A DNA stretch of 64,000 nucleotides from Amoebidium appalachense (taxonomy: Eukaryota > Protista > Ichthyosporea). The notes under the pieces are model-generated. The model worked only from the letters and a program-made list of their open reading frames with translations. It made no database searches and was not told the origin of the DNA. The translations under genes and the position numbers were made by a program. Positions within the stretch are counted from its first letter, which is position 1; the number at the start of each line of letters is the position of its first letter. The stretch is taken from assembly GCA_963693365.1 (NCBI GenBank), contig CAVNZM010000009.1:514963-578962 (forward strand), in the 5' to 3' direction. Of this stretch, positions 1 to 64,000 are shown piece by piece.

Positions 1-995
1 TTTTGTAAGGTCGTCTCTTACATGTGTATCTCGTTGAGTAAAAGTGCTGTCACACTGTGACCCAGAATTGGTGCCGGCACCTCATCACAGATCACATATA
101 AGCATATATGTCGTTAATAAAGAAAAATTCACACACCCCAAATATAGATAGTGGTGTAAAATTTTCCAGATAATGCTGCGTGTGTGTGTGTAAATTTTTT
201 TTTTTTTTTTTTTTTTTCTTCTTTTGACTGGATTTATTCGACGGAAAGATATGCAAGTATGCACGGCATACTGAGAAGACAATAAAAACTTCACGAGTTA
301 TTCAGTAACAAGTGCATACTGAGATACCTGAACACTGTGTGAAAATCATATAAATACTCAATGTGACGACCAACAGAATTCAACAAAAAGTCTAAAGTGT
401 TCACATTGCCAGCTAGTGTAGCAGATACCCGGAGGGAAAGAGGTAAAACGCGACATAAAAATTCACACCTATCAACATGCTTGCGATTAAAAAGGTCAGC
501 ACAAAAGTGGCATTTTAGTGTTTAAAATGTATATTTTTGAATATTGGGAAACAAGTCTATTCACTTTCTAATTCGGTGACCCAGGCCTGCAAAGAGAGTT
601 TTGATTTTTGCCAGTGACGCCATTTTTTCGTTCTGTCCGCGGTGGCCGCGTCCCCCGGGAAGGGGAGGGGGGCTTTGACGCAGTAACACAGTCGTGAGGT
701 TAATTTTTCTCGTATAGTGCCACGCCGCAACAATCAATCGATAAAGAGGCCTAGGCCGAATATGCACTCACCATTTATTCAGTCACGCACAACTAAAGAA
801 AGACCCAGCCGCAGTGACTGTCCAATTGAATCGTGGCTTGGGGCTGCGGGGACATGTGGCTCAGTGCACCTCTGAGTCAGGTGTGCGCATGAGGCGCACC
901 TGTGTGTGGTGTGTGTGTGTGGGGGGAGGGGGGAGGGTTGGGGGGGGGGAGGGGAACGGGGGGGAGAAGGGGAGGGTGTGTGTGTGTCTGTGCGC

Positions 996-1059
<64 letters not shown>

Positions 1060-1537
1060 ATGTGTGCGTGTGTGTGTGTGCGCGTGCGCAAATTGCGTGT
1101 GTGGACATCATTTAGGCTTGTGTCGCGTACAAAAGTGCACATAAACCCATCAACATTGTAGTGTAAACTAATACTAACAGTTTGTGCGTGCACACAAAGT
1201 GAACCAGTCTAGAGGTCGGACATCACCAGAGTAGTGACACCGCTTTTCTCGAGTATCTGTAATGTAATGGTTTCACGCTGCCACCGCATCCTCATGCATC
1301 ATGTGGTAAGAAAACATTGTTATAGTCATGCTATCAAAAAGAGGGGTGTGGGGGAGTGGGGGGAAAAGGGGGGGGTGGGGGGAAGAAGGGGGTTTTAAGG
1401 CAGAACATAATACGAAGCACAACTACACCATGAAAAACACAGTGCAAGACACGTAAGGGCAAACACTCAAGCATGCACCAACACAGCGCATGCAAGTGCT
1501 ACTGACATGAGCCAATCCCATTCTCCAAGGGGACCAA

Positions 1538-1572
<35 letters not shown>

Positions 1573-2013
1573 TCTAGAATCAGGAACGAGAAAATGTGTG
1601 CGCGTGTGCCTGTACCCGGGTGCTTTTGTGTTGTGTATGCCCACGCACATGTAGGTGTTTACGCCCACGACAATTTGTGTGCACACACGCATGTGTGTCC
1701 ACGCACATGTATGTGCGCGCAGCGCGAGGTCGGAGAATGGAGTTAAAGCGTTCAGGCAGGAGGGGACGCTGGGGAGGGGTGCACGGGGGGGGGGGGGGGG
1801 GAGGGGGGGGAGGGGGGCGGGGGGCGGGGGAGGAGAAGGGGAGGGAGGCTGAGCCGCTGAGGCCTAGGACGGGGGGAGGGGGACGCCTAGGGACCCCGGG
1901 GAGAGGGGAGATCTAGAGGGAGGGGGGAGGGCTAGCTCCGTTCACGAGGTACCCTTGTGTTGGCTTGTGACAGAGGAATTGCGGGAGGTGGTGGTGGTGG
2001 TGGTGGGGGGGGT

Positions 2014-2057
<44 letters not shown>

Positions 2058-2129
2058 GGAGATCGCCCACTGCATTATGATCAACTCCATCATGATTAAC
2101 ATTAGTCGTAAAACTTGCGCATTTACTGT

Positions 2130-2169
<40 letters not shown>

Positions 2170-2648
2170 GGGCCAGCATACATGTGGGACCCCCCAAACC
2201 CCCGTCTCTCTAGATTATACTGGATAGAGATCTATGGATAGGAGAGGTACGGTCAACCCCCCCCCCCCCCCCCGTGTACATGCTATCAGCAATCCACAAA
2301 GTTTGGTAGGGTTTATTCCCCCCCCCCCCCCCCCCCCCCCCCCTTTGGGCCCCCCGTGTACATGCTATCAGCAATCCACAAAGTTTGGTAGGGTTTAATC
2401 CCCCCCCCCCCCCCCCCCCCCCCCAAAGGGGGGGGGGGGGGGGGGGGGGGGGGGAGAGAGAGAAAGAGAAGGAGAGAGAGAGAGAGAGAGGAGCAGTAAA
2501 GCTGCATCGAACGGACCGGGTTTGGAGCACATGGCTACTACAAACATAGATTCAGGACCTTCAAGGCCTGTCGAGCTCAATCATCGCTAAAACCACAATT
2601 GGAGACGAGGTGGGTCCGACCGTGTTTCCACGCCTGAGGGGGGCAGGG

Positions 2649-2680
<32 letters not shown>

Positions 2681-2739
2681 AAAGAGAGAGAGAGAGAAAG
2701 AGAGAGAGAGTGTGTGTGCATGCGCGCGGGGGCTGGGAA

Positions 2740-2780
<41 letters not shown>

Positions 2781-3353
2781 ATCTGGGTGATGATCCCATC
2801 ACATGAATTACAGAAAAAGTTTTTTTTATTCAGCTGCCACTTCACAGGCACTCAATCCACGCAGGCCATGTCAGTGTCTGGTGTATCACACACACCGCAT
2901 ATTTACACGGACTATCCCGATATCTCGTTTTTGCACATAGCTTGAAAAGCTTCCCTCACCCCAATCGTGTGCAACTCGTCAAAACCATCACATTAGCATT
3001 TTGTGAATAAATAAACATAAGTGGGGGGAGGCGAATCATTTTTTTGTGTCGCGTGGGTGAGAGCACTTCTAAAACAACATTTTGCTGTGTAATCTAAACA
3101 TGCCGCACACCTGCGCTTGCAAATGCATTTCTCTTTTTCTTGACGGAAGCATATAGGATCACCCACCCTAACCCTTCCCTCTCCACATTAAAAAGGTTCG
3201 ACACAGTTATGAAAACAAACAAACAAACAAACAAAACAAAACGAAAAAAAAAACAAAAAACAAACAAACAAAAACAATAAAAACATGACCAACAAACACG
3301 GTTCTGAAAACAAAAAAAAATCAACAGAAAACCAACAAACACTTTTCAAGTTT

Positions 3354-29006
<25,653 letters not shown>

Positions 29007-29300
29007 GGTTGCAGTGCTAGGCCGCTACGCCACGACTGTGCGCTGAGACTAAACGCTACTCCTATCCCTCTCTCTTTCTTTCCTGCCTACACGCGCGCAC
29101 CCGAGTATACACCTCTCTCTCTCTCTCTCCTTCCAGCCTGTCTTGCTGGCGACTCTGCCGATCATGTGCGCCGCCCGGAACTTTTCTGCAGCAGCCAACA
29201 AGGCCGATGCGATTGGCTGCTCCGACCTTACGTAAGGAAGACAACATCTGTTGACGTCATCAGGCGGCACTCAGTTCAACAACAGATCGCAGGGCCCGGG
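29007..29300 (-). promoter_or_regulatory. BRR2 5' UTR / proximal promoter
   Basis: CpG-rich stretch upstream of the ATG with GATTGG (CCAAT box, 29211-29216), palindrome CTTACGTAAG (29227-29236) and CRE-type TGACGTCA (29252-29259). Confidence 0.5.
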
Positions 29301-29575
29301 TATCATACCATACAGGAGTGGGCAATTTTTGATTTCTCCCTCCCCGGCCCCACCAGAGAAAATTTGATCTTTTTGGACCTCAAAGAAGTCAAATCCTGCA
29401 AAATCCACTACCGGGAGGCCAAAAAAGGGTGATTTCACAAAAAAGCAGGGTCATACATGAAAAAAAGAAAATAGGCGAGTTCAGTGGGCTGCCGATAAGT
29501 ATATTTCGTGCCTAACACGTACTGACGTGTTGCCCGTGCGACGTTATTATACATCTACTCAGGCGGCCCTTTTAA

Positions 29576-31014
29576 CCCCGCGTTGTTCCCTGTGCCATAT
29601 ATGGCACAAAAAAAAAAATTATGTACCCGAGATTCAAAAATCAAAATCTCGCGCTGCAGGCCACCTACGGAGGTGCTTTTTGCTTACCTAATTAGGTTAT
29701 GTATTTTCCTTTGGTAAGAAAGTCAAAGTTACCGGTATATAATTTAGTTTTCTAGGTTAGGTAAGCGTTTTCCTTCGAGGGGTCTATATTTTCAGAAGTG
29801 GCCGGCAATTTTCGCGTCCGGCGGCTTGTGCCCTATCCCGGGATTTGGCTCAGCCGTTGGCTGAGGCAGTCAGCCAAAATTACACATTCCAACGCCTGTG
29901 CAATAAAAAAGCATATGTGCTTGATTTTAGCGGTTTTGGGTGCTTCTGCTTGAATGAAAGCTATAAAAACAACACAGAAACATATATTATCATTGAAACT
30001 TAATATACTTTAAACCCCATTTGCACAAAAAACGGGGAAAATGAGCAGGAGCTCCCAGTTTCGCTACCAGCCGATAGCGTGGTCACCTCGTACTACATAG
30101 ATCAGGGGTCTCAATAGATCACACCGTGCAAAGCATCTATAGTCTGATCTATAGACACGCGACGAAATACGGTATGGGTTTTTAGATTTCATAATAACAA
30201 ACATGCAAGAAAGATGCAAATTATATGCTAATGCGCTAATATCTCTAAAGAAAAGGCCTTTTAGGGAAATGCAATATGCTTTCAATGTGATGCTCACCCT
30301 GTACGCAAAACATAAAGAAACAAAACAGAAGCGCAGACGATAGCTCAGAAAGGGGTTCATTGCATCCGGAGTGAGGTGATCTATACTTGTTCACGCTGAT
30401 AGGCTGGGCTGTCGACAATAAAACACGACGTGTGAAAATGGTTTTGTAAACGGGCGATATAAACAGGCATGGTATATTGTTGATTATCATTTTGACGCTT
30501 GAATAACTTAAATTATATTATCTGCTCAGTACACGATCATAATCAATACTGCATTACAGGGAAAGGAAGAACCTTTTGCGATATATACTTCAAACACACC
30601 ATGAGAACCGCCTGTCATTGGTGTTATATCATGCATTATGCTTCTCCAGTCTTCAGGTATGCACAAATAGTGGCTTAAAAGCGGCTCGTCTCTCATAAAT
30701 CCTTCAGATGCACTCGAGCGTGATTGACCGGATGATCAGCCGGAAAAGCGGTTTTTTGCTTTACGTGTATCTAATTTACAGGGTTCATGCGCCTTGAGCC
30801 CCAAATCGGCCGCGAAAAAGTCACAAAAGTGTGTCCGATCACGTGGTCGCAGCACGTGTTCCTACTTATAAACCCGCGTTTTTTTTTTACGGATGCCTAG
30901 ATGACACACATATCGTGCTCGGGTTGTAATGGTAATCGGAAATAATCATTTCTTCACATTAAAGTATACATGTGTTTCAGACTCATTTTGCCTGAAAACG
31001 GGAACAACGCGGGG
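29576..31014. mobile_element. Non-autonomous piggyBac-type DNA transposon (1439 bp)
   Basis: Perfect 15-bp TIRs CCCCGCGTTGTTCCC (29576-29590) and GGGAACAACGCGGGG (31000-31014), TTAA on both sides (29572-29575, 31015-31018), subterminal palindrome TGTGCCATATATGGCACA, and an AT-rich interior with no transposase ORF. Confidence 0.9.
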
Positions 31015-31017
31015 TTA

Positions 31018-31051
<34 letters not shown>

Positions 31052-31739
31052 AAGAAAGGAGACACGGCCTCAGTAGATGGTAGATTTCGTGCTGCCGGTA
31101 TACATGCTGCCGTGGTTGTTGCTCTAGACGGCAGTATGGCATTGCATGTGTCACGTGACCTGCACGTGAATGCGACCATGTGCAGGCACTGATTCTAGGG
31201 GGATTTGTGTGTGTGTTTTGGAGCACCGTCAAGGCAGAGGATGTGTAAACATGAAGTTTAGGGAGATCGTGCTGCTATTGTAACATGTGCACAAAACAGC
31301 CACGTGCACCACACTCCGGTGTACAGAACAATAATATGCACACGCGTCACTGTAATACCATGTATGCGCATGCCGCACAAGGTTTAGGAGACCACCACAG
31401 TATATACTATTTTCTTTTGGTTGATATCCATGTAGGAATGGTGTGTTGCAATTGTCATGATCAGCCTGAGGCAGGCACGTGTATTTACTGAATTACTAGA
31501 ACTAATGAATAAAATATACATTTGCTAAAAATGGCAAGGTAAATTGGGGCCAATTTATTATTTCCCCTTTTTTAAACGTTTTTTTAGCTCCAAGAACTTC
31601 GACGCCAAAATTTCTATATTTGGCTATCGTATATGATAATGAACACGTGTATTTAGAGTAGTTATGATAAATATGAGCGGCCCGTTACAAATACAGTGAC
31701 TTGAAAAACAGTGACCCACGAGCAGTTTTTCTTTTTATC

Positions 31740-31770
<31 letters not shown>

Positions 31771-32306
31771 ACACACCACCACCACGGTGACCACCACTAC
31801 CACCACCACCACCACCACTCCCCCCCCCCAAAAAAACCACACACATACATGCACGTGTACACACACACACAGAACACCACCACCACCTCCACTGGACCCC
31901 ATTTCCTCGTTGTTTTCTTAAGCCTTCAGACCAGTCCTGTACACTGGAGTTAAACAATTGAATTCACTGAGGCTGACATGCATCCACCCCCGCCTTCCAC
32001 TTCCCTCCCCCCTCCCCCCTCACCCACCTCCACCCCCACCCCCTCCCCCTCAACGAAGAAGGGCCCCCGTAAGCCTTGGGGGGGGGGGGGGGGGGAAGGG
32101 GGAGCTCTCGAGCCTCCGGGTAGGGAAGTGGGGTCCGGGGATTCGGAGAGGGGGGGGGGGGGGGGGGGGGGGAGGGGCATATAATATTGGGCCTAGATAT
32201 CATAGTATGGGGCCACGGGGGAGGGAGAGGTGGAAGGGGGGGAGGATCCACGGGAAAGACCTTTAGGTGCATGTTCTTATTTATAAGTTAGACCCCCTTC
32301 AAATCA

Positions 32307-32353
<47 letters not shown>

Positions 32354-32539
32354 TGAGTGCAGGCCGGGACGTAGCTACGGACATGCAGCGCGGCTTCATG
32401 CAAAGGAGGGGGAGAGAGGAAGCTGGATCGTGAACCCTCTACCAAAAAGTGAAAGAGATACCTATGCAAGGAGGCCTGCACACACTTAACGTACCCATTC
32501 CAGACTCGCACGGGCACAGGCACTAATATAGGGCTCTAT

Positions 32540-32589
<50 letters not shown>

Positions 32590-32879
32590 ACGCAAACCCA
32601 CATCCACACACCTGCATACACGGAGGCGTCCAAATTGACATTAGAAGAAGTTATATAGACAAAACATCAACCCAGCCCTCAAACACGTACTACATACTAC
32701 AGCCACCCCCACATATGGCCACCCACACAGTAACGGACATGCCTGGCAACAAACACACCTGAGTGGTCTGCACACACACATTAGCACGGACACTTACACA
32801 CACACAACATGCAAACACACACGAGACAAAAATGCACAGCACTGACCCACGTGCGCACATGGGCACGTCCACTTGCACA

Positions 32880-33848
32880 GGCACAGAACCTGAAGATGGG
32901 TTAAGGCTCAGCACGTTTGCATTTCTGGACGAGCACCCCAGCGGCCCAGCCTGGTTCCACATCTACAGTCACCAACAAGCCAAAGGTGTGCCTTTGCATC
33001 TTCACGCAAGTGTGCCACTCACTATGTTTCCGTTGATGGAGCCAAGGACACCAGCTAGTTGCAGTATCCACAGCGTGGGTGAAATAAGGCACCCTGGTAG
33101 TGGCGGAAAGTAATAGTGATATTAGTGGTTTGGTGGTGGTGGTGGTGGGTGGGGGGGGGTGGGGGGGATACTATGATATTAATAAAAATCACTGTCCACA
33201 CCCGTAATGGTTGAGGATCTTGCTTGTTGATTTCCGTTTTTTATAATCCCCCCCCCCCCCCCCCCCAAAAAAAAAAAAAATGTTTAGCCCTGCTCGTTTC
33301 TTTTCAAGACGGGTGACCCACACATGTTCAAGTGAAGCCGTATCTGAGTTTGGTTTCGTTGAGAAGATAATGGGTCGAAAATCTGGTACTGCGGATGACT
33401 TGGGTCCCTGTGAGGATGGGATTTGGTAAGTAAGCATACGTGGCTTATGTGTTCCACGGGCTTGCACTCCGCATTGTGTTATCAGTTATGATTGTGTGTG
33501 TGTACTTCAAAATCCATACCTCATATTCTAAACCCCCTTATGTGGTCAACATACACTACACTTTTTACCTTACAACCATCACCACTTGCCATCCCGCACA
33601 CAACAGACAACATCCTTACCCACTTGCTCCGTCACATTTACACCCCCGCACACCCTGGCCACACAGCACGTAATACCCACAAATTTATTCCCTCGCTCTT
33701 ACACCCACGGACTCAGCAACTCAGCACCGCATCTACCACCTCCACCACTACCACCAGGTGCGGGCATGTACACACACACACACACACCCATGGCACCATC
33801 CAATACCAACACACACACACACACACGTGGCACCATCAGAATACCAAC

Positions 33849-33943
<95 letters not shown>

Positions 33944-34230
33944 CCACACAGCTTTCTCCCAGGGCCAGCTGCAACTTCCATTCGCCTCACCTTCCCGGTC
34001 ATCCCGGAAACTGCAGAGCGCCAAACACCCAATGCAGCGTACATTCAGCACCTTCTAACGAGATGCTCCTTCTTATTTCCCTCGTTGCCATTGGCTGTGG
34101 CCTTATCGAAGCATAGGTGATGATGTTTGCTGCCAGCCTGGTGGTCTGCTCCAACACAGATGGCACGGTTGGCGGTAGTCTGCTCGAAAAAGGAATTTCC
34201 ACCATCTCTTGGGCCATGGGCTGCACAGTA
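32880..34230 (+). pseudogene. Degenerate hAT-like (DUF659/RNase H fold) transposase remnant, apparently intron-containing
   Basis: Fragments in expected order across frameshifts: YVSVDGAKDT (~33020-33050), ETAERQTPNAAYIQHLL (~34005-34056), VVCSNTD and GSLLEKEFP..PWAAQ (~34140-34230). These resemble the DUF659 motifs SxDGWxD, TAEYI, VVTDNA and GxLLxxxFPHxxWxPCAAH. Confidence 0.4.
33288..33532 (+). mobile_element. Old, diverged Penelope-like element copy E
   Basis: Blocks CCCTGCTCGT..CAAGACGGGTGACC..TATCTGAGTT..GGTCGAAA..GGATGAC..TGAGGATGGG are collinear with copy A. Ends ATTCTAAA + CCCCC and is preceded by a C-run then an A-run. Confidence 0.65.
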
Positions 34231-34280
34231 GGCGAATGTATTTGTATGTTAGTAGGGCCGGAAGGGCGGGCGGACGGGCA

Positions 34281-34319
<39 letters not shown>

Positions 34320-34875
34320 CTTAGTTTTCATAAACTTTTACCCGAAAACTTAAATATTGGTGCCGGTTGCTTTCGAATATGGTCAAAAATCTTTTGTGTG
34401 CAGTGGGAGGAGGCTATCACACTGTGCGACCCATACCCATATCACCACTATCACCACGTTTGTGTACATATTTGAAACATACGTGGCTTCCAGCGTGGCT
34501 TCCTATTGATGCAAAAGTTGTAAAATTCGCAATCATACAAGTATTTCTCGTTATGCCTAGGACAAGCTTGCACAGAAACGAGAGAGTGCAAACGCCTCCC
34601 CAACGTACTTGAGTTACGTCAAGTGGAAGAAGGTCTTGAAGTCATGAGCGGATAGGAGCATATAAGGACTGATTTTAGCAGGCATTGTGTTGATAGTATT
34701 ATTGTACTTGTACTGGGTGACGCAGGTGCCATTGGGCATCCTCTGCGTGGGTTAGGTGTGTGTGTCGGCACGGTACAGTGTATGTATAGGAGAACAAGTG
34801 AGCACCGTTTTAAATTATAGCGCTCCTGTAGTGTCTGTCGTGCCGTCACCGCATACATGAAGTGGCATACAAGGT

Positions 34876-36620
34876 AGACTTACGCTCACTCCACAATATG
34901 TGTATGTTAGCTTTACAATTGGTTCCGTGTACACAGACACACGCTGACACTCGATCACCACATGCACATCTGCATAGTTGAGGAATGTTGCCAATTGTGT
35001 TTTGACTGCAAACGATTGGTTCACTGGTCCCAGAGATCTCTAAATGAAAGTAACCAATCCGATTAGCACCTGGCATCCGGATTACATTCCAGACTGCTGC
35101 CCCACGGGTATATAAGCCACGTCTCTGCCAGGTGCAGAAATGGAGTTCAGTGATGGAGTAAAGACATGGAGTTCAGTCATGGAGTTAACACACTGAAAGC
35201 AGTAAAAAACGGGTCAGCGCCCAAGCGCGCCACGACGACCCTAGTCACAGCGGACTCTACTTCCAACAGGGTTATGGGCCCAGACACGACACCGCGGCCT
35301 CTAACTTCATTAGAGACTTTCGCTTCCACAAACTCCATCCGCAGCAGCCTGCGACATCAACGTCAAGTATTCCACTTCATTGGCGGGGCACGCACCACAG
35401 TGGAATGCACACCCCGGTCTACCCTGCAAGCAGCCACACTCACTCTCTCTTCTCTAGTGGTGTGTACACTTCTCCAATTGGGTAGGGGTGTTGGAGTGCA
35501 GACTTACGCTCACTCCACAATATGTGTATGTTAGCTTTACAATTGGTTCCGTGTACACAGACACACGCTGACACTCGATCACCACATGCACATCTGCATA
35601 GTTGAGGAATGTTGCCAATTGTGTTTTGACTGCAAACGATTGGTTCACTGGTCCCAGAGATCTCTAAATGAAAGTAACCAATCCGATTAGCGCCTGGCAT
35701 CCGGATTACATTCCAGACTGCTGCCCCACGGGTATATAAACCACGGCTCTGCCAGGTGCAGAAATGGAGTTCAGACATGGAGTTCAGTCATGGAGTTCAG
35801 TCATGGAGTTCAGTCATGGAGTTCAGTCATGGAGTTCAGTCATGGAGTTCAGTCATGGAGTTCAGTCATGGAGTTCAGTCATGGAGTTCAGTCATGGAGT
35901 TCAGTCATGGAGTTCAGTCATGGAGTTAACACACTGAAAGCAGTAAAAAACGGGTCAGCGCCCAAGCGCGCCACGACGACCCTAGTCACAGCGGACTCTA
36001 CTTCCAACAGGGTTATGGGCCCAGACACGACACCGCGGCCTCTAACTTCATTAGAGACTTTCGCTTCCACAAACTCCATCCGCAGCAGCCTGCGACATCA
36101 ACGTCAAGTATTCCACTTCATTGGCGGGGCACGCACCACAGTGGAATGCACACCCCGGTCTACCCTGCAAGCAGCCACACTCACTCTCTCTTCTCTAGTG
36201 GTGTGTACACTTCTCCAATTGGGTAGGGGTGTTGGAGTGCAGACTTACGCTCACTCCACAATATGTGTATGTTAGCTTTACAATTGGTTCCGTGTACACA
36301 GACACACGCTGACACTCGATCACCACATGCACATCTGCATAGTTGAGGAATGTTGCCAATTGTGTTTTGACTGCAAACGATTGGTTCACTGGTCCCAGAG
36401 ATCTCTAAATGAAAGTAACCAATCCGATTAGCACCTGGCATCCGGATTACATTCCAGACTGCTGCCCCACGGGTATATAAGCCACGTCTCTGCCAGGTGC
36501 AGTCATGGAGTTCAGTCATGGAGTGCAGCCATGGAGTTAACACACTGAAAGCAGTAAAAAACGGGTCAGCGCCCAAGCGCGCCACGGCGACCCTAGTCAC
36601 AGCGGACTCTACTTCCAACA
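34876..36620 (+). mobile_element. Tandem-array TRIM (non-autonomous copia-type LTR element): LTR-int-LTR-int-LTR
   Basis: LTRs at 34876-35268 (5' ~11 bp missing), 35489-36009 and 36230-36620 with termini TGTTGGA...TCCAACA. Two 220-bp internal segments (35269-35488, 36010-36229) begin with GGGTTATGGGCCCAG (complement of the tRNAi-Met anticodon arm, the copia half-tRNA PBS) and end with the PPT GGGTAGGGG. Each LTR has CCAAT and TATATAA. Flank AGGT(C) occurs on both sides. Confidence 0.9.
35762..35927 (+). repeat. 13-bp minisatellite (CATGGAGTTCAGT)n inside the TRIM LTRs
   Basis: About 13 units in LTR2 versus 4 in LTR1 (35138-35186) and 3 in LTR3 (36501-36538). LTR lengths (404 reconstructed, 521, 391) differ by multiples of 13. 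Confidence 0.95.
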
Positions 36621-37439
36621 AGGTCTACATTTCTTTCTCGGCCTTGGTCCGCAGAAAGACAAGCCCAAGACCACCCATTCTGTACTATTAATTTGGTTTT
36701 TGGTGGCCCAGTTGATGCAATTGCACCGGTAATGCCCGTATTATGTATGAATATGGCTCTATGAAGGCATAAAATAGATAAAGCACATGATGTATGATGT
36801 GAGTATACATACGGACCAGCGGCATCCGATGATTACAATACATACACGGTGCGAGAACAGAAAGATGCATACATCTCGCGAGGATCCACCCTTATATATG
36901 GATTTCAAAAGCCCCCCCCCCCCCCCCCCCCCCCCCCCAACAACAACAACAACAAAAAAAAAAAAAACAACCAACCAACCCCACCACTACCACCGTGACC
37001 ACTGGCCACACTGCACACACACACACACACAAAAAAAAATAAATAAATAAATAAATAAATAATAAGGATTCGAAAAGGAGAAGAAAAAAGAAAAAAAAGA
37101 AAAAGAAGAAAAGAAAAAAAACGCCCTACATATACTCAGTACACACACTATGCACACACACGCAGACACCATACTTGGTAAACTTATCCACAGCTTATCA
37201 CACAGAATGAGCAGGTCACACGTGCACCGTATACTCGAACTACTGCACGTACTAGACACACGTGCACACATTGTGACACACATAAACACACACAGTATCC
37301 GCAGACCCACAGTTTTTCGAACACAAAACAAGCGCCACGATGTATATACACAGGATGTATACACAGGACACACACGCGTGAACACACATCCCAACATATA
37401 CCGGGCCACAGGCCCTTCGAGTCTCTCCACATTCTACAC

Positions 37440-37482
<43 letters not shown>

Positions 37483-37746
37483 CCCCCCCCCCCCCCCCCC
37501 CCCTCCCCCCCCCCCCCCCTCGAGCTCCCGGCCGGAGGCGGCTCGGAGCACCCCTCCGGCCCGGAGCTCTCAAGTTGAGTTGCCACTAGTACCGGTACGG
37601 GCCGGACTATTCTCTTTCGCGTATGTCGCTGCCATTGTGTACTTTCCTTTCATCCCAGTAGTACTTCGTTGCACAACGTCATCATCGGAAATCCAATAGT
37701 CATGAAGAAACGACAATCATTCGGATCATGCATTGCCCCCCCCCCC

Positions 37747-37777
<31 letters not shown>

Positions 37778-37822
37778 ACACCGGTGCCCCCCACACACAC
37801 AGTCTCTCTCTCTCTCTCTCCT

Positions 37823-37853
<31 letters not shown>

Positions 37854-38270
37854 TCTCAGCTCTCTCTCTCGAGCTCTTTGCCCCTCGGCCCTCATTCGTA
37901 CATACCGCAAGTACGGGGGCCGTTTATAATAATAATTAGCAGCTGCTATGCATGCCACGTGCACTAGTGTTTTGAGAGGCACCGGTGCGTAGCTGTATGA
38001 CACATATGCATGTTATCGTGAAGGCCCTGCAGCTGCAGCTGCTTCTATGCCTGCCACAATTGCAGTTAAAAAATCAATCTGTCCAGGACTTCGGCCCCTC
38101 CATCGGCCCCCATCCTCTGGGCCGGGTCTCTGCCTCACACTGAAAGTGCAACGATCCCCCCCACACTGAACACATCACGGCCGTGCAGGCTGCATGCGCA
38201 CAGTGCACTGAGTTGCGACAGGTGCACATGCACACGTACGTCATTTATATCCAGTGACCAGACTCCACCC

Positions 38271-38311
<41 letters not shown>

Positions 38312-38791
38312 AACCCACCATCACACATTTTTCACATTAACACAAACACACACACATCATGATGTACACATAGCTGATCAAATGAAATGAATCACAAACA
38401 CACCTGTAAATACACACACACACACACGGTGCACACACGTGCCCGCACACGCATACACACTTAGTCTATCGCATGAACGTGCCACCACCGTCTCACTAGT
38501 CTGCCTGCCAGCAGCAGTGTCCATAAGTGAACACGGCATACAGTATCATAATACTTTGAGGAGGGTTCGGGTGCACCACGCGTTACACAGAAACTGAAAA
38601 ACAATTGCCGGGTTGCAGTCGTGGAGTTGGATGGAGCGGGTTTGAATTTAATATGGCAAACGTTTACCATGAGATATGCACCCGAATAGGATACGGAACA
38701 GCCTCCAACCCCAGCCCAGTCACTGTGGTCCCAGGCTGAATCACATACCGCCTTTTTTTTAAAGCTCTGTTTCTTTCCCTTTTTTTCCTCT

Positions 38792-38837
<46 letters not shown>

Positions 38838-38843
38838 GGCGGG

Positions 38844-38875
<32 letters not shown>

Positions 38876-39152
38876 AGGGGTTCCGTGTGCACACACGGTG
38901 AGCTAGACAGCAGCAGCAACGGGACATGGTGTGGTGTGATAGATGCATTCATGCGGTTGTGTCTTCCTTCAGAGCTATTCTGCCGTGAAGCCTCCCTGCA
39001 GCTCAGGCTCAGGATGATGGTACGTGTTGTGGCCTTCATGAGATATACGGCCTGAATACTTCGTGCATACCCCACAGTCTTAACCCCCCGCAAAAAAAAG
39101 AAAAAAAGAAAAAGAAAAAAAAGACAAGCAAAAAAAAACAGGTGCGCAGGTG

Positions 39153-39204
<52 letters not shown>

Positions 39205-39370
39205 CCCTTGCTCATGCATGCTAGCCCAACATTAGCCACATGCACTTGTCAGACTAGCCACACACCATCCTTTGCTAGATTGCACTCCAGCCAACATCGC
39301 ACCAGCCCCCCCCCCCCCCCCCCCCCCCCCTCCCCCTCCCCCCCCTCGTGTAGCACCTCCCCATTTCCCA

Positions 39371-39470
39371 CTACGTGTCTCCCGGCACCACCCTGACTGC
39401 AGCATTTACGAGTTGGGCAGCCGCCATGGTGTCATCAAGGCGCCGACGTAGCCGGTCCTTAAACACGGCA

Positions 39471-39551
<81 letters not shown>

Positions 39552-41231
39552 TTTGCTAGTGTGCGTTTTTGAGTTCGTGCACGCAATTCAGCGGGGCCAG
39601 GCGAGGCGGCAAGGGGGAAGGGGGCCGGAGGAGTGGGTGGGTGGGTTGGGGGGGGGGGGGGGGGGGGGGGGGGGGAGGGGGAATGAGCCAAACGGGGTGC
39701 GAAGGGTAGCAGGGGCTAAAACGTAATGTAGAAACCAAATACTTCCCGGAAAATGATGTAGCAAACGAGGACATCAACCCAGGCATGCAGGGTGCTGCAT
39801 GGAGCCCGCTTTCACAACAAACCAACAGGGCCTGGAGGGGGCGAGGGGGGGGAGGGAGGGAGAGGGAGGGAGGGAGGGGGGAGGGGGGGGGGGGGGGGGG
39901 CTCTAATTACGTCAAAGGTGAGGCGATGGGGTGCATCGTCGGGCAGGCAGGTGAAGATGAAGGAGAAGAGGGCCCTCACAAGGTCACTGCGGTAGAACCG
40001 ACGCATAATGCTGCTGCCGTCTTGCGGGGGGGGGGGGGGGGGGGGGGGGGGGGAGTGGGGAGAGGGGGAGAGGGGGAGAGGGGAGAGGGGAAGGGGGAGG
40101 GGGGGGAGGGGGGGGAGGGGGGGGGGGGGAGGGGTGTCGTTAAATTGGTGGCTCAAGCGGGCTGGTGACAGGGGATAGTGGGTGATGCCGGTGGGTAAAC
40201 GGGTGTAGTGGGTGGGAGCGTGGGAGGGCAGTGGGAGCATTTAGCAGATGTGACTGTGTTGCGTCTGTAGCTCTAAGCCCACCACCAAAAATGCCTGTCT
40301 GCTTGGCATGGAGGACTCCCCGGGCATCGGGGGTGGAGAGGGGTGTGTGCACTGTGTGTGTGTGTTTTTTTTGCCCCTTTCTTCTTTCTTTCTTTCTTTC
40401 TTTCTTTTTTTTCATTGGGGGGGGGGGGGGGAGGGGGGGGGGTTGGATGTGAAGGAAACAATATACTCTACAACGACCTTCAGCATAGGAGGGTGTGGTG
40501 CACATGGCATGTGTGGTGAGGGCAGACATGAAGCACACACAGGCATGCACGTGCACGCACAGGCATGCACGTGCACACACCCATCATCCTGATCTGCAGC
40601 CGTGTGACTTCCTCCTTCGGTGCATCTGCAGGGGGCTCAACGGGTAGTGGCCCGTATGGCTCATCGTCATCTGCAGGGTCAGGTTCGGGCCGGGGTTCGT
40701 CTTGGCCCGACCCGACATCATTAGAGGGTGCCCCGTCGGAGCCATGTTCCCAGTCTGGGCAATTATTGAGGTGTCAGTGTTCGGCTGGGTGCTTTAGCCA
40801 TAGCAAATATAAATGGTCCACTCTATCTAGCCATGGATATTATGAAGCGGCAAACCATGCCATAGTTGCTGTGGCATGTGTTACAGGCTCAATTGGTGAG
40901 GTGTAGTACGGTGAGGTGGAGCTGGTATGGGATGTGCATGTTAGAAGGGGGGGGGGGGGGGGAGGGGGTAAGATGGCGGGGAGGGGGAAGGGGGGGACAA
41001 CAACATACACATACCCCACACCCATCCAATCTTCACAACACCATTTACCATCACCACCACACGCACGTAAACACATGTGGGCACACACACACGAGAAGGT
41101 TAGCGGGATGATGGGGCAAGACTTGCCAGGCTGAATGATTATGGAACAGGAGTGTAGCCGGTTGCATAAAAAGGGGATGTTTTGGTTCGGTTGTGGTGAT
41201 CGCAGAGCGGTGCTAGTCGTGGCGGCGGATG

Positions 41232-41291
<60 letters not shown>

Positions 41292-41425
41292 CTACATTCG
41301 TCCCCATCGTCTTCCTGGTCGCTGTCTTTCTTCGGGTCGGGCCGTTTGGTGGGTCGGGCCGACTCAGCAAGTGAGGCCTCAATGGCTGCACGGAGCTGGG
41401 CATCCTCGTCAAGATCCACAACCCG

Positions 41426-41458
<33 letters not shown>

Positions 41459-42063
41459 CATTTGCATGTTCGTGTGCATGCAGAGTGTGTATGGTTGAGC
41501 AATCCCCTAATGTGCCACAGCATGCCACCCAGTATTCCCGTGAGGGAAGGAGAATCGGGGTGTAAGAGCGGGGAACGGCAAATCACAACTTGGGTATTGG
41601 CTATCCACATGAATATTTGAACATTAACACACGACGCACCAACAAACATGTATACATCCATGAACAGAAACACAGCATCCATGTTTAGCACCCCCCCCCC
41701 CCCCCCCCCCCCCCACCACCACCACAAAAAAAAAGCCACCCAACTACGTGCACAGAACTTTACAGGAGGACAATAGAAAAAGAAAAAACCAAACCAAACA
41801 AAAAAACACAAACAAACAACAACAACCAAAAAAACGAAAGAAACGTATGAGAAGAGGCAAAAAATAACACTGTCACACCTGTTTCTTTGGAGGGGGTGCC
41901 TGGGCCTCCTCCTGGTCCTTTAGGCTGCGCAGAAACTCACTCACTGCTCACACTGTCAGCTTGGCGCTTATGGAGAACAAACGTGTTTTATTCTCATGCC
42001 CAAGGGGGAGGGTGTGCGTGTGCGTACATGCGCTCTTTTCTTCTGAGTTTCTTGCGGGTTGTG

Positions 42064-42133
<70 letters not shown>

Positions 42134-42432
42134 CGTGCGTGTGCGTGTGTGCGCGTGTGTCGGTGTTGTGGTGATGGTGATGCTGGTCATGCTTGCCATC
42201 GCTTTCTTTTAATTTGCTGGAAGGGAAGGAGGGGGAGGGGGCGAGGACGAGGGAGGAGGAGCGGGGGGCGCAGGTTGGGTAGGGGTATATAATTTGTTCC
42301 ACAGTGCCAACTGCAAACGAACACCGGACAAGTATTGAGGATGCAAAAACGAAACAAAACGAGTATCCACGTATGCAGAGGGTGTGTGGTGGTGGTGGTT
42401 TGTGTATGTGTACGTGCCTGAATGTGTTTGTG

Positions 42433-42468
<36 letters not shown>

Positions 42469-42512
42469 ACAATGGCAAAAAGGGAGGACGACAGTGTGAG
42501 GCTCACACTGTG

Positions 42513-42601
<89 letters not shown>

Positions 42602-42772
42602 TGCGGGTGGGTGCATACCTTCGGCCACAAAGGCGGTAGCATCAGGCTTTGTGTTCCACTGCTTCAGTCTCTCCCCTACAACACCACAGGGCAAGGTGTG
42701 AGCTTTTCAAATAAAAATGGTGATGATAATGGAGTGTGCTAGAAGACTTGCGAGGACACAGCAGCCCCTTCG

Positions 42773-42835
<63 letters not shown>

Positions 42836-43785
42836 AAAAAAAAAAAAAACATCAAAATAAATAGATCAATAAAAAATAATAAAAAATAAAATAAAATAAA
42901 AACGGGGGGTGGGGTGGGGTGGGGGTGGGGGTGGGGGGGGGGGGAGGCACACCATCAATTCACACGAAGCACACAAGAAGGGCAAAAAGGAAACGAGAAT
43001 GCATCAGCAGGGACCCATCACCCCATGCTCCATACCCCCCCCCCCCCCCCCCCCCCCCCCACGCACACCCGCACACACGCCAACACACGTACCTGTGGTT
43101 GAGTCGATGATTGCAATGTGTGGGAACCCCTGAAATGGGTAGTATGTGCCGTATGCTTTGCCCTCAGGCGTGTCCACGTTGATCTGTGGCCTATTGTCAG
43201 CACACAGGCACACATGGATGGGTAGGAGTAGATTGCTCCGTTCAGTATGGTGGTAACACTCGTTTGTTCAGTATGGTGGTAACACTGGTTTGTTCAGTAT
43301 GGTGGTAACACTCGTTTGTGAACAAATAGAGGGAGGAGGGCGGTGTGTGTGTGTGTGTGTTCTTAGTGCAACAGCTTGAAATGGTGAGGGGGACTTAGGA
43401 AATGGCAAAGTATACAGCACACATGTTGATTTGGTGTATGCACAGGTAAGATCGTGTGTTTTTTGCAGCGTACAGAACAAGAAGTGCACGTGCCCAGACA
43501 AAATCATTGCTGCTACACATGCAAACCAGGCACATGGATACACATTCCCATATCCAAGCACCCCCACCAGCAAGCTCATTGCACATAACAGGTTAACACA
43601 CAAACACACACACACAAACATCCACCCACCCACCCACCCACCCACCCTCCCGCCCACCCATCCACCCACCCACCCACACCGGCAACATCCACCCACACAC
43701 CCACCCATACTGACACACGGACACGTACACACATCCGCCCACCCACCCTCCCACCCACCTAAACCCCCCCCCTCCCCCCCCCCTC

Positions 43786-43816
<31 letters not shown>

Positions 43817-44217
43817 ACCACACACACACCCACCCATCCACCCACCCACCCACCCACCTGCCACAGAATGAAGTTCTCCCTGACCAGGCGCACCACCGGG
43901 GCCTCTCTCCACAAATCTCTGTTGAGTGTCTGGCACACAAACTCATCGCTCTTCTGCAGGTTGGCTAGCACGTGCTTGCCCTCGTGTTGCCCCTGCTGCT
44001 TGGCCTGGGGGGGGGGGGGGGGGAGAGGGGGGGGGGGGGGGGGAGGGGGAGAATGGGGGGGATTAGAATGCCTTACAGAGTACGAAGCACATGTGAACTA
44101 GGGACAAGACAGTACATATTTCGTTGTATTTATTGAAAAAAGAGGGGAAAAAAAAGATAAAAAGACATCCACAAAGACCTGGGGGGAGGAAGGGGGGGGG
44201 GGCGGGGGTGGGGGGGG

Positions 44218-44307
<90 letters not shown>

Positions 44308-45155
44308 GGGTGGGAGGGAGGGAGGGAGGGAGTGAGGGAGGGAGGGAGAGAGAGAGAGAGAGAGAGAGAGAAGGAGGGGAGAGGTGAGGGATGTGAAGGA
44401 GGGAGGGGTGAGAGAGGCTTTATTGTTAAACTACCTCTTCACTTCATTGGTTTATGATGTCTCATTGGCCAATTTTCAATCGTACAGCACTTGTTGGGTG
44501 TTGCATGGCATGGCATGGCATGGTTGGGTGTTGCATGGCACCCGGGGGGGGGGGGGGGGGGGGTTGCCAACCTGGTTTAGTGAGCCAACAAACATCAGGT
44601 CCAGGGGGGGTCTAAACATTTTGGCCAGCGTATCCATCTTGTCAAGGTCACCAGCCCCCATTTCTGTCGGCCCATGCTAGATCAATACCACGTGTCGAAA
44701 CTAAAAAGGCACATGGAGCACACTCATACACACACACACTCACACAAACACCCACATATGTCCATACATACACACACCCCCCCCCACACACACATGCGAA
44801 CATACACATTCACACGCATCCAATAAATGTTCACCCACCAGCCATCCACAAAGACACGTATCCTTGTACAGATCCCCACCCTCCCCCCCCCCCCCCCCCC
44901 CCCCCCCCCCAACAACAACAAAAAAAAACAAAAAAAACAAAACAAACAAAAATCAACACGTACACAAACGCGCAGACACAAGCAAACGACACATGTAATA
45001 CCCCATCACCACTTTCAAACTGTCATATCGCTTATTTTGTGCATTTGAGCATCCCCCCCCCCCCCCCCTCCCCCCCCCCCCTCACCCTCCAGCCGCCCAA
45101 ATAGCACGGCCACACGGTTGGCCTCAAAGCACATGCATGCCCACACACACACACG

Positions 45156-45190
<35 letters not shown>

Positions 45191-46060
45191 CCAGCCAGTC
45201 ACATGACCCTATTTCTCCCAGTGCAAACACCCTGAGCACCCAGCCCCCACACAAGACACCTACTGGCCTCATCTCGAAAGTTCCGGAAAGCTTCCACGGG
45301 TTTCTTTGCAAAAGCATTCTGGGGCAGACTGTTGGGGTTGAATTCGTGCACTGCGGCGATGAAAGGGTTAATATCAGAAGAGAGAACTATTCAGTGTGCG
45401 GCATTCATCTTATGTTTTATGGGATTGTGACAGTTGTGCTGCAATCGAATGAGTGGGCTTGCATAGGTTGATAAGTTGGTGGAAGACGTGCTTCTGCATG
45501 AATGGCTTGCAGATAAAAGTTGTGATAGAACAGACAATCATATCCGGTATATTCCCTTTACCCACAAATATATAGTGAAAGCCGAACATGCACCACCACC
45601 TAATCAAGCTCGAGCCCACACATCCGATGCCCCCCCCCCCCCCCTTCCCCCCCCCCCCCCCCCCCCCCCCATACACCCCTATACAAGGGGGAAAAAAAAA
45701 GAAGAAAAAAATATTTGCCCTCCCCCAACCGTTCCCCCGATCATCCCTCCTTCCTCCCTCCTCCTCCCCGCCCCCTCTTTGACTGCCGGGGCCACCCACC
45801 CTGGTGTTCGACCAGTCTGGCCCTTGTTGCCGGTATGGGTGCACGCACCTCCTCCTCCCCATCCTGAACACCCCCCCACATGTCCTCCTCCTCCCCACCA
45901 CCACGCTGCCGCTTCTTGCCCCGGTCCTCTTTTCCTTTTGCACTGCTGGGAGGGTCTGTGAGGTTACGTAGCACACAGGCTCATTCCTACGGCTTGAGTG
46001 TTTTGAGGATGCCTGCCTATGCAATTGCATGAGCACATCCCAGCTCTTCAGGACATACGC

Positions 46061-46159
<99 letters not shown>

Positions 46160-46344
46160 CCACTCTCTCTCTCTCTCTCTCTCTCTCTTGCCACCTTCCC
46201 CCCCCCCCCCCCCCCCCCCCCCAACACAAACACCCACGTGTACATACATAAAAAAAGACGCACACACACACACACACACAGACACACATCCACAAACAAG
46301 CACATGTGCACACACCCACAAACACACTTACTCCCCCCCACTCC

Positions 46345-46383
<39 letters not shown>

Positions 46384-46787
46384 TTTTGGTTGTGACTGCG
46401 CTGCCTCCACTGTCCCACCCCCACCATCCAGAAACATCGACACCGCGGTTTCCAAGTCGTTTCCACATGCCTGCACCAAACACGGTCAGAGACACTTCAT
46501 GTGGTGCACTTAAGTCCATCTTTCCTCTTTGTAGAGCGACTGGACGGAGGATAGTATTTTGGGGGGCGGAAGGGTTGGGGGTTGGGGGTTGAGGTTTTGA
46601 GGGGGGGAACTAAGCTCTTGCCGCCCACTAACACACACACCCATTCTAGCAGATTTGCTCGAAATAGGGAAAGAAATATGATGTGTGTAGGATGAATGGA
46701 GTAACCGTGGTATCTGAATGCTAGGGGCGGTTGTGAAAGCCAGGGGGTAGAACTGAATATAGCTGCTTAGGCCCACGGTGGTTGCGA

Positions 46788-46821
<34 letters not shown>

Positions 46822-47563
46822 TTCCCCCCCCCTTCCCTCTCCCTCCCTCCCTCCTTTCCTCTTCTCCCTCTCCCTCTCCCCCCACCCTCTCTCCATCTCT
46901 ATCTCTCTCCCCATTCTCTCTCTCTCTCCACCTCCCCCCTCCCCCCCTCTCTCCCCCCTCTCGCTCTCTCTGTCTCCCCCTCCTCCTCCCCCCCTTCCCT
47001 CCTCCCTCGCTTCATCTTTCGCCGTTTCGTTCTAAACCTACCATACAATACCCCCGCAACCCCTCGTTACTAAGCCTCTCCCCACACCTCAGGATCTTAC
47101 ACACGGGCTGGCAAGAGTGTGTCAGAATATCAGAGGTAACAGAAAGTGGAGCTGGAGGGTAACTTCACACTCGACAGCACCTTGTCTGATGCGGATGCGG
47201 AGGATGCAGAGCAGGCACATGTACGGGAAGAAGTTGCATTTGAAGGGGAGAGGGGAGAGGGGTGGGGGGCGAGAGGGGGGAAGAGAAGGGGCGAGAAAGT
47301 GGGAGGGAGATCCAGAGAGAGGGAGGCAGCGAGGAAGGGTTTTTGAGTTAAAGGGGTATACGGATTGAGTTCGGTTGTGCAGCTCTGAGCTATTGGGGGA
47401 AAATACCATTTAAGGAGCCTGGGAGAGAGGGGGGGGGAGAGGGGGGGGGGGGTGGGGCGAAGGGGGTGGGGGGGGGGGGGGGGTCAGCCACCTCCAGCAT
47501 GTTCTGGGCCTCGACCACCGTGGCGCCGGTGATGTCCATAAACTGAGCAACAAGATCGTCCAT
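39371..47563 (-). CDS. UBXN7: UBX domain-containing protein 7-like p97/Cdc48 adaptor (UBA-like, UAS, UIM, UBX), ~13 exons
   Basis: Exon peptides: MDDLVAQFMDITGATVVEAQNMLE|ACGNDLETAVSMFLDGGG (UBA-like); EEEVRAPIP; TLAKMFRPPLDLMF; ANLQKSDEFVCQTLNRDLW..VRENFILWQ and FPHIAIIDSTTGE (UAS); DEDAQLRAAIEASLAES (UIM); LPVEPP..TRLQIRMM|DGSSIMRRF..TMAAAQLVNAAV (UBX). Approximate exons: 47563-47492, 46470-46382, 45945-45801, 45352-45265, 44663-44572, 44004-43858, 43183-43093, 42676-42619, 41943-41879, 41425-41297, 40754-40582, 40021-39911, 39472-39371. Confidence 0.92.
43240..43319 (+). repeat. 26-bp tandem repeat x3 in a UBXN7 intron
   Basis: GTTCAGTATGGTGGTAACACT(C/G)GTTT repeated three times. Confidence 0.9.
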
Positions 47564-48118
47564 ACTCGCAACAAAAAGAGCGGCTACAGAGCCACAGTGG
47601 CGCGCAGGAACATGTGGGCTCCTTGTGTGACTACTAGAGTTACAGTTTGACACTTCAAGTACACCACCGTGAGAGGCTAAGTTTTCTCGAGTTCTGTTTG
47701 GTTTTATTTCGCGCCATTTCATAGTCTGCGGACATGACGTCATTTCACTCTCTCTCAGCCCAGATATGTCCAAATATTGCCTGATGCAAGTAGTGGCTTC
47801 AGAGTGTAGACTAAACAATGGATGCCTCTGTGTGATTTTCACGTACCCCCGCAAACCCCACGCAAAACTGTTGACCAGTCTAGTTGAGGCTATGACCGAC
47901 CGATTATCGATGTTGTCTGTAAGTCATCTTCCTGTTACATATAAAAGATTCACCTCCTTTATAAATCATTTAGGCAAGTTTAAAGCAGGCCACACACCTC
48001 TATACCCATGCTTGACAGCACAATGGCACTGGATGATCAAGCCAACTTATTTGGCAGTTGACAACCCAAACGAACACCCCTGCGCTCTTAATCCCACGAT
48101 TAGTGTTGTAAGCACGCC
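47564..48118. promoter_or_regulatory. Divergent (bidirectional) promoter between the UBXN7-like and bHLH-CRAL-TRIO genes
   Basis: 555 bp of microsatellite-free DNA between opposing ATGs; contains TTTCGCGCC (E2F consensus, 47707-47715) and TGACGTCA (47735-47742). Confidence 0.5.
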
Positions 48119-48253
48119 ATGGCTGGTGTGGGCAATTATGTCAGAGCTGATTGTAAGCCTCCTAACAACCGCCCTGATGAATTGGCTGGAAATCAGACAA
48201 GCGCATGGGCAGGGGGAGAACAGAGCCTGGACGGTAAGTTTTTTTTTTTTTTT

Positions 48254-48284
<31 letters not shown>

Positions 48285-48327
48285 GGGGGGGAAGGGGGGG
48301 GGGGGGGAGGGGGGGAGGGGGGGAGGA

Positions 48328-48358
<31 letters not shown>

Positions 48359-49551
48359 AAGGGGGCGGTTAGTTGAACACTTGAAGAATTAGCCGTTTGA
48401 TGTGAGCAGGCATCTAAGTTCCTTGCAAATAACTAGAGTAGTGATAAGTAATATAGTAATATAGTAATATACAGTAATATAGGCACATGCCATCTAAAAT
48501 TGCACGACACAGCCAACTGCTGCTTCGTGTAGAGCGGACCAGTATTCCTCATTCCTTTCTCTACATTCTTCTCTTTCATGCTCTTCTTGTATGTAAAGAG
48601 CCGATAGTGGTAAGGGTCTAAAAGACACATGTGCATGAGTGATTAAAATGACAGGTGCGGTGGTATTGTCTCTGTGGATTCGTTGCTGCCTCTCGCGTTA
48701 GTGCTTTCTATTATTTGCCTAACACATGATGCAGCCCTGCTGATGGACACGTTTCTACGGCATCTGGACAACGCATTACTTGGTTCCGAAGACCGTGAAC
48801 CACGGCAGGTATGATATGGTGTGCATGCTGCAGGGTCTACTTCTTGAACTTCTTCCACCACGGCAATCAGCCCAAAGCTTTAGTCCTGACTTCGGTCCGT
48901 TCAGTGTTTGGCATGCATTCTAATTTCTTTTGGCCCATTAGCCAGAACACGGCATACATTCTAATTTCTTTTTGCCTATTTACCAGAAACGCTCTTCGTG
49001 GTGGTTGTGAGATAGTGTGTGTGAGTCTGCGCACGTACGTGTGCTCGTGGAGGAGGGTTGAACGGTTGTTCCGGGAGAGGGTGGGAAGGGGAAGCCATTC
49101 AGAAAGCTTGGTGGGGGGATTCGTTGGGGGTAGTCAGAAAATCAAGGTGGCCGGGTGGGGAAGCGGGGCTGACAGTTTCTGGCTGAGAAGTTTGTGGGAT
49201 ATTGGAGCTGGTAAGTGGATATAGGCACAACAAATTGATCGATGTAACTAGCCAACACCCCTTCTCTTCGTGTGAGGGGGCCAGGGGCAGAACAGAGGGA
49301 GGCTTCTGCTGATTGTGCGCCTCGGGAGGGGAGGAGAGGGGTTGGGGGGTTGGGGGGGGTTTGGATAAGGGCAGTAACGATACAACCGTTACACGTTGTC
49401 CGTCCTTGGGTTAACACCTAGAGAATAGTGGGGATGGAGGAAGAGGCGATTATCAAGGGTGATGAAAGAAAGAAAGTCCACATGGTAAGTTACTGACCAA
49501 CAACCCCCCCCTCCTCCCCTCCCCCCCCCCCCCCCCCCCTCCCCCCCCCCC

Positions 49552-49587
<36 letters not shown>

Positions 49588-50899
49588 TTCCTATGTAACC
49601 TACTCCTTTGTCCTCCCGTACACAGGCACGTGCCGGGTCTGGTTTCTCAGGCCCTCTTCATGCATCCAGCCAGCCGGAACTTTACCGCCACTCCCCCCTG
49701 CACTTGAAAGCAGTGGGAGATGGGGACCGGAGAGCCGACAAATCAAGCAGGAGCCTACAGCCAGCAACACGCACTATGGGCACTATGCAACCCAACATGC
49801 CCATTTGCAGGGGGCCCACCAGCACATGCATGGTGGGCACACACAGCAACAGGTTGCTGGGCACCAACCAGCAGACAGCTATCATTCCAGCAACCAACAC
49901 CATCACCCGCTGGGCCAATTTCACCGACCCAGGGCATCATCATTGGGTCAGAGGGACCGTAGCCAGAGAGCATTTTCAGGCGGCTTTGAGCATCCGGGTG
50001 GGCCGGGATCCCACACAGCAAGAAAGGGGCCCTCTCCACTAAGCGCCGACACCACCGTGTCTACACACAGTCCCCAGCCATCACAGCAATACCTAGTAGA
50101 CATGCGGCATTTCCAGTATCCACACCCCATCACCACATCTGACAGGGTGGGTAGACGGCCCTCCTGGGACCTGGGTTTTGCTTGCCACCCTTCCGGGCCA
50201 CCAGAAAGTCCCCATGCGGTATCACGGAGCATGAGTCAGATTGTGCTTGGACGGAGGGGGTCAGAGTCATCAATCCAGTCTGGGTGCTGGGCTCAGGGCA
50301 CTAAGGCCCCTGTGGGCAGAACAAGATCTAGGGCAGATGCGGGTCATTCAAGCCCGGCAAGGTGTGTGGTGTGTGCTGTTTGTGCTTTCTCTTTCTCTAG
50401 CTTGGCCACGCACTGACTTGCTCGCTAAAATATGGATTGTGGTATGGGTGAAGCTGAGTCCATCGCGCGTGTGCCCTAACTCTTTATCTCCTTGATGATG
50501 ACTTTCTTTCTTTTTCTCTTTCTTCTCTCTCTGCATGTGTGATATGTGTACGTGTGTGTGTGTGTGGGTTGGGGAGGGGGGGAGGGGGGAGGGGAGAGGG
50601 GGAGGCGGGGAGGGGGGGGGTTGGGCACGGCTTGTGCGGGGGTTCGGTTGCTTGAATGTTGGGTAAAAAACAATGGTGGATGTCTTTCAACCAATAGTAT
50701 ACGAGCCCTAATTCCAACTCTTCATTAGTTCTTGAGTGCTGCTTTTGGGCGTGCACGTGTATGTATGTGTTCCTGGACAACAGCTTTGGCACCTGTGTGC
50801 TTGGTCAAGGAGTGGGTGGGTGGAAAGCTCGGGGAGGGGAGACAGGGGGGTGGGAAGGTGCGTTTTTTTTTTTTTTTTTTTTTTTTTTTGGGGGGGGGG

Positions 50900-50930
<31 letters not shown>

Positions 50931-52437
50931 AGGGGGGGAGGGGGGAGAGGGGGTGATATGACTACAGACGTAGGGAGTGGTACGGCTATGTCCTGTGTTG
51001 GCCAACTTCAGCAACCACAATGCTGAGTCTGAATCACTGCTACTTTTCACAGGGCCGGGGTCAGAGAGCCTGCAGACCCGTTATCTCTGGTGGGTGGCTG
51101 TGGAAACGCCAATGGGCAATGCTGGGTTAGAGGGTTAGATAGAAGTTGCAGGTAGAGGGGGAAGGAGCATGAAGTAGGAGGTGTGTGGGGTGGAAGATGC
51201 ATTGTCGGTGGTTCGGAAGAAAGAATGGGACTTTATGGATTGCGCTGTTGGATAAGTAGATAAGCCGCATTATATTAGCCACCACCAACTATTACCCAAA
51301 GGCGTAACACACCCTTGGCATATTCTGATATATATCCCCCCCCCCCCCCCCTCCCCCTTTTTTTCTCGGGTGCATGCACCTTTGCTTTCATTGGATGCAC
51401 GGACACACACACACCATAATACCAAAAAAACATTTCGGGGAAAAGAGAGAGAGACACATGCACACCAGTCAAACTGGAACAGACATGCGCACACCTTTTT
51501 TTGTGTGTGCATACACTTGACATAACCACGTGACAGCCTGTCAGCACACACACCGTGGGACACACACACACACGCATGCACACGCACACACATGTACACC
51601 GCAGCGCGCGCACACACACACACACGCACACACACACAACACACACACACACACACACACACACAGCGTACATACACATACACATGCATATATACAAAAC
51701 AATGACACCCACACACCACACACAAATACACAAGCTCCGTACACGCACCGTTGCACAAACGGTCATCTGTAGGCACACATACACACACGCTAGTTTCTAC
51801 CGACAGTCTCACCTGAGCACACCTGCCCCAGCTTGCCTGCACGAACATGCCCTCACTCACGTAAATGACCACCTTCATTTTCACCATTCCCCAGTCTGGT
51901 AGTTTAGCTTGTATCGCGAGTTCATGCACTGCGCATTTGCATTTTTCAACCTACAGAACCAGCATAGCTAGTGCTGTGTTTAACCTGTGATATGCACACA
52001 CAGGGTCTTCGCAGGTCTGGGGCCATGACGGAGCAGCAGCGGCGAGACAGCATGAGGGACTCTCTCAGGGACCTGCAGATGCTGGTGCCCAACATGCGCC
52101 CAGGCACAACACGCGTGCGCATGCTGCAGCAATGTACGTGTCTTATATCTTTCTTGCTCGGTGCAGTTAGCAGTGGCCATGCGTTTCAACCAGGGATAGT
52201 ATCCGGGTACCAGGCAAAGAAGTTGGGAAGATGGTATCTGACATTTTTATCTTTGGGGCGTTATCAACTCCCATGCAATCGTGGTTTTTGTGCTTGCTGC
52301 TTTGCCTCTTATTTTCCGTGGGGAGTGCGGGGGAGAAGTTTTTTCTCCCTTTCTTTCTTTCTTTCCTTCTTTCTTTCTTTCTTTTTTTTTTTTTTTTTAA
52401 CTTTTTCTTCCCTCCCTTTTTTGGTGGTGGTGGTGGT

Positions 52438-52470
<33 letters not shown>

Positions 52471-52631
52471 GGAGGGGGATTTGCAAGCAGGATTGCAGCT
52501 ATTGTAGCATGAAGCTGCAGTGGGATGAGCGGACACCACATCCAGTGTGGCATGGGTTTTATTTGGGCCGTGCGTTCATGTCCTCCATTTAACTACACTA
52601 CATTCACAGATACTGAACACACACACACACA

Positions 52632-52687
<56 letters not shown>

Positions 52688-52841
52688 AACCAGCAGCAGC
52701 TCCCCCCCTCTCCCCCGCCTAGCCCCCCCACCCCCTCCCCGCCCCTCCCCCCTCCCCCCCTCTCTCCCAACCTCGGCACGTCCAAATACACCCATCCTCA
52801 CAGGCACCCAAATCGACCTGGGGGGGGGGGGGGGGAGGGGG

Positions 52842-52880
<39 letters not shown>

Positions 52881-53843
52881 AACCATGTGAAGGGAAAGGA
52901 ACTGATATTGCTGTTTTGTTGAGGGTTCTTCGTCAACTCGTCGTCTCTTTTTAGCGAGATTTGATCGGGAAATGCCCGTGCATTGCACATGGGAAGAAGT
53001 GTAGTGTTTTTTTCCCCCGGGCAGGAGGGGGGAGAGAGGCAGCGTCCGGGGGAAGGGGGAGAGGAGGGGGGAGAGGGAAGCTTAGGTTATAGGGTGGCGT
53101 GTAGCCTATGCATTGACACGGTCTTTTTCCCCCCTCAGCGGTGGAGTACCTGTCCCTGCTCAAGCGGCAGGTATCTGAGCTGCAGGGAGCCTTGCGGCTG
53201 GGCGGTGGGCCGGGGGGGGGATCAGCAGCAGTTTGCAGCCCTGGTCGAGGCCGTGGCAATGCGCCTGAAGGGCCCGGACTCAAATGCTGTCACCGTCACT
53301 TACAAGGACAAGACGGAGGTAAGGGGGGAAGGGGGGGGGGGGGGCTGTGGGGGGTGCTGGGTAATGGTCGTGGCATTGGATGTGATGTGCACTCGATTGC
53401 ACGTCTTTAGGACCTAGGCAAGATGGGCAAGCATACTGTGCGACACATACGTGCGCGCACAGGCGCACACATACATACACACATGCACACACACAAACAC
53501 ATACGCACATACACACACCTGCGAGCACACACTCTCACTCACTCACTCACTCACGTACACACGTACACACACACTCAATAAACAATCACACACTCGCTCA
53601 CATATATACTCACACACACACACACCCATCCACACGCACACACATGTGAGGGCACTTGCACGCACACACCTTTTTCCTCTCCGACTCCCCACCTCTGATG
53701 ATGGGGTGGGCACACAGATGCAGTATGTGGAGCTGCAGAGTACGTCGGAGCTTTGGGATGTGGCCCGGACGGCAGCCGGGGGTGAGATTAAACTCACGCT
53801 GCGGGTCCGGAGACCTCACGAGTGGGACGCCGTCTACGGTTCG

Positions 53844-53931
<88 letters not shown>

Positions 53932-55841
53932 ACGCGCGCGCGCGCGCGCGCGCATACACGTGTGTGCGTGCGTGAGTGCTTGCGTGCGTGAGTGCGTGCT
54001 TGGTTGCTTGCCGGATGTTCGGGCATGTTCCTTATGCAACGTGATTCACTTTTCAAGAAATACACGGGATAAGAGTGTTCTTGCTGCCTGGGTCTCTTAC
54101 CTGCTGTCTTTAGAAATAGGAAGATAATTTGGACAAGGGAGGGTATGGTGAGCGAGTATGTGGGTGGGTAGTTGGTTGGGCGAATGGACGGGCGGGTGGT
54201 GCGGAGTGTGGGTTCGTATGTGTATGTGGGGGGAGGGGGAGGGGGGGGGGGGGGGGAAGAGGGGAAGGGGGGGGGGGGGGGAGGACCGTGTCAACCCCGC
54301 AGCCATGCGCAATGTTATACTCACATGTGTTTTGTGCACATCAGGGCAATGGCGACCCACCAAAAGCCGAGTCAGACTCTGCGGTATGTATCAACACCCC
54401 GTGTACCGCATGTATGTGGGTGTGGTATATGTGCAAGGGTCGGTTTGTAACATGCAGTGGTCCATTTTGCCTCGTTTGCCTGTGCGATATGTATGGTGGT
54501 GCTTGGACTGTCTGCATGCACACTAACAGGGTTTGGGGCTTGGGCAGGATTGGGATCGCTTGTTCGATTGCAACAACCACCAATCATTGGAGGAGGAGAC
54601 ACATACCCTGGACAAGGTGGGTCGCTGTGTTCCGGGGCCAGAGATATTCCTTCTAGAAGCTGTTATAACATTGACAGCAGATAATGGTTTGCCATGTGGG
54701 ATGGGCATATGCATTGGCGTGCATATCATGTGCACGAGCCTTTCTTAAGGGGCCAGGAGGATTAAGAGGTGGTGTTTTTAATGTGTTTGAAGCGTTTAAC
54801 AGACCCCCACATTTCTGTTTTACAGGGCGGGTGCCCAGATTGATGAGCTCAATTAGCGTGCAATTTCCACACACGCTTGCAGTGCTTGCGCTAACTTTCT
54901 GCACCAATCGGCCTTATGCAGTCATATGATTGGCCGGACATGGGAAATCTTTATAGGAATCGTTTGCTTCGCTCAGAAATTGCTGTTAGAGTCAAACCGC
55001 CGGCCAATCGTATCCCAACGGCCTGCCTTATGCTGATTGGTGCAGAAAGACAGTGCAAGCACTGCAGTTGCAAACCCAATGTCGACGGATCAATCTCGGT
55101 GGATTGACAGACTTAATGGCGGCTGCTGAATGGTCAGAGGCGTGTGTGGGTTGTAGCTTTCTGTCGGGAGCCGTTATAATGGGACGTGTGCCTGCATCTT
55201 TAAGTTCCTGACGGGTGGCACCCAGGAACCAAGTGCCGAGGCTGTGGAGCTGCTCTATTCACGCATGCAGAGCAATGCACTTCACAACTTGGGCCCCCCA
55301 CAGTACAAAACAGAGGTGGGTGTTTGCTGCAAACGGTGTGCATGCCCCGGCGAGCACTTGCTTGTGTGCTTGTGAGTGCGTGCATGTGTTCTCATTTGGG
55401 GGAGTGTTAAGAGGGGCGGCCTCGGGGAGAGGGGTGGGGTGGTGGTGGTGGTGGTGGTGGGGGGGGGGGGGGGGGGGGGGGGGGGGAGGGGGGATGAGAT
55501 GGGTTATGATGGTTTTGAAGGTACTGTGTACCAGGGCTCATGGCTGCAACAATAGCCATACTCATGTAATGCCGGATAGCAATGAGATGTCAGCCTACCT
55601 AGCGACCCGTCGACAAGGTAATTGCTTTGTGGATGTGGGTCTCACTATATTTTGTGTTTGAGAGACATACTACGCTTAGAGTGATAATGCAAAAGTAGTG
55701 ATGTTCCCCTCTTTCCTTTGTTCATGGGGCCGTGTTCACAGGAGTGGCAGCTGGCACGTATCCGGCGGTACCTCAAGGCCTGCGACAACGACGTGGAAGA
55801 GGCCCACCGCATGCTCACGGCCCACCTGGACTGGTATGCAC

Positions 55842-55910
<69 letters not shown>

Positions 55911-56123
55911 ACACAGGCACACATGCTCTGGGTGTATGGCCATCAAAGGGCTATGTGGCACTAAGGGTAGGGGGCCGGCAGGATTCACACGGTGCAGCCA
56001 GAGCGGATCGAGCGGTCGGAGGTGTATGGGCTGCTGCGGGCCAACGTGCTCTACTGGCACCGCACAGACCTGCACGGCCACCCGACCCTCGTCTTCCGCG
56101 TATGTGCCTGTGTATGTGTCTGT

Positions 56124-56159
<36 letters not shown>

Positions 56160-58635
56160 GTGTGCTTGTGTACATAGAAGTAGATTGGGTGTGTATGTAT
56201 TTGTGTGGTGACGCATGTACCGGGTGCCTTTGCACGTGTGTGGTTCACGTAGCGTTTGTATGTGTGTTTGCCTGGGATCCCGGTGCCTGGCTTGTTGGGG
56301 CCGGGTGGAAACGGAGGGGGTGGAAACGGGGGGGGGAGGGGGGGGGGGGGGGGGGGGGAGGGGGAAGGAGTTGGGGGGAGGGGGGGGGGGAGGGGGGGGG
56401 GGGGCAAGGGTGAGAACTGATGGTTGGGGCTGTGCAGGCAACCAAGGTGACCGAAATCTTGCCGAGCAAGGAGGACTACCTAAAGATATTCATGTACCGC
56501 ATGTGGGAGTTCTATAAAAGGTGTGTGTGCATAGCCCCGTGTGTGTGCCGCACTGTGCTTGCATGTATCTCTATGCCTGCTCTATGCCTGATCGATGTGT
56601 CTGTGCATGCTTGTGCCATCATCCACACGGATAGCTCATGTGGTATTTGTATTTCCAGTTGTGCATGTTGATGCCACCGTGTCACCCTTTCACCCCGGCG
56701 GTGTGGCAAGACTAGCAGATGCAAAATAGGAAAAACAGCCCGAAAACGCAAGTTTATGTCAATGTACTTTCATAAATCGTGCCTGCCCCCCCCCCCCCCC
56801 CCCCCCCCCCCACCACCACCACCACCATCTCCCCTCTCCTCCCCCCCCCACGCACCCACGCACCCCAACCCACCCCCCTCTTCCCTGGGGATACCCCTAC
56901 CTGATGTTTTCTAGCCCTTCCGGATCAGTGCCCATGTCATAATCTCACACATGCCACATCACGCCACGGGTCTACACCCAGCCCCGCATGCATGCAGAGT
57001 CTAATTATTGAATAACTAATGCGATATATATGTGGGCAGGGTGGACAACCCCTACGGCCGGTTTGTGATCATCTACGACCGACAGGGCAGCCATGTGAAA
57101 AAGGCCCAAATGGATGTCTGGAAGCGCCTGGTTCGCTTCATACTGAGTATGCACTGCAACCCCCCCCCCCCCCCCCCCCCTTGCGAATTCTGCGGCCTTC
57201 GGGACTTAATTCTTTTCAGCTCGTGTAGTATGTTAGCCAGGGAAGTATCGACTTAGGTAGCGACGGGGGAGCTTCCTAGAAGCCCCGTCTCCTGAGTTCC
57301 TATCTATATTTTTCTTGCTTCTGCTTACTGCTGCAACTTTAATCCCCGGCCTTTCCCACTGCCCTTGCCTGCATAAGTAACCCTGCTCGTCTCTGATCAA
57401 GACGGGTGACCTACCCATATTCAAGTGAAACAGTATCTGAGTTGGGTTTCGTTAACGAGGTGAATAGGTCGAAGCTCGGGTACTGTGGATGACGTGGGCC
57501 CCCCCTGAGGATTGGCCCTTGCTTATTATGCATACTCTTTGTGTATGGCTTGCATTCTGCATCGTGTTATCCGTTTGTTCTTGTGTACTTCGTACTTTTT
57601 GACGCATTCAAACCCCCGGGCCGCCGGGGAGCTGCCTGCCCGTTACCACCAAGAAGACACGGGGGGACGTCTCCACGAACATACAGACACGAATACACAA
57701 ACCCTTACACACCCATGCAGAGAACCATGCTAGTCATTGGTATTGGACAGGTAGGCAGGGGGGCAGGCAGGCCATAACGCACCACACATACATGCATACA
57801 CACAACCTGGGCCACATCCGAGCTCATGTGCACCCGGTATACCGAGCGAATAAGAAAGATCGCTAATAAGAAAACAACTAAAAGAGTAAGAATATGTATA
57901 GATAGACACTCTGAAAGTGATAGAGTGAGATTGAGAGGTCGAGAGAATGATACAGGAATACACACAAACATCATCCAGACACCCATGGTACCCCATGCAC
58001 TGCATAGTATACGGATATAACTCAGAATTTCTTGATGTGTGTCTGCAAAACTGCATCTCTACACAATAAACCACTGGTAGTGACACGTACCCCCAGACAT
58101 CTTTACTTCCATGCAACCGGGCATGGTTGCTCTGTGTCGTGCATCTGTAAGCACATACGCGTTTGTCGCTGCACTGCATTAGTTTGCACATACATCTTCA
58201 CCGTTTTGCTCACCTTGCTTGCATAAGCAACCCTGCTCGTCTTTGATCAAGACGGGTTGACCCACCCAAGTTCAGTTGATGCTGCTGTCTGAGTTGGAGC
58301 GTCGTATATACGCGGGCTAAGGGGTCGAAACTCAGACGCAATTGATGACTTGGGCCCTCCCTGAGGATGGGCTCTGCTTATGACGCATACTGTGCGCATG
58401 GCTGATGCTGCATACTTGAATGTTTGCCTTTGCATGTGTCCTGCACCATGCTTCTCATCGTGTATGCGTACTTCGTACTGTGTTCCGCATTCAAAACCCC
58501 CCCCCCCCCCCCCCCCCCCATGACGTTTTGCAGCTTGTTCCTTCGTGTCTCCTTCATATTTCCAACCCTCTAACACATACATCCCCCTCCCCCTCCCCTC
58601 CCTCCCCCCGGCCCACACACGCACGCACGCACACG

Positions 58636-58690
<55 letters not shown>

Positions 58691-59057
58691 ACACACACAC
58701 ACGTACAGTGCACCTCACGGAGCAGGTGCACCGCATCTACATTGTCAAGAGCAACCACGTGTTCCGCTACGGCCTGATGCTTCTGCGACAGGTCATGAGC
58801 CCCCGCTTCCGCCTGGTATTCCGCATCCTGGATGAAGAGGTGGGTGCGAGCATACTAATGTTTGCAGTCATCTGTTGAGGGAGGGGGAGGGGGGAGGGGG
58901 GGGGGGGGGGGGGGGGTAAGGAATCCCGGTTGGCACAGACCTGAAAGCGGTTTACGCTTTGGAATGGTGAGTCTCAGATGTGCATCAAGCAGCTTTTTGT
59001 CCTGAACCGAAGGGGCCCATAAATCGGCTTAAAAAACCCCCCTATTTAGATCCAAAC

Positions 59058-59135
<78 letters not shown>

Positions 59136-59241
59136 GAAGTGCCCTTTTTAAAACCTTTTTGTAAGGCCAGAGGAACTGCGCAAACGGGGCGTGTGGGCCA
59201 GGGATATGGAAGAGGGTGTTTGGGGGGGGGGGGCTGATAAT

Positions 59242-59277
<36 letters not shown>

Positions 59278-59390
59278 TGCAGACGTGGCAGTCGCAGCTC
59301 GTGGCCGAGTTTGGGCGGGAAAACCTCGAGCCAGACCTGGGGGGCACCAGCGTGCCCGTCACGGACGAAGAGGGCATCATCGTGGCATAG
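48119..59390 (+). CDS. Multi-domain protein: low-complexity N-terminus + bHLH-zipper + partial PB1-like domain + CRAL-TRIO_N/CRAL-TRIO (Sec14), ~719 aa, 15 exons
   Basis: Phase-compatible GT-AG exons: 48119-48233, 49626-50361, 51053-51089, 52004-52133, 53139-53318, 53718-53843, 54345-54383, 54548-54616, 55226-55315, 55742-55833, 55982-56099, 56438-56520, 57040-57146, 58709-58839, 59283-59390 (TAG). bHLH: TEQQRRDSMRDSLRDLQMLVPNMRPGTTRVRMLQQ|SVEYLSLLKRQVSELQ. PB1-like: FAALVEAVAMRL..VTVTYKDKTE|MQYVELQSTSELWDV..IKLTLRV. CRAL-TRIO: IRRYLKACDNDVEEAHRMLTAHLDW, HRTDLHGHPTLVFR, FVIIYDRQG, EQVHRIYIV, ENLEPDLGG. One extra G in the run 53212-53220 must be removed for a continuous frame. The first three exons are the least certain. 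Confidence 0.75.
54749..55199. mobile_element. Palindromic MITE with TTAA flanks, Kolobok-like
   Basis: TTAA at 54745-54748 and 55200-55203; imperfect termini GGGGCCAGG / CCTGCATCT. Internal inverted repeats: TGCAGTGCTTGCGCTAACTTTCTGCACCAATCGGC (54878-54912) vs GCTGATTGGTGCAGAAAGACAGTGCAAGCACTGCA (55032-55066), and GATTGGCCGG vs CCGGCCAATC. The superfamily call is an inference from TTAA plus purine-starting ends. Confidence 0.55.
57181..57612 (+). mobile_element. Penelope-like retroelement 3' fragment (end of GIY-YIG ORF + structured 3' region), family copy A
   Basis: Starts right after a C-run with LRILRPSGLNSFQLV* (stop at 57228), matching the PLE GIY-YIG C-terminal motif LxTLxPxGLN. Ends CATTCAAA + CCCCC. 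Nearly identical to 11488-11807 and 9178-9330 (reverse complement). Confidence 0.7.
57620..58496 (+). mobile_element. Diverged Penelope-like element copy B with degenerate GIY-YIG endonuclease remnant
   Basis: 57826-58020 reads TRYTERIRKIANKK...RVRLRGRE...TPMVPHALHS*, resembling the PLE motifs TRYxEHIR, RxxRE and TLxPxGLN. 58214-58496 aligns to copy A. Ends CATTCAAAA + long C-run. The 5' boundary is approximate. Confidence 0.6.
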
Positions 59391-60124
59391 GTGCCATATG
59401 CATTGCTGGGTCAGCAGAAGAGAAATGTGCACTCTGCATGGTAAGCAGACAATGGTCGACCTGGGAAGGAAGGGTGAGGAGCTGGGGTAGAGGTACCCGG
59501 AGGAAGAAGGAGGGGTTATGGGTATGGTTTGGGGTGCATGTAGATGGAAAGGAGAGGGAATGGGTATGTGGGTGCTGTGTGTTCCTTTTCTTTTCTTTTA
59601 TTTGTTCTTTATGAAATTTATTTTTGTTTATTTATTTGTGTTAATTTATTTTTGGCGCGGGGGATAGGGGGGGGAGGGGGGGTGTTAAGGTTGACGCATG
59701 GTGTAAGCAAAATGTAACGGAACAATTAGCTGCTGTTTTTTAATAGTACAAAGAGGGATAGGTTTTAAGGGCTGATCTTTTTTGTGAGTGTAAGTTAGCA
59801 GGAGTGGCTGACTCAGAAATTGGCAACACCCACAAAAGCACAAGTATGTTACTGGTATTATGTTTTTGTATTCTAATCATTTATGTCTTGGTTTATGCAA
59901 AGTATATGCTAGATCTGTCTCTGTAGTTAACTTTTGACTAGCATAGCTTTCTGAATCATTAGCTTTGTACGAATGTTTTATTGCTGTCTTTTAAATTTTC
60001 CTGCGTTACTACCGGCACGGTCAAATTCTTTTCTATTGAGTTAGTACGAATACTAGGAGGGCTTGGGCTCGCTGTGTTTACTCGAAGCATATTATTATTA
60101 ATAAGATGCAAGGTATCAAGAACC

Positions 60125-60485
60125 CTTGGCAGAATTATTTTGCAAATTATTAGCGAATTATTCTGCTTTGATCATAAGCAGATGCATCTCTATCTAGAGA
60201 CTCGTTTTGCTTTTAGCAGAATTATTCTGCAAATAGCTGAATTATTCTGCTAATGGCAGTGGAATTCGAATAAACCTTTGCTCCAAGGAGAGTAATTCTG
60301 CTTTCAGGAGAATTGTTCTGCACATTATTCTGCAAAATTCTGCTCAGAGCAGATTCTGAATGTTTCTGCTTTTGCACAGCAAATCTGCTGCTTTGCAGAA
60401 CAAGTTTACTTTTTGCACAATTGTTCTGCTTCTGCATGAAGGAAAAAATCAGCTCCCAGCAAGTTGATTCTGCACTTATGCCGGT
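60125..60485. repeat. Cluster of degenerate palindromic motifs GCAGAATTATTCTGC
   Basis: About ten full or half copies (e.g. 60129, 60216, 60236, 60309, 60325) in AT-rich DNA, as in subterminal repeats of DNA transposons. Confidence 0.6.
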
Positions 60486-60491
60486 GAGGGT

Positions 60492-60559
<68 letters not shown>

Positions 60560-60699
60560 AGGTGTGTGTGTGTATGTTGTAGATGGGGAAGTAGATGACG
60601 TGGAGTGGTAGTTTAATAATAATACTCGGGCTTGTATACCATGTATTTATAGTTAGGTAAATGTATAAACCGTGTGTGTGTGTGCAGGTGTGTGTGTGC

Positions 60700-60730
<31 letters not shown>

Positions 60731-60802
60731 CGTGTGTGTATGTGTATGTGTGCACTAGTACTGCGGTGTGTGTGCACGTGTGTGTGCGCATGCATGTGTG
60801 TC

Positions 60803-60867
<65 letters not shown>

Positions 60868-60959
60868 ACCACGTGTGTGTGTGTATCACTTGTGCGCCCT
60901 TGTGTCAAGTTGTGGGCATAGGTCTCGGAACAGTGGCACTGGGCTGCCCTTTGATCAAT

Positions 60960-61500
60960 CGATATCAATCAGCCACAAAAAAACATCAGATCTGGTGCCT
61001 CTGAGCACGCTGGAATTCAACATTGCTCACGACCGAATTCATAACTTACATGTATTCTTAGCGAGCGAATTGTTTAGCTGGTATTCTGATGTCGGTAAAG
61101 TGCCCTCGGAGTGGCTAGACAACATATCAAGAAAACGGTTGCACGGGGTCCCATTCACGAATTTCGCCCTATCACCCTTACGTCCGTTTTTCGCCGATTA
61201 TTCGAAAGTGGCCTTTTACTGGCCTTTTCCCGTAACCCCACCCTTAAGCAGCTCCCCAGCAGAGCCCTCTTCAGGCGGCGTTTCAGCATCGACACTCATG
61301 TTACGCACAAATCCTCACCCTACAAAATGCAACTCAAAGTGATACCGAGCACCTCGTATTTATAGATTTTAAGAACGCGTACATAGAACCGGAGGTTATG
61401 GGCGGCTTTAGTCTCTTTTCTACTTCTCTCCCCCAGTATATTTGTGATACGGTGTCTTAACTTTCTCACTGCTAGCCTCTGCTTACCCATTGGCTGCGCT
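60960..61500 (+). pseudogene. Degenerate non-LTR retrotransposon reverse transcriptase fragment
   Basis: Collinear but frameshifted RT motifs: GKVPSEW, FRPITLTSVFRRLFESGLL, FRRRFSIDTHV, VFIDFKNAY, RLWAAL. Confidence 0.8.
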
Positions 61501-62287
61501 GGAAAACGCAGTAGGCCGTCAAGTGAGGCTGGGCCACCCTGACGATGCCCCGCAGCAATACAAAGTGCATAAACCCCTATACCACGGCCATCTTGAAAAA
61601 CCGTGTACCATTCGCGTATACGTATGACTGTACAGCCAGAACCCAAGCTTGACAGCTGGGTGCGTGCCGCGAAGTAGCGCTGAACTCTACTTGTTGGGCT
61701 AGTCTTCATACACCTGTTTGCGTGTGCTTTGCTTAGTCCAGCCTTGTCGCCGACAGCCGATGAATGTCCCGTCCCCTTCCACCCACTACTGATGTTCCAA
61801 GTCGCCATGGCGGCAAGGCGAGGCCCCTCAGATTATCACAGCCAGGCACCCACTCAGAACGCTAGACGCACATGCCCTCTGCAACCACACCCAACACAGG
61901 GGCTAGGGGGCAGCAAGAGGCTGGTCACGGCCACTGGCAGGCCCCTCCAGCCGAGCACCCGTGTGCTGAGACGCTGTTGGCTGATTGTAGGCCCCCTGGT
62001 GGCTTGCTGTGAAAGTGAACATGCACCGTGACTTGGCTTGCATCAGCCCAGACCTCCACTTACGTGTGCTGTTAACGGTGTGTGCGGGCGTAAGGACTTC
62101 AACCACACGCACGCACACAGATCTACACACGGCACGTACCACGCACACACCCATACTTGAACTGCGAGGCACACGGTTGCGAGCACGTACACATACACAC
62201 CACATCCACACGTCGTGTCACACACATACGCATGCTGTCTTATGGCTCACACACACACAGGCGTACACACCCACACACACACACTCA

Positions 62288-62362
<75 letters not shown>

Positions 62363-62604
62363 ACACACGCATGCACACACACACACGCACACACACATAC
62401 ACGCACACACACACACACACAGGGTCTCTCTGTCTCTATCTCCCTTCTCTCTCTCTCTCTTCCCCTTCCCCTCCCCCCCCCCCTCCCCCCTCCCCCTACC
62501 CCCCGCCCTTCCCCCCGCCCCCTCCCTCTCGCTTTCGCGCGTTCTCGTTCTTTCTTGCTCTCGATCTCGCTCTCACCTTCTTTCTCTCTTGCTCTGGACC
62601 AGTC

Positions 62605-62635
<31 letters not shown>

Positions 62636-62799
62636 TTCCCCCTCTTGAAGTTCCCCCTCTCCTTTCTTCTTCAAGACTCTTCCCTTATGATTTAGGTGTC
62701 GGAATCTTTGTGTCAAACACCATGATCTGCCAAACACAGCAGTGGTTTTTGTGTTTTTCAGTCCGAGATCATGGCTCCCAGTGTTGTAGCGAGCTATTT

Positions 62800-63450
<651 letters not shown>

Positions 63451-64000
63451 CTGAAAGCCTATACGAGACCAATCGCCAAGGGGCAGGCAGGCAGCCGCTG
63501 CAAGGCACCAAGCAGAGAGATACTGGCCAACATGCTTCTTTCAGCCAAGCAGGCAGGGGTGGTCTGCTGGGAAACACCACCACATTCACTCAAAATGCAG
63601 AGAATGCAAGATGCATGGTGCCTGAAATGCCCAACTTGGAGCGGCCTATAAGCAACAGGCACGTAGACCCACGGCTTGCTCGGTGGGCAGAGAAGAAATG
63701 CAACCCAGCCCTACACAGGACACGGTCGGAGGGATTTGAGGGGGGATGGAACAAACCCCAGGCGCTAAGTACAACTGCAACACACCCTGTCTCTGGCAGG
63801 GAGGCAACACAGCGCAACACATACACAGCACCAGGGGAGAGTCAGGGCTGGGGGGTAGACCCACGGCAGACACGGAGACAGTGTGCCTTGGGGGGTGACA
63901 GCTTTCCTATCAGGCGCGGGTCATACCCCCTGCAAGCACACACCACCCCCATCCCCCCTTCCCTACCCCCAAGTGTGTATAGGACCTCCGTCCCTCCCGG

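What the first reader, a model, noticed from the sequence alone, without database searches (positions are those of the whole stretch)
48119..59390. bHLH-zipper transcription factor fused to a PB1-like domain and a Sec14/CRAL-TRIO lipid pocket: candidate one-component lipid-sensing regulator
Seen: 15 GT-AG exons with matching phases at every junction. They run from a disordered N-terminus (IKQEP SUMO-type motif; RRPS and RRGS kinase-type sites) through a Myc/Max-like bHLH-ZIP and a PB1-like segment into a full CRAL-TRIO_N + CRAL-TRIO module; the spliced exons from PB1 to CRAL-TRIO contain no stop. Established: CRAL-TRIO domains bind phosphoinositides, tocopherol or retinoids in an enclosed pocket; bHLH-ZIPs bind E-boxes; plants fuse START lipid domains to HD-ZIP factors. 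Inference: this may be an independently evolved ligand-regulated transcription factor. I know of no described bHLH + CRAL-TRIO protein, but I cannot search. The bHLH-to-PB1 link depends on correcting one base in a G9 run.
Basis: partly seen in the sequence, partly recalled or inferred. Interest (0 to 1): 0.85.

Follow-up and report, generated by a model that had tools for sequence, protein, structure and literature searches.

The report
bHLH regulator fused to lipid pocket
In a single-celled relative of animals, one spliced gene joins a helix-loop-helix DNA-regulator domain to a Sec14-type lipid-carrier domain and likely also makes the carrier alone from an internal start, so it may be a lipid-sensing gene switch, though binding to lipid or DNA is untested.

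Summary
The fusion is real at the RNA level. Spliced contigs from two studies join the bHLH exon through every junction to the CRAL-TRIO exons. They lack one G in the G9 run, so the frameshift is an assembly slip. The CRAL-TRIO part is identical to a 229-aa EukProt protein labelled Amoebidium parasiticum. New here: in 3 of 4 runs a second, unspliced class of contigs enters exon 10 from inside intron 9. That points to an internal start giving this carrier-only isoform.

Weaker than first read:
- The PB1 label was not confirmed by any search.
- The zipper has two heptads.
- The basic region keeps Glu9/Arg12/Arg13 but lacks His5 and has only 4 basic residues.
- The pocket lacks 3 of 4 phosphatidylinositol-binding residues.

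No homolog with this architecture was found in four protein searches, and five literature searches found no description. All of these searches were of limited sensitivity. Best reading: a lineage-restricted, likely lipid-modulated bHLH regulator working like plant HD-ZIP-START factors (0.5). A passenger fusion of two neighbouring genes is not excluded. The scan's earlier notes held nothing on this architecture.

The parts
48119..48233 (+).
   Evidence: GT-AG phase match; contig X3 runs 1342 nt upstream of exon 6 against 1048 nt modelled coding
48735..48808 (+). Exon 2 (modelled)
   Evidence: phase match
49670..50361 (+). Exon 3, low-complexity P/S/G/Q/H-rich region with IKQEP and two RRxS motifs; acceptor may instead be 49626; first in-frame Met inside the exon at 49826
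   Evidence: 95% of sampled words of 49620-50370 held by runs X3-X7; no Pfam hit; composition and acceptor arithmetic
51053..51089 (+). Exon 4 (modelled, 37 nt, needed for phase)
52004..52133 (+). Exon 5: bHLH basic region, helix 1, loop, start of helix 2
   Evidence: PF00010 E 4.6e-4; all 8 PDB hits at E<=1 are Max, best E 0.23; spliced to exon 6
53139..53318 (+). Exon 6: end of helix 2, two-heptad zipper, Gly linker, first half of the PB1-like segment
   Evidence: covered by spliced contigs in X3 and X4
53212..53220 (+). G9 run in the assembly; one base shorter in RNA-derived contigs (assembly slip)
   Evidence: table 4, 2 of 2 contigs that span it
53718..53843 (+). Exon 7: second half of the PB1-like segment
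   Evidence: loose ends; one helix at residues 9-18 in a single-sequence model
54345..54383 (+). Exon 8: linker
   Evidence: joint in 4 of 4 runs
54548..54616 (+). Exon 9: acidic linker
   Evidence: joint in 4 of 4 runs
54878..55066 (.). Inverted-repeat element (44-nt arms, 84% complementary) in intron 9, just upstream of the probable internal start
   Evidence: role untested
55106..55225 (+). Probable 5' leader of the short isoform (unspliced contigs begin at 55106, 55125, 55170)
   Evidence: 3 of 4 runs; strand and true start cannot be read from contigs
55226..55315 (+). Exon 10; ATG at 55265 starts the 229-aa carrier-only protein
55742..55833 (+). Exon 11: CRAL_TRIO_N helices
   Evidence: PF03765 E 1.1e-4; follows exon 10 directly in 4 of 4 runs
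55982..56099 (+). Exon 12: CRAL-TRIO
   Evidence: identity with P0001
56438..56520 (+). Exon 13: CRAL-TRIO
   Evidence: identity with P0001
57040..57146 (+). Exon 14: CRAL-TRIO
   Evidence: identity with P0001
58709..58839 (+). Exon 15: CRAL-TRIO, gate-helix region
   Evidence: PF00650 E 0.024 on the exon alone; 100% identical to P0001
59283..59390 (+). Exon 16: end of CRAL-TRIO and stop codon
   Evidence: identity with P0001

Best explanation
One gene is spliced into an mRNA that joins a divergent bHLH domain in frame to a Sec14/CRAL-TRIO domain, and the fused protein is likely a transcription regulator whose activity is predicted to be tuned by a hydrophobic ligand in that domain. Shown: the splicing, the open frame and the two domains. 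Inferred, in order: (1) an internal start in intron 9 also makes a free 229-aa carrier; (2) the pocket binds something other than phosphatidylinositol or phosphatidylcholine, because most signature residues are replaced, so a neutral lipid or small lipophile is likelier; (3) filling the pocket closes the gate helix and changes membrane docking or dimer state, as in other lipid-transfer modules; (4) the bHLH, which keeps Glu9, Arg12 and Arg13, binds E-box-like sites weakly as a dimer, helped by the short zipper and the PB1-like segment; (5) the free carrier buffers or delivers the same ligand.
For: Junctions from exon 5 to exon 11 are in spliced contigs of two studies, with G8 in place of G9. 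One X5 contig of 1316 nt runs from about 53240 in exon 6 to past the stop. The X3 and X4 contigs run unbranched from at least 1079 nt upstream of exon 6 into exon 10. The only X3 contig in the 5' part of intron 9 has depth 3.6 against 61.8 for the spliced path, so the bHLH half shows no major 3' end of its own. CRAL-TRIO: Pfam E 3.6e-17; top Foldseek hits all Sec14 family, best E 2.9e-6; VIA Z 10.2, rmsd 4.0, 166 aligned to CRALBP, from a low-confidence model. bHLH: Glu9, Arg12, Arg13 kept. Precedent for a captured lipid domain gating DNA binding: HD-ZIPIII START (PMC10226595, abstract).
Against: The basic region has 4 basic residues in 17 and Gly in place of His5; the plant rule of more than five would class it non-DNA-binding (PMC8519403, passages). 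No ortholog or second example was found, so conservation of the fusion is unshown. The runs laid are 99%+ alike to the window and are not an independent species. No K-K/R-x-K/R nuclear signal. The carrier-only form looks at least as abundant as the fused form (spliced share 0.32-0.46 by contig depth, a poor measure), as expected if the carrier were the original gene. Short-read contigs show junctions, not full-length molecules.
Confidence: 0.5

Rival explanations
1. The long form does not bind DNA itself. It is an Id-like or partner-type HLH protein that ties up other bHLH factors (such as Max-like proteins), and the lipid pocket sets where or when it does so.
For: Only 4 basic residues and no His5. 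The helix 1 and helix 2 hydrophobic pattern is kept and closest to Max. Myc and Max partners exist in unicellular holozoans (PMC11564870, passage).
Against: Glu9, Arg12 and Arg13, the E-box-reading residues, are all retained; Id-type proteins lose the basic region (recalled).
Confidence: 0.2
2. A recent, functionally neutral fusion: a bHLH gene lost its last exon and now splices into a neighbouring Sec14-like gene that kept its own promoter. The pocket rides along without regulating the bHLH.
For: Probable internal start just before the CRAL-TRIO exons in 3 of 4 runs. EukProt holds the carrier as a stand-alone protein. With the G-run corrected, introns 6-10 are all phase 0, which makes in-frame joining easy. 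No homolog of the fusion.
Against: Splicing into exon 10 is near complete in the contigs seen and the frame is open through two small linker exons. The homolog searches also missed every other Sec14 or bHLH relative, so their blanks carry little weight.
Confidence: 0.2
3. Both forms are cytoplasmic lipid-transfer proteins. The bHLH and PB1-like parts serve only to oligomerise or anchor the long form.
For: No basic nuclear-signal pattern. Multi-domain Sec14 proteins mostly act at membranes (recalled; neurofibromin and kalirin Sec14 domains appear among the fold hits).
Against: A 300-residue low-complexity N-terminal region with an IKQEP motif and the retained E-box residues fit a nuclear regulator.
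Confidence: 0.1

Closest known systems
Plant HD-ZIP III/IV START-domain transcription factors (PHB, GL2, PDF2, ATML1)
   Same: A dimerising DNA-binding domain and an enclosed lipid pocket on one chain; START ligand binding gates dimer DNA binding (PMC10226595, abstract seen).
   Different: Unrelated folds on both sides (homeodomain versus bHLH, START versus CRAL-TRIO). HD-ZIP-START is deeply conserved; no relative of this fusion was found.
Max/Myc-type bHLH-ZIP factors
   Same: All 8 PDB hits of exon 5 are Max (weak, E 0.23-0.63); Glu9, Arg12, Arg13 kept.
   Different: His5 lost, 4 basic residues, zipper of two heptads, C-terminal lipid domain.
Sec14/CRAL-TRIO proteins (Sec14p, SEC14L2-4, alpha-TTP, CRALBP, Arabidopsis PITP7/CPSFL1)
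   Same: Pfam and fold match. Like PITP7 it lacks R65, T236 and K239 equivalents (PMC9546280, passage).
   Different: Fused to a bHLH; 7-19% identity to solved members; N-terminal helical part short.
Multi-domain CRAL-TRIO signalling proteins (PTPN9, neurofibromin, kalirin/Trio)
   Same: CRAL-TRIO attached to an effector domain; PTPN9 homologs occur in ichthyosporeans (PMC4342544, passage).
   Different: Their effectors are enzymes or GTPase regulators, not DNA-binding domains.
Other lipid- or ligand-sensing transcription regulators: bHLH-PAS (AhR), SREBP, yeast Opi1-Ino2/Ino4, nuclear receptors (recalled; Opi1 seen in a search listing only)
   Same: Lipid or small lipophile coupled to bHLH-type or other DNA-binding output.
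   Different: No PAS hit; no transmembrane segment (highest 19-residue hydropathy 0.94), so not SREBP-like; Opi1 is a separate protein from its bHLH targets.

Membership tests
bHLH (PF00010) | Profile match over basic region, helix 1, loop, helix 2 | tested here: met
   Exon 5 alone: E 4.6e-4, 20.4 bits against cut-off 20.7, profile 2-32 of 53; the rest of helix 2 lies in exon 6 and was read by eye
E-box-binding bHLH | Glu9 and Arg12 | tested here: met
G-box-binding (group B, Myc/Max) bHLH-ZIP | His5-Glu9-Arg13 | tested here: not met
   Position 5 is Gly; rule from PMC8519403
DNA-binding bHLH (plant rule) | More than five basic residues in the basic region | tested here: not met
   4 in the 17 residues ending at Arg13; the rule is a plant heuristic
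Myc/Max bHLH-ZIP | Leucine zipper of several heptads after helix 2 | tested here: inconclusive
   Leu357, Leu364, then Gly371: two heptads
PB1 domain (PF00564) | Profile or fold match to the beta-grasp PB1 domain | tested here: inconclusive
   No hit for either exon half; whole segment not scanned or folded; helix-strand-strand-helix-strand pattern only partly supported by hydrophobic moments; the first two strands seem absent (recalled topology)
Sec14/CRAL-TRIO (PF00650) | Profile match and fold | tested here: met
   63 bits against cut-off 22.6, profile 4-153 of 153; Foldseek and VIA top hits
Sec14/CRAL-TRIO with CRAL_TRIO_N (PF03765) | N-terminal helical domain | tested here: inconclusive
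   19.9 bits against cut-off 23, profile 36-53 of 54 only
Sec14-type phosphatidylinositol transfer protein | PtdIns barcode R65, E207, T236, K239 | tested here: not met
   By alignment to SEC14L2 (weak, E 0.14) and the numbering R45/E184/T213/K216 given for SEC14L6 (PMC12658205): Cys, Glu, Phe, Val; 1 of 4 kept
Ligand-regulated transcription factor | Ligand binding changes DNA binding, dimerisation or localisation | not testable with these tools
   needs biochemistry
Single fused gene | Spliced in-frame junctions from bHLH to CRAL-TRIO | tested here: met
   full-length molecules not seen

The most novel reading that the evidence does not exclude
An independently evolved, nuclear-receptor-like lipid sensor built on the Sec14 fold in a unicellular relative of animals. 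One locus makes both the ligand-gated bHLH factor and, from an internal promoter, the free carrier that delivers or buffers its ligand, closing a feedback loop within a single gene.
Probability: 0.3. Interest if true: 0.82.

Novelty: new variant of a known kind. Interest (0 to 1): 0.62.

Why it matters
Lipid pockets have been joined to DNA-binding domains several times (nuclear receptors, bHLH-PAS, plant HD-ZIP-START). A bHLH-CRAL-TRIO protein would add a new fold pairing and show the Sec14 pocket can be wired directly to transcription. It lies in an ichthyosporean, a lineage used to study the origin of animal gene regulation. The built-in carrier-only isoform gives a natural control and a testable snapshot of how domain capture starts: an upstream gene splicing into a neighbour that keeps its promoter. 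It also shows why such genes are missed: a homopolymer slip breaks the genome model, and the protein set searched here holds only the short form.

Tried and rejected
Homolog searches.
- Exon 7, longer proteins: 13 candidates, 0 scored.
- Exon 15, longer proteins: 1 of 1 candidate, the short isoform itself.
- P0001, proteins of 402-2000 aa: 469 candidates, 0 scored.
- phmmer of exon 5 against 1.84 billion representatives: 1 hit, P0002, an 865-aa repeat protein with no HLH family, rejected as chance. It found no ordinary bHLH either, which shows how insensitive a 43-aa query is.
- Metagenome and viral contig scans: 0 of 16, 0 of 1 and 0 of 112 pattern matches confirmed.
- ESM Atlas: generic CRAL-TRIO clusters for P0001; only sub-0.9 phage-protein leads for exon 7, rejected.

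Runs. The run search listed no holder on record as RNA; X3, X4, X5 and X13 are treated as RNA-derived because their contigs are spliced. X1 laid nothing on exon 6.

Gene model. A micro-exon near 55594-55617 was tried and rejected because exon 10 is followed directly by exon 11 in 4 of 4 runs. An acceptor at 55998 and a donor at 51132 were rejected on phase.

Mechanisms. SREBP-like membrane tethering: no hydrophobic segment. FFAT-like motif near residue 467: failed my pattern. PB1: no family, PDB or Atlas support; the exon 7 model gave one helix and no strands. No paralogous exons elsewhere in the window.

Other. No whole genome is held, so other bHLH partners could not be listed. No complex was predicted. 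Earlier scan notes: 0 for the architecture, sequence or genome; one search returned 8 unrelated viral rhodopsin notes.
Full report
Observation. I rebuilt the gene from the sequence and found 16 coding exons with GT-AG introns on the + strand, 48119-59390. As assembled, the frame breaks at a G9 run (53212-53220) and ends after 431 residues. Read through with X at the run it gives 727 residues. The frame after the run that continues into the CRAL-TRIO exons has third-position GC of 0.76 against 0.38 for the unshifted frame, like the other domain exons. The window is rich in long G and C runs, so slips are expected.

RNA evidence. A run search with exon 3 listed 24 runs, 13 holding the stretch, none on record as RNA. 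I laid 6 of them. On exon 6 (X3, X4, X1, X11), X3 and X4 each gave one contig that covers the exon exactly, lacks one base at 53212, and continues with the last 30 bases of exon 5 before it and the first 30 of exon 7 behind it. X1 laid nothing and X11 gave an unspliced piece from 53213. On exons 8-10 (X3, X4, X5, X13, which are 3 samples of 2 studies), all 4 runs show the joints 8-9 (164 skipped) and 9-10 (609 skipped, GT..AG), exon 7 before exon 8, and exon 11 directly behind exon 10. One X5 contig (1316 nt) runs from about 53240 in exon 6 to about 270 nt past the stop. So every junction from the bHLH exon to the first CRAL-TRIO exon is present in spliced sequence, and the frameshift is an assembly error. 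These are short-read contigs: they prove junctions, not whole molecules.

A second isoform. In X3, X4 and X13 the long contig stops 30 bases into exon 10 because a second, unspliced contig enters there from inside intron 9, starting at 55170, 55106 and 55125. Depths add up roughly: 61.8 + 133.7 against 194.9 downstream in X3; 18.8 + 21.9 against 47.1 in X4; 4.6 + 6.3 against 8.4 in X13. X5 shows no such branch. The 5' part of the intron has depth 3.6 in X3 and none in the others, so this is not plain intron retention. The first open in-frame ATG (55265) gives a 229-residue protein; three short upstream ORFs lie in the leader. A search with exon 15 returned exactly that protein, P0001, filed in EukProt as Amoebidium parasiticum, an ichthyosporean (PMC4342544, passages). 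An internal promoter is the simplest reading, but contigs cannot show starts or strand, so it is inferred. A 44-nt-arm inverted repeat lies just upstream.

N-terminal part. Exons 1-4 rest on phase and on contig length: X3 has 1342 nt and X4 1079 nt upstream of exon 6, against 1048 modelled. The share of sampled words held by the spliced-type runs (0.95 of 77, against 0.97 in the best DNA runs) fits an exon 3 acceptor at 49626 (75.4 expected) better than 49670 (70.7). If so, either a second slip lies early in exon 3 or translation starts at Met 49826, which would leave out the IKQEP motif. The bHLH-to-CRAL-TRIO frame is unaffected.

Domains. The bHLH scores just under the Pfam cut-off on exon 5 alone, and its only PDB neighbours are Max (8 of 8 hits, E 0.23-0.63). 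It keeps Glu9, Arg12 and Arg13 but has Gly at position 5 and 4 basic residues in 17. By the plant rules quoted in PMC8519403 (passages) it has the E-box residues but not the G-box set, and too few basic residues. The zipper has two heptads. The segment at residues 375-437 resembles the last three quarters of a PB1 domain by recall. No search supports the name, and only the exon halves were tested. CRAL-TRIO is firm: 63 bits over the whole profile, and a single-sequence model (pLDDT 49.8) whose top matches are Sec14-family structures. Aligned to SEC14L2 (weak match) with the residue numbers given for SEC14L6 in PMC12658205 (passage), the phosphatidylinositol positions R65/E207/T236/K239 read Cys/Glu/Phe/Val and the two phosphatidylcholine positions read Phe and Ile. 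Arabidopsis PITP7 lacks the same three residues and was suggested to bind another ligand (PMC9546280, passage). Sec14 homologs can hold very different cargo, including heme (PMC7462610, passages).

Mechanism. I favour a bHLH regulator tuned by a non-PI, non-PC lipophile in its pocket (0.5). [quoted passage not shown] Either switch could be used here, and the short isoform could deliver or buffer the ligand. All of this is inference. Rivals: a non-DNA-binding HLH sequestering partner (0.2), a neutral recent fusion (0.2), and a cytoplasmic transfer protein (0.1).

Distribution. Four protein searches, three contig scans and two Atlas look-ups found no second protein with the architecture, and not the long isoform itself. 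They also failed to return ordinary bHLH or Sec14 sequences by alignment score, so they are weak; InterPro could not be queried. The laid runs carry two organism labels but are 99%+ alike to the window, so they do not show conservation between species.

Literature. Searches for CRAL-TRIO + bHLH + domain architecture (1 paper), Sec14 + helix-loop-helix + fused + transcription factor (22 papers, 20 listed), Amoebidium + bHLH (1), CRAL-TRIO + ichthyosporea (1) and bHLH + PB1 domain terms (4) showed no description of this fusion. I saw listings only, except for the papers cited with passages. The library is open-access only and I read no supplements; domain-architecture tables there could list it.

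Verdict. The function is plausible but unshown, and three of its labels (PB1, zipper, Myc/Max-type binding) are weaker than written. It is a new pairing within a known kind of system, with an added carrier-only isoform. Interest 0.62.

Noticed in passing
window 47563 and below, - strand (exons seen at 47480-47563 and 43763-44097): Head-to-head neighbour with UBA_4 (E 3.5e-6) and Thioredoxin_7 (E 7.9e-11) hits, resembling UBXN7-type proteins (name recalled). Its ATG is about 550 nt from the modelled bHLH ATG, so the promoter may be shared.
   Followed up: partly
window about 3700-27100, - strand: Large multi-exon helicase gene with Sec63 Brl (E 5.4e-42) and SNRNP200 winged-helix hits: a Brr2/SNRNP200 ortholog, ordinary.
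   Followed up: partly
window 54878-55066: MITE-like inverted repeat 40-100 nt upstream of the probable internal start; no second copy in the window, but X3 pieces with mismatches suggest copies elsewhere. It might supply or affect the internal promoter.
   Followed up: partly
window 57283-57617 and 58213-58413 (intron 14): Two copies of a dispersed repeat, 76% alike to each other, with further copies at 11484-11817 (96%), 9173-9330 and 33285-33508; possibly a SINE or tRNA-derived element.
   Followed up: no
window 49435-49491: An ATG-started 17-codon frame ending at a GTAAGT donor in intron 2, a possible alternative first exon (read).
   Followed up: no
window 59359-59391: The 701-nt downstream contigs of X3 and X4 end 31 nt before the end of exon 16, which suggests a branch at the stop, where a GT follows directly: possibly an alternative 3' UTR intron.
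   Followed up: no
window 55116-55211: Three short upstream ORFs (ATGs at 55116, 55130, 55179) in the leader of the probable short isoform could damp its translation.
   Followed up: no
whole window: Introns are full of very long G and C runs (up to 42 G and 88 C) and CA/GT repeats, so other gene models in this assembly may carry similar homopolymer frameshifts.
   Followed up: no

Follow-up and report, generated by a model that had tools for sequence, protein, structure and literature searches.

A putative split hammerhead ribozyme near the 3′ end of a Naiad/Chlamys-like repeat that inserts into C-runs

An RNA domain near the 3′ end of a repeat element in the window (the whole 64-kb stretch of DNA analysed here) is probably a self-cleaving ribozyme of a Naiad/Chlamys-type Penelope-like retroelement, with a split form of the SGC block order and a predicted cut after a GUU. 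The sequence can assemble a complete hammerhead core and stems I, II and III in the order cut site, GAAA, CUGAnGA. Eckert et al. (2023; PMC10085705) defined three core blocks, S, G and C, and validated types SGC and CSG, which cleave in vitro at 0.004–0.19 per min; in the parts of that paper used here, the three blocks are assumed to be uninterruptible. The domain reads as a hammerhead variant that lies outside types I–III and outside SGC as so defined, and the new element of its architecture is a chain break between A9 and G10.1. Among the roles put forward in the original prediction, a rewired self-cleaving RNA is the best reading, with cutting predicted from sequence.

Architecture of the RNA domain

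Coordinates in this section are those of copy A on the forward strand unless another copy is named. The domain opens with the 5′ strands of two closing helices, P0a (57373–57379) and P0b (57381–57383), which form 7 of 7 and 3 of 3 pairs in copies B and C. These strands are followed by hairpin 1 (57386–57406), a 7-bp element that sits immediately 5′ of G10.1 and is fully paired (7/7) in copies A, B, C and E. The 5′ strand of stem II (57408–57413, with G10.1 at 57408) is thus supplied from upstream, and carries a U-A/C-G double change. A linker of 3 nt separates it from the 5′ strand of helix C (57417–57423), the counterpart of the helix that bridges stems I and II in types SGC and CSG. After the bulged strand of a kink-turn (57424–57429) comes block S (57430–57446), comprising the 5′ strand of stem III (57430–57442, ending in U16.1 at 57442), the GUU with its predicted cut 3′ of 57443, a site placed by analogy, and the 5′ strand of stem I (57444–57446).

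A small variable hairpin (57448–57459) lies in the linker between blocks S and G. Block G (57465–57486) holds the 3′ strand of stem II (57465–57470, with C11.1 at 57470), the GAAA segment (57471–57474), which reads GAAG in copy A, and the 3′ strand of stem III. It is followed by the non-bulged strand of the kink-turn (57487–57489), the 3′ strand of helix C (57490–57495), the 3′ strand of stem I (57502–57504), CUGAGGA-U (57505–57512) and the 3′ strands of P0b and P0a (57513–57526). A rival hairpin 3 would pair 57496–57501 with 57513–57518.

The stems (3–4 pairs in stem I, 5–6 in stem II and 9–13 in stem III) each adjoin core segments. Specifically, stem III carries U16.1–A15.1 and U17, and the G10.1–C11.1 pair of stem II adjoins GAAA. 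The core is complete in copies B and C (C3, U4, G5, A6, G8 and A9; G12, A13 and A14; the A15.1–U16.1 pair; and H17, which is not G), and the block order S, G, C is seen in copy B from U16.1 at 58294, G12 at 58327 and C3 at 58361. The core departs from this consensus in copy A, which has G at position 15.1 where the population has A, and in copy E, which has G at position 3. All 45 modelled pairs form in copy C, copy B fails at two of them and copy E breaks eight.

The helices on which the original prediction was built are present where it placed them, namely helix A (57408/57465, 33315/33371 and 58259/58322) and helix B (57431/57475 and 58287/58329) in the order A-B-A′-B′, together with GUU, GAAA and CUGAGGA, the GAAG of copy A and the broken core of copy E, which reads GUGAGGA. 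Its identification of three hammerhead core segments, with helix B as stem III and with stem I as it drew it, also holds. The flanking hairpins it listed are likewise in place, but GGGCCC/GGGCTC, perfect in copies B, C and D, is mutated in copy A. Two points have to be revised. Stem II had been thought missing, whereas helix A is stem II, because its G10.1–C11.1 pair is adjacent to GAAA and all modelled pairs form in copy C; and the linear order, described only as not being a type I, II or III permutation, has been published as type SGC (PMC10085705).

Nucleotide A9 is not joined to G10.1 directly or by 1–2 nt, and the best stem II strand lies roughly 100 nt upstream. Stems I and II form two pseudoknots between the capping loop of stem III and a second domain, which consists of the 3′ strand of stem I, CUGAGGA-U, P0, hairpin 1 and the stem II strand supplied from upstream. 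The far sides of stems I and II are joined by helix C, which has 6 bp and a bulge and shows one U-G/A-U double change. In a kink-turn, two helices flank a bulge of 3 nt and, after it, tandem G.A/A.G pairs. This pattern is present in copies A, B, C and E, in which the next pair is A-U, G-U or G-C, and the joint between stem III and bridging helix C is, as judged from its bases, a canonical kink-turn.

Conservation within and between families

Copies A and C represent one family (family A, 96% identical) and copy B a second (family B); copies A and B lie 470 nt apart. Between the families, compared through copies C and B, the core is identical at 14 of 14 positions, including all nine unpaired catalytic-core bases, and the kink-turn G.A bases at 4 of 4, whereas 37 of the 62 other unpaired columns are identical. 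Eleven of the 45 pairs differ, comprising five double changes, four single changes and two breaking changes, and a double change is found in each of stem I, stem II, stem III and helix C. Identity between the families reaches 131/162 (81%) across the domain, as opposed to 41/79 upstream and 64/116 downstream (roughly 52–55%). These flank values are near the levels of shuffled flanks, for which the means are 0.47 upstream and 0.46 downstream and the maxima 0.57 and 0.53.

A descriptor that specified all core bases and at least three pairs in stem I, four in stem II and five in stem III, in the order found, matches only copies B and C in the window. It matches none of 60 dinucleotide-shuffled windows and none of 20,000 shuffles each of copies B and C. 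When four copies are aligned, 93.2% of cells pair and 7 of the 45 pairs show double changes, values that none of 500 shuffles reach, although this covariation covers only three lineages and related sequences can beat such shuffles. Slid controls for the same alignment are 33–43% paired. The covarying pseudoknotted RNA of the original prediction is borne out to this extent. The nested folding energy is unremarkable (z from +0.35 to −1.55 over six folds). The Rfam search for which the original prediction called gave no match at the gathering score over the 64-kb window; three matches at E ≤ 10 in 57200–58600 are all irrelevant. The domain does not have the type I, II or III topology of the Rfam models.

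Public-run contigs reveal that the copy on which the original prediction centred is a privately mutated one. The population letter at 57474 is A (542,889 of 543,268 summed depth in X4 and 360,217 of 361,519 in X5), which restores GAAA, and the letters at 57419 and 57513 are also private to copy A. For family B, no core variant is among those listed in the thresholded variant tables. Position 58358 carries T>C at 19–34% of depth, a change that disrupts a stem I pair while the variants listed include none at the partner; this probably reflects family A contigs cross-mapped to family B. Changes 57412 T>C and 57466 A>G co-occur, at similar depths in three of four runs, and were not counted as independent covariation because they may come from cross-mapped family B or E contigs.

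The repeat element and its setting

Searches of the window sequence yielded nine fragments of the element, copies A to I. Their 5′ ends differ, eight of the nine share a 3′ end that is followed by a C-run, and all nine sit on the strand that reads C-runs. Many joints between a C-run and an internal position of the repeat appear in public-run contigs, the pattern of insertion into C-runs with 5′ truncation. The original prediction's placement of the RNA in the 3′ part of a retroelement-like repeat holds.

The longest copy in the window spans 437 nt. It is copy A (57181–57617, +), which is 5′-truncated and lies between C-runs. Copy B (about 58090–58500, +) has an intact RNA domain at 58220–58381 with its predicted cut 3′ of 58295. 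Copy C (11489–11807, −), which is near the majority sequence of family A, has an intact domain at 11575–11730 with its predicted cut 3′ of 11657. Another family A member, copy D (9178–9330, −), is truncated inside the domain. The diverged copy E (33285–33537, +) has C3 replaced by G and forms 10 of 13 stem III pairs. The remainder are an old decayed fragment (copy F, approximately 14690–14900, −), a decayed 3′ fragment (copy G, 1389–1537, −), a 3′-terminal fragment (copy H, 44058–44110, −) and a short fragment (copy I, 52782–52818, −). Copies E (at 33410–33416, +) and I share GUGAGGA in place of CUGAGGA, which suggests that an older subfamily may have spread despite its broken core.

Summed contig depth in public runs is 10^5–10^6 over copies A and B, whereas the unique sequence that separates the two has 28, 140 or 15. 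Summed depth does not equal copy number, but this excess makes it likely that the genome holds thousands of copies. Runs X15 and X16 contain both families as a few low-depth contigs with no unique flank, and add no new variation. Two runs presumed to be of RNA also contain the repeat, which carries no information on expression. A sequence-only model of the repeat gave seven matches in the window, of which six are known copies; the seventh, 61258–61338 (E = 0.51), was rejected on reading its sequence. No upstream continuation of family A or B occurs elsewhere in the window.

Copies A and B lie in sense orientation in a predicted intron (57147–58708, +; GT-AG, in phase) of a CRAL/TRIO-domain gene, for which the Pfam matches (CRAL_TRIO_N, E = 3 × 10^−4; CRAL_TRIO, E = 0.02) both fall below the curated cut-off. 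Copies C, D and F, also in sense, sit in introns of a Brr2/U5-200K helicase gene (about 5000–28100, −), many of whose introns contain C-runs and CA repeats. In a search of proteins of up to 2000 residues, a ceiling that probably leaves out the majority of full-length orthologues, a Brr2 exon matched animal proteins best, at 73% identity; a CRAL/TRIO exon gave no match. One of these introns holds a 269-residue open frame (12890–13805, −) with no Pfam match, after which come (CA)n and an extended poly(A) tract; it looks like the 3′ end of a LINE-like insertion. Two further regions differ from their surroundings. A tandem repeat at 34876–36624, with a unit of 620–740 nt at 95–98% identity, a TATA-like box and an internal 14-nt microsatellite, contains no CUGAnGA and is possibly another mobile element. 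The AT-richer stretch at 29300–31700 (GC 0.43 in 30001–32000), without the usual C-runs and CA repeats, is perhaps another insertion or an intergenic promoter region.

No open reading frame with an N-terminal GIY-YIG endonuclease, a CxC motif and a reverse transcriptase was found among those of the window, and no tandem pseudo-LTR unit among the nine fragments. A 15-codon frame at 57181–57228 (+) ends in a stop and resembles the P-x-G-L-N end of Penelope-like GIY-YIG endonucleases, with 6 of its last 10 residues matching a Naiad example. An in-frame stop lies just upstream (as read from contig ends), Pfam gives no match, and these bases could also be read as the branch point and acceptor of an intron.

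Craig et al. (2021; PMC8557442) report, in the parts of the paper used here, that Naiad and most Chlamys elements are without a canonical hammerhead, noting partial ‘HHR_core’ matches; they also conclude that the hammerhead may be no more than a parasite of Penelope-like elements, and record that Chlamys targets (C)n. Read by eye, the same helix order recurs in unrelated sequence near the 3′ ends of at least 10 of the 54 Naiad consensus sequences in the portions of that supplement used here, parsed from non-exhaustive motif look-ups. The examples are the element before Naiad_Mley (Naiad_Bfor by metadata order), with a stem I of only two pairs; three near-identical elements in parts 10–11 of the consensus file; and, from later parts, two (part 12), one (part 19), two from octopus (part 24) and one that is worn (part 25). 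By the same reading, stems II and III, helix C, hairpin 1 and P0 are all fully paired in the intact examples, and stem III meets helix C through a kink-turn, a bulge or an additional hairpin. In green-algal Chlamys, which are the published (C)n-targeting elements, no split fold appears in the motif look-ups and the one full consensus-file part covered. Three other Naiad consensus 3′ ends (File S5, parts 13 and 16; two of them in part 13, the other from the element before Naiad_Lpol) were interpreted by eye as intact type CSG, a type published so far, in the sources used here, from two metagenome sequences only.

The repeat shares with Naiad and Chlamys elements, as described in those parts of PMC8557442, 5′ truncation, a fixed 3′ end and a microsatellite target, which is (C)n as in Chlamys. 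Its 3′ end, AACCCC, is that of two Chlamys consensus ends, and its RNA layout is that found in Naiad 3′ ends; it differs in that its copies here offer no open reading frame by which to place it. These insertion traits and the RNA suggest that the repeat is a Penelope-like element of the Naiad/Chlamys type, or is derived from one as a non-autonomous form, an assignment made indirectly because no reverse transcriptase was found in the window. The layout is likely to be the hidden ribozyme of Naiad elements reported as having no hammerhead, for which cleavage would then be predicted.

Alternative readings, proposed action and known hammerheads

The three G nucleotides after CUGAGGA-U have three possible partners, namely P0b, hairpin 3 and a contiguous stem II, and the domain could be an ordinary contiguous type SGC hammerhead, or a two-state switch in which helix A and hairpin 3 form the inactive state. 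The contiguous stem II would arise by a one-base-shifted pairing of the downstream strand with the strand before GAAA (4–6 pairs, with a 2-nt insertion), and it passes the descriptor with six pairs in copy B and four in copy C. In nested folds, hairpin 3, in which the G nucleotides pair with the bases before stem I, exceeds P0b in stability by 5.6–6.9 kcal/mol, and the variation in copies E and G is compatible with it. However, the contiguous stem II is G-U-rich and 3–5 kcal/mol weaker than the duplex with the upstream strand (−2.3 versus −7.0 and −5.6 versus −8.5 kcal/mol), and the compensatory change belongs to the upstream strand. The strand after A9 also pairs better with P0b or hairpin 3 than as part of an uninterrupted block C. 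In the Naiad examples, as read from the portions of the supplement used, the upstream strand is fully paired and the post-A9 strand pairs with the upstream P0 strand, a layout that favours P0b over hairpin 3; hairpin 3 may be an off state. We therefore regard the contiguous or two-state reading as quite improbable.

Alternatively, the RNA might be derived from a hammerhead and not cut, serving as a recognition or packaging signal for a telomerase-like reverse transcriptase or as a site for a kink-turn-binding protein. Several observations fit such a role, including the broken core common to copies E and I, the presence of intact copies in sense introns of the Brr2 and CRAL/TRIO genes, and the strain of docking in a crude model described below. 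In addition, inserted copies retain about 170 nt past the predicted cut, so that their template must have been uncut or re-ligated. We consider this role unlikely, because the unpaired catalytic core is unchanged between families whose flanks are near random identity, because that core recurs in Naiads of several animal phyla (by eye, in the part of the supplement used) and because it is not obvious why a role in binding alone should call for the entire catalytic consensus. A chance origin of the helices and motifs in a GC-rich repeat would agree with the folding z-scores and with the lack of a relevant Rfam match, yet this explanation is largely excluded by the failure of any shuffle to match the descriptor and by conservation that is specific to the domain. 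The same layout in Naiads of unrelated sequence, read by eye from that part of the supplement, also argues against it, leaving it only the slightest probability.

Under the preferred reading, a self-cleaving RNA, the domain would have the shape of a dumbbell, one end acting as ‘substrate’ and the other as ‘enzyme’, with the bridging helix and the kink-turn between them. Docking of the two ends would rebuild the normal hammerhead active site, either head-to-tail between two copies or within one molecule after the bridging helix partly opens. The two docking copies would, with about even chances, be tandem pseudo-LTRs or two transcripts. When stems II and III are set coaxially in a crude A-form model, a linker that reaches 26–39 Å would have to span a gap of 40–53 Å, so docking of a monomer would require helix C to open, whereas head-to-tail docking would be unconstrained by the gap. 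This strain is not decisive against activity, because Eckert et al. see the same geometric puzzle in SGC RNAs that cleave. The likely role of cleavage would be to free element RNA of unit length from read-through transcripts, a function already suggested for the hammerheads of other Penelope-like elements, and re-ligation or an uncut template could give rise to inserted copies that span the cut site. The tolerance of intact single copies, in sense, within host-gene introns would be accounted for if cutting were slow or copy-dependent.

If the main reading is correct, a conserved hammerhead in Naiad and Chlamys that is invisible to descriptors would overturn the absence and parasite conclusion of Craig et al. 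(2021; PMC8557442), as stated in the parts of that paper used here. It would also break the uninterrupted-block assumption found in the parts of PMC10085705 used here, with thousands of genomic examples, and would offer a short RNA for the structural question of how SGC and CSG close, as monomer or dimer. A bolder version is possible but rather doubtful, in which the RNA is a seventh hammerhead architecture, an obligatory head-to-tail dimer that ‘counts’ tandem pseudo-LTRs, and the ancestral hidden ribozyme of the whole Naiad/Chlamys clade, here carried by an element that targets C-runs in a eukaryote that is probably not an animal. Were this so, self-cleavage would be near-universal in Penelope-like elements.

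The open-licence literature that we searched holds no account of a split hammerhead or of a Naiad hammerhead, and pattern scans of viral contigs and metagenomes revealed no homologue outside the window. A 19-base pattern matched 51 viral-contig loci, 16 of them with a stem III-like helix of at least five pairs; these were taken as chance because none of the 16 has more than one stem I pair. A 25-base pattern matched two metagenome loci, also dismissed as chance because both lie in the same phage capsid-like reading frame. That frame, of 376 residues, belongs to a phage-like head gene cluster (function assigned by eye; L052, 1290–2420, and L053, 5245–6375).

Among known hammerheads, type SGC (HRIMA-1 and its variants), as described in the parts of PMC10085705 used here, shares with this RNA the S, G, C order, stems I and II as pseudoknots, a bridging helix and an extra U after A9, the last read by eye from the SGC-1 oligonucleotides. 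In contrast, block C here is severed between A9 and G10.1, where P0 and hairpin 1 are located; a kink-turn connects both strands of the bridging helix to stem III; and stem I has only 3–4 bp. According to the same parts of that paper, SGC was found only in metatranscriptomes, and non-circular permutations are absent from the genomes of known organisms apart from one weak bacterial candidate, whereas the present RNA resides in a eukaryotic genomic repeat. Type CSG has the same circular block order, but its CUGAnGA stays contiguous with stem II and its opening lies elsewhere. The hammerheads of Penelope-like pseudo-LTRs, which are dimeric and slow as a rule according to the parts of PMC4209133 and PMC6765202 used here, also lie near the 3′ end of a retroelement, and dimeric action and low activity have been proposed for them (Cervera and de la Pena 2014, PMC4209133). 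Those hammerheads are of type I with a short or absent stem III, whereas stem III of the domain described here comprises 13 bp and the topology is split and non-circular.
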